Shown here: positions 1-64,000 of the stretch, piece after piece | Layout of the letters: the number at the start of each line of letters is the position of its first letter | Position numbering within the stretch: the first letter of the stretch is position 1 | Source: Octopus vulgaris | Taxonomy: Eukaryota | Direction of reading: 5' to 3' | Length of the DNA: 64,000 nt | Assembly (NCBI GenBank): GCA_951406725.2 | Contig: OX597836.1 | Span: 49,352,001 to 49,416,000, forward strand | The notes under the pieces: model-generated | Told to the model about the DNA's origin: nothing | The model's database searches: none | What the model saw: only the letters and a program-made list of their open reading frames with translations | Position numbers and translations under genes: made by a program

Positions 1-1084
1 GTAAACTAAATTTGTTTGTGGTATTTACATCCACTCATTTTCTTCATCTGTTTAGGCTCAGTAAACTAGTACCAATATACGAAAATAAAACAAAAATGCC
101 ATCTCTACAAATTATTGACCTTTGCACTCATATTGATCTTTTTGTTACCAAATTTCTATTGATATCTACGGAATCAAATAATTTAGAAAATAATAAAGAA
201 TTTAATAAAATAATTTAATGAAATCTTAAGCTGGAGTTTGGGACATAAATTAACACGGAATTTTGATGGAAGAAGGTTTTAATTTGAAATGAGAAGTTTG
301 TATGACACACCTTGAGGTAGTTTCAAGTGAGTTGGTATCAAAAGGTTAAGTACCATTAATAAAATCTCAACTAGTGAACCAGAGAGGGTACACATCCATA
401 GACAAATCTGTATTGACATACTTGATGGGTGGAACGTAAAAAATGAATGAGAAATAATTATGCTGCAGGAGGTGAGGATATTAACCAATGACTGTTGTAG
501 TTTGAATTATTTTGGTAAACACCAGAGACATAAGGAAAATGCATTGTTCCATACCATTATCAAATACAAAACAAATAAGCACCAAATCTGACAATCCTGG
601 ACCTTGCTGTCATCCCTTCTGGAAGTGATCTGTGTTTTTGAAACAGTTTTCCTTCTCTATCATCTTGACTCTCAAGAGTCGTCTTTTAGAATGTCTGAAA
701 GCTGCTTCCAATAAGAATTGATCCTTTTGGTTCTGATTATAGTTTGGATATGATGGGAATTATAAGTTTCCAAAGGCAGGAGTGACCTCCCAGCTCATAT
801 ACAGTCTGTTATAAACTTTTTCACTGACTTTTGTCTCAAATATTAATCATTCAAATGCTTTCAGTGCAGCATCCACATCTAATAATAATAATAAATTTGT
901 GTAATTGTTTGCTGCCACAGTCTTGAGGCCATGTGAAGGCAGGAAGCTGTCAAACAGCAAATAGTGTGTGAGTGAGTGGTAGCAAATATATATATGCATA
1001 TTATACATGCTGATACATAGATGCGGACACACATTTGCAGACATATGCATAGACACATACATCCATACATGTATTCATACACAT

Positions 1085-1265
1085 ACACATATATAAATGC
1101 ATGTATGACTGAGTGGTTACAGAATTGGCTATGGAATTGCATGCTCTGATATTTCTGTCTCAAATAATGGCTCCTTGGGCAAGTGCTTTCACTGTAGCTT
1201 TGAATCAACCAATACCTCCTGAGTGGAATTAGCAGACAAATACTTTTTGGAAGTCTGTTGTATGT
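1085..1265 (+). mobile_element. Decayed tRNA-derived SINE, 5' half (family S2)
   Basis: tgactgagtggtt...ctccttgggcaagtgctttcactgtagc...cctcctgagtggaattagcagac aligns loosely with the better-preserved S2 copies at 36267 and 48704. Confidence 0.45.
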
Positions 1266-1596
1266 ACACATACATACACCCATATATATATATATGTATA
1301 TATATCTGTATGTGTATGTATGAAAGAATGAAACGTCTATCTAATTTACATTCATTTTAGTTTTAATACTGTATATTATACGGCATAGAAAGATATTTTC
1401 AAAAGCAAATAATAAAGATTCAATATTTCATGTATACATATTTAATGTCTAAGTATTCAATGCTAGCATGAACTGATTTAGAGGCAGGAATTTACAGCTG
1501 GAAAGTCTTCTTCTTGACAACCTTCACCTGTTTTCAGGTATACTATTATATATATATATATATATAATATATGAGACAGCATATTATATCTTTGCA

Positions 1597-1873
1597 GTGA
1601 AGGCACATAGCTCAGTGGTTAGTGTAACAGGCTTACAATCGTGAGATTATGAGTTCAGTTTGGCTGTGTGTTGTGTTCTTGAGCAAGACAGTTTATTTCA
1701 TATTGCCAAGCTGTATCGGCCCCTTTGCCTTTCCCTTGCACATCAGTGGCATGGAGAAGGGAGAGGAGTATGCATGGGTGACTGCTGGTCTTCCACAAAC
1801 AACCTCACCCAGACTTGTACCTCGGAGGGGAACTCTCTAGGTATAATCCTATGGTCATCCGTGACTGAAGGGA
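1597..1873 (+). mobile_element. tRNA-derived SINE (separate family)
   Basis: A-box-like tagctcagtggtt and B-box-like gagttcagtt, followed by ttgtgttcttgagcaagaca, typical of tRNA-SINE bodies. Confidence 0.6.
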
Positions 1874-2279
1874 TTCAAGGAAATATCTATGTTATTTAGT
1901 GTAGAAAATGTTTTCAAAAAGTAAAGAAAGTATCCTATGGAAACAGATTTGCGATTCTCTCCAATTGTCAAGATGCGTGATGACATTGGCACCCCAATAT
2001 CTTTATGTAAACAACTAAATAAATGTTGAATCTGGTGGGGAGAGGGAGGGCCTAAATTTGCCCTCAAAATCTTCTGGAACAAAATCTTTTGCCTGCAGCA
2101 CTCCACCATCTTAAAACAATGAAAACAAAAACAATTTCATAGATAGCCTGTGAAAATAAAATGGGATGGTCATAGCTAGAGTGCCTTTGATCAAAAGTTT
2201 GCTAGATTAGAGCTGATGGGGGAATATATCTGCCACCAAAATCTGTGGTTCTCTGCCCCTTTTTTAATTAAGGTTTTAT

Positions 2280-3775
2280 TAAGATGGTAGAATCATTAGG
2301 ACAGTGGAGCAACATTTTGTCTGTCTTAACGTTCTGAGTTCAAATTCCACTGAGGTCAGCTTAGCCTTTCATCCTTTCAGGGTTAATAAAATAAGTACCA
2401 GTTGACAACTGGGGATTAATGTAATCGACTAGTTCCCCTCCCCCAAATTTCAGGCCTTGTACCTTTAGTAGAAAGGATTATTATTATTATTAAGGCAGTG
2501 AGCTGGTAGAATTGGTGCATTGGACAAAGTACTAAGCAGTATTGCTTCTAGTTTTTTAGATTCTGAGTTCAAAGCTGATAATACCAGTCATGTGCTGGGG
2601 TTCATGTAATAGACTAACCCCTTCTCATTTTGTTGGCCTTGTACCAAAAATTTGAAACATTATTATTATTATTATTATTATTACAAAGGTTTTGGTTGAC
2701 AGAATGTGGGTGTATTTGTGGTCCTTTGCTATCAAAGTTCAAATCTTGCCCTGGTCAACTTTGCCTTTCATCTTTCCTGAGCCAAGTTAATTGACCAGCC
2801 TCCTCTACAAAATCTCAGGATTTCAGCCTATATTATTAAAAAAAAACTATCACATTATAACGATAATAATAATAATTATTGTTATTATTATTATTATTAT
2901 TATTGTTATTGTGGCTGGTGCCAAACACAATCTCGACTGTTGCTAGTTCATTCCAAGGTCTAAATCTCAGGGTTTCCACTCCTTAACACACATGAATGCC
3001 ACCAACTCTTATCTCGCACCCACATTCCCTTTAGCAAAAACAAAACAAAATAAAAACTATCTCAGGGTTCATATCTATGCAAGAAAGTGTTTATTTTTTA
3101 GTTACCAGATGTTAGTGGTTGTTGATGTATCATTATCTTTTTGAATATATTTTAATTCCCACTTGAATCCAATCAGCAATTTGCACCCCAACTTTACTGG
3201 GTTGGTAAAATGAATCACCAGTCAAGAGCCATGATTATGTAATTATTCAACACCCTCTTTTAAAAAATTGCTGTCCTTGTGCTTAAATCAAAAACCCTCA
3301 TTATCATCATCATTATTATTATTATTATTATTATAAGGCAGTGTTGCTGGTAGAACTATTCACACACTGGACAAAATGCCTAGCAGCATTCTTAAGTTCA
3401 AATTCTGCTGAGGTCAGTTTCACCTTTTATCCTTTCAGGGTTCATAAAAATAAGTACCAGTTAACAACTGGGGGGGGGTTGATGTGATCAACCCACCCCC
3501 TTCTCTAAAAAACTGCTGGTCTTGTGCCAAAATTAGAAACAATTGTTATTATTATTTGTAGACTAATTATTATTAAGGCAACGAACTGGCAGGGTCATTA
3601 GCACGTTGGGCAAATGCTTAGCGGCATTTTATTATAAGTTCAAATCCCCGCAAGGTTGACTTTACCTTTCATCCTTCTGGGTCAATAAAATAAGTACCAG
3701 TTGGATATTGGGGTCAATGTAATCAATTTATCCCCTCCCCCAATATTAATGGCCTTGTGCCAAAATTTGAAATCA
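2280..3775 (+). mobile_element. Head-to-tail array of ~6 SINE copies (family S1) separated by (TTA)n
   Basis: Repeated aaggc..gagctgg.agaat...ttctgagttcaaattc...gcctttcatcctt.....ggt..ataaaataagtaccag...ggccttgt starting near 2280, 2492, 2687, 3335 and 3575, plus a partial copy near 3180. Confidence 0.8.
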
Positions 3776-3832
3776 TTATCATCATCATCATCATCATCAT
3801 CATCATTATTCATCATCATCATCATCATCATT

Positions 3833-4378
3833 TAGCGTCCGTTTTCCATGCTAGCATGGGTTGGACGGTTCAACTGGGGTCTGGGGAGCCCGAAGGCTGC
3901 ACCAGGCCAGTCAGATCTGGCAGTGTTTCTACAGCTGGATGCCCTTCCTAACGCCAACCACTCCGAGAGTGTAGTGGGTGATTTTATGTGCCACCGACAC
4001 AGGTGCCAGACGAGGCTGGCGAACGGCCACGCTCAGATGGTGTTTTTATGTGCCACTGACACAGGTGCCAGACGAGGCTGGCAGACGGCCACGCTCGGAT
4101 GGTGTTTTTATGGGCCACGCTCGGATGGTGTTTTTATGTGCCACCGACACAGGTGCCAGACGAGGCTGGCAGACGGCCACGCTCGGATGGTGTTTTTATG
4201 TGCCACCGCCACAGGTGCCAGATGAGGCTGGCGGACGGCCACGATCGGATGGTGTTTGTTACGTCCCCAAAGCACGGAGGCCAGTCTATGCGGTACTGGC
4301 TACGGCCACGTTTGGATGATTTTCTTGTGTGCCACCGGCACTGGTACCACAAAGATACAAATTCCATTGATGTTCATC
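3833..4378 (-). mobile_element. SINE family S3 with an RTE-like 3' end and (GAT)n tail
   Basis: Minus strand ends ...gttggcgttaggaagggcatccagctgtagaaa...ccaacccatgctagcatggaaaacggacgctaaa(tga)n; homologous to 13462-13812 and fragments near 6510, 7240 and 29300. Confidence 0.75.
3982..4260. repeat. 62-bp GC-rich tandem repeat (4 units plus a 26-bp partial unit) inside SINE S3
   Basis: Unit ttttatgtgccaccgacacaggtgccagacgaggctggcagacggccacgctcggatggtgt; the atg recurs at 3986, 4048, 4110, 4136 and 4198. Confidence 0.9.
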
Positions 4379-4380
4379 TA

Positions 4381-4435
<55 letters not shown>

Positions 4436-4455
4436 CATTATTATTATTATTGTTG

Positions 4456-4673
4456 AAGGTGGCATGCTGGCAGAATCATTAGCACACTGGGTGAAATGCT
4501 TAGTGGTATTTCACTCATCGCTACGTTCTGAGTTCAAATTTCATCGAGGTCGACTTTGCCTTTCATCTTATCAGGGTCAATAAATTAAGTACCAGTGAAA
4601 CACTGGGGCTGAAGTAAACAACTTGTCTCCTTCCCGCCAAAAAATTGACTGCCCTTGTGGCAAAATTTGAAAA

Positions 4674-4727
<54 letters not shown>

Positions 4728-5420
4728 CATTATTATTAAATGGCAAATGATTGGCTGAATAATGAAAATGTTGACTAAAATTACTTTTGAAGGAATTGTT
4801 TTGTGTTCAAATTCTGCTGAGGTTAACTTAGTCATTCTTCAAAGTTTGATAACCAATCAGGTTTTAACAGTCAGTTTCTACCAAAGCTTGGAATAATTAG
4901 TGCAACTGCACCAAACAAAATGCTTAGCAGCATTCCTTCTGACTTCTTCCATCCTGAGTCATCTACCACTGAGGTCAACTTTGCCAATTGTCGTCTTTTC
5001 GGAGTCAATAAAATAATGTGATCATTGAGCACTCGGGAGCCATGTAGTTGATTGGTGCCCTCCCACCCAAAAAATTTCAGGCCTTGTACTCGTTGAAGAA
5101 AGCATTATTGAGAGGGTGGTGCCTGAAGATAATAGCCAGAACCATTTCAGCAACATCAATTTTATTCTTCATCTTTCTTCATCTTTGCATCAATTTGATT
5201 GACTTAATCTCTCCCACAAAATTTCAGACCTTGTATATATCTTAAAACACATAATTATTAAAGGTATTAAGGGTGCTAAGTAGGGTGGCACACAACATGC
5301 CTTGTGGTGTTTAGTTATGCTTTAGTTCCAGGTTCAAATCTCATTGGAGTTAATTTTGCTTTTCACCCTTCTGGGGTTCAATACAATGAAGTTTCTCTTA
5401 AATTCTTGGGGTGGGAGGCA
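4456..5420 (+). mobile_element. Further S1 SINE copies in array
   Basis: Well-preserved copy at 4456-4674 (gaaggtggc..gctggcagaatcattagcac...gtcgactttgcctttcatc) and decayed copies near 4739, 4890 and 5270. Confidence 0.75.
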
Positions 5421-6049
5421 TCGCTTTAATCAGCTATATTCCTTCTGACCCCAACTTTACTGGGAGTAGGTGCAGGGATTTAGCATAAACCATTTTCTAC
5501 CTCAGGTAAGGGGCCTAACCCCAAAGTTCTGTGTATGTGTGTGGTTGTGGGTGTTTCATGATATGAAAAGAGAGACATATTTCTATCAGACAACTAACTC
5601 AGCTAAACACGCACACACACATGTATAGGTGTGTGTGAGAGAGAAATAGATACACAAACGAATTACTGGAAAGAAACATTTTAAATTGTTTTACATAAAA
5701 AGAATTACAAAAATAAAAAAAATTTCAAATTTTAAAAAAAGCAATATAAAAAAAATTATAATAACAGAAAAATTATATAAAGATATATAAATAAAAAAAA
5801 AATTATATTTAAATTTGAATTTTTCAAAAACAATAGATGTATCAACAACAAAACCACAATCAGTTGCTGCAGTTAATTTATAATCATTAAATTTAGATTT
5901 TAGATATGTATATATATCTGTGTGTGTGTATTTTCGGGTGTACAAAAAAAATGCATGTTAGACTTCGTTGATCTCTTCCCAGTTTACTGTTTTGGTGAAA
6001 GTTTTTAAAACCTTTTGGATACCAACCCATCTGAGATCACCCCCACTTT

Positions 6050-6268
6050 TGAAGTGAGTGAATTTGGTAGCTGGAAACTGAGAGAAGCTCTTCGTATATA
6101 TTATATATGTGTTGGTCTTGTTTGCATCTCCATAACTTAGCAGTTTGGCAAAAGAATAAGTGTCAGGCATAAAAAAAATAATCACTGGAGTTTATTCCTT
6201 CAACTAAAAATTCTTCAAGGTGGTGCCCCAGTATGGCCACAGTCTAATGACTGAAACAAGTAAAAGAG
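6050..6268 (+). mobile_element. S2 SINE 3' part, decayed
   Basis: Ends ggtgccccagtatggccacagtctaatgactgaaacaagtaaaaga, matching the S2 3' end at 36585-36638. Confidence 0.65.
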
Positions 6269-6654
6269 GAAACCTTCCATGAAAATTCTTTTGTATTAAA
6301 TTGCATTCCAAAGACCAGCTTAACCAAAACAAAGGTAGTGGATTCCTACCAAAATATGGTTAGAAAAGGGGTTAAGGGAAGCATGAAGAATGAAATGGAA
6401 ACTTAGAATTCCAACTGATGCAGTAACGTTTCCAATTGAAATAAATAAGCATAACAACCTTACCAGCGATGGTGTCATGAAAAAAGCACTCTCCCCACAC
6501 TGTGAAGTGGTTGGCATTAGGAAAGGCATCCAGCTGTAGAAAACATACCATAGCAGACTTCACTGGTGGTTGACAGATCCTGCCAAACTGCCCAACCCAA
6601 ACCAGAATGGTAAACACATTCAATGACGAAACTATATGTGTGTGTGTATGTATA

Positions 6655-6700
<46 letters not shown>

Positions 6701-6796
6701 CAACACATGCACACATATATATATGTATATATATATATATATATTTAAAGAAGCAATGTAATCTATATTTATATATACAACACATGCACACATATA

Positions 6797-6840
<44 letters not shown>

Positions 6841-7445
6841 AAGAAGCAATGTAATCTATATTTATATATACACATAGCAAACTGTATATATTTATATGAG
6901 ATTGCTTTAATAGCTCAACATACAGACTGTGTCACTTTGGTAATATTTAAATGTTTAACTTTTACACATATTTTCATTGACTCTTTCTCAATTTATTGAG
7001 TACTATTATGACATTGACAATTGTAATTCAGTTAGATATAGCATTGTATATTTTCCAACAGGTAATTGTATATGTTTGGTGGGATGGGCTAAGAAACATT
7101 TACATTTTGTCCTTTGCATGGGCTGAGCTGTGGATGGTGACGTATGTTGACATTATTCCCGTAGACAAATTGCCTCACCGCTTCGAGGTTTTGAAGATGC
7201 ATGGAATAAAAAATTCCTTTATTTTGTAAACAGGTAAGGATTAGTGACAGGAAAGATGTTTGGCTATAAAAAAACAGCACACTGATAATGTGTCCATCTA
7301 ACCCATGCTAGCATGGAAAAATGAATGTGAAAACAACAAACAAAATAACAGCTGACACAGTTTAATTTGGAGTTAGTCTACTTGAGTTTTGATTTAGTAA
7401 ATTCCATGAAAGTTCCATGAAGTTTCTCCAGGGTAATGTTAGTTG

Positions 7446-7559
<114 letters not shown>

Positions 7560-7957
7560 GTGTATGGTATTTGTTGGTGTTTAACTGCATATCAAAGCTA
7601 GTCGATTTATAACATTCCACCCATCTCCCCATGTCCTTCCCTTGGCATAAAGTAGGACTACATTATCCAATGTACATATTTTTATAAGGTAGAAGTGAGT
7701 TGAAGAAAATTTGGGATTTTTAGGAAGTGGTTACATAGGGACTCCCATCATTATATAATTGTGTGTGTGGGTGTATAATTGTGATATTATATCTGTTATC
7801 ATATCTATGTATGTATATATATTTAATGTTCAGTGTTGTTAGTGGTGGGGAGGTCATCTTCTATATTTTGTTGCTAAAACTAAAGGCAGGGATTATTTAT
7901 ATTCATCTTTTGTATAGTTGCCTGTGTTGTATGTGTATATGTGCACAGATATAACTG

Positions 7958-7997
<40 letters not shown>

Positions 7998-8204
7998 TAT
8001 GTATATATAGGTGTATGTATGTATATATATATGTATATATAGGTGTATGTATGTATAAAGCAATGTGTAACCATTGTGTTATTTCATTTCATTCTACTTG
8101 TGCAGGTATGCATCTATGTGCACACACAAAGGTAAGTGTGTATGTGTGTGTGTGTTGTGTATGTTTTATATATACCAGTTACAATCATCATATTTTCTTT
8201 TCAT

Positions 8205-8935
8205 TTATTTTTTTGCCATGGTTACCAGACCTGGTCCAGTGTTCTTCCCTTGTGACCCTTTGTCAACTCCCCTTCATAAGATCCATCTTTTACCATTTCT
8301 TCCCATGTCTTCCTCAGCCTTCTTCCGAGTCCTTCTCCTGGAATCACTATTTCTTTTATCCAGTTGTTCTCCTCCATTCGCATCACATGACCACACCACT
8401 CCACCCTTCTCTCATGTACACTAAATTTCATTCCTTTTATATCTAGAAATTCTCTTAGCCATTTAAATTCAGTTATTCATACACCCTAACTTTATATATG
8501 TTCATCACACTTGTTTCCAGCCTTCCTTAAACACCCCAGTCTTCTACAGAACCATCATACGCCATGCTCTTCATTTAGAAAGGGAATCTCTTTGTTGCTA
8601 TCAGAAATAATAGCTGGTCGCTATTTCCCCCTCAGCAATTTTGTTCCAACCATTCTGCCTTAGGAACACTGTTATTAATTAGTTCACCCAGGTGACCACC
8701 AACCATTTTTGGGAGCCTTCTAAGTATTTGAAGGGATATTTTTTTAAGGTGCTCTCGCTGCTTCTCTCCATCAGCCCGTCTATGATCCCACTGCATCCCT
8801 TGTGGACTTCAGTTTACATTGGGTACCCTATATAAGATTCCAGTTTCCACCTTTACAGCATATCAAGCACTTCCCAAATAGCTGCTATAACTTCTTTCCT
8901 ACCAAAACTTTTGTCATTGCTAAATCAAATGTAAT
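8205..8935 (-). pseudogene. Decayed RTE-clade LINE 3' fragment
   Basis: Minus ORF 8222-8431 RRVEWCGHVMRME..WIKE...GRRLRKTWEEMVKD matches the RTE C-terminal RW.GHV.R...GRP..TW pattern. Confidence 0.7.
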
Positions 8936-10023
8936 AACAACAACAGCAACAATAATAATAATGATAATAATAATAATGGTTTAAAATGTTGGTGTAGGGT
9001 CAGCAATATCAAGAGGAATGGGAAATCAATTGCATCAAGCCCAGAGCTTGGTTTTATTAATCTTGAAAGTGTGAGATTTGAACTCAGAACATAAAGAGCT
9101 GGAATAAATGCTACAAAGCATCTGTTCTTTCAGCTCACCCCACCCCTATAACAACAACAATAATAAAATAATAAAAATAATAATAATGATAATTTCTTCT
9201 GATGAATTACATGATCAGTATTACAGTGACAAGAATAATAGACTGAAAGTACCAGTAATATATTGTGGTTAATGATTATTAACTCACAATATGTGGATAG
9301 GATTTGAACTCATAATTACTGGACATTGGCGAGGATAATAGTAGAAAAATAAGCAAAAAAGGGAAAAAATGTTTAAGACCAGCAATAGATCTATCTTCTG
9401 ACCTTTCTCTGTAATTATAGTGATGGTAGGAATTATGAAAATGGTAATAATAAGGCTAAAAGACTGGAATTGAAATTCCATCCAATATTCTGTCAGAATC
9501 CTAAGAAAGATTCTTGGGATTTGAAGAGATTTGTTGTCACCAAACCTCAAGATTAAATACTTGCCAACTAAATTAATAAAAATGAAAATATTTAATTATT
9601 AGGGATGAATAAGTAAAGTACCTTGATCAAGGTTTCATTGCTCTGTTGATTCCAATGCCATTTCCAGTTTCATTATTTCAGAATTACATAAAATGCACCA
9701 CATGTTGCCAGTACAAAGTTTGGAGGCACCAGCCATAAAGCTGCACAGTGCTTACTTATATATCTTTACCTACCTACCTACCTACCTACCTACCTACCCA
9801 CATACCTACCTACCTACATACATACCTACCTACCCACATACCTACCTACCTACATACATACCTACCTACCTACATATGCACCTTCAGGTGCTTGCTTACT
9901 GTGCAGCCATCTTCTCGGAGGTTTAGACAATTGCAGACATCACATGCAGACATCACATCATTCTCTTCTGTTTCTCCTTTAGATTTATGCTATCTTGTTC
10001 AGCTAATGACAGAGTGACACACG

Positions 10024-10073
<50 letters not shown>

Positions 10074-11409
10074 ACTGCCACTGTCAATGGATTCACAGCT
10101 TGTTTCGATAATGAGTATCCTAGTTACTTGAGCCATACACCTGTCTACTCATCATCTGACTCAAAAACTGGCTGTGTTCTCCTCAGACACTTTGTATCTT
10201 TAACATAAGGTCAGCATAACACAGTGGTATATGACAAGGCCTATTTGTTGTATATGTTGTTCTTAATAAATCATTGAATTGTTGTTTATTAATTAATTAA
10301 ATTGATTTGCCAGAAACACAGTATTTATGCAAATCAGGTTTGCCAGTATAAGAAAACTCTTATTTCTGTTAGCTATAAATAAAAAGTTTCTGTGAACAGT
10401 TGCAGGCACATATTTGGTTTCTAAGGAGATCCCAAAAAGAAGTAAGGCAGGTCAAACTGATCCCTCCTTTTCTGTCTAAATGTGTGTGTGTGTGTATCGG
10501 TTATTTTACAATTCTCTGGGGTATTTAAAATCACACTTATTGTGTTGGGTGAAAATGTGGATTTATTGAGTAAAATGTATTTCATCAAAGTCCCAGAAAA
10601 TAGGACTTAGCCTGTCACTACCCCCAACTCATCCCACCCCTGACCATTTAGCTGGACCTTGTCAAAGTAAATGCAATTGTTTATTGGTAACAAATATATT
10701 TGGTCAGTGACCACAGGTCAAGCAATTCTCCATCATACTTCAACAGAAGATAAATATTTATTGTTACCTATATATGGGCGTGTTTATACACACACACATG
10801 TATATCTTTTATGATCAAGAGCATTCCACTCATGACCATTCCATCAGTTTCCATTATTTATCATGTCCTTCCTATTCTTAAGACAGTAATAGTTGATTTG
10901 AGAGTTGATTTGGTTGCTATTCCTAGCATATATTCCCTCATTTGTGGTTCCTTGTTTCCCTGTTGTTCTTTTTCATTTTGTTTTATGTTGGTTTTTTTTT
11001 GCTTTTATTGTTGATACACAATATATTTTGTAGGGATGACCTTGTGACTGTATGTAGGGGACAACAGGGGTCTTTCATTTATGGGAGAAAAAAACTTGGT
11101 TAGGGAGTTGTGTTTAAGAAAGGAACTCATTCAAAAATATCCCTCTTCCTCTCTTTTTCTCTCCCTCTCACACCCTCCCTCTTTTAGCCTCCTTCTCTTT
11201 CTCTTTCACTCGGTACAAAATGGTACAGAAGCAAAACTAAATCAAATAAACACACTTTCATAAAACTGAAGGTGAACCGTGTTTGGCAGAGGAAAAGAAA
11301 TCACATTTATGTCTTTTCCAAATCTCAAAATGTTTTCAAAATGCTTTTCACTTTTTTATTGTGTGTGTGTGTATGTGTGTATACATATATATGCATATAT
11401 ACTAACATA

Positions 11410-11499
<90 letters not shown>

Positions 11500-12349
11500 A
11501 TATATGTATGTATGTATATATATACATGTATGTGTATGTATGTATATATATTTATTAGGACATTTTTTAAAAATGTGTTTTGTAATTAAACTATTAATTT
11601 CATTAGTAAAAAAAATATGTAAGGTGGTGGGGTTGTAAATAATAATTTCTTCTTCAATGAAATCATTTCGTTTCGTTAGAAAACAAAACAAAAACCTTTT
11701 TTAATCATTTCTTCTTTCAATCTAAAAAAAATAATTATATCAAGGATTGTAAAAAAAAAGATTTAAGAAATTCAAATAAAAACAAAAAATTACATATGAA
11801 TGTATGCAGTGTTATTTTATATATATATATATATATATATATTCATGTCCCACAAGCAATTTGGCTGGATCCATGCTAACGTGGATCAAACGGAATTCGT
11901 TGAGGCCAATTCTATTCAACCAGGTGCCCTTCCTATCACTAACCCTCACCAGTTTCCCAGGAAGGTAATATTTTTCCGTAACCAGACATGTTTGTCTTGG
12001 AAAACTGGAAAATTAACAACCCCACATGTACAACAGTGATGCTCATTTACAACCATTATGTGTTATCTAGAGAAGAGTACACAGAAACACACACACATAC
12101 ATACATACGTAATACATACATCCATACACACACACACACATACATACATACACACACATACATACACACATACATACATACACACATACATACATACACA
12201 CATACATACATACACACATACATACATACACACACCTACACACCTACACATACATACACACACACATACATACATTCATACATTCATACACACATACATA
12301 CATTCATACATACATACATACATACATACATACATACATACATACATAC

Positions 12350-12610
12350 ATACACATTGTGAATGCTCCTGCCATAGAAAGCAGGTGAGCTTTCTGCCAT
12401 TCCCTGAATAAATGGTTTGTTTCTGCTGGGCAAATGTTTCTGCTGTACATCAGTACATTCCCTCCATTGAAGCAAGAATTACCTGTATAGGTGCGTGATG
12501 TGCCACACATCAGGTGTCAAAGTAATCACAGAGCCACGTGAAATGAAGTGTTTTGCCCAAGGACACAACACACTACTGGCTCAGGGATTGAACCAAATTC
12601 CTAACCATTC
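12350..12610 (-). mobile_element. tRNA-derived SINE fragment
   Basis: gtgaaatgaagtgttttgcccaaggacacaac...gggattgaacc is the reverse complement of a B-box plus ttgtgtccttgggcaa body. Confidence 0.55.
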
Positions 12611-12934
12611 TCTCTCTCTCTATATATATACATATACACACATATATACATACATATATATATATGTATATGTATATATTTTCTATGATTGTGTGGGTCA
12701 AGGAAAATTCATTGAAGAAGATTTTCTGTGGCTGGATGCTCTTCCAGTCACCAACCCCCCACCTATTTCCAAATGACCTAATATTTCTTTGTAGTCCTTT
12801 GAATGTCAACAGCACAGTGGTCAGACAAGTTTTCATGGCTTATTGCAAATGAACAATACTGCTTGCATAGCAATGGTGTTTGTTTACAGCTAAAGCAGTA
12901 GACATAAACACACACACAAATATATATATATACA

Positions 12935-13082
12935 ACAAACTTCTTTCAGTTTCCGTCTACCAAATCCACTCACAATACCTTGATCAACCTGACGCTATTG
13001 TAGAAGACGCTGGCCCATGTGTCATTCATTGGGACTGAACCCAGAACCATGTGGCTGGGAAGCAAACTTCTCACACAGCCAG
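12935..13082 (-). mobile_element. S2 SINE 5' half
   Basis: cttctttcagtttccgtctaccaaatccactcac...gggactgaaccc..aaccatgtgg is the reverse complement of the S2 head. Confidence 0.7.
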
Positions 13083-13106
13083 GCCTGCATCTATTTATAC
13101 TTACAC

Positions 13107-13145
<39 letters not shown>

Positions 13146-13148
<3 letters not shown>

Positions 13149-13189
13149 TCATCATTTAGTATCCGTTTTCCATGCTAGCATGGGTTGGA

Positions 13190-13228
<39 letters not shown>

Positions 13229-13294
13229 CATATATATATACATACCCCATTAGAACCGTCCAACCCATGCTAGCATGGAAAACGGACGCTAAAC

Positions 13295-13330
<36 letters not shown>
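13146..13330. repeat. Inverted pair of S3 3' ends around a (TA)n spacer
   Basis: catcatttagtatccgttttccatgctagcatgggttgga versus tccaacccatgctagcatggaaaacggacgctaaacgatgatg. Confidence 0.8.
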
Positions 13331-13461
13331 ATATATATATATATATATAAATAAGAAAATGGAGGAACAAATTCATTTCGATCATCAACTTACAGATAAC
13401 TGATATCCCATAGTGGGTTACCCTCGTAACCCCTATCTTACTTTGTACTATATATATATAT

Positions 13462-13812
13462 CATCATCATCATCATTTAGCATCCGTTTTCCATGCTAGC
13501 ATGGGTTGGACGGTTCAACTGGGGTCTGTGAAGCCAGAAGGCTGCATCAGGCCCAGTCAGATCTGGCAGTGTTTCTACGGCTGGATGCCCTTCCTAATGC
13601 CAACCACTCCGCGAGTGTAGTGGGTGCTTTTTACATGCCACCCGCACAGGTGCCAGACGGTGCTGGCAAACGGCCACGAACGGATGGTGCTTTTACGTGC
13701 CACCGGCACGGAGGCCAGTCGGGGCGGCGCTGGCAACGGCCACAGTCGGATGGTTCACTTACTTGTCACCGGCACTGGTATCACAGCCGCAATTTCCATT
13801 GATGTTGATCGA
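13462..13812 (-). mobile_element. S3 SINE copy
   Basis: Collinear with 3833-4378 but with fewer internal repeat units. Confidence 0.75.
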
Positions 13813-14465
13813 CTTCGATTTTGGTTCTGCTTTCTGATATCTGATTTGATTTTGATTTTGATTTTTTTTGTTTTGATTTTTTGATTTTTTGATATATATA
13901 TATATATGTAATATATGCAGTCTGGTGAGTGTCTAGTTATTTGTGAAATCAGTCAGGTAAATACTGGTATTTAATTTAGCCGCTCTAAAGTTAGAAAGAA
14001 CTTAGAACGCCCATCCATCCATCTGTCCATCCATTCCTCCATCCATCCCTCCATCCATCTGTCCATCCATGCATATCTCCATCCATCCATCCATCCACCC
14101 ATCCAACCATCCATGAATCTCATCTGCTCTGATGAGATTGAATCCTAGAACAGAAGACAAATAATGATCATACAGAATAAATAATTTGTTTGTTCTGATT
14201 GGCTGAACCAGACAATGATTTTTTAAAACTGTTCCAAAGATATGACTAACTAGAGTTAAGTGTCTTGCTTAAGAACACATTGACTAAAGTTACCAAAGAG
14301 AGAAAGTGACATGCAGACAGCTATAAAGCCCTCCCCAACAAGGTATATTTGGGGGGTTCCTGCTTATCCATTCACTCAGATATGTTAGATCAAATCTACA
14401 ATTATTTTAACCATCATAACCATTGCCATCAGCTTTCTGCCTTCCCACTAGGGTTTAATAATAAC

Positions 14466-14502
<37 letters not shown>

Positions 14503-14723
14503 GGAAGAAGAAATTTCTAACAAAGATACAAGGCCAGAAATGTTGAGGGGAGGGGGACTAGGGTTAACACTGAGCTCATTCCAGTTGGATGAAATGACAA
14601 AGCTGACTTCAGTAGGGTTTGAACTCAAAATGTAATGAAATGCAACAAAACCTATAGGAAATTTTTTCTCTTTTTTTCTTTTTTTTTTTGGGTGGACGAT
14701 ACTCCACTGATTGTATCATTCAC

Positions 14724-14759
<36 letters not shown>

Positions 14760-14966
14760 CCTTTCTAGTATAAGCACAAGGTCTGAAATTTTAGTGAAGG
14801 GGGATCAGCAATTACATTGACCCCTCTGAGCTCAAATGATCTTATCTTATCAACCCAACAAAAAAGGAAAGGCCAATACAAGTTTGGCAGAATTTGAACT
14901 CAGGACGTAAAAACAGACAAAACACTGCTGAGTATTTTTGTCTGGCGTGCAAACAATTCTACCAGC

Positions 14967-15054
<88 letters not shown>

Positions 15055-15060
15055 TAATAA

Positions 15061-15165
15061 TATGTGCCTAGTGTACCCTTATCATATGAGTAGTCATGAT
15101 GGATATATTGGGCTTCGTATATTTTACCCCAGTTCACTTTGATGACATACACTGCTCTCTCACTC

Positions 15166-15166
<1 letters not shown>
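15061..15166 (+). mobile_element. Element A, ~105-bp 5'-truncated copy flanked by (AAT)n
   Basis: Reverse complement of 52525-52630; ends ctgctctctcactc followed by (aat)n. Confidence 0.8.
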
Positions 15167-15206
<40 letters not shown>

Positions 15207-15210
15207 TAAT

Positions 15211-15273
15211 AACCCAAGGTACACAGAGCTGCACTCGGTAGTGAAGTGAAAGCACGCTATAAAAAGCATACTA

Positions 15274-15278
<5 letters not shown>
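15211..15278 (+). mobile_element. R4/Dong 3' UTR stub flanked by (AAT)n
   Basis: acccaaggtacacagagctgcactcggtagtgaagtgaaagcacgctataaaaagcatactactg matches the 3' end of the Dong copy at 54240-54305. Confidence 0.8.
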
Positions 15279-15325
<47 letters not shown>

Positions 15326-15895
15326 TGCAAGGCCAGCAATTTTAAGGGAAGGGGGCATCTCAGTTACATCAACCCTTGAATTTGACATATTTATTTTACT
15401 GAGCATGAAAGGCAAAGTCAACTTGGAACCCAGAAAATAAAGAACTGGAATGATTTCACTAAGTGACCACCTTATTAATGATAACAATGATCTAATGGTA
15501 GAACACCTGTCATGTTCATAGGAAATATGAGTTCAAATTCCATGGGCAGCCTTTCACTTTTTCCATCAAAAAGGGTTTTCAAACCAATATTTATGCACTA
15601 CTATGTATAGCTTCAAGATTCACTCTTCCTAAACAGAATCATTTCATCTTCTCAAAGTTTCCAAATTCTTAGAACATCAGCGATAATAACAACAATAATG
15701 GTTTCAAATTTTAGTACAAGGCCAGCAATTATGGTCGAGGAGGTAAGCCAATTAGATTGACTTCAGTGTTCAACTAACTGGTCCTTATTTTATCAATCCC
15801 TAAAGGATGAAAAGCAGGATGAAAATCACAACATAAAGATGGCTGTTATGAAGAATTTTATCTAGAATGCTAACAATTCTACCAGCTCATCACCT

Positions 15896-15932
<37 letters not shown>

Positions 15933-16317
15933 CCTTTCTCTAAGCACAGGGCCTGAAATTTTTGGGGTGGAAGCTTCCATAAGTACCATTTGAATCCCAA
16001 TGTTTAAATGGTCCTTATTTCATCAACCCTGACAAAAATATAATAATTATAAGGATTTCTTGTAAATATAAATTTGGGGAGAGGGGCAATTATTGATTTT
16101 AACAGTCATCCCTGATTGGTTGTTACACCTAAACCCCTGATGCTTGGATGGACTAAAAATGCTTAACTGATCTCAACCGAGATTTGAACCCAGAATATAA
16201 AAGACCATAAGTAAATACCAAACATTCGATGTTCTGCTGACTGAGTCCTGGAAATATCAGAAGCACCATAAATATCCTGAATGCCTCCAGTTGATGTTTC
16301 TAATGTGTGGAGTCCAT

Positions 16318-16518
16318 CAACCATTTAGAATTCCGATCACTCGGTCAAATGTAATGCTTATTTGCTCACATTCAGTTGAATTGGTCATGCGTTATCATGA
16401 TTGTTCATTGTCAGACCACCAATATTATAGGGTAGGTGTGAGAGGCTGGATCTGGCCAGTTTGAAGAGAAAACAAATTATTTTGGCTGGATTTGGCCAGT
16501 TTAAATGCTAAAAGTTTG
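16318..16518. mobile_element. Possible decayed MITE
   Basis: Imperfect terminal inverted repeats caaccatttagaatt and aaatgctaaaagtttg, 200 bp apart, with no ORF. Confidence 0.4.
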
Positions 16519-17182
16519 CATATTGTGAGTACTGCAAACGTAACTCTTCAAGTGCCATCGGTTCTGTAAATGCCTGGAGTATTGTACATGAGAGAAATAC
16601 TGTAAATGATGGAGGGATTTCAAATGAGTACTAGACAGAGCAGAGGGTTGCAAATAGCAGGAGTTTAGTACTTGTGAGTAGTCTAGGGCCATGAATATTG
16701 CTGATGTAGGGAGGGCTGCAGCCTTTTCTTTGAATTAAACAAAATAGAAAAAAAAGAAAAAAAAATCACTCACACAAAACAGGGAAGAGATATGGACTGG
16801 CAGACACCTTAATCAAAGAATTATCAGAAAAACATTGAGTTTTTGGTAGTGCCCCCCATGTTAAACAAAGAGAATGTTACGGGTAAAAAGATTTTTACAT
16901 CAGATACAAAATTTTTGTATTTTGAGAGTATTTGATGAAATTAAGCCTAAATTCTTTTGATTTAAAGTCAATGTTAGAGATGTATATTCTATAGACCTTA
17001 AGGCAATATTAGATTTATATATATACATATTCTATGGGGCTTAAAGCATGAGGTACAGCCAATGATATATAGGCATTCTATAGATCTGAAACCAATATTC
17101 AGTAAAAATATACTATTGCTTTTAAGACAGACCGAAATATATATTCTGTGGAATTTTAAATATATACATGTATGTGTGTATG

Positions 17183-17240
<58 letters not shown>

Positions 17241-17736
17241 ATTTTAAGATCAGACTAAATGTATAATCTATGGATTTTGAAACAAATGACTCTATATATT
17301 CCATCAAATTTAACAGGAAAGTAAATATATATTTTATAGTGAAGCCTTTGTATTCATTTAATGGCCAAGCAACTTCTTCTTCACAGATTTTAAGGCAATG
17401 CAAGATAGAGAAATGCTATTGTTTCAAAAAAAAACAACAACTCTAAATGTGTATTCTATAAATGCTAAGGCAAAATTAAAAGATATATTTTTGAATTGAA
17501 AGCAAGCTGTTCCATGTGATCAGAGTTTCTCCTGCTAATATTAGTTTCTGATTGGAACAATTCCCTTGGTTGTTCTTGCTGTTGTGGCTCTCATCCATTC
17601 CCACTTTGGACATGTTCACTAGTTTTGTTGAGAGTACAAGGTGTTCTGTGGTACTTTGTATTGCTACAGACATAATCATAGAATGTAGCGAAGAATAAAC
17701 TCACATCAAGGGAAGAATATGTATGTATGGATGTAC

Positions 17737-18292
<556 letters not shown>

Positions 18293-18295
18293 ATA

Positions 18296-18326
<31 letters not shown>

Positions 18327-18564
18327 TGTCTATATATCTACACAGACATATATACATTACGCATATATGTTCATATATAATTTATGTCTCTCTCTCTCTC
18401 TATATATATATATAAGATGTATACATAACATGCTTACATGCATACATATAATTATATCTTCATATAATGCATTCGTGAATAATGTTAAATGTAAATGTTG
18501 TTTAGGCGCATCCATGTATCTATAGGCTTTAAATAGATTCTTGTATGTAACATGTATGTGTGCG

Positions 18565-18617
<53 letters not shown>

Positions 18618-18790
18618 TTGTATATGTATATGTATATGTATATATATGTATATATATATACATAGACACATATTTATATATATACATATATACATATATA
18701 CACACACACACACACATATATATACATATATATGCACACATGTTTATATATATATATGTATGTATGATTGTATTTGTGTGTATATATACA

Positions 18791-18823
<33 letters not shown>

Positions 18824-18980
18824 ATGTATAAATATATGTAGTCTTTGTTGGTGTGTATATATCTATGTGTGTGTGTGTGTGAAAAACCAAGAAGAAACTA
18901 GATTAAAGGCAGGGATCTAAAGAATACTTATCTGATTGAATCTTGTCAAACATTTTACACATTCTTTCAGTTATTCTCTT

Positions 18981-19011
<31 letters not shown>

Positions 19012-19242
19012 TATGTAGTCTACAGCTCACGTGTTTATTTATTTATTTATTCATTTATTTTTTTAATGAATTCTGTCATTCAGTTATTTGTATGTCTTGT
19101 ATATATATATATATATATAACGATAGTATTAGTATTGCTGTTTTGCATATATTGTTGTTGTTGTTGTTGTAGTACTGTTACATTATTACAATGCATTATA
19201 CAGTATAATACTGCATGTATAGAATGTATTTGTGTATAAGCT

Positions 19243-19277
<35 letters not shown>

Positions 19278-19544
19278 GTATGTATGTATATCTATATCTG
19301 TATGTGTTTGTATATATGTATATATATATATATATACAAGATAAGAAAATGGAGAAATCTTTTCTTATCTTGTATTAGTAATTTGTGGTAAATCATGTTA
19401 CCTTTGCCCATATAATACATTAAATGAATTGATTGCATCGCAATCCTTAACATTTATGTATTAACTTTGTTGGGTACTTCACTAGTAGTATATTGGATAT
19501 ATGTTATCCCATGGAGGGTTGCTTTTACAACCCCTATCTCAATT

Positions 19545-19586
<42 letters not shown>

Positions 19587-19669
19587 CACACACACACACA
19601 CGTGTGGGTATATGCAAATAAATTTTTGTATGTGTATATATATATATATATATATGATATGTATAAATG

Positions 19670-20655
19670 CATATATACTTTGATATATACTTTGATACAT
19701 GGCCCAGGCCATGTCTAACTTAATAGCACCACCTAGTGAAGTCTTTCAAGTCAGAATTTGGGCACTATGGCCCACTCAAGTAGAGAGTTATTGTTTACAG
19801 AGACATATCTGGGTGTAGGGGGTTTATCCTCGGGATTTCTTGAAGGAATCTGTCCAAAGACTTCTTGAACCCTATAGGGTCAGTTTCTGTTTTAATGTGT
19901 TTTGGTGTAATGTTAAAGAGAGCGGGGCCAATTGAGGTGAAATAATTGTGCCGTATTGTTGTTATGAGATGAGAGTGCGATTTTTGTTTTGGGCGGATGG
20001 CACGGGGCCCAAGCCTTGGATGTACCTTAAAGGTGATGCCAACATCATTTGGGCAATGCTGATGGAATATTTTCCACATCATGCAGATGATGTAGCGCTC
20101 ACGACGACGTTGGAGAGAATAGAGTTTTAGCTTTTCTAGTCGACCCCAATAGTCGAGGCCTGTCATGCCATCTATCTTTTTTGTGATTGCCCTTTGAGGT
20201 GCTTCAACTTTTATGATACCTTGTATTGTGTGGGGAGACCACAGTGGACAACAGTATTCAAGGTGGGGTCGGGCAAAAGTGGAGAAGAGAAGGATAATGG
20301 TGTGGATATCTCTCGACTGGAAAGTTCTGAGAATCCAGGAACACATTCTGCGGGCCATGTCAACTTTGGTGTTTATATGAGTGGCCCAGCTTATTTTGTT
20401 GTCCACAATTACTCCCAAGTCTCTGATGTTGTTGGACGCCGCGAGAGTTTCACCTGAAGGAAGGGAGTATGGGAGTTTCAGGGCATCCTCTTTTCCAAAG
20501 TGGATTAGCTCAAATTTATCCTCGTTCAGCAGCATATTGTTTTTTTCTGCCCATTGGATAACAGCCAGTAGATCTGACTGAAGGCATGTCCGGTCACTCG
20601 CCTCATTTATGACCTTCTGTAGCTTGGAGTCATCTGCAAAGATTTTTTGCAGATG
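19670..20655 (-). mobile_element. 5'-truncated CR1-clade LINE embedded in (TA)n
   Basis: Coding part starts at the [10 protein letters not shown] motif; short 3' UTR ggtggtgctattaagttagacatggcctgg then a repeated atcaaagtatat tail. Confidence 0.85.
19795..20643 (-). pseudogene. CR1 ORF2 C-terminal part (RT end and C-terminal domain)
   Basis: FADDSKL...[50 protein letters not shown]: characteristic CR1 motifs. Confidence 0.9.
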
Positions 20656-20721
20656 TATTTATATATGTGTGTTTGTGTATGTGTGTGTATATATATATAT
20701 ATATTTATATATATATGTATA

Positions 20722-20802
<81 letters not shown>

Positions 20803-20814
20803 TAACTTAGATAT

Positions 20815-21040
20815 GTTTCGACCAAAGATTGGTCCAGGCCATGTTTAACTTAATAGCACCACCTGATTGGATTATCTAAATCCTTTTTAAGTCAAGTTTT
20901 GTTGTATCAAGGTCCATTTGAGTAGGGAATTCTTGTTGAGTGAGTTGTATTGATGTGGGGTGGCTTATCTGGTACTCCTTGAAGAAATTTGCCCAGATCC
21001 CGTTTAAAAGTGATGGGATCCTTTTCTTTTTTGATGGATA
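20815..21040 (-). mobile_element. Second CR1 3' stub, related subfamily
   Basis: ccaggccatgtttaacttaatagcaccacct matches 19704-19734; the upstream part encodes D P I T F K R D L G K F L Q G V P D K P-like residues. Confidence 0.75.
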
Positions 21041-21763
21041 ATGAAATATGACCTTTTATATGCAAACCCCTAAATGTTTCTCACAAACGAACTTAACAGA
21101 TATAAAGTATCTGTATATGCAAATCATATGTATGCATGCCTGTATCATGATATATATATATATATATATACAAAAAATGGGATAAGAACGCAACAGGTGG
21201 CAACAAAATGTCCAGACAGAGGATACAAAAAAGGGACAAGAAAAAACAAGGATGGGTCATTCGGAGTTTTCTTTCATCAGTCAAGTTCTAGATTACACAT
21301 GCATATATATGTATGTATATTTGTATGTATTTATGTATCATCTTGTATATACATATAGACATAATTTAAGCCGACTCACTTTTAATGTTTGTGCTATTGT
21401 TGTATTGTATAAAGCCACCAGTTGAAACACACAACTTTTAAATCCTTAAAACCCTTAAAAATGTTTTAGCCCGAAGGCCGCGGCCATGCTGGGGCCAAAA
21501 ACAACACTGGTCTCCCAGTATAGGAAGCTGCTATTTACTGCCCTCACCTTCTGGCATTCTATGTTCCTGTCAACTCCTGTGTCATTTCACTCTCAATATG
21601 TCTTAATAACTGGGTAAAAAAATGGTTGAGCCAAAGCAGTAGGAAACTGGTTGATAAAGGAAACCATCTGTGCCCCAGGGGCAAATCTGGGTAAACACTT
21701 ATGACAATTTACATGTTCAAAATATATTCATATTAATGATGTGTTTTTGGAATATGTTTTTGG

Positions 21764-21995
21764 AAGGCGGCAAGCTGGCAGAAATGTTAGCATGTCGGGT
21801 GAAATGCTTAGTGGAATTTTGTCTGCCTTTACTATATTCTGAGTTCAAATTCCACCAAGGTCAACTTTGCATTTCATCCTTTCGGGGTCGGTTAAATAGG
21901 AACCAGTTACGCACTGGGGTCAATGTAATTGACTTAATCCCTTTGTCTGTCCTTGTTTGTCCCCTCTGTGTTTAGCCCCTTATGGGCAATAAAGA
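21764..21995 (+). mobile_element. S1 SINE
   Basis: aaggcggcaagctggcagaaatgttagc...gagttcaaattcc...tttcatcctttcggggtcg. Confidence 0.75.
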
Positions 21996-22757
21996 CTTAA
22001 ATATACTGGGACTTAAATATTAAGGGCCAAAGGGTCACATGTCAAGGGGCCTAATTCTGATCTATGTAGGCTATGTGGCTTGTCAATAAATAAATACAAT
22101 AGGGACTACAGCATTGATTTGCATGGGTTTGTATGTGGTGGTGGTAGTGGGGTGGGGGGGTAATATAATGCTGCTAAGAAGGCCCAGATATGAAGATATT
22201 TTATGTGGTTGCTTCATCTGCTAGAAATAGCAGCTGAACTTCTTTCAAACCACACCCTATCCTCCTAAGAAAAGGGAAACACGCGTTAGGTCATGTAAGC
22301 CGGGATTTATATTCCATCTGAAAGGGGAAAGGAAAAGGATATGAACAGCTGGGATAGCCGAGTTCTTAAGATCTATTCACTGTGGTGTTAAATAACAAAA
22401 TAATGTCAGCCACAATAATGATAAAGCATTGCGTTACCAATGTAACATAGCAGCCCCATCACCCCACCACCAGCTCCCCACACCGACCCTTTAATCTTCA
22501 GCCACTCCCACCTTATATAAGAGGACAAAGAAAGGGGAATGGGAAGAGGAAATAATTGAGTAACGGACTTTTTTTAAAAATGTTAACAGATAATTGTGAT
22601 TTTGTAATGAACACATTAGCATACATATATTATATATATATAAATATATATGTATGTATGCATAAATAATATAATCTATTATTTATGCATACGTACATAA
22701 ATGAGTATATATGTGCATATATATATATATATATACATATAAATATATATGTATATA

Positions 22758-22821
<64 letters not shown>

Positions 22822-23371
22822 TATATATATATATATATATTTGCTATATATATATGACATATATATTTATTTATATATATATATATATACACACACACAT
22901 ATTAATATATATACATGTGTTTATAATATATACACACACACACATGTCAGCTGTGTGGTTAAGGAATTTGCTTCCATCTCCTGGTTTTGGTTGCAGTCCC
23001 ATATTCCATGGAACCTTCAGCTAATGTCATCTTCGATAGCCATAGACCATTACCGCCTTGTGAGAGAGTCTGAGTGAAGGAGGCCAAACAGAAAACTTTC
23101 TCAAGCCATATTTACGAGATATTGTTTAAAGCTCTACGTGGCTGCTTCAAGATTTGTTATTCCCAAAAGGAATTATAATTATGTGTGTGTGTGTGTGTGT
23201 GTGTGCGTATACACACACACACACACACACATATATTTGTAGTGAAATATTTAGATTCATCAAATCATGTGGCTATTGTAGACAGTTACTCTCATACCTC
23301 CTGACATTTTATGGTTTATATATATATGCATATATATATATACATATACACATACATATATATACATATAC

Positions 23372-23502
<131 letters not shown>

Positions 23503-23828
23503 CACATACATATATAGGTATTTAGATGAAAAAAGCAAATATATATATGAATATAAAATATATATCTATATACATACATATATATATATAAATTAATATA
23601 TATATATGTATTAAGTAATATGTGTGTGTGTGTGTATCAATATATTGCTATATAAAGTTTATTCCCTTGCAGCAGGCTTCTGTTAATTAGCTCGTTATGG
23701 TGCTACTAGGAGAAGTTGTTATCTCATCAATAATCAGCCAGTTGCTAGTGGCATTTGGTAATAAAGAAAAAATGTTGAAAGAAGGAATTATGGAAAAGAA
23801 ACATGCCATACGTATTGGATAAGCATTG

Positions 23829-23877
<49 letters not shown>

Positions 23878-23993
23878 TAATTGCAACACATGTACACATC
23901 CACATATCCAAACCCATTCATGTATATATGAAAATATATATATATGTTTGTTCTTGTGCATGCATACATACATACATGCATACATATATATGT

Positions 23994-24039
<46 letters not shown>

Positions 24040-24077
24040 ACATATATATATACATAACTACACATATATATATATAT

Positions 24078-24119
<42 letters not shown>

Positions 24120-24695
24120 TATTATTGAAAGTATTCCAATATATATTCTAATTTGATCTTTTTCAATTACATTTTCGCATATCTCTCTGCATCAGACATT
24201 TATAGTTTGTTTGGAACGACAAAGTCAGTCTTCCAACTCTTTACATTTTGAGTTCAAATCTCACTGAGGTCAGTTTTGTCTTTTATTCTGTCAGCATTGA
24301 TAAAATAAGTACCAGTCAAATACCGTGATTGATGGAACTGATAACCCCCCCCCTCCGCTCTGACCCCTAAAATTACTGAGCACAGTTTCGGGGGGGGGGG
24401 GGGGACAAACGGCATTGTCATTATTGTATATTTTTATATCATTTGATTTCCTGTAATTCCCCTCATTTTATGTCTGTTTTTCTTATCACGCCTGCCCCCC
24501 CCACATTCACCGGGGGGGGAGGTCCCCTTATCTCCCCTATCTCATCTATCATCTACCCTACATCTATCACCCCCCCTCCATCTATTGTTCTCCCTTATTT
24601 ATCATCTCCATAATATAGAATTCCTCCACTCAGCCATTGTTTCCCCCACCCCCACCCCACCATCATCTGCCATCCCTCCATATCTGTTGTCTATC

Positions 24696-24727
<32 letters not shown>

Positions 24728-24741
24728 CATCATCATTATTG

Positions 24742-24905
24742 AAGGTGGCCAGCTGGCAGAGTGGTTAGCATGCTGAGCGAAATGCTTAGCACCATTTCGT
24801 CCATCCTTACATTCTGAGTTCAAATTCCACTGAGGTCAATTTTGCCTTTCATCCTTTTAGGGTCAATAAATTAAGTACCAGTTGCATACTGGAGTCAATG
24901 TAATC
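24742..24905 (+). mobile_element. S1 SINE after (TTA)n
   Basis: Same S1 motifs. Confidence 0.75.
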
Positions 24906-25916
24906 CCTTCTCCTCTCTCTCTCTTCACCTGTCCCGTCCTTAATGCTGCACCGGTTCAACGATAATAATAAGACTGGGAAGGTGTCTATGCTTGTTGCTC
25001 ACAACTCTACAGGCACCTATAACAGTAAGTGAAAGCATGGTACAATATTAGCAGGATGTAGTGGCCTGTGAATGATGGTCATGGGATTAGTTTGTATGAG
25101 AGAGAGAGAGAGTTACAAACAGACAGAAGGGGGAGAGACAGGAATGAGAAGGCAACAAGATGATGTAAAAGAAGAGTGAGGCAGATGGGAAGAAAGAGAG
25201 GAAAAGAGAAATGATGATGAGGAGGAGGAGGCTATGCTATAAGTCATGAGATTTCACTCACACTCACTTGTGAGTGAAGGTAAAGCTTTCTACATCAATA
25301 ATACAACAAAGTTCTCTTCTCTCTTCTCTCTCTCTCTCTCTCAACTCTTACAATATCAAACCTTCTCCCATGTATCCCATGATCCCAATGGATGTTGAAA
25401 CCCCCAAATGGTTTTATTTCATATAAGACTTCCCCTGGGTCACAACTGGTATTTCACACCACTTTTTTCTCCCTTTCAAAGTATGTTTCTCACACAACTT
25501 CCACTGCATAATCCTGTTAATGTTATCACTCTTCTTTTTGTGTTTCTCTTGTTCCGCGCTCATGCATTGCACTCATTTACAGTTTATTGACATCAAGAGA
25601 ATTTAAAGACTTTCAAGAGAACATGGAACCAGTCCGTTTCCAAACTGGTTCTTCAATTCCATACAATGCTAGGATTGAAAGCATGGCAATATTGGGTCCC
25701 CAAAGGCAGTTTTTGACTTTTACTTTCCAAAATGGGTTTTCAATCCAGCATTTATATGTTATTATTTATAGCTATATATATGTACTCCAAGACCCAGTTC
25801 CAAAAAAGAATTATATACACACACACACACATATATATATAATGTATGTATGTATATTTGTATGTCATGTATATATATATACATATACATATATATATAT
25901 GTATATGTCATATGTC

Positions 25917-25949
<33 letters not shown>

Positions 25950-26021
25950 TGTCATATATATATATATCATATATACGTTTGTGTATGCATGTATATATAT
26001 ATATATATATATTATTAATGA

Positions 26022-26055
<34 letters not shown>

Positions 26056-26494
26056 ATATATATGTACACATACATACATATATATACATGCATATATATT
26101 ATTTATGTAAGTATATTATGTATGTATATATATGTATACATATGTGTACATATATGTATATATACGCATATATATACAAATATATACATATATACATATA
26201 CATCATCATCATCATTTAACGTCCGAAATATCTATATCTATCTATCTATCTATATATATATATATATATATATATTTTTAGATACATACACACAGACACA
26301 CACACACATCCCTCCAGCTTATAGATGCTCTGTAAGTAAATGAAGCACTAAACTTTTCAAGATTGTACACTAAGGGTGAGGGATGGGGGGGTAAAGGGTT
26401 TAGGGGTGGGTATGGCATGAGTGGTGGGGAGGCAGGACAGAAAGATTAATAATATATTTTATTGGGGGGGTTTTTTGCTGTGAGTTGGCTGTTT

Positions 26495-27380
26495 GCATTT
26501 GCGTGTTTGCTTGTGTATGTGTGTGTTTGCTTGTGTTTGTGTGTGTGTTTGCGTGTGTTTGTGTGTGTGTTTGCTTGTGTTTGTGTGTGTGTTTGCTTGT
26601 GTTTGTGTGTGTGTTTGCTTGTGTTTGTGTGTGTGTTTGCTTGTGTTTGTGTGTGTGTGTGCTTGTGTTTGTGTGTGTGTTTGCTTGTGTTTGTGTGTGT
26701 GTTTGCTTGTGTTTGTGTGTGTGTTTGCTTGTGTTTGTGTGTGTGTTTGCTTGTGTTTGTGTGTGTGTGCTTGTGTTTGTGTGTGTGTTTGCTTGTGTTT
26801 GTGTGTGTGTGTGCTTGTGTTTGTGTGTGTGTTTGCTTGTGTTTGTGTGTGTGTTTGCTTGTGTTTGTGTGTGTGTTTGCTTGTGTTTGTGTGTGTGTGT
26901 GCTTGTGTTTGTGTGTGTGTGCTTGTGTTTGTGTGTGTGTTTGCTTGTGTTTGTGTGTGTGTTTGCTTGTGTTTGTGTGTGTGTTTGCTTGTGTTTGTGT
27001 GTGTGTGTGCTTGTGTTTGTGTGTGTGTGTGCTTGTGTTTGTGTGTGTGTTTGCTTGTGTTTGTGTGTGTGTTTGCTTGTGTTTGTGTGTGTGTTTGCTT
27101 GTGTTTGTGTGTGTGTGTGCTTGTGTTTGTGTGTGTGTGTGCTTGTGTTTGTGTGTGTGTTTGCTTGTGTTTGTGTGTGTGTGTGCTTGTGTTTGTGTGT
27201 GTGTTTGCTTGTGTTTGTGTGTGTGTTTGCTTGTGTTTGTGTGTGTGTTTGCTTGTGTTTGTGTGTGTGTTTGCTTGTGTTTGTGTGTGTGTGTGCTTGT
27301 GTTTGTGTGTGTGTTTGCTTGTGTTTGTGTGTGTGTTTGCTTGTGTTTGTGTGTGTGTTTGCTTGTGTTTGTGTGTGTGT
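26495..27380. repeat. 22-bp GT-derived minisatellite, ~40 units
   Basis: Unit gcttgtgtttgtgtgtgtgttt, with gtgt/gttt and 20-bp variants. Confidence 0.95.
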
Positions 27381-27636
27381 GAGCCCTAATTAAAAAATGA
27401 AAAAGTACAATTTTTTCCTATTTATCAAATATTAAAATTTTTTTAATGATTTTTAAGCATTTTTGATGAAACAAATACACATATACTAGCATACACATAC
27501 ATACATATATCATGTACATGACATACACACACACACACATTTATATATATATATTCTCAGAATGATTGCATAGAGACAACTTTCATAATTGCGTTTTATA
27601 GATCCACCATATCACCACCGTCCTCCTCTTGGGAAT

Positions 27637-27672
<36 letters not shown>

Positions 27673-27776
27673 AAAAAATATATCTGTCCACTCTATTGAA
27701 TGTATTAAGTACAATATCAGATAATCTTTGCACTATGGTAAATATATTTTGATATACTTTAGAACTTAAATTACAA

Positions 27777-27816
<40 letters not shown>

Positions 27817-28773
27817 GTAAGCATATATGTATTATATATATGCAGTATATATGTGTGTGACATATATATAGATATAAATATATATATGTATATGTTACAT
27901 TTATATATGTGTATATATATATGTATACATATATATATTTATATATATGTGTGTGTGTGTGTAATATATACATATATATATATCAAATATATATATTGAA
28001 TATATATATGTATACATACATATATATATATGTGTGTGTGTGTAACAAATATATATATATTATATATCTATATCTATATATATATGTAATATATATATAT
28101 ATACTTATCTATGTTACATATATATACTTGTATATGTAACATATGTATATGTGTAATATATAATATAAAAGATTCCTTCGGTCAAGATTTTGCAGAAAAT
28201 TTAACAAAATTTTTCATTTTCGAAGACAAATCCCAGAAAAAAAATAATGTGTAAGAAATATAAGATTATACATTAAATAAAAAAAAAACAGAGAAAATAA
28301 TAAACAAAAAAATCTAATTCCAAAGAATGGCATAAAAATAATATAAAAATAATATAAAAATAATATAAAAATAATATTAGAAATAATATAAAAATAATAA
28401 AAATAATAAAAATAATATAAAAACAACAGAGCAAATGTAATAAAGAAACATGAATTTTACAAATCTAATAGCAGATAAACAAAATGAAATCCAATAACAT
28501 TGCTTGTTAAAAAAGTTGATAGATCAGACGATGACACAGTGGCAGCAAATAGTTTTCTAATGTGAATCTCAAAAACTTCATTCTGTTACCATTTTGTTTT
28601 TTTGCTTCTTTTTTTATGTGTCTTTATTTTGTCACTTTTTGATGTTTGTATCATGATTTCTCTCTCTAATTGAAAGAGTATCTCATTCAAGGCAATATTT
28701 TAATAGAAAGTCAGCTAAGTTGTACAGCATTGTTAACGAGAGGCACTAACAGCAAAAAAAGATTAGAAAGAAA

Positions 28774-29000
<227 letters not shown>

Positions 29001-29168
29001 TGCATGTCATACAAAACAGCACTGCTAGGCACTTCACATATTCAATTTAGTGTGCTTTCAATACAATCAAAGTAACAGAACTGTAACAAAATTTTGCTCA
29101 TACCCAAGGTACACAGAGCTGCATTCAGTGATTCTGTGAGAAAAGGCAATAAAAATAAGGCTTCAGAA
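29001..29168 (+). mobile_element. R4/Dong 3' stub flanked by (AAT)n
   Basis: Encodes degenerate TALLGTSHI..VLSIQ, compared with IALLGTAHILRRTLSIQ in the 54337 ORF, then the acccaaggtacacagagctgca 3' UTR motif. Confidence 0.75.
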
Positions 29169-29215
29169 TAATAATCATAAAAATAATGATGATGATGAGG
29201 ATAATGATAATAATA

Positions 29216-29303
<88 letters not shown>

Positions 29304-30277
29304 GCATCCAGCTGTAAAATAATGCTTCAATAATACATTCATCTAACCCATGCCAGCATAGAAAAACAGACGTAAAATTACTGCAATTAATATCAATATA
29401 AGGATAATGGAGAGAAAGAAATGATGAAAATGCAAAATAGGTGGTTTATAAACATGTATGTTTCTTCTTGAATTTTTGAGTTCAAACTCAACTGAGGCTG
29501 ACTTGACTTCTCATCTCCCCAGGGTCAAAAATAAAAATAGGTTCTAGACAAGTACAAGATAATGAATGACTTAATTAAATTACCAGCTTGTGCCCCACTC
29601 CACCTGACCACCCAATATTATGCTCTGCTGATCCTTGTTGGATGGAAATCCTAAATAATTCCAAATATTAGCTTCTATTTGATATTTATTTTATTTTTTT
29701 ATTTCCATGTTTCCAATATTCAAATTATTGTTTGTATTTTTGCTGTAATTTTCCTTTTAAGAAATATTTTTTAAAAAATGGAAAACAAAAAAAAAAATAG
29801 TTTAAAAATTTTTTTAATTCAAACAGAAATTTATTGTTTAATTTGATTCTTTTAAATCAATTAAATTTTAATATTTAAATTTTTAGGTGCAATATTTTGT
29901 CAAAGGCAGATGAGGGTGGGGTAGGGGCAGTTCATTGAATTAAGTTTTGTGCAAGTACATCATCATCATCATCATTGGCATTATCATTGTTGCTATCACC
30001 ACCACTAACACTAATTATTATCATCATTCTTTCTTTTCTTTTTATTATTTTGTTTCCACCGAGAAGGTGGCAGTTTGTAGAATTGCTAGTCCAATGGACA
30101 TAGTGTACCGTAGTATTTAGTTGTATCCGTTTACATTCTGAGTTCAAATCCTGCTGATGCTAATTTTGTCTTTAATCCTTCTATGGTTGATTTTTAAAGT
30201 ACCAGTCAAGTAATGAAAGTAACATACTTGTTTTGTATTTGATTTTTTAGAAATTATTATCATTATTATTATTACTT

Positions 30278-30872
30278 TTTCTTTATTGGAGGTTTTGTTG
30301 GAGACCCTAGAGTCTTGCATGCATAGCAGGCTTACTACCTGCAGCCTATGGTACCATGCTATCCATTCTTTTCAGCTATCTGGTACTTTCTTGATTATTC
30401 TGGGCCCTCTATTCCCCTAGATGCCTTCTGATACTGGTCCCAAGGATCCAATAATAATTGGCACTATCTTCACTTTCCATAGCCAGGCTATTTCGTACTT
30501 AAGAGGGTTGTATTTATTTTTTCCTCTTCCTTCTTGACTATTCATGGGCCAAAGGGACATGCAACGTCAAATATATAGCATATGTGGTGCACCTTGTCCA
30601 CCCCCACCCCCAGGTCTGGTCTGTTATGCTCTAGCACCTGATCTGTTTGGATTGGGGAATCCCAGAGGATTTTGCTAGTCTCCAACTCCGACACTCTCTT
30701 TGGTTTGTGTTCATACTACATCTTGTCTCTCTCTAGCCCCACTTTTTGCTAGTCTCCAACTCCGACACTCTCTTTGGTTTGTGCTCATACTACATCTTGC
30801 CTCTCCCTTACCCCCCACTTTTTGCACAGTTTCCAATGTAGCACTTTCACTACCTAATTGTGTCGCCACAAC
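30278..30872 (-). pseudogene. R4/Dong REL-endonuclease fragment, decayed, with a ~62-bp internal duplication
   Basis: Minus strand reads KILWDSPIQTDQVLEHNRPDL...IFDVACP...KY..LKYEIAWLWKVKIVPIIIGSLG; 3' end aataaag abuts (TAA)n. Confidence 0.8.
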
Positions 30873-31659
30873 TTTTAGTGGTTTTAGGCGAGTCTAGGAC
30901 TATATAAGTTAAGATAAAATATTCACAGAAAGTTTTCACTGAGATCCCTTTAAAAAATGAAGTTCAGCTCTGAGATTAAAGGCCAGTCTCAAAGGAATTG
31001 GCATCAAAAGGCTTCATCAGTTTACCTTTGCTTTTTCTGAATAGTTTTCCTACTCCTACCATGGTTACTTTGTATTAGTTTTTTAACTTTTATTTATATA
31101 TATAAAAGCCCGTTCTTTTTGTGTATGGGTTGGACATATCTCGTCCATGTCAGCTTTGGTATGATGTTGAGAGTTTCCTGGTCTTCATGTCTAAACTCTT
31201 CAACTCATTTAAATTTCAGTTAATTATGTTGAATTTATGGTTTGTGTATTTCCATTTAGGAATCTGTTGTAGAGAACACTAAACATTGTCTTAAAGCCAC
31301 CATTTTAATACTGAGACCCGTTAGCAACAGGAACTTTCTCCCCCTCTCGTGCACAAACACACAATCTCTTTATCTGTCTCTCCCTTTCTCTGTGTCTATC
31401 TTAATCATACACACGTGTCCATACTTCCTATCTTACTCTTTCACACACACACTCTCTCTCTTTCTCTCTCTCTCTCTCTTACCATTTCACTTACTGTAAA
31501 TATGTATGTATGTGCATATGTATATAGTTCTGTTTTTATTTTCATATTTATGTAAGCATGTAAGTATGTGTAAGTATATTTGTTTGTATTTATAATATAT
31601 GTATGTATATGAATGTGTGTGTGTGTGTGTGTACTGTGTATTTTCAGTGGTTGATTTTG

Positions 31660-32030
31660 CAAGGCTGAGCGACACACTTGTCAACAAACTTTGCTTTCTG
31701 TCCCATCTGCTTCACACTCAAATGGAAGCAACTGGGATGTTTTTACATCCCAGAAGTTCTTCATCCCCTTCGCATAACCAATTAAAGAACTTTCCCCAGT
31801 CTTTGTGCAGAATTGCTACATATCTTGATTCAATTCAAAGAATCCACAAGAGCCCCACTCGGCCCTTTTGGGGTCTACAATAGCTGATTCGGTTTTTTTG
31901 TGTTGTCACGGGATATGTTGCAGCATTTCCCCGCCATATTATTTCATTAATTACATCACTTCATTACTGGTATAGTTTTCTCTAGACAAATATTTTTTTG
32001 CATCTAACAAATTAGGATAACCGATTCCAT
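31660..32030 (-). pseudogene. Possible heavily decayed L1/Tx1-type ORF2 fragment
   Basis: Minus strand INEIIWRG...P(QK)G.VGL resembles the post-RT F.W.G...P...GGLG motif; frame broken. Confidence 0.3.
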
Positions 32031-32281
32031 TTTATCCATGCTTGTATCTCTAACGGAAGTGTTGCTGGGCACCGATGTAACTTTGACTCTGCATATGTAC
32101 ATATGTTAGGAAGCACCACACATATGGCTAGGTATGGGACTAGTTGTGCATCATTATGTGTGCATATGTGTAAATATATGTCTATATCATATTCAATACT
32201 TTCAACCACTTCACCAAACCAAAGTGATATCAGTAAATGCCAACAGGCAACATGGATTTCCTTAAGAAGACATTTCTTCTT

Positions 32282-32359
<78 letters not shown>

Positions 32360-32361
<2 letters not shown>

Positions 32362-32725
32362 AGACAGTAAGCTGGCAGAGTCATTCCTGCAATGAAGAAA
32401 ATGCCTGGCAGCATTTTGTCCATCTTTATGCTTTGAGTTCAAACTCAGTCAAGGCCGATTGTATCTTTCATCCTTTTAGGGTCGATGGAATAAGTACCAA
32501 TAGAGCTCTAGAGTCAATGGAATCGACTTTCAGGCCTTCTGCCGACAGCAGGAAGAAGAATCTGAAACCATTATTATCATTATTTGATGGAAACTCTCAA
32601 CTTATGTTGCTGGGTGTGGATGGAAAGTGTCTTCTGGCCACAGCCAGCAGATTAAGGGGACACTTGTTTACTGGTCATGCTTCAAGAACCCTGCCAAGAA
32701 TTCTTTCAGTTCCAAACAATGCTGA

Positions 32726-32756
<31 letters not shown>

Positions 32757-32757
32757 A

Positions 32758-32793
<36 letters not shown>

Positions 32794-33071
32794 GAATGCA
32801 GTGAGCATTAGCACAGTGGACAAAGGTGTTTGGCAGTATTTCTCCCAGCACTTTCTTTCTGAGTTCAAACTCCACTGAGGTCGACTTTGCTTTTCATTGT
32901 TTCGTAGGGGGGTTGCAATAAAATACAGTGCCAGTCAAGAAATGGGATCAAGGAAATTAGACTTCTTCCCTGAAAATTGCTGGCCTTGTGCCAAAATATG
33001 AAACACTTATCCTTCTTCTTCTTCTTCTCATTATTATTATTATCATTATTATCATCATCATCATCATCATC

Positions 33072-33131
<60 letters not shown>

Positions 33132-33570
33132 TCAAGGGCAGAATTGGCATTAGAACTTTGGACAAGAAGCTTTTGTAGCATTTCTTTCAGTTTTACATTT
33201 TGAGTTCAAAATCCTTTCAGGGTTGATAAATTAAGTATCAGTTGAATACTGGGATCGATGTGATCGACTTCTCCCTCCCCACCAAAAATTGCTGGCTTTG
33301 GGCCAAAAATTAGAAGGAATTATTATTATTATTATTATTAAGCTGGCCAGAATCGTTAGCACGCTGGGCGAAATGCTTAGCGGTATTTCTCCCATTGCAA
33401 CGTTCTGAGTTCAAATTCCGCCAAGGTCGACTTTGCCTTTCATGCTTTCGGAATCGATAAATTAAGTACCAGTTGAGCTCTGGGGTCGATGTAATTGACT
33501 ATACTCCTCCCCTAAATCTCAGGCCATGTACTTTCAATAGAAAGGATTATTATTATTATTATTATTATTG
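32360..33570 (+). mobile_element. Array of four S1 SINEs separated by (TTA)n
   Basis: Copies near 32360, 32800, 33133 and 33340; the last retains its CpGs (aatcgttagcacgctgggcg...ttccgccaaggtcgac). Confidence 0.8.
32585..32730 (-). mobile_element. R4/Dong 3' stub in (TTA)n
   Basis: Minus strand KSALFGTERILGRVLEA* resembles the Dong C-terminal K.ALLGTA.ILRR.L motif. Confidence 0.65.
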
Positions 33571-33795
33571 AATGGAGGGAAATGGTAGTCATGTTAAATT
33601 CTTGTCTGAGTAGTGGAAAGAAGCTTCCTGAATAAACGCCACAACATCCCAATTTGTCTAAACCTGCAACCTTGATACTTGGCAAACATTTTCGGTCATT
33701 ATGGTTGTTGATGTTGTTGTTGTTATTGTTTCTCTTTACTAATTTTTGTTTGTTTTAATTTTTATCTGTTTATTTTCTGTGGTGTATGGTGTGTA

Positions 33796-33828
<33 letters not shown>

Positions 33829-33992
33829 GGGTGAAGGAGAGAAAGAAGTGAACAGTGAGATGGAGAACGATGGACAAATTTCTTCTTTTTATCTTTTCAT
33901 GAAATGTGAATTATACGGTATCTGTCTTGTATTGTTATCATTTTCTTCTCTCATGTTATCAAAAAAAAAAAAAAAAAAAAAATTGTCGCTGC

Positions 33993-34025
33993 TGTACGTA
34001 CATGGATGCAAATTTTGTGACGTCA
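33993..34025. promoter_or_regulatory. Candidate regulatory cluster: octamer ATGCAAAT (34006-34013) and CRE TGACGTCA (34018-34025)
   Basis: Two exact consensus motifs 4 bp apart, plus the palindrome tgtacgtaca, in non-repeat sequence. Confidence 0.35.
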
Positions 34026-34407
34026 TGTGTTCAAATTGCACTCCCGGAATATTTAAAAATTTCTCCCCCTAAAAAAAATATTAAAAAAAATTAAATATAT
34101 ATCAAACAAAATTTTTTAAACTGGCTTTTTTTTTTACAAAAATGAAAAAACAAAATGATATGAAATTTTTTAAAAAATTGAATAAATTATTATAATTAAC
34201 AAGAAAAACATTGAAACAAATAATTGCGAAAAAAAAAAAACAACGTACAGAAAAAAAGAATTTTAAAAAACCAAATATCTTCGGACAAAAAATATAAAAT
34301 TTCAGACCCACCTCCCCGTAAAAATGCAAAAAAAAATAAAACATAAAAATAATGAAAAACTAAGACATCATTGACCCCTAATCAGTGAGTGAATGTATGT
34401 ATGTATC

Positions 34408-34442
<35 letters not shown>

Positions 34443-34490
34443 TATGTTTATGTGTATGTATATATGTATACGTATATATATGTATATATT

Positions 34491-34531
<41 letters not shown>

Positions 34532-35190
34532 AACTGTAGTAATAAATATTAGTGATATAACAATGAAAATAAAATGACAACGGTTTGTGTATGGCATATG
34601 CCAGCATTTAGACATTTTTTTGGGGGGGATGTTTCGAGACTCCATCTTGAATGAATATACGAAATTTGTATTTAGAGAACAATCTCAATTGATAAAATTG
34701 CTCCAGAATCATGGCATTTATTTATTTAACTGATTGTCTCATCCAATTTATATTTGTGGAATGAAACAAGAACAACAAAACATGTTGAAAATGAAAAAAA
34801 GAAACATTGAAAACAAATGATTGCATAATTTTCCTTCCATAAAAAATATTAAATGTTTTTGTTTTTGTTATTCATGGCGTGTATTTTGGCGATTTTTTTC
34901 CTTGCTTACCATTCATAAGTATATACATACATACATACATACATACATAGACACACACACATACACACATATAGATATATATATACACATATTCATATAG
35001 TTAAATATATATGTGCGTTTATATATATATATTTATATATAAGTACATATATGTATGTAGGCGTGTATACATATATATGTATGTATATCCATATATACAT
35101 ATTCTACATTATAATATATATTATACACACACATATCTATATATATATGTATATGCATATACATACAGTCAGATACATACATATATACAT

Positions 35191-35238
<48 letters not shown>

Positions 35239-35719
35239 CATATGGTATGTACATAATACATATGTTCAAATAGAAGTATAACTTACACACACACACACAT
35301 ACATATATATACATACACACATATATATGTATACATAGATGCACACATACACACATATATATGTGTACATTCATACATGCACGCACATTTTGTTTGTTTA
35401 TAAATTCATGTTAAATATTTTGTCAAAGTATTTCTTCTCTGTGGAGTAAAATAAATAAAATAAAATAAAATGTTTCAAAGAAGTAAAAAAAAACACAACT
35501 CTTTAAAATATAAACCAAATAATAAAAATGTGGAAAAAAAAACCATCTTTTCATCATATAAACGCTAAATAAACGGGTATTCACTTGAACAAGGATGTTT
35601 GTTGTGTTTTCGTTTTTTTTTGTGTGTTTTTGTTTTTTACATTCCTTTAATTTTTATTATTCTGACAATGTTTGGACACCATCAAAATATATGGTCAATT
35701 ATATGTATCTTATATGTAT

Positions 35720-35755
<36 letters not shown>

Positions 35756-35756
<1 letters not shown>

Positions 35757-36261
35757 TAGCAGTATCGCCCGGCGTTGCTCGGATTTGTAAGGGAAATAAC
35801 TATATAAGCATTTTTAGAGAGTTACTTCCCTTATAAATTCGGGCTTTCTTAGCCATTTTTGTTTTGGTGTCTTCAAGCCATGAAGTCGTTGTTCTAAAAG
35901 AACGCTGGTTTCCTTCACAACGCATTACGACGTTGATTTCTTTACACTCCCTTCCCCACAGCTTCACGAGGGAGGGAAGGGGGAGAAGCAAACAGGTGCA
36001 GCTGTGAGCGTGGACGCCAACTCCGCCGCCATCGACATACGATGCATTTTATGCATTAAAATGGAATAAAAAATGATGTTAAATTATTTTTAAAATCGTA
36101 GACTCATCGTTGACGCGCGCTAATAGTCAGACGGGCTCGATATGAATCACGACTATAAGATACCCGAATTTGGTTAAACTGCACCGCAAAATGTGGGAGG
36201 AGTTAGGAATCTAAATCGAAGGGGACAGACACTCACACAACTAGAGTTTTATATATATAGA
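35756..36261 (-). mobile_element. Non-autonomous Helitron, 506 bp
   Basis: Minus strand A|TCTATATATATAAAACTC...ccgagcaacgccggg hairpin..CTAG|T: 5'-TC, 3'-CTAG, subterminal hairpin, A/T target, no TSD. Confidence 0.85.
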
Positions 36262-36266
36262 TATGT

Positions 36267-36640
36267 AACCAACCACATGGTTCTGGGTTCAGTCCCACTG
36301 CGTGGCATCTTGGGTAAGTGTCTTCTGCTATAGCCCTGGGCCGACCAATGCCTTGTGAGTGGATTTGGTAGACGGAAACTGAAAGAAGCCTGTTGTATAT
36401 ATGTATATATGTATATATATGTGTGTGTGTGTGTGTGTACGTGTTTGTCCCCCTAGCATTGCTTGACAACCGATGCTGGTGTGTTAACGTCCCCGTAACC
36501 TAGCGGTTCGGCAAAAGAGACCGATAGAATAAGTACTGGGCTTACAAAGAATAAGTCCCGGGGTCGATTTGCTCGACTAAAGGCGGTGCTTCAGCATGGC
36601 CGCAGTCAAATGACTGAAACAAGTAAAAGAGTAAAAGAAT
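36267..36640 (+). mobile_element. S2 tRNA-derived SINE with internal (TA)/(GT) microsatellite
   Basis: B-box ggttcagtccc, cttgggtaagtgtcttct body, 3' end cagcatggccgcagtcaaatgactgaaacaagtaaaagagtaaaaga. Confidence 0.8.
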
Positions 36641-36691
36641 ATATGTATGTATGAATATATATATATATACACATATACATACATACCCCCC

Positions 36692-36785
<94 letters not shown>

Positions 36786-37172
36786 GGGTTTAATTCATTG
36801 AGTAAGTCCTATGGTTTGTTGACCGTTAAGTTCCAAAGTCATACAAATCCAGGCGGTATTTTGGATGAGGTATTCATATTGTAAATGTGTATAGAGAGCG
36901 AGAACATAAGATAGGCACAGATGTGTTTTGTGACTGGGTGTGTATAGGAGAGAGAGGGGGGAGAAAGAGAGAGAGAGGAGAAAGGAATGGAAATAAGATA
37001 GGGGTAGAAGGGTAAGAATAAGGATAAAAATAAAATAAAAGTAAAAGGTAACACATACATAAACATACACACATACAGACACCCATAAGCACATATATAT
37101 ATATATACATGCATACATACATACATACATACATACATACATACATACATACATACATACATACATACATAC

Positions 37173-40100
37173 ATTTTATTTATGGCTGCCCCCTCGTTAT
37201 CGAGTATGGCCATTGCACGACGCTTAACTGTTACTGGTGCTGTGATCGAATGTGACTTTTTAGCCCAGCTAAAGGTACAAAATTGACAACTAAAACCTTT
37301 ACCGGTAATAGCTGGCTGTAGTTGTAACTGGGCTTCTAGTACCTTTGCATGTCGTTTAAGTCCTCCTGCCGAATTACACTCTCTTCTACATGCCCGACAG
37401 ATATGATTAGTATGGTGTGTTACACCACCACCAGTGGCCAGGTTGTCACTCATCTGTCTCGTTTTATGACTACGAAGATGACTCATGAGTCCAGCTTTAC
37501 TGAGGCAGGGTCTTGCACAGACATTGCATGTCAGAATCAAAGGAAGACCCTTCCCTTCTGGAAGTGTAACAGCGATGCCCTTACTGACATCCCTCCTTAC
37601 TTTCTCATGTTCAACTCGAGATTTCTCAACCGTGGCTGTCCCCTCATGAACAATCCTTCTCCACCTGCTACGATCAATAGCTATGTCTTCCCATGTGTCA
37701 GGAGAGATGCAAGCATCTCTTAAGGAAGCCTTCAGCAAGTCCTTATACCTCTTTTTTGGTTTATGTGGAGGTCGTTCTCCTTTGGCCATAAAAGAGTTGT
37801 TTTGGCAACCTTGAATCCTTCATTCTGACCAGATGACCACTCCATCTGAAGAGCTTCTATACTTTAACACCGAGAGCCTTCGAGTATTTCAAGATCACTG
37901 ATGCGGTCCTTCCACTTAATGCTATAGATCCGTCTGAGGCACATCTGATGGAAACGTTCCAGTTGTTTAAGGTGGTATCGATATGTGACGCACGTCTCGC
38001 AGGCATAGAGAAGAGAAGGGAGCACACATGCCTTGTACACCTTTATCTTTGTCTTTCTGCATATATCTCGCCGACTCCAGAGGCGCTTTTCTAGCCTTCC
38101 GAAAGCAACATTTGCTTTCCTAATTCTATATGGAATTTCATCATCCACATTGCCATATCTATTAATAGTACTTCCCAGGTAGACAAACTGATCAACTACA
38201 TCAAGTCGTTTACTATACATATAGATATTTGGTACACTATACTGCTTACCAGGGGCAGGTTGATGCATGACAACAGTTTTCTTGAGATTGACTGTCAATC
38301 CTAAGGCAGTGCAAGCATCAGAGAATGCATTCAAAATGTATTGCATATCAATCTCTGTGTGTGCTACTAGCTCACAATCATCAGCATACAAAAGGTCTCT
38401 TATGATAGAGGTAAATATCTTTGTTTTTGCAGCAAGACGCCTGATATTAGGTATGCTGCCAGAGGTTTGATAATGGATGTAAACACCGTATCTGCAGTTT
38501 CTGAATGCAATACAGAACACCATCGCGAAATATATGGAAAATAGGATCGGTGCCAGAATATCGCCCTGTTTCACTCCATTTTGTATTGAAATGGGCTCCG
38601 ACATCTTCCCTCTAACATTCATCCTACTATTCAAGTCTTCATGAAAAGACCTAACCAAAGCAAGGAACTTTTCAGGACACCCAAGTTTCTGGAGGACTTT
38701 CCACAATGCTTTTCTATTGACGGTATCAAAGGCTTTTGTCAGATCGGCAAACACCTGATACAAATCCAGACCCTGTTCCACACTCTTTTCCTGAAGCTGT
38801 CTAGCTGAAAAGATCATATCAGCAGTGCCACATCCCACATGAAAGCCAGATTGACTTTCTGGAAGAACACAATCTGCAATGTATTTCAGCAGACGATCCA
38901 GAAGTATCCTGCATAAAACCTTTCCTACAGCAGACAGCAATGATACTCCCCTATAATTACCTCAATCATTCCTGTTGCCCTTTCACTTATACAGGACCAC
39001 CATCACTGCATTTCTCTGGTCCTCAGGTACAAATTCACTAGTCCATATCTTACCAAACAAAGAGTGAAGTTTCTGCAGAAGTTTCTCACCACCATACTGT
39101 AACAACTCCGCATGTATGCCATCCATACCCGGAGACTTCCCATTATTCAACCTTGAGACAGCCATTGCAACTTCTTCAAACTTTGGTGGTTCTGCGAGTG
39201 CTGCCTTCACAGGTAATCCAGGGATGAGATTGAGAACATTCTCACTAACTACAGACTGCTGATTCAAAAGTTCATCAAAGTGTTCTTGCCACCTTCGCAG
39301 AATTCCTTGTGAATCACGAAGAAGTTCTTTACCATCCCTGCTTCGAAGTGGTGTCAACAGGGAAGATGTCGGTCCATAAACTTCTCGCAAGAGACCATAC
39401 AACAGCTTTGTGTTATTGGAATCTGATGCCGCCTGTATCTCATCAGCCTTCTTACTCCGCCACGTATCCCTCATCTGAGAGAGCCTTTGCCTCACACGTG
39501 ATTTTACGTCTTCGAATTCCCTATGCAACACTTCCCTTTCCTGTGACTTTGCTGACAAATAGCGTGACAAAGTACGTCTTTTATCAGCCAATAAATCATC
39601 TTTATGTTCATCATTTTCTTTGAACCAATCTTGATGCTTTCTTTGTATCAATCCCAGAACTTTCTTGCCTATATCATAAATTGACTTTTTAAGGGTCGGC
39701 CAATCCTCCCCAATATCTGCAGCATTCATTTCCTCTCGTAAAGTTCTCTTCACACTATTATACCTAAGACGATCAACATTCAGTCTTTTAGGCAGGGTCA
39801 TCCCTGCAGCTCGGATTTTATGTTTTGTGACTAATTTCACTTTTGCACGTACTAGGAGGTGGTCAGTCCAACACTCAGCTCCACGAAGAACACGAACACA
39901 CTGCACATCCTGTCTGTCACGCACCCTAACTAGGATGTAATCCAGAATATGCCATTCTTTAGATGCAGGGTGCATCCATGTAGTCTTAAGCTTATTCTTT
40001 TGTTGAAACATGGTATTGGTAACACACAGACTTAGCTCCTCACACATCTGCAACAAAAGCATGCCATTACTATTACACTTCCCCACCCCATGCTTTCCAA

Positions 40101-41388
40101 TTACAGTCCATGTGTTAAAATCCCTACCCACTCTAGCATTAAAGTCACCTAGTAGGATGACTTGGTCTGCCCGAGGGATATTTCTTATAATGCCCTTCAA
40201 AGCATGGTAGAAAGAAAGTTGTTCGTCATCAGTATAGCACATAGTTGGAGCATACACACTCACCAAGGTCAAATAATTTCCTTTAGCCAAAGGAATTCTC
40301 ATGGACATAAGACGCTCATTAATTCCGACTGGGAATTCTTCAAACTTGTCCACAAGAGTAGTCTTAACAGCAAATGCCACTCCAGCTTCTCCTCTAAGCT
40401 TTTCATCTCTCCCTTTCCAAAAGAATGTATATTTTCCACAAGATTCTGTAAGATGACCATCTCCAGGTAATCTCGTCTCAGATAAAGCAACGATGTCAAG
40501 ATCATAGCGATGAAGCTCCTTCGCAACAAGCGCAGTCCTTCTTTCAGGACATTCAGAGGACTTGTGGTCAAGCAGTATCCGTACATTCCAACAGCCAATA
40601 TTCATTAATTTCTTTGGTTCTATCACAGTAGCATGATGACGGCCGGGTTCAGCTTGTGACGCTCTGGAGCCCCTGCCGGGCCAGACTCTTTCAGCTAATG
40701 TGGTTCCAGAGTCCTTACTGCCATTTATTTTTATACTGTTTTGGTACATCATTGATTTTTGCTTTTTAAGGCTACGGTCAGCCATTCATTTGAGACTCAC
40801 AGCACTATCAACAATCATGAATTAGTTAATCACTTTAATCAATCCAATGTAGTTATCGTGCAATACCTGTGCAAAAATATTTTTTTTTAAGTGAGGAAAG
40901 ACTGTGCACTGAGTCAATCCCACTCACTAAGCAACAGCAACCATAATCCGAAAAGAAGAACAAGTCAACATCATCGGTAACCACTGAGCCGCAGGTTTTA
41001 TGTCGGAGTTATCCCAGTTACCTGAGTTACTTTCTCCTAGAAGGATACCCTAACAAAGGCTAAGAGTCCTTCACTCCCAATGGTTTAACCGCGCGTTCGG
41101 GTATTCAGTCCGATTATTTCTATGTCCCCGCGCATGATACAGCCTTAAGCCTTAAGGGAAAAAAAAAAGAAAAGAAAGAAAAAAAACATTTATTGGATGG
41201 CCGTTGACTCTCAAGAGTTCCTCCGTCCTTTGACGGGTTTTGTTTTTCATCCCGCAGGGTGTCCAATAAACACCCTCCTCACCAAGCAAGCTTGGTGGGG
41301 TTACCGGTTTAGTCGCCGACGACCCGACCATGCAACAGGTTGTACTGGGTTACATGTTACCAGTAGCACTCGAAAGTGCCCTGACATA
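37173..41388 (-). mobile_element. Near-full-length RTE-clade (BovB-like) LINE, inactivated
   Basis: Single APE-RT ORF, ~600-bp 5' UTR with a ctcttagcctttgttagggtatccttctaggagaaag motif, very short 3' UTR running into (TATG)n. Confidence 0.9.
37200..40785 (-). pseudogene. RTE APE endonuclease-reverse transcriptase polyprotein, disrupted
   Basis: IGCWNVR, ALSETR, LGDFNARVG, LDYILV, TDH, DLTKAFDTV, GVKQGD, LLYADD, C-terminal CxxC..H...H. Two in-frame TGA near 38985 and 38965, plus a stop/deletion near 37864. Confidence 0.92.
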
Positions 41389-41853
41389 CAAAAAAATACA
41401 GTTATATGTACAATCAAAAGATGTAAGGAAACAATGGTTGGTGAAGAAGAAAGTATGATTTAAATTCGCTTTGTGTATATATTTGTGTGCGGTGCGTGCT
41501 GATATATAAAACTGTGTGTATGGGTTTTCTAGAAAAAACTGTGTGTATGGTTTTTCTAGAATTCGGGATGTACTTTCAGATATCTTTACGAAGTAGAATG
41601 TCGTGTTTTCGATCTTGGTTGCTACACATGGTAACACAGATTTACGACAAGGAGACACATTTATTCTCTTTTTGTAGAATCATTAAAGGTACTGTTACAA
41701 TATCCAAGGAATGTATGTATATATATATATATATACAGATACTTATCTAGTTTTTCCAAAGAGATGGGTATTTCCGAGGCAGTGGAAGATTTTGAACTTC
41801 TTTTCAAGTTAAAGTGATACCTACATACATACATACATACATACATACATACA

Positions 41854-41885
<32 letters not shown>

Positions 41886-41889
41886 GAGA

Positions 41890-42164
41890 GAGATTCAGTT
41901 GAATATGGTACTTAAGTCAAAGGCACCAGAATTTGGTTTAGTATTATCCATATAATTCAAAATGGGGTGATTATAATCAAAATAAGCAACAAGGATATCC
42001 AAAGGTAATGCAGTACGATCGCTTCATGCGACTTCATTTAATTAAACAATGTATTACATCAGTTTTAAAATGTAGAGCAATCTTCAGCTGCATATAAATA
42101 TAGAATTTTAGTTAAATTGATGGTTATTCCATTTACCAACATCACAAAGAGGGTATGTATATGA

Positions 42165-42214
<50 letters not shown>

Positions 42215-42886
42215 TCGTATACATACATGAATATATATTGTAACAACCGTGGATTGCTGTGTTATGCGTGTTGATTTTGTTTGCTTTTGGACATGTAGAA
42301 AAAGCTTCGTGTTGATTATTTAGTAAATGCGGTGAATTATGCATTAATATTTCAGAGGCTTCTTTTAGGCATATCAAAAGTTAGACAGAGAAGGGGGAAA
42401 ATAGGCGAAAACTGGGCGAAAACATAACGGACAGAAAAGAGAGACAAAAACACGATACAAGGAACATTCGCAGCTGATTTTCTCATCAGATGCTTTCCGA
42501 GACGTCTTAATGGCTTCGCGCCATTTAAAACCAAGACCATTGTTATCTAACGGGAACGCCAGAGCATAGAGCTGCAGGAAAAAGCTGACGAATGTGTACT
42601 AGGACAGGACATTGCATGTGCAATAGGAAATAATGACAAGGTGTAACAGACAAGGAATGGTACATATATAATAGAAAATGCCTTACGGCTGTACAATAAG
42701 CAAGAGGATTAATTATACTAAAATGATACAATAGAAACAGAAAAAAGCCTTTTCGGTTATCAAGACAGACGTAGTGAGATAGCGCAAAGATATGGAAAAA
42801 GTCCTTGACGGACAGAACACAAACGTGTCTGGTTTGGTCAGCAGCAGGCCCAAAAAAGGACGACGCGCTTTGACTGGACACCGGTC

Positions 42887-42890
<4 letters not shown>
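41890..42890 (-). mobile_element. Penelope-like element remnants between microsatellites
   Basis: ORF 42108-42377 ICLKEASEILMHNSPHLLNNQHEAFSTCPKANK resembles the Penelope GIY-YIG C-terminus (LCL.EK..I....LLN.R.E..S.C.H.NK); degenerate hammerhead-like cores nearby. Confidence 0.55.
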
Positions 42891-42919
<29 letters not shown>

Positions 42920-43007
42920 TATGTATGTGTGTGCGCGCGCGTGTGCGTGTGTGTATGTGTGCGTGTATGCCACACACCATAGAGTATATTGCAATAGGTC
43001 GTCTGTG

Positions 43008-43080
<73 letters not shown>

Positions 43081-44679
43081 CGTATGTATATATATATATA
43101 TATATATATATACGTGTGTGTGTGTGTGTACGTGTTACATGTATATATCGTTATGTATATATTTCTATATGTATATATGTATGTGTATACGTATATGTAT
43201 TTACATACATACATGCATGGATACATACTTACATACACACATACTGTATCTCTAATAGCAAAAACCAATAATTAACCCGTATTAATTGGGGTAGGCTGGT
43301 AAGCATTTCTATCGAACATAAACCAGAAAAGTAAAACCCGCTAATTAATGAGTAATTAGCAGCATCATTAACAAAAATAGCCAGAGCCTTCCCAGCACCA
43401 TACACAGTAGGGATACGTTAAAGAGCAACATGAAGGAAATGGTTTTATTTCTGGGAAAGCCAGCGCATTGTTTTGGCTGTTGTTACCTGGTTGGAACATT
43501 GACAGCAGGTGGGTAGGGTGCGGGGGTGGATTCTTTTATTTGATCTCTGCTATGGGTAGAAAACCCTCAAGGTGTTGGTCTCTGTAGTCATTTATGAAAC
43601 TGGTGCCATTTGGTAGTCCCACAGAGTCGAGAATGGCTTCGAGTTCCTTTTGATTCATTTGGATAAATGGTTCCTAGCTTATCTATGTTCGACTAATTTT
43701 CTTGTTTTATCTAGGACGGAATACACATGACAAAAACAGATACAAACATGTACGCACGTACACACGCACGCACGCCACACGCACGCACACGCACACACAC
43801 ACATACACACACACACGCGCACACACACACGCACACACACACACACATACACACACACACACAAGCAGTCTTCACTCATCGTCCTTTCGTTATAAGTAAA
43901 ATAAATCTGGCAAAATGTACTGAGTTTTGGTTTGTTTTTATTTTATTTTCCTCTCGTAACTTGTTGCGTTTTTTTTTACTACAGTCAAATACCAATAAAT
44001 ACTAAGAAAACAATACTGGTTACCAATACTCGTCATTCAAATTTTATTTCACAAAGCTCGTCTCAAATAAAATCTCTCTGCGCCCATAGTCTACTTCATA
44101 CAGACCTCATCCCTTTCAAACAGCGCACTGAGGAAGCATGCGCATAACAAAGCACAATAAAGAGCATTGCATATAATTTAATTATTACATATACAGTACA
44201 TTACATTCAACTCGCAGAAAGAACTCCCTCCGGGCGGTTTTCTGCTGGCCACTCCATAATATTTCCACATTTGATTCCCAATTCTAATAATTTTTATGAT
44301 ATTTTACGTCTAATTATTTCTTTGTATAATAATGTTGACTTGCTGTCATTGTTTTATCACAGCCATATTCTCTCTTTTTTTTAAAGAGTCAATCTCTTAT
44401 ATATATTTATCGTTAATAATTGGTAGAACTTATATATGTGTGCCTGGATAGATGGATGGGTAGATGGATACACTCGCCCCACCACACACAAAAGTCTGGT
44501 GCTGTGAGAAAACATGAGAATGGCGTTTCCTTACTTTTTCAAATATTCCCAAATTTAAAAAAGGATCTAATATAACGATATCATTCATTCGGCATGTTTT
44601 GAAATATGCCAAACAATTCAATCCCACACAAATATATGTTACTTTACATATAATTTACGTGTTAATTCTATTTACTGAA

Positions 44680-44925
44680 TCTTGCTAAAAAGCATATTTT
44701 GCTTTAAATAGACACAATTGTCCGTAATTATATTGTTTCTATTTCTCTCAGCCAATATTTTTGCATCAGCCTTCTTTCGAACTCTAGATATTGCGACATA
44801 CAGCTGACCATAAGGCAAAAGATGGCTTGACAGGAAATAGTTTGCGTCCAAATGGGAAAGGAAATCCCATTCCTTGAGATACATGTGGTATTCTTGGGAT
44901 TAGAAGAGCTGATCCTGCATAATTT
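44680..44925 (-). pseudogene. Helitron Rep-helicase (PIF1-like) C-terminal fragment
   Basis: LIPRIPHVSQGMGFPFPFGRKLFPVKPSFA fused out of frame to YGQLYVAISRV...TDNCVY; the intervening MTINKSQGQ segment is deleted. Confidence 0.8.
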
Positions 44926-45241
44926 AAATTATGTAATAAGGTGGAGTTACAGGAATCTTCTGGTTAATGAAATATTGACTCAACATCTGGAATGGAAAGA
45001 GATCGGCAACGTGTTGCTGCTGTTGTGGAACCACCGCGAATTTTAACATGTAAAGGTTCGCCTGAGATTTTCTAGTTTAAGATAAAGTTTTCGCCATTTT
45101 TATTGAAAAACATCCTCAAAGAGGGAGATATTCAAAAGCATGTTAATAATGTGTGGCTACAACTGTTCCAAGGAATTTATGATAAGAAGTTATACATGTA
45201 TGTATGTTTGTATGTATATATGTATGTGTATGTATGTATGA

Positions 45242-46480
45242 ATTGTGTTGACCCAAAATTTCGCTTGGTTTTTGTTGACACATAACTTCAAGCATTCTAA
45301 TATGTAGCTAACTTCTGTCTGTCCCTTGCAGATGCGCATGCGCACTCGTCAGACTCTTGACACTTCAACGTAATTCGACGCGAAATTACGACGAGACAAA
45401 TTGTATTTCGTGTGCTTGGAATCAATGGAAAATGGAGAACCAAACCAAACATTATCGGCACATCGTTCTTTATTTTATTTTTTTTTAAAGGTAAGATAGC
45501 AGCATAAACCTATCGAAAGATTTGCGCTGTTGTTCGAAATGTGCGAGTCGGAAGAAGTTTCCCAGATTTAGATTGTGAAATTGTTTGGTTCAAGATGCAC
45601 CTCGCTCTGACCGGCCAACTGAGATTAAGAGCGACACCAGCCCTCGTTATACGACCAGGATGATCGTAGATATTCCCCGAATATCTAAATCGTGTGTCGA
45701 AAACCATCTGCATCAACTCGGTTACGTCAGCAGCCTCGATGTTTGGGTGGCACATCGATTGAGTGAGGCTGACCTCGCCAAACGGATTTTTCACCTGCGA
45801 TTCATTGCAGAAACATGAAGAAAACGATCCTTTTTTGAAGAGAATGATGACAGAGAACGAATAATGTATCATCCATAGCAATGTGAAGCGCAGACCGTGA
45901 GAAAAACGCGGCGAACCACTACAAACAACCGCCAAAGCAGGACTTCGTCCGAAGAAGGTTATACTTTCAGTTTTGTGGGATTTGAAGGGTGTTGTTTTTG
46001 ACGAGCTCCTTCCTACGGACAGGACCATCAATTAAGATGGGTACAAATTAAATGCAGTGATCCACTAGAAGCGTTCAGCACTTGTTAATCGTAAAGGCAT
46101 TGTCTTTCATCATGACAGGCCATACCGCATACCTCTTTGCAGACACGACCGAAGTTACTGACGCTTGCTGGGAAGTTCTGCCACCGTCTCCGTATTCGCC
46201 CGACTTTGCACCTTCATATTTCCACTTGTTTTGGACTCTTCGAATTTTCTTGAATGGACAGACCTTCAACTCCGATGAGGATACAAAAGTTCGCTGGAAG
46301 AATTTTTCGCCAGTAAAGACAGGAAATTCTTTGAACAGGGAGTAATGGATCTGCCCATAAGATGACAAAAGATGCAGGAGCGAAACGGTAATTATATCAT
46401 TGATGGAATAATACATTTTGTGTTTAAAACTTGTCTTCTTTTCGCTTATAAAACCGAACCGACCTTTTGGTTAACCTAAT
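45242..46480 (+). mobile_element. Full-length dead mariner transposon, ~1240 bp
   Basis: Imperfect ~31-bp TIRs attgtgttgacccaaaatttcgcttggtttt and aaaaccgaaccgaccttttggttaacctaat. Confidence 0.88.
45432..46410 (+). pseudogene. Mariner transposase, many stops and frameshifts
   Basis: DAPRSDRP, NHLHQLGY..LDVWVAHRLSE (WVPHEL), PKKVILSVLWD, WEVLPPSPYSPDFAPSYFHLF (YSPDLAP). Confidence 0.9.
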
Positions 46481-46481
46481 G

Positions 46482-46608
<127 letters not shown>

Positions 46609-46649
46609 TGACATCAAGCCTTGGGTATGTCTTTTAATTAACTTCCATC

Positions 46650-47035
46650 CATCTATTTTTGTCGCCCACTATTCATAGGAAAGTCGTGCGGTTAGAATCC
46701 CCAGCTACCTCCTCTATATATGGCCCTTGATCAGAAGCAAGCGACATTCTGGCTGGATTCCCAAGCATGACCAACAGAAACTATTCACATTATCCAGCCA
46801 TCTTATGCTTTGGTCTACCCCTTGGTCATCTTTGGTCTACCCCTTGTTCATCTTTGGTCTACCCCTTGCTCATCTTTGGTCTACCCCTTGGTCATCTTTG
46901 GTCTACCCCTTGGTCAGCTTTGGTCTACCCCTTGGTCATCTTGGATCTACCCCTTGGTCACCTTGGGTCTACACCTTGGTCATCTTGGGTCTACCAGATT
47001 GAACGATTCATCTTGAGATTCTTTCCTTAGACATT
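46650..47035 (-). mobile_element. RTE 3' stub
   Basis: Minus strand SKERISR*I...RPRGRP..RWLDNV, ending in a gatggatgg tail. Confidence 0.6.
46809..46995. repeat. 22-bp tandem repeat, ~8.5 units
   Basis: Unit tttggtctaccccttggtcatc at 46809, 46831, 46853 and onward. Confidence 0.95.
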
Positions 47036-47408
47036 TCCAATCTCATGTCCTTAGTAGAAGAACTGTGACATCTCTGGTTCGACCTGGTTCGACCCCGATC
47101 TTTACATTCCGTCGTCTTAAAGACTTTTATTTATCTTTCTTAAATGCATTTACAGCACACATGTATCTCCAATGTTTAATTCTGGAAGTGTTTTGAGCCT
47201 TTATTTAGGAATGTGTTGATGTTTTCGTGACCAGCAGGAATAATGTAACTTTTGGTTAAATCATTGAACCTCGTTTAAAATTGGTTTCTCTTGAAAATGT
47301 TCCAGTTGAAGTCATACTGCTCAAGAACCTGTCCAAAACATTAAGAACTGACTAAACACATATACGCACACACACATCTATACACGCGCACACATACATT
47401 TATACATA

Positions 47409-47503
47409 CGTGGCACCTTGGGCAAGGGTCTTCTACTATAGCCTCGGGCCGACCAAAGCCTTGTGAGTGGGTTTGGTAGACGGAAACTGAAAGAAGCCCG
47501 TCG

Positions 47504-47577
<74 letters not shown>

Positions 47578-47780
47578 TCTGTGTTTGTCCTCCCAGCATC
47601 GCTTGACAACCGATGTTGGTGTGTTTACGTCCCCGTAACTTGGCGGTTCGGCAAAAAGAGACCGATAGAATGAGCAAGGCTTACAAATAACAAGTCCTGG
47701 GGTCGAAAAGTTCGACTAAAGGCGGTGCTCCAGCATGGCCGCGGTCAAATGACTGAAACAAGTGAAAGAATAAAAGAATA
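47409..47780 (+). mobile_element. S2 SINE
   Basis: Collinear with 36267-36640; CpGs retained. Confidence 0.8.
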
Positions 47781-48259
47781 CACACACATCATACATAGAT
47801 ACGTATGTGTGCGTGTGGGTGCGCATGCGTGTGTATTCAGTGAACGCACACAAAACATTCAGGATAAAAGTAATGATGTTGTCTACATCTATTTTTAATA
47901 CGCACAGGTGTGCAGGAACGTGTTAAAAATAGATCTACACATCATTATTTTGGCGCTCGTTGTTTCGTGTGTTTACCGAATTAATTTCAGATTGACAAAC
48001 CTCAGCACACACCAGCAAATGTTGCTTACTGATATCTTCACAAGGACAGAAATTCTCACCTAATTTCAAGGGACAGAGGCGGTGTCTACTACTGAGGCGG
48101 AGAAATTAAGCCGAAACGTTAAGTTTTGATAGTTTGCTAACATATTTTGGAGATTGTTGCGTTTTCATGCACAATATCAACCGGGAGCGGTTGTTGTTCT
48201 CTGAGACAAAATTTTAGCCTCAAAGAGTGTGCAGGAACACGTAATTCACACACTCACTC

Positions 48260-48290
<31 letters not shown>

Positions 48291-48340
48291 ACACAAAGAA
48301 ATACACACACATACAAACAAATACACACAAACACACACAC

Positions 48341-48390
<50 letters not shown>

Positions 48391-48424
48391 AATATATGGT
48401 ACAACGAAGTACCGTATTGCATTA

Positions 48425-48476
<52 letters not shown>

Positions 48477-48477
48477 T

Positions 48478-48690
48478 CTTTTATTCTTTTACATGTTTCA
48501 TTTGACTACGGCTATGCTGGAGCACCGCCTTAAAGGGTTTTAGCCGAAGAAATTTACTCGAGGAATTATCGTTTGTAAGCCTAGTACTTATTGTATCGAC
48601 CTATTTTGCCGAACCACTAAGTTACAGGGACATAAACACAGCAACATCGGTTGTCAAGCAATAGTGGAGGGGAGAACAAACATACACACA
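48478..48690 (-). mobile_element. S2 SINE 3' half
   Basis: Reverse complement of the S2 3' end (ttttattcttttac.tgtttca...gctggagcaccgcc). Confidence 0.7.
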
Positions 48691-48703
48691 CCCAAGTAAA
48701 TAT

Positions 48704-49120
48704 AGGTGCAGGCGTGGCTGTGTGGTAAGAAGCTTACTTCCCAACCACATGGTCCCGGGTTCAGTCCCACTGCTTGTCACGTTGAGCAGGTGTCTTCTGC
48801 TATAGCCTCGAGCAAGTGTCTGCTACTGAAGCTTTGGGAGTGGATTTGGTAGACGGAAACTGAAAGAAGCCCGTCATATGTGTGTGTGTTTGCGCATGTG
48901 TGTGTTTGTGTTTGTGCACGTGTGTGTGTGTGTGTTTGCGCACGTGTGTGTGTGTGTGTATTTGTACCCTCATCACCGTTTGACAACCGGTGCTGGTTTG
49001 TTTACATCCCCTACTTAAAAATACAAGTCCTGGGTTCGATTTGTTCCACTAAAGCTCTTCAGTACAGTGCTGCAGCATGGCCGCTGTCAAATGACTGAAG
49101 CAAATAAAAGATTAAAAGAA
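48704..49120 (+). mobile_element. S2 SINE with intact tRNA-like head
   Basis: A-box tggctgtgtggt and B-box ggttcagtccc; S2 body and tail. Confidence 0.8.
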
Positions 49121-49190
49121 AGACTACTCTCTATTCTGTACTCACTTCAACTCCGGTTTTCCTACACCTCTCAATTGAGCAGAAAATCTA

Positions 49191-49221
<31 letters not shown>

Positions 49222-49660
49222 TGTGTTTGTTTTTTTTTTTTGTTTTTTGTTGTTTTTATCTAATCGTCAGAATTTATAAAGTGAAGCAGCGAGCGACGGT
49301 TTCGTGCGTTGGCACTCATCAAAGTTTGAGGCGTGTGAACGCACGAAACTGCCGGCCTTTGAGTCTCTTTGTCGCTTCTCGCCATTAAATTATCAAATAT
49401 ATATTTACGCATGTTATGAGGTCTACTTTTATTACTGTGCTGCCCGAAACTGTCGACTCAATCAACCAACCCACACACCCACCTACTTATATACACACAT
49501 ACACACATACATACATACATACATACATACATACATACATACATACATACATACATACATACATACATACATACATACATACATACATACATACATACAT
49601 ACATACACACATACATACATACATACATACATACATACATACATACACACACACACATAC

Positions 49661-49706
<46 letters not shown>

Positions 49707-49863
49707 AAAAACGGAGAAAAAAGACAAGAAAAAACAACGCGAAGCAGTGGTACATGCAATGTATACGTACACACACACATGCATATGCATATATATATAC
49801 ATTCTCATCTATATACATATATATGTATGCATATGTATATATATATGTATATATGTATATATA

Positions 49864-49915
<52 letters not shown>

Positions 49916-50178
49916 GATACATACATACATATACATATATATATAGAGAGAGAGGGAGAGAGGGAGGGAGAGAGGGAGGGAGACAGACATACATTTTTAA
50001 GCCCTTTGTATATTTTTGTTAAAGTGGGAAAAAATATATCTACATAATTAGTATGTGTTGAAATAAAAGAGAACAATCGTAATGGGAGAGAGAGAGAGAG
50101 GGAGAGAGAGAGAGGGAGAGAGGAGAGAGAGAGAGGGAGAGGGAGGGAGGGAGAGAGGGAGAGAGGGAGAGAGAGGGA

Positions 50179-50223
<45 letters not shown>

Positions 50224-50469
50224 TGTTTTGTAGCCTAAAAGTGTAATTTATTTACCATCAGCTGTTGCACGGCATTGTTTTGCGAAATCGGAGTTATTTA
50301 GTTTCAACTTAAACAACCAACGCACACACAACAGCATCAACACCACGCATGCACAGGCGGCGCAGAGGCATACGTACACGTATTGATTGGTTATCGATTG
50401 ATTAGTAATTAGTGTAACAGCATGGGTTTCAAGTATCTACAAAACCTTTGAAGCCAAACAAAGATTATT

Positions 50470-50510
<41 letters not shown>

Positions 50511-50560
50511 GGACACATGAATACATACACACATGAACACAATCATATATATATATGTAC

Positions 50561-50626
<66 letters not shown>

Positions 50627-51665
50627 ATATATATATACATCTAAAACTTCCTTTTGTTTCAAATGTTTTGCGGATGTTTGAGTACATGGATGTATAAATT
50701 TATATATTTACATATACATACATGTGTATACATATACACACGGGTACACGCAAACGCGTACACTCACGCACACGTGCAGTATCCGCTAAATACACAATCA
50801 TACACACACACAATTTCATTTTACACTTCAACATTAAACAATAGTGCCGTTGGCACGGTGGGCGATTCTCTTTTTATGGGAATGGCACTTTTGGGTCTGC
50901 TGTATAAACCTGTAAAGGATGGGGGGGGGGCAAGAAAGAGCAAAGTCCAGAGCCGTCACGGGTGGCACGCCCCCTTGCTGTGCCACTGAAAACAAGCTAA
51001 ATAGTTGACAATATTTCTGACCTCAAGAATAACAACGACGTGTTGCAGTGTTAGTATATCGATGTAGTGGACTTCATCCGAGAAGCATCGGTTTTTCGCA
51101 AGATTTTTGTCATTTACCTATTTATATTTCATTGACGAAATGTATAAACATACATACAAACATGGGCGAAATTTCGAAATAGCTGTCCTTCGAAACCCCA
51201 AAGCACATGGGAAAAGAAAACGGTACGAAATTGCGAAGTAAAAAGGCGAAAATCGAAATATTTGGAAAATATTTTCAGGTTCGTATTTTTTTTTCTTGCA
51301 TGAAAGACAGGGAAATAAATCTGCCGTCTTTCTTTCCAATTATGTTTGGGATTTCGAAGGACATCTACATTAAAACTCTACTTAAACATGTGTACAATAT
51401 CTACACACATACAATAAATACATTCCTTCATTCACACACAACGATTGCCTTATCCTCTCACGTGATTACCGTCCAACATTCATCTTGATTGTTCTGACTT
51501 TCACCCTTGCACGTATGTCGCTATGACTTCTCATTTCGCACATTCTTTGCCTCGGGGCTTTATAAAATACAAGACGGATCAAGAAATGAAATGAAAGTGA
51601 GACGTCTGTAGGTCTTTGGATTTAAATAGCTAAAAAGCTTGAGCAACACTTTTGCCAGTCTCTCA

Positions 51666-51866
51666 GTCGCCATATTAGATTCCACTGACATCAAGCATTG
51701 CAAGATGGCGGCTATTATTTTGTCTGCAGGTTTTATGTCTGAATATCTTTCTCATGGAAGAGCTGCCTTCCCCATGGCTTCTCTCAAAAATAACCGAAGT
51801 CTCGTCTATCTCTGGGAAATTTATTTAACCCATAGATCGCACCCTGACAAGTACAACACTTCCGGG
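51666..51866. promoter_or_regulatory. Candidate CpG-containing promoter-like patch with YY1 and ETS motifs
   Basis: caagatggcggc at 51701-51712, reverse gtcgccatatt at 51666-51676, acttccggg at 51858-51866. Confidence 0.3.
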
Positions 51867-52226
51867 TCAGAACGGACCTAACAGGTAATCGTAATTAACG
51901 AATAATTCCACGTTAACCCCAAATCCACAACTCGCGAACAGGAGCCTCATCACCGGATGCAGTTGTATGTCGTATCGAGGACATACAAGCATGTATGCAT
52001 GCATAATACATACATACGTACATACATGCGCACACACACATACATGCATATACATACACACACACACACATACATACATACATACATACATACATACATA
52101 CATACATACATACATACATACATACGTACATACACACACACGCACACATACATACATACACACACACTCGCATACATAAACACGCACACATACATACATA
52201 CATACATACATACATACATACATACA

Positions 52227-52257
<31 letters not shown>

Positions 52258-52524
52258 CCAGAATATACACTATCGATTTGGCAGACGCCTCAGGTTTCGT
52301 CCTTAACGAATTAATTGTTTGAATAAGTTGTCAACGGTGAAGGCTCAGGTCACCATCGACTCAATATAATCAATTCCAGAGTCCCATCATCAGGAAATGT
52401 TTTGCTGTTCTTGCAACAATTTGACCGTATATTCAACACACCTGGACTAATCTCACCCCCTCAAATTTCAAGTTCTGCACCAATGTTACAAAGGATTATT
52501 ATTATTATTATTATTATTATTATT

Positions 52525-52967
52525 GAGTGAGAGAGCAGTTCATGCCATCAAAGTGACACTGGGGTAAAATATACGAAGCCCAGTATACCCATCATGACTA
52601 CCCGTCTGATAAAGGCACACCAGGCACATGCATCACAACCATATGTGCGCGACATGGTGATCTCACATCAAGATAAACAGCACATGACCTTGCAGGTGGG
52701 GCCCAGTTAGAATTTTCTTCAGGTTGAGTAGTCCATCCTGCTCAAAAGGTCCCTGAATAAGGGTTGCTTTAGGATGTTGAACGAAACACCTATGTTTCCA
52801 GAGGTGAATTATTCAAACCCCAAAGAATCCCTCTCAACACATGGCCATGATGCTCCCCCACTACTTCTGCTCGTGATCAGAAATGCACATATCGTCAGCC
52901 ACTAAGGGACATGCTCAACTGGTTAAGGCCAAACAACTGACAAGCAAATCTGTGGTATTGAGCAGAA

Positions 52968-52971
<4 letters not shown>
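52525..52971 (-). mobile_element. Element A copy 1 (3' 447 bp)
   Basis: Flanked by (TTA)n; near-identical to 53404-53851. Confidence 0.85.
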
Positions 52972-53020
<49 letters not shown>

Positions 53021-53022
<2 letters not shown>

Positions 53023-53362
53023 GTTTTTTCCTTCTTTCTTCAAATTTTCTTCCGTTTCTCGCCGAGTGTTTTCCACATACCTAGGGCAGAGAAGCTCATT
53101 GTATGCATTTCCAGATTACACAGGCAAATTCACAAATAAAATATGTATTTAAATATTTAATAAATAAATAAATTCATGGATGGATGTTGTTTTCACAGCG
53201 ATAATGTTCTTCTCAGTACAAGAGCCGTTCCAGTTAATACGATTTTTTGCACTTCCTGTAGGGATGGTTGACCTGGAATCATTTTTAAATAGGTTTCAGT
53301 ACCTTTTTTTATCATTCCTAGAGATCCTATAATCACTGGTACTGTAGTCGCCTTGAGATGCT
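53021..53362 (-). mobile_element. R4/Dong 3' fragment (Dong-B)
   Basis: Minus strand HLKATTVPVIIGSLGMIKKG...QEVQKIVLTGTALVLRRTLSL*, then a 3' UTR and (TAA)n. Confidence 0.85.
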
Positions 53363-53403
53363 ATTATTAAAGGATTATTATTATTATTATTATTATTATT
53401 ATT

Positions 53404-54178
53404 GAGTGAGAGAGCAGTTCATGCCATCAAAGTGACACTGGGGTAAAATATACGAAGCCCAGTATACCCATCATGACTACCCGTCTGATAAAGGCACACC
53501 AGGCACATGCATCACAACCATATGTGCGCGACATGGTGATCTCATATCAAGATAAACAGCACATGACCTTGCAGGTGGAGCCCAGTTAGAATTTTCTTCA
53601 GATCGAGTAACCCATCCTGCTCAAAAGGTCCCTGAATAAGGCTTGCTTTAAGGATGTTGAACGAAACACCTATGTTTTCAGAGGTGAATTATTCAAACCC
53701 CAAAGAATCCTTCTCAACACATGGCCATGATGCTCCCCCACTACTTCTGCTCGTGATCAGAGATGCACATATCGTCAGCCACTAAGGGACATGCTCAACT
53801 GGTTAAGGCCAAACAACTGACAAGCAAATCTGTGGTATTGAGCAGAATATTTGCTGTTTCTTCAAATTTTCTTCCGCTCCATCTTTTCCATACCAAGGAC
53901 AAAACAATGTACATAATAACACTTCCAATCAGTTAAGATCAGAAGCCATGAGAGCCACTGCCTGGTACTGCATAGCCATGAGAGCCACTGCCTGGTACTG
54001 CATAGCCATGAGAGCCACTGCCTGGTACTGCATAGCCACTGCCTGGTACTGCATAGCCACTGCCTGGTACTGCATAGCCACTGCCTGGTACTGCATAGCC
54101 ACTGCCTGGTACTGCATAGCCACTGCCTGGTACTGCATAGCCACTGCCTGGTACTGCATAGCCACTGCCTGGTACTGC

Positions 54179-54180
<2 letters not shown>
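53404..54180 (-). mobile_element. Element A copy 2 with reiterated 5' end
   Basis: Full ~570-bp body plus tandem copies of its terminus; (TTA)n on both sides. Confidence 0.85.
53944..54180. repeat. 3 x 30-bp plus 7 x 21-bp tandem array
   Basis: agccatgagagccactgcctggtactgcat x3, then agccactgcctggtactgcat x7. Confidence 0.97.
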
Positions 54181-54239
<59 letters not shown>

Positions 54240-54242
<3 letters not shown>

Positions 54243-55960
54243 TAGTTTTATTTTTATATCGTGCTTTCACTTCACTACCGAGCGCAGCTCTGTGTGCCTT
54301 GTGTATGTGCTGTGATTTGTTGTGATGCTCTGATGGTTATTGTATGGAAAGTGTTCTGCGTAGGATGTGTGCAGTGCCTAGTAGTGCAATTTTCTGTATG
54401 TAATATGTGTTTGTAAGTCCTGGTGTTTTTGTTATGTATTTGTCTGAATATTTTTTTATCATACCTAATGCACCTACTATGATAGGAATTGTTTCTGTTT
54501 TCAGATTCCACATTCTAGTTACCTCTATTTCCAGGTCTTTGTATTTTGAGAGTTTCTCCATTTCTTTTAGAGACACGTTGTCATCAGCCGGTATTGATAC
54601 TTCAATTAGAAAGAATTTTTTATCTTCATGATCTCTGACAACTATATCTGGTCTGTTGGCCTTAATTTCTCTATCTGTGTGTATCGGCATATCCCAGAGT
54701 ATGGTTGCTTTCTCGTTTTCTGTGACCTTTTCTGGTGTGTGCCTATACCATCTTTTTTCTGTTGTTATTCCATAATGTTGGCATAGCTTCCAATGTATGT
54801 AGGTTCCAACTCTGTCATGTCTGTGAATATATTCCTTCTTAGCCAGGACTGGGCAGCTAGAGATAATATGATTTATTGTTTCTTGTCCATCTCCACATAT
54901 TCTGCAGTTACTTGTAATATTTCTTTTCATTACATGTTTTTGGTAATTTCTGGTGGGGAGGCTTTGGTCTTGTGCTGCAATTAAAAATCCCTCTGTCTCT
55001 GCTTTGAGTCCTGAGCTTCTCAACCATTGCTGGGATTTTTCTTTGTCTATTTCTTTTGCGTTTAGTTTAGTCCAGTATTTACCATGAAGGGGTTTTTCTT
55101 GCCATCGTTTTATCATGGTTCGTTGCTGTTCTATTTTTAGTTTGGATTCATTTGTTTTATAGCTTTTGTTGTTTCTTCATCTTCTTCTTCTTCTTCATGT
55201 TTATTAGGTGGTATGATTTCTTGTTTGTATTTGTCAGCTTCCTTAAATACTGAGAACAGTTTTTTGTTTTGCTCGTGTTTTGCCGCTATCTGGATTAGTT
55301 TTCCTTCCTTCTGAAATAGATATTTTTGCAGTCCTATGGTGGTTATTTTATAGTAGTTTTCCAGCTGTATAAGGCCTCTACCACCTTCTATACGTTGTAT
55401 ATATAGTCTTTCTATGTCAGATTTTGGGTGATGCATCCTAGATCCTGTCATTATTTTTCTTGTTTTCCTATCTATTTTGGTCAGTTCATTTCGTGTCCAG
55501 TTAAGGATATTGTAGCTGTAACTTATAACTGGGACAGCTAAAGTGTTGATACCTATTATCTTGTTTTTAGCATTGAGCTCTGTGTTTAGTATTGATCTAA
55601 CTCGTCTATAATATTCTTTTTTTATTTTCTCTTTCATTTGTGTGTGTTGTGTCTTATCTAGTTCATGGATTCCTAAGTATTTGTAAGTTTGGTTTTGGTC
55701 TAATTCTTTTATTTCATTGGTTTTATCTAGTGTGATGTTGTTACTCTTAACTAGTTTTCCTCTTTTCATGGTTACTTTGGCGCATTTTTCTAATCCAAAT
55801 TTCTAATCTATTTCTTTGGTAAATCCATGAACTGTCTTTAATAGTGTTTCCAGCTGTTTGTCATTTGCAGCGTATAGTTTTAGGTCATCCATATATAAAA
55901 GGTGGCTGATCGTTTTGCCGTAACATTTATATCCGCATCCAGTTCTATTTAGCATATCAG

Positions 55961-55961
<1 letters not shown>
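54240..55961 (-). mobile_element. 5'-truncated R4/Dong LINE (Dong-C) in (TAA)n
   Basis: Perfect (TTA)n on both flanks; RT end, CCHC and REL domains; ~100-bp 3' UTR. Confidence 0.92.
54337..55961 (-). pseudogene. Dong RT (from YMDD) with CCHC finger and restriction-like endonuclease; small frameshifts
   Basis: ISHLLYMDDLKLYA, YKYLGI, RLYIQRIEGGRGL, CRICGDGQETINHIISSC, RHD, RPDIVV, LIEVS, KLSKYKDL. Confidence 0.92.
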
Positions 55962-56032
<71 letters not shown>

Positions 56033-56784
56033 GAGTGAAGGAGCAGTGCATGCCATCAAAGTGACACTAGGGTATAAATATACGAAGCCCAATATACCCA
56101 TCATGACTACCCGTCTGATAAGGGTACACCAGGCACATACATCACAATCATATGTACGCAACACGGTGATCTCATATCACGATAAACAGCACATGACCTT
56201 GCAGGTGGGATCCAGTTAGAATTATCTTCAGGTCGAGAAGCCCATCCTGCTCAAATGGCCCCTGAATCAAATTGGTTTAAAGATGGTGAACGAAACACCC
56301 ATGTTTCCAGAGGTGAATTATTCAAGTCCCAAAGAATTCCTCTCAACACATGGATATGATAATATGCCCCCACTACTTCTGCTCGTGATCAGAGATGCAC
56401 ATATCGTCAGTCACTAAGGGATACGTTCAACTGGTTAAGGTCAAACAACTGACAAACAAATCTGTAGTATTGAGCAGAATATTTGCTGTAACCCATCTTT
56501 TATACCAAGACAAAACAATATACATAACACTTCCAATCAGTTAAGATCGGAAGCTATGAGAGCCACTGTCTGGTACTGCATGGCTTCTGATCTTAACTGA
56601 TTGTAAGTGTTATCATGTATATTGTTTTGTCTTGGTATAAAAGATGGACCTCAGCAAATATTCTGCTCAATACTACAGATTTGCTTGTCAGTTGTTTGAC
56701 CTTAACCAGTTGAGCATGTCCGTTAGTGACTGATGATATGTGTATCTCTGATTTCGAGCAGAAGTAGTGGGGAGCATCATAGCC
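56033..56784 (-). mobile_element. Element A copy 3 (56033-56581) plus an inverted copy of its 5' ~200 bp (56579-56784)
   Basis: After ...ggtactgcat the sequence continues ggcttctgatcttaactgatt..., the reverse complement of the preceding DNA back to ~56355. Confidence 0.88.
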
Positions 56785-56924
<140 letters not shown>

Positions 56925-57345
56925 TAGCTATACTATGATTGAGACACTCTAATTACACGAAGAGATCAGGTGACACAGATAGATATATGGATAAGTTAAT
57001 ATTTATTTACATAATAATAATGTAGGACATAAATTATGAATATATTTCGTTAAAGTGGAAACATAAATTTACATAATTAGAATGAAGCGGAGTGAATGAG
57101 AAGCTTGTAGAAGAGCGATGAATATTTGGGAGAAGAAAAAGTTTCCCACTTCAGCTGTTACTGCTTTCGTTGTTTTGTAAAATGTTCGGTATTTAGTTTG
57201 CCGAGAAGCAAACAAGAGAAACACACCACACGTACACACTCATACACATACATCCAGAGTAATCGTTAATCATTGATTAGTAATTAGCATTAATATTAGT
57301 TTGGGAAACATCTTCAACACTTGATGTAACAAAACAATGCACAGG

Positions 57346-57881
<536 letters not shown>

Positions 57882-58078
57882 CAGACGTGCTGTCACTTCG
57901 GTTCCGAAGGTAATCATTTATTTTGACTATTTATAGCCCATATTTTGTGTACATTTTTGTAAATAAGGTGTGTAAGGCACCCAACTTTCGTTTGAGTGCT
58001 TTTCCAAGGGAGGAATTCGCCCCTAGGGGCAGTTTCAACCCTATTTAATTTGTGTAATTTTCTTCTCGACGTTTAAAA

Positions 58079-59912
58079 ATGTCGAGAAATTTTATTTAGA
58101 ACGCTGGTTGCGTTCTTTTATGGACCAGCATTTTCCTAGTCTGGAAACGCGAGGAGAAAAAAAGAACGTATGCACGCAAAGTGCAAACCTGAATGACGTG
58201 GTAGTGAACGCTGCAACCACTTGCGGTAAGAGCCCTGTCACCACCACCACCACCACCTCCACCACCACCACCACTACCACCACGACCAACATAAATGATA
58301 AAAATGAAACTCACGCGAATACTATTAAGAAAAACAACAACAACAATAAAAATGAACTATCTAATAGTGAAGATGTTAATATAAAAAAAATCAACAACAC
58401 CAGTAAATTTCGCTGACACTGCGTCAGAAGAAGGAAATAGTAACATTTACAAATGAAGAGCTAATAGAAACGAGAACTCTCTTTACAACCCGTGGGCAAG
58501 ATTTAGTGCTGCATACACCTCAACACATAAAGGAACAAATAGAAAATAAGACAATTATATATAAAATTATAAGAAAAAAACAAAAAACAAAATGAACAGA
58601 TTACAAAAACGGATATAGAAAAATGTTTAAAAAGCATAATGAAAAAAGAAAGAATATATAAACTGGGGTCCCCAGTTTAACACAGTGGTGGTCCGCTTCC
58701 CTAACCAGGAAATGGCAAAAGCTCACTCTACCGAGTCTTTGGAAAATGATGATATCAAAATGGTACCTTATTTCAAAGGCAAGAGAGTGAGTAGAATTAC
58801 TATTAAAAATGTACCCCCCCGAGATCCCGAACAAATGGATAACAGGGGCAATCTGTTACCATTTGAAAAAGATCAATATTTTAGAAACAGCCGTGTACCT
58901 AAACGACAATTGGGGTGGAAAAACAATAGTAGTGACCATCCAGATTGAGGGGGCCTCTATCGAGAGCCTACCCGATAGGATCCACCTAGAAAATGGGCAA
59001 AGCCTATATGTTGTGGCAGAAGGCAAGAAGCCTAGATGCTACAACTGTGGCAGCCCAGAGCATTTAATTGCCAAGTGCACTCTGGCACAGAAAAAACAAG
59101 AAAGAACAAATCAGAAAACAAATAAAAAACCCTTGTTGCCAATACCAACACCAACACACTCAATTATGGAACAATGCCAAGAAGAAAAACAACAAACCAG
59201 CAAACAAACCCCAACAACATCACCAAGAAAAGAAACAGTACCAACAAAATCACCGTTGACGACGCAACCAATTTATCATGCTGAACCAAAAGATAGACCC
59301 ACACCAACACCCAGGACGACAATTAAAAAGACAGAAAACAGTGACGAGAAGACAAATTCTACCCCTAACACCATAACAACACAAACACCGCACAAAACAT
59401 CAACAATTTCTATAAGCATACATATTAACACAAATACTTTGCCTTTACCCTCTTCTGATACGTCGGACGACGAAAGTTCGACGGAATGGCAAATAGCCAC
59501 AGGGGGTAAAAGGAAAAGATCAAAAAAGCCCACCAAACAAGGAAGTAAAGCAGGGAGATATTTAACTCCGGACAGCACCCCCCTAGACAATCAAAAAGTC
59601 AATGAACCCGCAAAACCACACACACAACTAACTGCAATAGACACAGACAATAAAAAATTAATGGATTACATTGTATCCAACACGGACATCTGTGAAGATG
59701 ACTTTAAGACAAACAATCATCCGCGCACCACACCACCGAAGCACATAAAAATTGTACACATAACACAAACACAACACCATACACTGAAAACAATATTTCC
59801 AAATGCGGTAGGCGGGTTTCAACGATACCTCTCCAAAAAACTATACAAACACCTCATCAAAGACACTACAAAAGAAGAAGAAAAAAATGAAACTTTCGAA
59901 ATGAGTAAGTGA
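58079..59912 (+). pseudogene. Tx1 ORF1 (gag-like, CCHC knuckle), split by frameshifts
   Basis: SRITIKNVPP/EIPNKW (shift in a C7 run near 58814-58820), CYNCGSPEHLIAKC, T/P/K-rich tail, WQIATGGKRKR. Start position is approximate. Confidence 0.75.
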
Positions 59913-59979
59913 CCTTCCCTCTTGCCTCTTGTCTCTTCCAATGTTTGTGTGTGAAACACAATTTTCGTAAACGTCAATT

Positions 59980-62900
59980 ATGCTTAAATTAGGTTGTGTG
60001 AATGCGCGTGGCTTGGCGTCGGCTTGGAAGCAAGGTTACCTTCTAAACGACATCAAGTCACTGAACGTGGATATAGTAGCTATCAGTGAAACCAGACTCA
60101 GCAAGTCGCGGGCCCTCGCGTCCATGTTTGGCGATCAATTTGACATTTATTTTTCTCCCTGTCTGCCGAACATGGGTGGTGGAGGTACCGTGGTGCTTTT
60201 TCGAAAGAGTCTAAATGTAAAAGTAAGAACAATATTCCTAGATCCGGAGGGTAGGCTGGTTGTCTTGGACGTGGATGGCAGAAATGGGTGTGCATTCCGT
60301 CTGATGGCAGTTTATGCACCGTCCTTAACGGGTCGGGCGGATTTCTTCAGACGTCTAGAGGTTTTCCTGGGTACGTCTAGACCTTTACTGTTAGTAGGGG
60401 ATTGGAACGCTACCTTGGACACGCATCTAGATTATGTGGGAATGGATAGGAATAGAAGGGGGTGTAAGTGCCTCAAAGACCTACTCAGACGTTTCCATTT
60501 GTCTGACAGGTTCCGACTCGACCATCCGAACGTGCCAACGTGGACTTGGACAAACCGCGTCGGATCGTCGAGATCTTATCTAGACAGAATTCTATGCAGG
60601 ACAGCGGATAGGGATAGTGTAGGATGTCCACAATTTAAAATAGTCAGCTACACAGATCACAAATTTGTGACGTGTACGCTCGATTTAGATAAGACACATA
60701 GACAGGGTCCCGGTTACTGGAAACTGAACACGTCGCTCTTAGCGCGACAGGTTTACAGGAACCGGATTAGCGAGTTAATTAAGAGGGCGCTGACGGGAGC
60801 CGTCGTTAACAACCGCTGGTGGTTCGCCCTGAAAATGACAATAAAATCGGAATCAATTAGGTTTAGCAAGGAATTAGCGATAGATCGAAACAGAGTAGAG
60901 GGAGACCTAGTTAAGAAACTAGAAGAGGCACTTACTACTGGCAGCGCAACCAACGCGATGGCTGCGAGGATGGCCCTCGACCAACACCTCAACGCCAAGC
61001 ACGAAGGTTGCGTCGTCAGAGCTAAAATGCGTGCCTTAAGGAACGAAGGGATCGAAGCTGCGCGTGAGGCCCGGGTAGCGGAGGCGCAGCGTGGAAACAG
61101 AGCTACCATTCGGTCTCTAATAGATCAACAGGGATGCAGTTTACTCGAACCTGAAAGGATGCGTGAGGCCTTTCAACAGCACTTTGCTCGATTGTTTGGT
61201 GCGAGTGGTGGGTCGGAACGCGGGATGGATTTCAGTGCCTACCTGACCGACCTGCCGCGGCTCTCGGCAAGAGAAGCGGAGTGTTGTGAAAGTCTCATCA
61301 CAGCCGCTGACGTGCGGGATGCGATGGCGGGCTGCGCGAGGGATAAGTCGCCTGGATTGGATGGTTTACCCTACGAGCTGTATTGTCAAATGCCAGACTT
61401 GTTTGACGACCTCTTGGCATCAGTCTACTGCAACTGGCAACAAAACGGGAGAATTCCCGGTTTCGTGAGCCGAGGTGCAGTGACGTTGCTGAAGAAAGAC
61501 CCAAACAAGGGGAATTTTATAGATAATTTCAGGCCCATCACTCGGCTCAATGCAGATTTGAAAATTTTGGCCAAAGTAATAGCCGAGAGGTTGGCGCTTG
61601 TCATTGGTAAACTGGTCGACAGGGCGCAAACATGCGCCGTGCCGGGCAGAACCATACATGACAACCTCCATCTGATGCGCTACATTGTGGACAGGGTAGT
61701 TAAGGATCCTGGCATGGGTGGGGCGCTGATAAATTTGGATCAGTCTAAAGCATTCGATAGGGTCGACCATCGGTACTTGGCGGCCGTCCTCAGGGCGGCT
61801 GGCTTCGGTCCCGTCTTTCGCGGTTGGATCGCTGCCTTGTATAGCGGCATCCGATCGGTGATTCGGGTGAACGGTCACCTGTCGAAACCGTTTGACATCA
61901 CGCGTTCGGTCCGTCAGGGGTGTCCCCTGTCGGCGCTTCTGTATGTATTGACTCTCGAGCCGCTACTGCGGAAGCTGGCGACACTGAGGGGCATCCCACG
62001 GGAACTGGGTTGCGGGACGAGCGTGTCGGCATATGCGGACGATGTCACCGTCATAGTGTCGAGCAACAAACACATCCAGATGATAGGCGAGACACTAAGA
62101 AAATACGAAACGGTGACGGGAGCGAAGATTAACCCGGAAAAGTCAGTGGGTTTGCTACTCGGCACCTGGAGAAGCAAGCCCATGCCGTCCGACTGCGGCT
62201 CAGTAGTGGGACGCTGGACGGACAGACCGGTTAAATTGCTCGGGGTCTGGTTCAGTCCGGACCTCCAAATGGATAAGAACTGGAACCAGATCACGAGTAG
62301 AGTGGTCGCTCTCAGCCAAACATGGGCCGAGAGAAAGCTGTCTCTAAAAGGCCGGGCGGAGGTGGCGAACGCGTACATCGCATCCGTCATCGATTACCGC
62401 CTGACCGTCGTGCCTTGTCCCGACGCCACCATCACCAAACTAGAACGCATACTCTTCCGCTTCCTGTGGAAGGGTGGCGTTCCGATGGTGAGGAAGTCCA
62501 TTTGCTGTCAACATCCGTTGAATGGAGGACTGGGAATGCCGTGGTTGATGATGCGCAGGCATGCGCTGAGACTGCGGCATCTCTGGAACTTCATCGACGA
62601 CGGTGAACAGGTGTGGGCGCCGTTTGTGAGACGCGCCTTCCCGCAGCTCGTCTCACTGACCAAACTGCAAACGTGGATCAAAAAGAGACCGAAACTGGGC
62701 GATTGGCACCGAGAGTGTCGCCAAACTCTACAGCAGCTCTGCCGACCGGGGTCAAACTTGTGCAACTTACAAACGACTAAAGCGTTCTATAGAGGACTAG
62801 TGGAGGGGAGGTCCGACGACACACTCGGGGCAAACCTGGGCGTCGACGAGAAATTCCTAACCCGCCTGTTCAGGACGACGTTCGGGCCGGGGCCTATGGA

Positions 62901-63411
62901 TAACTTCCAGAAATCCCTGGCTTGGCAGTGCTATCGAGACGCACTACCTGTTCGAGAGAAGAGCTACAGACACGGTTCGAAAACCATCACCAGACCGACC
63001 TGCCCGAGATGCGGCCAGAGCGACGAAACCGTTCTGCACGCACTCGTGCAGTGTCCAGATATTTCAGAGCTGTGGACCTTCGTCGAACAGCTGTTGTCAC
63101 GTGTAGGTCGGGCCCGCCTATCGGCCGAGTCTATCGTGAATATTGTTCCACCACCTTCCTTTAAACGGGAAGGGAAAACGGTTTTCGTTACGCTGATGGC
63201 TATGGCGAAAGAATGTGTGTGGTGGACGCGTTTGAAAGGACTGCAAACAAACACCTTCCTCTCTGGTCAGTCTCTCGTCAACTTTTTCAAGTACCACTTG
63301 AAAATGAGGATGAGAATAGAGAGGAAGGCTTTGTCGAACGAATGTTTCAATAAAAAGTGGGTAAAAGTGGCAAAAATGGTCAGTATGAAAGACGACACTA
63401 ACGAGAAGTAA
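59980..63411 (+). CDS. Tx1/L1 ORF2: AP endonuclease, reverse transcriptase and C-terminal zinc finger, 1143 aa, uninterrupted
   Basis: GCVNARGL, ISETR, VYAP, VGDWN, YLDRIL, TDHK, KSPGLDG, DQSKAFDRVDH, VRQGCPLS, AYADD, GGLG, CPRCGQSDETVLHALVQC. Confidence 0.95.
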   Translation: MLKLGCVNARGLASAWKQGYLLNDIKSLNVDIVAISETRLSKSRALASMFGDQFDIYFSPCLPNMGGGGTVVLFRKSLNVKVRTIFLDPEGRLVVLDVDGRNGCAFRLMAVYAPSLTGRADFFRRLEVFLGTSRPLLLVGDWNATLDTHLDYVGMDRNRRGCKCLKDLLRRFHLSDRFRLDHPNVPTWTWTNRVGSSRSYLDRILCRTADRDSVGCPQFKIVSYTDHKFVTCTLDLDKTHRQGPGYWKLNTSLLARQVYRNRISELIKRALTGAVVNNRWWFALKMTIKSESIRFSKELAIDRNRVEGDLVKKLEEALTTGSATNAMAARMALDQHLNAKHEGCVVRAKMRALRNEGIEAAREARVAEAQRGNRATIRSLIDQQGCSLLEPERMREAFQQHFARLFGASGGSERGMDFSAYLTDLPRLSAREAECCESLITAADVRDAMAGCARDKSPGLDGLPYELYCQMPDLFDDLLASVYCNWQQNGRIPGFVSRGAVTLLKKDPNKGNFIDNFRPITRLNADLKILAKVIAERLALVIGKLVDRAQTCAVPGRTIHDNLHLMRYIVDRVVKDPGMGGALINLDQSKAFDRVDHRYLAAVLRAAGFGPVFRGWIAALYSGIRSVIRVNGHLSKPFDITRSVRQGCPLSALLYVLTLEPLLRKLATLRGIPRELGCGTSVSAYADDVTVIVSSNKHIQMIGETLRKYETVTGAKINPEKSVGLLLGTWRSKPMPSDCGSVVGRWTDRPVKLLGVWFSPDLQMDKNWNQITSRVVALSQTWAERKLSLKGRAEVANAYIASVIDYRLTVVPCPDATITKLERILFRFLWKGGVPMVRKSICCQHPLNGGLGMPWLMMRRHALRLRHLWNFIDDGEQVWAPFVRRAFPQLVSLTKLQTWIKKRPKLGDWHRECRQTLQQLCRPGSNLCNLQTTKAFYRGLVEGRSDDTLGANLGVDEKFLTRLFRTTFGPGPMDNFQKSLAWQCYRDALPVREKSYRHGSKTITRPTCPRCGQSDETVLHALVQCPDISELWTFVEQLLSRVGRARLSAESIVNIVPPPSFKREGKTVFVTLMAMAKECVWWTRLKGLQTNTFLSGQSLVNFFKYHLKMRMRIERKALSNECFNKKWVKVAKMVSMKDDTNEK

Positions 63412-63504
63412 GGCGACTTACTCATGTGTTCTTTTTCGAACTGTCTGAGGTGACCTTGGTCTTTTTTGTAGGTTTTTCTTTCCAAGGCTACACCTAAACT
63501 GTGA

Positions 63505-63535
<31 letters not shown>

Positions 63536-63687
63536 TGCTTTTTTATACACCACACAACCCACAGATCCCTATTGATCAAACGTGTTTTTTTTGTGCCCCA
63601 CCCATCCCACCTCGAAAAGAAAAAATTCTACATTGTATTTGGTCCATTTTTATTGTGTTTAGCCCTGTGTGGCTACAATAAAAAGTT

Positions 63688-63848
<161 letters not shown>

Positions 63849-64000
63849 GTTGAAATTTATAGAGAAACAAAAGACAAAGACAGGTGTATGAACACCAAGC
63901 AGGTGTATTAGTTTGACGCTCAGGAAAGTGAATAAGTGTTTTACGTTTCGAACCTACGATCCTCATGCTGGCACTCCGTCGATTACGACGACGAGGGTTC

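Follow-up and report, generated by a model that had tools for sequence, protein, structure and literature searches.

Element A is a discrete, ORF-less and non-coding retroposon family of ~555 nt that occurs in high copy number in the genome of Octopus vulgaris; it is real, abundant, recently expanded, non-autonomous and SINE-like in its working. It is likely, with a probability of roughly 0.75, to be copied with the enzymes of Dong LINEs (R4 clade), a reverse transcriptase and an endonuclease; these, judging from sequence comparison and structure modeling, would recognize the predicted fold of its RNA and a run-on into (UAA)n rather than a common tail. The element had been singled out in an initial annotation of a 64,000-nt stretch of contig OX597836.1 (hereafter the window), and we searched the whole genome (2.8 Gb, 227 contigs) for it. 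Element A is numbered along a working majority sequence that has the G of GCCCTG at position 5 and the final C of CTCACTC at position 558, and its sense strand corresponds to the minus strand of the window.

The Element A 3' 30-mer gave 10,357 exact matches genome-wide and its reversed pattern gave none, which excludes chance. The 5' 25-mer (5,537 exact matches) and the 5' junction with the upstream repeat (3,330) were likewise absent genome-wide as reversed controls. Since the 3' pattern was present in 7 of 21 copies met incidentally, a rough estimate of ~30,000 Element A copies follows. Among the first 30 copies anchored at the 3' end, 14 were full length (starting at or before position 5, with L100, which has an internal deletion, counted in), 4 started at 9-16, 12 were shorter and none extended further. 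Repeat tracts lay directly upstream of 27 of these copies; the remaining three comprise one reiteration, one inversion and one chimera with Dong. When the first 30 copies anchored at the 5' end were analyzed, all had repeat tracts upstream, and 28 reached the 3' end, two of these in GAA tracts. GCCCTG was preceded by AT in 23 of these 30 copies and by an extra G in none. The two samples (30 + 30 anchors) have eight loci in common. Two window copies indeed stop at ATGCAGTACCAG, as annotated, but this terminus is not the 5' end of the family, which is ATGCCCTG and lies 8 nt further out.

The annotation of Element A as a discrete, non-autonomous element without an ORF was upheld. No frame longer than 70 codons was present inside any copy, and 0/12 frames matched Pfam at E ≤ 1. 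A 3' UTR of a LINE was ruled out as the source, as 0/60 sampled anchors (0/30 at the 3' end and 0/30 at the 5' end) run on into a LINE or join a LINE ORF. Element A is short and interspersed, with a fixed 5' end and 5' truncations, all of which are SINE-like features; terminal inverted repeats and a TA duplication, which are features of MITEs, were absent from the anchored copies examined. The copies are 80 to 100% identical and fall into several subfamilies, and near-identical young copies were found in both Element A and Dong-1. Runs under six organism codes contain 0.7-1.0 of the sampled Element A words. A shorter ancestor, ending at position 271 and followed by (AAT)n, was considered and rejected (only 3 matches genome-wide).

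Features of the window are listed in Table 1. All four annotated copies with CTCACTC-type ends against (AAT)n were confirmed. The focal copy aligns to the majority sequence with 530 identities, 18 mismatches and 22 gaps; its reiterations, its start at 11 and its unique patch make it atypical. Twenty nucleotides of the patch are identical to the neighboring Dong 3' UTR at 53035-53054, 800 bp away, and the patch may have arisen by local conversion or by assembly mixing. The neighboring Element A copies (52490-52972 and 53369-53852) are 97.7% alike, with the Dong 3' UTR at 53035-53054 between them. The inverted piece differs at 20 positions from the copy that it adjoins, so the two come from different templates. 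Penelope-like terminal repeats around ORFs 54337-55802 were considered and rejected, the ORFs being those of a truncated Dong set off by TAA arrays. The window also contains an L1/Tx1-like LINE with two ORFs, flanked by tetranucleotide repeat tracts and with an open frame of 1146 codons (58791-63411, plus strand), a broken AP-endonuclease LINE with C2H2 fingers (36839-40785, minus strand) and copies of an abundant tRNA-type SINE, which is flanked by (ATT)n tracts and is on the other strand from Dong and Element A.

Table 1. Features of the window; numbers in the last column are Element A positions unless a unit is given
Feature	Window positions	Strand	Remarks
Element A, focal copy	53404-53973	-	11-558, lacking first 8 nt of family 5' end
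Element A, 5'-truncated copy	52525-52972	-	111-558, truncated at 111; between (AAT)n arrays
Element A, older copy	56033-56581	-	11-558; 41 mismatches
Element A, 3' fragment	15062-15165	+	454-558; between (AAT)n arrays
Element A, inverted piece	56579-56784	+	34-240
Tandem reiterations of Element A 5' end	53974-54180	-	nine, seven measuring 21 nt and two 30 nt; adjoin focal copy
5' head domain of focal copy	53856-53973	-	5-104; predicted long interrupted hairpin; part of least variable region 30-153
Copy-specific patch in focal copy	about 53857-53892	-	~35 nt; found once in genome
Middle segment of focal copy	53688-53855	-	about 107-274; common to 488-bp MITE family
Predicted 3' domain of focal copy	53405-53741	-	221-557; prediction
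(AAT)n target array at focal copy 3' end	53374-53403	-	
(AAT)n target array at focal copy 5' end	54181-54239	-	common to 3' end of Dong-1 copy
Dong-1 LINE, 5'-truncated	54240-55960	-	RT end, CCHC finger, restriction-like endonuclease, 101-nt 3' UTR; likely helper family
Dong-4 (another Dong family), 3' fragment	53022-53373	-	
tRNA-type SINE copies	4380-4740, 21760-21940, 24690-24910, 32720-33575, 2300-2690, 3290-3835, 14720-14970	opposite to Dong/Element A	

TAA repeats are the described target of Dong, a group of elements with a restriction-like endonuclease (PMC1635306, PMC3812793, in the text available). In the octopus genome, Dong-1 is ~3.97 kb long, and a full copy has a long frame that matches R2 proteins over the reverse transcriptase and endonuclease (E = 3e-37); a homologue search with the Dong protein returned 2180 relatives, almost all unnamed, and does not by itself name the clade. 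The Dong-1 matches listed (at least 150) are 96-100% identical, and the family is therefore young. AATAAT follows the last base at 58/62 Element A ends and at 49/55 Dong-1 ends: the two families use the same (AAT)n strand and the same junction phase. Reiteration of the 5' end was observed in 2 of the 8 Dong-1 copies that have a 5' end and, for Element A, at L002, L008, L211, L212, L213 and L214 as well as in the window copy. At one locus, L087, the order is (AAT)n, Dong-1 826-941, Dong-1 3073-3378, Element A 243-558 and (AAT)n, with no repeat at the joint. This arrangement, the only Dong-A chimera among the loci examined, could be the product of a template switch; the alternative would be two insertions plus two deletions. 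The match in strand and phase, the 5' tandem reiterations and the chimera together make mobilization of Element A by Dong likely, as the initial annotation had proposed.

Several further properties of the Dong families were noted. At least four TAA-targeting families with unrelated 3' UTRs, plus older ones, are stacked in the same arrays. Many near-identical Dong-1 copies (L081, L079, L075, L078, L083) are split at the same place into overlapping frames of ~470 and 813-815 codons, by either a shared frameshift or an assembly error. The 5' end of Dong-3 (L259, L261) begins with AGAGTGAG, whose complementarity to the final bases of Element A is probably a matter of chance. By eye and post hoc, a terminal helix that closes on ACT, one base short of the repeat, is conceivable in both Element A and Dong-1.

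We analyzed the predicted structure of Element A RNA. Folding of the whole sense strand of the majority sequence gave z = -3.38 (0/100 shuffles), compared with z = +0.67 (71/100) for the antisense strand; the sense strand of the window copy gave z = -3.06, likewise ahead of all 100 shuffles. Only 1 of 16 sense-strand windows of 100 nt had a z below -2, and the head alone gave z = -1.8. The prediction comprises three domains, at 5-104, 116-218 and 221-557. The 3' terminus closes the third of them, its terminal TCTCTCACT pairing with 221-229, and this domain also has a 17-bp helix (230-246/437-453). In contrast, the annotated pairing of ctctcatggct with gccatgtgttgaga has a probability of 0.000 in the ensemble of the family consensus. 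At paired sites in 116 distinct copies, the pair was kept in 13/16 common transitions versus 51/94 singletons, mostly by G-U swaps (p = 0.037; this and the other fold and variant p-values come from related copies and are uncorrected for multiple testing). All 6 common transversions break predicted pairs. The covariation analysis proposed earlier gave the fold modest support: common transitions tend to keep pairs, but two-sided change is nearly absent (8/136 pairs; RNAalifold covariation term of only -0.6 for 51 aligned copies). A sense-strand fold, as modeled here, is plausible.

The head is the most constrained part of Element A, with 1 common variant in positions 30-153 versus 24 in positions 154-530 and similar singleton rates (p = 0.023, related copies). 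Its origin was examined by comparison with the genome's own 5S, 7SL, tRNA-Sec and tRNA-Lys genes. In the course of this search, a 5S cluster with genes in both orientations (L031-L035, C4 near 35.2-35.3 Mb), a tandem 7SL cluster (L116-L121, C5 near 143.1 Mb) and three tRNA-Sec genes (L172-L174) were observed. A 5S-derived head was rejected (first 160 nt of Element A, 804/2000 shuffles as good), as was a 7SL-derived one (7SL 1-100 versus Element A 1-100, 178/500). Whole 7SL against whole Element A was equaled by 14/500 shuffles, and the match is not at the head. The Rfam search proposed earlier returned no match at E ≤ 10 for one clean Element A copy, and only sub-threshold chance matches for the 5.5-kb region. 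An H/ACA-like reading, based by eye on ACAGCA after the first hairpin, was rejected, there being no ACA box.

It is possible, but unlikely, that Element A is freed from read-through transcripts by self-cleavage in its conserved 5' domain, an arrangement compatible with mobilization by Dong. The HDV-like ribozyme of silkworm Dong cleaves at the junction with the TAA repeats (PMC3774820, in the sections available), and the sharp 5' end and constrained head of Element A would fit such an activity. Against this, HDV descriptors score Element A no better than shuffles (152/200), a result whose weight is limited by the descriptor's unproven sensitivity, given that a scan of Dong-1 with it also found nothing. 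Rfam searches returned no ribozyme match for Element A, and no hammerhead, the ribozyme of retrozymes and Penelope terminal repeats, was detected; the two CUGANGA words do not form one (by eye).

Slightly less likely is that Element A is an ordinary Pol III SINE with a tRNA-derived head that has eroded past recognition, which concerns the origin of the head and is also compatible with mobilization by Dong. The start with GCCC, the precise 5' end and the absence of a run of five T are as expected of such an element, and 5'-anchored alignments point the same way for tRNA-Lys(TTT) (z = 2.96) and tRNA-Sec (34/2000 shuffles). However, other windows of Element A score as high against tRNA-Lys(TTT), and the best of 27 tRNA sequences, representing only about eight isotypes, was equaled at the Element A head by 13/200 shuffles family-wise; for tRNA-Lys(CTT), the figure was 787/2000. 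The tRNA-Sec and tRNA-Lys heads were set aside as not significant, tRNA-Lys(TTT) being borderline. When the head test was applied to three control SINEs of the window, two passed (2 and 3/200) and one failed (130/200), so that the test misses some heads. ARAGORN found no tRNA in Element A. With the box patterns used, we detected no A box, no B box in the head and only one B-box-like word, at position 301, in agreement with the annotated lack of an A/B-box pair. A bacterial promoter scan, of no relevance in this genome, found nothing.

The tail was compared with those of Dong elements. The initial annotation had seen no likeness to the Dong tails of the window, and the same holds on a wider scale: Element A resembles neither the ends of Dong-1, -2 and -3 (8 to 60/60 shuffles score as well) nor any of 15 Dong 3'-UTR clusters built from 100 fragments (highest z = 1.5), and a near-full Dong-4-type copy (L268) has no Element A match inside. 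These results bear on the idea that Element A is an internally deleted derivative, consisting of the 5' and 3' ends of a Dong family that is rare or extinct, comparable to R2 SIDEs, and moved by that parent via ordinary tail recognition. Such a derivative would have the target and junction phase of Dong, as Element A does. R2 yields derivatives of this kind (PMC5786205) and R4-clade elements can carry 5' ribozymes (PMC3774820), as stated in the available parts of these reports. Moreover, a published octopus annotation counts 51 Dong-R4 consensus sequences, 5 of them recently active (PMC13282606, in the text available), so that with three full-length families compared, a minority, a rare Dong parent has room to exist. 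We nevertheless consider this origin improbable: besides the lack of any match to the Dong ends and 3'-UTR types, in contigs from four public runs aligned to the 320 nt at the 3' end, the best-supported loose ends, beyond which there are 2009 others, included no junction with a LINE, and the very young Element A copies need a living helper. Mobilization by an AP-endonuclease LINE of the RTE, CR1 or L2 type with a preference for trinucleotide repeats is less probable still, for although RTE-like LINEs with (GAT)n tails are present in this genome and GAA tracts end 2/30 Element A copies, Element A is unlike the RTE-like and L1-like elements of the window, its strand and phase match Dong, and L087 is a Dong-A chimera. 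Element A behaves as a SINE would, but in these comparisons neither its head nor its tail passed as that of a known class.

Mobilization by Dong would proceed as follows. An RNA starting at AUGCCC would arise through signals that lie within the first ~150 nt of Element A, the conserved part. We favor, as somewhat more likely than not, an uncapped transcript from an internal promoter over self-cleavage from read-through RNA, which seems doubtful. Dong-1 starts (n = 7) vary in purine-rich extra bases, whereas Element A starts are uniform and without an extra G, a hint of an uncapped RNA. The RNA would fold into three domains, with its 3' end in a helix beside the UAA run; the Dong protein would nick the (ATT)n strand and prime reverse transcription at the Element A 3' end, and template jumps at the RNA 5' end would yield reiterations and chimeras. 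More tentatively, Element A may be a selfish structured RNA, derived neither from an RNA gene nor from a LINE, that takes over R2-like, site-specific machinery solely through its shape and through pairing with the target repeat; its conserved 5' domain would then be a new promoter or self-processing motif.

Loose ends that recurred in contigs aligned to Element A pointed to another family. Its members, 488 bp long, have imperfect terminal inverted repeats of ~120 bp and are flanked by TA, features by which the family is classed as a Tc1/mariner-type MITE; a first look gave 2571 candidates in the genome. Element A 105-274 sits inside this older MITE: 19/20 copies anchored in the inverted repeats contain nearly the whole segment and 1/20 part of it. 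The two consensuses differ at 5/168 sites. Capture of the segment from Element A into the MITE is favored by predicted helices that cross the segment boundary (221-229/549-557, 230-246/437-453 and 258-272/301-316). The greater age of the MITE copies speaks for the opposite direction (median divergence of 9.6%, versus 1.8% for sampled Element A copies, a sample biased to young copies), and the CpG polarity of the 5 differences points neither way. Palindromy of the MITE interior, which would mark the segment as native to the MITE, was rejected (1095/2000 shuffles as good). Two MITE/Element A recombinants through the common segment were found (L219 and L220); L220, in which the reiterated left half of the MITE is joined to the Element A 3' half with (AAT)n as its tail, resembles a further product of template switching. 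At MITE loci L122-L171 (e.g., L155:1116-1604), the 170 nt of Element A lie beside 85 nt resembling an intron end and exon start. Of the structured-RNA descent put forward in the initial annotation, the sense-strand fold is supported. Descent from one structured cellular RNA would be conjectural: none of the RNA genes compared gave a match, and the middle third also occurs in a DNA transposon.

What these observations mean depends on the origin of Element A. Should it turn out to be a tRNA SINE with an eroded head, or to derive by deletion from a Dong family outside our sample, it would be an ordinary new family. If the selfish-RNA reading is true, Dong would have its first high-copy passenger in an animal, and an R2-family enzyme would accept foreign templates in nature. 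R2-type proteins are generally held to choose their own 3' UTR strictly; ~30,000 copies without a common tail would mean that template choice is relaxed, or based on shape, in a family of site-specific enzymes now under development for gene insertion. The Dong-1 protein and Element A RNA are a natural pair for a direct test of template choice. The sharply defined 5' end in a short element without A/B boxes raises a question of its own.

In a literature search whose scope left out most subscription papers, including a 1994 octopus SINE paper, we found no description of Element A and no match to a described SINE. The family may be present, unnamed, in automated repeat libraries. The OK and OR1 cephalopod SINEs belong to the same class as the Ceph-SINEs and the CORE-SINE OR2. 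The latter are short, abundant, modular cephalopod retroposons like Element A, but have tRNA heads with A/B boxes and a CCTTGGG core (PMC5786205, PMC5804259, in the sections available), both of which are lacking from the Element A family sequence (core by eye). The available text of the octopus repeat papers lists tRNA-Core, tRNA-Deu and many unclassified SINE families, Element A not being described there (PMC8967140, PMC9115989), and that on bivalve SINEs names CR1, CR1-Zenon, L2 and Nimb as partners (PMC11481361). A SINE segment in common with a DNA transposon, as in Element A and the MITE, has a parallel in the V domain of a human DNA transposon (PMC5804259, in part); unlike that case, the 170 nt of Element A and the MITE are 97% identical between consensuses.

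Among elements with site-specific restriction-like-endonuclease machinery, R2 SIDEs, which are bipartite non-autonomous LINEs, resemble Element A in being non-autonomous and in having a defined 5' end. SIDE-type elements consist of their parent's own 5' and 3' ends, whereas Element A matches no Dong end examined. Bipartite LINE derivatives are listed for RTE, Ingi, Vingi and R2 only (PMC5786205, in the part available). Dong of Bombyx, Anopheles and Biomphalaria shares with Element A the TAA-repeat target, strand, phase, 5' truncation and reiteration (PMC3812793, PMC3774820, in the text available); unlike Element A, Dong is an autonomous LINE of ~4 kb, and the HDV-like ribozyme of silkworm Dong was sought but not found in Element A. 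The closest precedent is provided by EhSINE1/EhSINE2, EdSINE1 and R4-N1_ED of Entamoeba (PMC2996970, PMC3747384 Table 1, PMC1635306). As far as the available portions of these sources go, the R4 partners in the SINE/LINE pair table come from Entamoeba only, and all tabulated R4-clade passengers have a tail in common with their helper (PMC3747384 Table 1). Like Element A, the Entamoeba SINEs are non-coding elements of 500-600 bp with only weak A/B-like boxes, no identified precursor RNA and an R4-type LINE partner with a restriction-like endonuclease, a likely partner in the case of Element A. EhSINE1 has ~70 bp of its 3' end in common with EhLINE1, whereas Element A has no detectable common tail; and while EhSINE1 has no fixed target and makes TSDs, Element A targets (AAT)n, in an animal, and has reached tens of thousands of copies.

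Follow-up and report, generated by a model that had tools for sequence, protein, structure and literature searches.

Tandem arrays at the 5' junctions of a TAA-embedded retroposon and a Dong-like LINE in Octopus vulgaris

The locus and its neighbours

The array described here lies in a 64,000-nucleotide stretch of Octopus vulgaris DNA (the window), among copies of two retroelements that are referred to as element A and element B, the latter being a Dong-like LINE. The features at the locus, in window positions, are as follows.

52525-52967, minus strand: element A copy 1, 5'-truncated, with no array
53404-53973, minus strand: element A copy 2, a non-coding TAA-embedded retroposon of ~550 nt, with an intact 3' end at 53404 and a 5' end that stops 8 nt before the usual one
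53974-54033, minus strand: two added 30-nt units, restarting 30 nt from the end of copy 2
54034-54180, minus strand: seven added 21-nt units, restarting at the second AGCCA
54181-54240, no strand: the (TTA)n target repeat, which borders the 5' junction and also serves the Dong-like fragment as its 3' tail
54241-55964, minus strand: Dong/R4-like LINE, 5'-truncated, with the end of the RT, a zinc knuckle and the C-terminal domain (zf-RVT); 98.6% identical to copy L130
56033-56581, minus strand: element A copy 3, older, 90% identical to L004, leaving the element at the same GCAT as the array
56579-56784, plus strand: inverted arm of copy 3, a fold-back of the snap-back type joined via CAT/ATG pairing

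Truncated copies of element A (15063-15165 and 52525-52967) retain the left end; the element is therefore read on the minus strand, with the cDNA running along the plus strand. Copy 2 matches a full copy (L004) at 92% over 548 of 556 nt and has no open frame. As the initial annotation stated, ten perfect units stand at 53944-54180, three of 30 nt and then seven of 21 nt, all starting at AGCCA and ending at GGTACTGCAT; (TTA)n abuts them directly, and GGTACTGCAT is also where copy 3 departs from the element (56572-56581). Since the first 30-mer (53944-53973) is the body end of copy 2 itself, the added units number nine (207 nt).

All nine added-unit junctions are identical, with GCAT followed directly by AGCCA, and the two unit types stand in blocks (chance 0.056). 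This exact junction occurs nine times in the 2.8-Gb genome, every time at this locus. Reversed-pattern controls, for this junction and for the terminal-motif searches described below, returned 0-3 matches, so the pattern is not due to chance. The 21-nt restart is also used at L180, L187 and other loci with the same joining of T to A, which would fit one untemplated A paired with the terminal U. Rfam searches of the array region and of the 5' ends of both families gave sub-threshold matches only.

The end shared by the array and copy 3 had been taken for the 5' terminus of element A, but the actual end lies 8 nt further. Among exact 22-mer matches in the whole genome, 7,542 continue with C towards CAGGGCAT and 511 do not, so that GGTACTGCAT was rejected as the genuine 5' terminus; the element usually ends with CAGGGCAT, with TTA next to it. 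A GCAT stop joined to TTA was found in 15 of 30 copies sampled from the 511. GCAT is a minor truncation point, used by roughly 3% of element A copies, and the neighbouring copies 2 and 3 both stop there. A higher array rate in copies that stop at GCAT was not supported (0/15). One exact 5' junction is shared by 12 of 30 element A copies, and inverted termini are represented by a single case among 168 element A termini scanned, namely copy 3 itself.

Several other features of the window were recorded. Within copy 2, a patch of ~21 nt (53857-53878) equals the start of another TTA-embedded repeat (53034-53057) and replaces four bases, possibly through a mid-body template switch. Just past the inverted arm of copy 3, (TTA)n and (TAA)n meet head to head at ~56859 (within 56785-56922). 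Further tandem arrays are present at 3977-4257 (62/26-nt units), 26503-27380 (22-nt units) and 46808-46995 (22-nt units). A broken APE-RT LINE in three frames occupies 36839-40785 on the minus strand, with a 27-nt duplication upstream at 41508-41561, and a two-ORF L1/Tx1-like element with a 1,146-aa APE-RT frame and (TCTA)n on its flanks occupies 58791-63411 on the plus strand; a 20-mer near the 5' end of the latter is single-copy in the genome and was unusable as a control.

The two families and their arrays

Element A has the properties of a SINE: more than 8,000 exact matches, no ORF, an intact 3' end and 5' truncations. It is flanked on both sides by TAA, the target of the Dong-like LINE, and has the same junction signature as that family, which likely mobilises it. 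A shared 3' end was sought by blastn and tblastx against five near-full-length Dong-like copies, and no similarity was found except to nested copies of element A. With neither 5' nor 3' ends in common, element A was rejected as a part of the LINE or as an internal deletion derivative of the R2 SIDE type. Where element A stands beside Dong tails, as it does in a number of places, this is read as the result of nested insertion into TAA.

Element B carries RVT_1 and zf-RVT domains. The best PDB matches of a longer copy are R2 proteins (residues 27-478, E 5e-17), and many relatives are proteins of ~1,200 aa on contigs of ~4 kb. The layout is that of the clade, with a single ORF containing an RT, a C-terminal zinc knuckle and what we take, by eye, to be a restriction-like endonuclease motif, without an APE domain. 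All 29 young Dong-like loci end in (TTA)n, and most of 26 metagenome relatives sit in (TAA)n. We therefore call the element Dong-like, a Dong/R4-type name that rests on target and domain layout; no named Dong sequence was among the relatives retrieved. Near-full-length copies measure 4.2 kb. Two copies that are 98.6% alike are truncated at one and the same base (window 55964 and L130:2294), where ATT matches the target. In Bombyx, the cut made by the Dong ribozyme coincides with the element end (PMC3774820). An HDV-like ribozyme was sought at the element 5' end, with no Rfam match and none by a custom descriptor, the latter lacking a working positive control. Dong-R4 is reported among the recently active families of O. 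vulgaris, with 1,129 insertions (PMC13282606, PMC9115989), and O. bimaculoides is described as showing no recent Dong activity (PMC9115989).

Arrays like that of copy 2 are widespread in element A. The terminal 5' motif, repeated within 3-30 nt, gave 1,284 matches genome-wide against 3 for the reversed control; unit lengths are bounded by this search pattern and do not form an unbiased distribution. The corresponding 3'-end motif gave 14 matches, and two internal motifs gave 41 and 114, about half of the 114 coming from one locus. Among the A-like internal-control loci examined, 14/21 and 2/9 proved to be arrays lying at the junctions of copies truncated at their 5' end, which implies that an array follows each copy's own cDNA end. 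On contig C1, 92 listed matches fall at 46 places, comprising 43 clear arrays, two sites that are not element A and one unclear site; four of the places (L101, L104-106) are copies of one old event, all with the same array. Scaled from this contig, the genome is estimated to hold ~600 array loci. In unselected element A copies an array was present in 2/59, and a family-blind polarity scan of unselected loci yielded 4/148 versus 0/137, a difference that is weak alone. Heads of tRNA-like SINEs carried an array in 1/34, a small sample.

The initial annotation had asked whether independent loci end their arrays at the same base. Arrays at the 5' end are indeed a family-wide trait, but no other locus has the junction seen here. 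Of 120 inner units in 58 hand-picked arrays of element A, 110 stop no more than 1 nt away from where the copy itself ends (junction statistics refer to 58 of 59 arrays, L139 being left out). Restart sites are nearly fixed inside one locus and differ between loci, with 21 distinct sites among 84 junction types. A short last unit occurs in 10/58 arrays, its start being mostly the restart site of the inner units; no steady shortening of units was found across arrays. At L059, three nested restarts all fall on a single internal base, 131 nt away from the end, and the units shrink from 66 to 25 to 11 nt.

The Dong-like LINE shows the same pattern at a higher rate. Its 5' terminus in repeated form gave 877 matches, against 0 in the control. 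The first 30 of 492 copies found by a motif just inside the end represent 29 independent loci, and 16 of these unselected, young, full-length loci (copies ~98% alike) have arrays, up to 20 and 26 units long; the difference from element A (2/59) is significant (Fisher test, p 5e-8). Periods of 19-28 nt account for 66/75 junctions, although two arrays supply 44 of these. Older truncated copies L216 and L219, among 30 examined, also have arrays, and some unit types recur between loci. In metagenome relatives, mostly truncated short-read contigs, duplicated junctions were found in 0/26, and a pattern scan of metagenomes for terminal repeats gave no matches.

Junctions, a proposed mechanism and its rivals

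That the arrays arise during insertion is well supported, and we consider it highly probable. As to how, we favour on balance the reiteration of first-strand synthesis, in which the element's RT jumps repeatedly, end to end, onto a short 5' piece of the RNA before the cDNA is joined to (TAA)n; a mixture of mechanisms is likely. After first-strand synthesis, host RNase H may leave a 5' RNA piece of 20-30 nt with a free 3' end. The RT would then add 0-2 extra bases, jump onto this piece and copy it to its end, and the cycle would repeat until the target captures the cDNA end. At this locus, the template would have lacked the terminal 8 nt, and the acceptor would have ended at 30 and then at 21 nt, in both cases at ...UGGCU. 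The 5' end of element A RNA likely carries a few TAA bases, so that most copies would anneal at once, which would account for the lower array rate of this family. Some units were probably added later, copied unit from unit. Each cycle would require a hybrid of 20-30 bp to separate, which counts against the model.

RT reiteration is favoured by the restriction of arrays to the 5' side (1,284 versus 14 matches), by the ending of units at the copy's own end (110/120), also at truncation junctions, and by the abundance of arrays in an autonomous LINE (877 versus 0 matches; 16/29 young loci). The Dong-like junctions point the same way. The target TTA repeat was found in 0/75 of them (the TTAAAA of the element itself accounts for four flagged rows); the position of the copied end shifts by one or two bases at a nearly constant restart; and in the two longest arrays the variants follow no order distinguishable from random (p 0.43 and 0.20), as if a short, free-ended template were copied afresh in each cycle. 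The C/CC variation in these arrays could come from homopolymer (read) error. Short last units at inner restart sites fit growth of the cDNA strand, and so does L236/L265 (G000:C1:14.42 Mb), where a Dong-like 5' end is followed by two repeats and then by a 10-nt fold-back, so that reiteration and snap-back occur in one junction. The earlier suggestion that the RT recopied the RNA end holds in that independent loci have 5'-terminal arrays and repeated copying before joining is the best model; it fails in that the copying ends at each copy's own cDNA end, not at the consensus end.

Part of the evidence is at odds with pure RNA copying, and it is here that DNA-templated re-priming, which we regard as a less probable contender, finds its grounds. 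In that explanation, the free 3' end of the target (second strand) and the cDNA end anneal by 1-2 bases, are extended by 15-30 nt, separate and re-anneal, the enzyme being host Pol theta or the element RT acting on DNA. In element A, linkers of at least 3 nt copy the locus's own outer junction in 13/22 cases versus 3.2 in shuffled data (p 0.0002), and 36/51 junction types, with 9.6 expected, show an overlap of 1 nt or more between tail and restart. For full-length copies, the outer-junction linkers could derive from TAA bases with which the RNA begins; TTA-type linkers also occur in truncated copies (L148 and L149 of element A, L216 of Dong), where such bases are not expected in the RNA, and this indicates that target DNA acted as the template at least briefly. 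The units of L284 share a 2-nt loss that is absent from the copy body, and L139 repeats a four-unit block, so that units appear to have been copied from units. The snap-back in copy 3 and L236 also suits re-priming, and Pol theta is known to alternate untemplated, cis and trans extension (PMC4912351). Against it, a target-attached template should often carry junctions into the target repeat, which none of the 75 Dong-like junctions enters; several of these have no microhomology; two families with the same target differ 16-fold in array rate; and tRNA-like SINE heads, a weak control, have an array in 1/34.

A single jump or duplication at insertion, enlarged later by replication slippage or unequal exchange, seems improbable. 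At this locus it may hold: one slip between two AGCCA repeats would turn the 30-mer into the 21-mer, the nine junctions are identical, the unit types stand in blocks, and a single junction type, which counts against RT reiteration here, cannot tell nine jumps from one jump plus slippage. The block repeats in L139 also agree with it, as does L150 (G000:C5:4575079-4577400), where a minisatellite of 28-nt units, matching the motif 53 times, lies inside or between element A copies and is possibly an array that went on growing. Elsewhere, however, many arrays (L120, L167, L177, L179) have junction types several bases different mixed with one another, arrays of up to 26 units are already present in more than half of the young Dong copies, which are ~98% identical, and duplications at the 3' end are nearly absent. 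The initial annotation's remark that slippage may have added units later may hold for this array. Inheritance of arrays from source elements, or rolling-circle reverse transcription of a small circular RNA, is very improbable: some Dong unit types do recur between loci, but this array's junction is found nowhere else in the genome, loci differ in both restart site and number of units, and junctions vary within arrays. A sequencing or assembly artefact beside (TTA)n is hardly credible. The array interior, including its exact junction, lacks cover at 100% likeness in four other runs (X1, X2, X6, X11), an absence that proves nothing and has no bearing either way; the polarity is strictly 5' although (TTA)n abuts both ends, one and the same array is seen in all four copies of an old event, and back-jump joints at the element A end are present in contigs from other studies' runs.

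Comparison with known systems

Telomerase is an RT that extends a DNA 3' end by copying a short stretch of RNA over and over. A broader reading of our data would be that Dong-type RTs add repeats processively in the germline, the RNA 5' tip being used again up to ~25 times per insertion, with most full-length insertions born with a new minisatellite: a telomerase-like reiteration by an R2-like enzyme without a dedicated template. We put this forward tentatively and consider it somewhat less likely than not. The term "telomerase-like" in the initial annotation is loose, as the octopus arrays have no dedicated template or built-in realignment region, the unit and the restart sites vary between loci, and there is no telomeric role; at the joint between GCAT and AGCCA, there is no overlap of the kind that a fixed template with an alignment region provides.

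How the 5' ends of non-LTR elements are joined and second strands primed is still debated (PMC13000458, PMC13486585), and the choice between RT and host polymerase is testable from sequence and a simple in vitro assay. If true, RT reiteration would offer a direct route from retrotransposition to minisatellites and 5' repeats, and it would bear on the R2-type enzymes employed for gene insertion. The available parts of octopus Dong-R4 accounts (PMC13282606, PMC9115989) make no mention of terminal arrays, nor do such arrays appear in those of PMC2718515, PMC13000458, PMC13486585, PMC13580325 and bioRxiv 10.1101/2024.12.14.628481. No description of arrays at this scale was found in the literature searched, most subscription papers and supplements being outside its scope. 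Short versions are already in print at R2 junctions; the scale in octopus is unusual, and novelty is not proven.

Template jumping has been demonstrated in vitro (PMC8857657, PMC10830420) and similarly gives continuous cDNA over separate templates, and hence concatemers; there the templates are added, whereas here the element's own 5' piece is proposed to serve, in the germline. Jumps by the R2 RT need non-templated bases or a 1-2-nt overhang, and template jumping is considered maybe not physiologically necessary (PMC8857657). The 5' junction classes obtained with PRINT (PMC11371274) include snap-back, as in copy 3 and L236, and a join class for truncated cDNAs; the classes set out in the portion of that report available are anneal, join, snap-back, extra template and head-to-tail tandem insertions, short terminal arrays not being among them. 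Templated insertions by Pol theta (PMC4912351) resemble the octopus junctions in using the opposing strand repeatedly, in snap-back and in microhomology, but their tracts are irregular and mixed, with a median of 7 bp in vitro, while the octopus arrays are regular with one fixed end. A further close parallel is R2 itself, which has a related RT and tandem repeats at its 5' junctions, the junctions being uniform when the RNA contains target sequence and variable when it does not (PMC3774820). Tandem duplications of 13-28 nt occur there, and the legend of Fig. 5 lists two or three repeats of the terminal segment (Eickbush et al. 2013, PMC3774820). The R2 repeats consist of 28S target, affect ~5-10% of junctions, mostly with one extra copy, and are read as failed annealing (PMC3774820); in octopus it is element sequence that is repeated, also at truncation points, in 16/29 young LINE copies and in up to 26 units.

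Follow-up and report, generated by a model that had tools for sequence, protein, structure and literature searches.

When R2 protein inserts a sequence into 28S rDNA of cultured human cells (PRINT insertions), some events undergo snap-back, in which the 3′ end of the cDNA primes synthesis on the cDNA itself before its junction with the upstream target is made; the upstream flank then borders on antisense sequence of the element, at low frequency and also after full-length cDNA has been made, as described in the accessible parts of PMC11371274 and PMC11331408. For this reaction an enzyme-held short primer has been proposed, in a text that cites work on Pol theta (PMC11371274, accessible sections). 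In L1 twin priming an inverted element segment separates the main copy from the upstream flank, with short internal microhomology (PMC12350158, accessible sections). According to the available portions of PMC10191854, 10.1101/2024.12.14.628481 and PMC11724301, fold-backs at L1 sites and at DNA breaks involve self-annealing over 2–3 nt, a small hairpin and 50–220 nt of extra synthesis; the same portions put fold-back duplications at 0.3% of L1 events (PMC10191854) and record fold-back inverted duplications at yeast breaks (PMC11724301). Dong elements target TAA microsatellites (PMC3812793), and a Dong LINE is present in an octopus repeat library (PMC9115989), as far as the accessible text of these two sources goes.

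Here we analysed a hairpin in a 64-kb window (the whole stretch of DNA that was studied, on contig C23), at the 5′ junction of the third copy of a repeat termed element A (Table 1). A preliminary description of this DNA had reported a snap-back of about 200 bp at the junction, and self-comparison of the window confirmed the inverted repeat (56364–56777; 87.8% identity over 419 columns), which has an ungapped core of 158 nt at 92%. When this stretch was folded as RNA the energy was −300 kcal/mol, compared with −100 ± 5 in 100 shuffles (z = −41.6). Element coordinates were taken from L008, a young natural copy of element A, to which the main copy of copy 3 is 91% and the inverted arm 94% identical. 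The two are fused head-to-head via a 3-nt overlap between CAT (56579–56581) and ATG (56556–56558), with 20 unpaired bases in between. The description was also right that this CAT is complementary to the ATG where the inverted copy starts, that (TTA)n follows from 56785, and that the segment is duplicated, bases 34–240 being present twice. Its statement that the arm is the reverse complement of the main copy for about 200 bp holds for the inversion, which is real, and overstates the match, since the arms are only about 90% alike.

The distance from the turn point to the natural 5′ end of the family is 10 nt, and the truncation is not a deep one. We found that the arm stops short of a 3′ end, 318 nt of 3′ sequence being missing, and directly abuts (TTA)n, with zero shared bases at 56784/56785 as read from the sequence. 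The main copy has a normal 3′ junction on its (TAA)n tract, (TAA)n flanks the whole insert on both sides, and the upstream (TTA)n turns into (TAA)n at about 56858. The order on the sense strand is target, inverted arm, main copy, target, which is that of a single insertion carrying an inverted 5′ duplication. We consider that the hairpin is probably an inverted duplication of bases 34–240 generated by cDNA snap-back during target-primed insertion, and the self-primed second-strand synthesis invoked in the preliminary description is its best-supported origin. This origin is favoured by the intact 3′ end on the target repeat and by a main copy that reaches further 5′ than the start of the arm. 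Inverted (TTA)n/(TAA)n junctions were also present beside element A at 4 of 54 loci (L009, L019, L026 and L029), compared with 2 in 600 kb of arbitrary tiles, and are possibly products of fold-back on the target DNA.

Table 1. Features at and around the hairpin, in window coordinates.
Feature	Position	Strand	Basis
Context: element A copy 1, 5′-truncated, 97.6% to copy 2	52525–52972	−	
Context: element A copy 2, tandem repeats of bases 11–31 and 11–40 at 5′ end	53404–54180	−	
Context: 5′-truncated Dong/R4-like LINE (RT end, zinc-binding motif, restriction-like endonuclease), candidate mobiliser type	54241–55960	−	ORFs, Pfam zf-RVT
(TAA)n tract at element 3′ end, target and tail of insertion	55961–56032	−	Sequence
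Element A copy 3, main copy, bases 11–558, intact 3′ end	56033–56581	−	L008 alignment; family ends from 29 other copies
Predicted priming hairpin of cDNA end, CAT on ATG, inner stem closing a 5-nt loop	56556–56581	+	Weak minimum-energy fold
G>A at element base 23, within loop; also in second same-junction locus	56569	−	Alignment; 4/73 background copies
Inverted duplicate arm, bases 34–240, without own 3′ end	56579–56784	+	L008 alignment, variants common to main copy
Upstream target (TTA)n flipping to (TAA)n, inverted microsatellite junction	56785–56924	.	Sequence

Palindromes are a known artefact of long reads. No contig crossing the junction was present among the matches listed (32 of about 64,900; four public runs, 56034–56783), the contigs of these runs being broken up by the repeat. 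The absence is no proof of anything; it leaves room for a chimera of assembly or library formed from a fold-back read, and it weakens the case for snap-back. A chimera would, in turn, give identical arms, whereas here the arms differ at 18 of 197 sites (9 private substitutions in each, or 4.6% per arm) and by indels, with a spectrum dominated by C>T and G>A. Furthermore, a 79-nt contig of public run X1 matched 56226–56304 of the main copy with zero differences, supporting the locus, though not the junction. A chimeric origin is therefore very improbable.

Element A is non-coding and 558 bp long, with a fixed 5′ end, a fixed 3′ end and (AAT)n on both sides (29 copies); an AAT tract lies downstream in 54 of 54 loci and upstream in 50 of 54. 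When the genome (2.8 Gb, 227 contigs) was searched with copy 3 there were 10,087 candidates, and the best other copies were 91% alike (40 scored). One 12-mer of the element occurs 16,504 times, compared with 467 for a control, and of 60 arbitrary 10-kb tiles, 8 contained a total of 11 matches, extrapolating to roughly 50,000 copies. The copy number of element A is about 16,000 or more. Comparison with Rfam gave no match to a known RNA head at gathering score; two microRNA matches fell below that score and are due to the hairpin. In bases 1–250 there was no A box of a Pol III promoter and one degenerate B-like site, the hammerhead core CTGANGA...GAAA was present on neither strand of element A nor as a hammerhead match in Rfam, and a loose descriptor gave zero HDV-like folds. 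A Pol III SINE with a tRNA, 5S or 7SL head was rejected, there being no RNA-gene head and no A box, and so was an inverted insertion of a Penelope-like pLTR or retrozyme, for which the hammerhead core was not found; more generally, Rfam and the descriptors revealed no ribozyme or Pol III head. Nor is element A the 3′ UTR of the adjacent RT gene, as (TAA)n at 54181–54240 lies between them and full-length LINEs are without element A.

A different kind of 5′ rearrangement is seen in copy 2, which at 53944–54180 carries direct tandem units of 21 and 30 nt from base 11, and 5′ tandem duplications of 17–134 nt were seen at element A loci L007, L016 and L048 as well as at LINE loci L181 and L183, which suggests repeated restart or template jumping at the 5′ end of the RNA. 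Such duplications seem commoner than fold-backs. Copy 2 also holds a foreign insert (53859–53880) resembling 53035–53058 just outside copy 1; together with the 97.6% identity of the two copies this is likely the result of local duplication or template switch.

We then considered the enzyme that might mobilise element A. The Dong/R4-like LINE fragment lies in the same (TAA)n cluster as the element A copies, and 150 places were listed for its family, which is young, the 149 others being 97–99% alike at the protein level. The ORFs of this family are 1151–1153 aa long and contain motifs, picked by eye, that we take to be those of RT and a restriction-like endonuclease. The 5′ flanks are (AAT)n, giving the same target and orientation as for element A. 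Because the (AAT)n target is common to both, we infer that a Dong/R4-type enzyme mobilises element A. When element A was compared by blastn with 38 loci, six of them holding full-length LINEs of this one Dong-like family, no match to LINE sequence fell below E 0.26. A partnership in which element A is the non-autonomous counterpart of the local LINE thus found no support in end-sequence homology with that one family, and the same result weakens the snap-back reading. An A run in the endonuclease region of the LINE (L149–L184; 45 nt read) keeps the frame in 11 of 28 copies, shifts it in 16 and creates a stop in 1, reflecting either homopolymer slippage or assembly error. Two further LINEs in the window have an apurinic endonuclease and an RT (58791–63411, plus strand; 36842–40785, minus strand), the former with an intact 1146-aa ORF2 and a zinc-knuckle ORF1.

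To compare the ancestry of the arms we used substitutions relative to the family majority. Three variants are common to both arms, at element bases 75, 129 and 184 (arm 56620, 56674 and 56729; main copy 56520, 56466 and 56411), with background frequencies of 4/80, 0/83 and 6/83, respectively. A motif of all three has two matches in 2.8 Gb (about 16,000 anchor-bearing copies), one per arm, and in a simulation with site-specific rates at least three common changes arose by chance with a probability of 0.016. The preliminary description had proposed private variants as a check on the arms, and the three found occur together nowhere else in the genome. This haplotype, confined genome-wide to the two arms, favours snap-back. 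The proposal that the arms come from two subfamilies, which the description had named as the finding that would count against it, was rejected, as the triple is in no subfamily, judged by exact motifs that often miss old diverged members. However, rare variants present in both arms are enriched with age: across 18 loci, older pairs had 20 in 2140 bp and young pairs had 2 in 1093 bp (P = 0.012), and L051, a copy chosen by similarity, holds two of the three variants plus one more variant of the arm. Both observations weaken the argument for snap-back and, because of the enrichment in older loci, the common variants are no proof of a single cDNA. Conversion between the arms may explain them; the arms are linked via one cDNA, by later conversion or by later duplication.

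The growth of common variants with age would also be expected if two independent insertions in opposite orientation had been fused by deletion and homogenised by gene conversion, and inverted neighbours do exist, at 2 of 54 loci. Under that scheme, though, two deletions are required, an arm lacking 318 nt of its 3′ end must still border on a (TTA)n tract oriented like the target upstream of the main copy, and the exact junction must have arisen again elsewhere. We regard it as decidedly improbable.

The junction itself does recur. Its exact 21-mer is found once in the genome, and twice when up to three mismatches are allowed. The second locus (L035/L075, on contig C26) has identical turn bases, a 241-nt arm, different flanks and none of the three variants, so that one further instance of the same fold-back start, which the preliminary description had suggested looking for, is available. 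The same junction at a second locus favours snap-back. Both loci carry the loop G>A (a post hoc observation with n = 2). A composite hairpin family that spreads as a unit was rejected: there is a single exact junction, and neither the flanks nor the arm length nor the variants of the two loci agree.

The findings at these two loci were extended by a census based on gapped palindromic motifs. With two exact anchors we found 10 head-to-head loci each, 19 of them distinct, and none with the controls. For the first anchor and gap there were 10 head-to-head loci and 1 tail-to-tail locus (P = 0.012), or 9 to 1 without the copy 3 locus (P about 0.02). Ten loci per about 16,000 anchors correspond to 0.06%, which is a lower bound because both anchors must be exact and be reached by the arm. 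Polarity was scored at 18 loci, with L069 added and L140 reclassed by eye; among the 19 head-to-head loci, 12 show fold-back polarity, 3 the reverse (L067, L145 and L146), 3 have two 3′ ends and 1 is unclear. At most fold-back loci nothing separates the arm from (TTA)n. The turn falls within 8–30 nt at 11 of the 15 polarised loci, compared with at most 22% under a uniform null (P = 3 × 10−5). The head-to-head excess, the 12 of 19 fold-back loci and the short turn spacing all favour snap-back; it is weakened by the reverse polarity of 3 of the 15 polarised loci, the 12:3 ratio reaching only P = 0.035, and about 0.06 without the copy 3 locus.

Several loci of the census have structures of their own. 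At L068 (C8:75528031), L138 (C2:184859454) and L142 (C16:12554326) the arms are head-to-head with both 3′ ends kept, offset by 15–29 nt, and those of L142 have 8 rare variants in common; these are either two synchronous insertions or a snap-back run to the end. At L072 (C16:13709472) and L146 (C30:19620298) the inverted arm is followed by a further 5′ piece (bases 1–71 or 2–95). The only tail-to-tail junction found, L136 (C11:3810327), joins 5′ parts of bases 1–91 and 8–163 and has no 3′ end.

The preliminary description had excluded twin priming on the ground that the segment is duplicated. This argument does not stand, as breakpoint duplications in twin-primed L1 insertions are on record in the accessible text of PMC12350158, and as the 3 reverse loci are impossible by simple fold-back. 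Twin priming with a duplication, or the use of two cDNAs, would yield the same final anatomy if the upstream (TAA)n end had started a second cDNA on the RNA at base 240 and this had reached base 34, the two ends then annealing by CAT and ATG. Both the reverse loci and those with two 3′ ends call for two cDNAs, or else for a loop that flipped later. Three observations speak against it at copy 3: the target repeat has no microhomology with the RNA at base 240, the RNA would need to be copied twice over 200 nt, and two free ends are expected to meet in either order and at varied spacing, whereas 11 of 15 loci turn within the short range and in one polarity. We therefore rate twin priming as a rather unlikely source of the copy 3 hairpin, although a more serious candidate than the two readings discussed above.

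A later fold-back at the DNA level was also weighed, in which DNA that had broken, or a fork that had stalled, close to the 5′ end of an ordinary insertion would have folded back, copied 200 nt and been rejoined to (TTA)n. Such a process explains the three locus-private variants in both arms without conversion, and little sequence need have been lost from an ordinary copy, as 10 of 80 selected element A copies with a 3′ end start at bases 8–12. In addition, fold-back inverted duplications form at breaks without retrotransposition, according to the available part of PMC11724301, and the neighbouring microsatellite is inverted too. It explains the common variants best, but not the 5′ bias: a preference for the 5′ side of the element is unexpected from a DNA-level process, yet the count is 10 to 1. 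Furthermore, L066, L139 and L140 have near-identical young arms without common variants, indicating that the structures form at or soon after insertion. An origin of this kind is thus improbable.

To gain insight into the priming step that cDNA snap-back implies, we folded the cDNA end. If the cDNA stops at base 11, its last base is paired with base 36 in the DNA fold of minimum energy, an imperfect 26-nt hairpin, and this register is the observed one, both in the copy 3 locus and in the young copy, which favours snap-back. The stability of this hairpin is low: at −1.7 kcal/mol (z = +0.8) it was no better than 160 of 200 shuffles, its terminal pair has a probability of 0.12, and at the other 8 fold-back loci scored the observed register was not obtained as a confident pairing. 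A fold no better than shuffles, and the lack of prediction elsewhere, weaken the snap-back reading; we rejected folding as a predictor of the turn point at other loci, where it was not informative. By analogy with R2, snap-back would have to involve an enzyme that holds a primer of 1–4 nt.

The events at copy 3 can be pictured as follows. A Dong/R4-type enzyme would have nicked the (TAA)n tract and, starting at the 3′ end of the RNA, reverse-transcribed it as far as base 11. The free cDNA end, with the RNA removed, may then have folded on itself with CAT on ATG, and RT or a host polymerase (of Pol theta or Pol delta type) could have extended it by about 200 nt on the cDNA. End-joining would next have attached the extended end to the upstream (TTA)n, with no microhomology involved, and the hairpin would have been opened by repair or replication into a genomic palindrome, which has presumably since accumulated its substitutions, at about 4.6% per arm, perhaps with some conversion between the arms. 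The hairpin is an old duplication. More tentatively, and with less likelihood than the snap-back itself, element A might preserve in the germline a set of snap-back events that can be counted, produced in trans by a Dong/R4-type enzyme; in these, a hairpin at the 5′ end would set the recurrent turn 11/34, loops would measure 10–25 nt and the palindromes would later swap variants. If this were true, deamination of the cDNA while its loop lay exposed would account for the loop G>A that both hotspot loci carry.

We also asked what the hairpin could mean for the host. The preliminary description had suggested a dsRNA substrate for ADAR. The part of this that stands is the duplex, which is long and near-perfect and, on the predicted fold, would be a good ADAR substrate if transcribed. 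Beyond the duplex the suggestion had no support. The arms themselves gave no editing signature (24 changes, with A>G once, T>C twice and no skew), and across the 18 scored loci there was no fossil ADAR editing either (A>G 30, T>C 34, C>T 67 and G>A 45). No host exon was found, only retroelement domains being detected by Pfam (47 of 126 window ORFs plus four more). Ordinary inverted neighbours lie within 1.5 kb of one another at 2 of 54 element A loci, far above the fold-back rate, and a fold-back hairpin therefore adds little to the dsRNA pool. We read the hairpin as a neutral by-product, not a functional RNA, and copy 3 gives no pointer to a new function.

In comparison with the described systems, by the features tested, element A is not R2, L1, Penelope or a Pol III SINE. 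Its target repeat and orientation are those of Dong elements, as given in the accessible part of the Dong literature, and the local Dong-like LINE has 5′ tandem duplications as well; unlike that LINE, element A is without an ORF, and no homology to the LINE ends was detected in it. L1-site and DNA-break fold-backs resemble copy 3 in their short self-annealing, small hairpin and length of extra synthesis and differ, as far as the available text describes them, in that genomic DNA beside the target is duplicated, whereas copy 3 duplicates the element itself. The twin-primed L1 insertions have the inverted segment in the same position as copy 3, with similarly short internal microhomology (PMC12350158, in part); in contrast, copy 3 has about 200 nt duplicated, nearly the whole arm, and no outer primer match, and the element A family shows a polarity bias and short loops. 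In the literature covered we found no snap-back in a natural non-autonomous element and no name for the element A family, and supplements, Repbase and subscription papers may hold either. The closest likeness is to R2 snap-back, and copy 3 shows the features of the R2/PRINT class, namely antisense fusion at the 5′ end, an internal arm start complementary to the cDNA end, and a normal 3′ junction on the target together with an arm attached to the target upstream. That R2 makes the same class of junction, also after full-length cDNA (PMC11371274, accessible sections), favours snap-back at copy 3, which differs in that the event was natural, left its trace in the germline and concerns a non-coding element resident in (TAA)n, the enzyme being deduced from the target. 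The probable mechanism is an already known, rare side-reaction, and the family is new for it. Element A provides a series of aged palindromes from which the rules of loop size, the contribution of twin priming and the extent of conversion between inverted arms could be measured. Collectively, these data extend an R2 side-reaction known from engineered insertions to the natural germline and to another target-specific system, in roughly at least 0.06% of copies.
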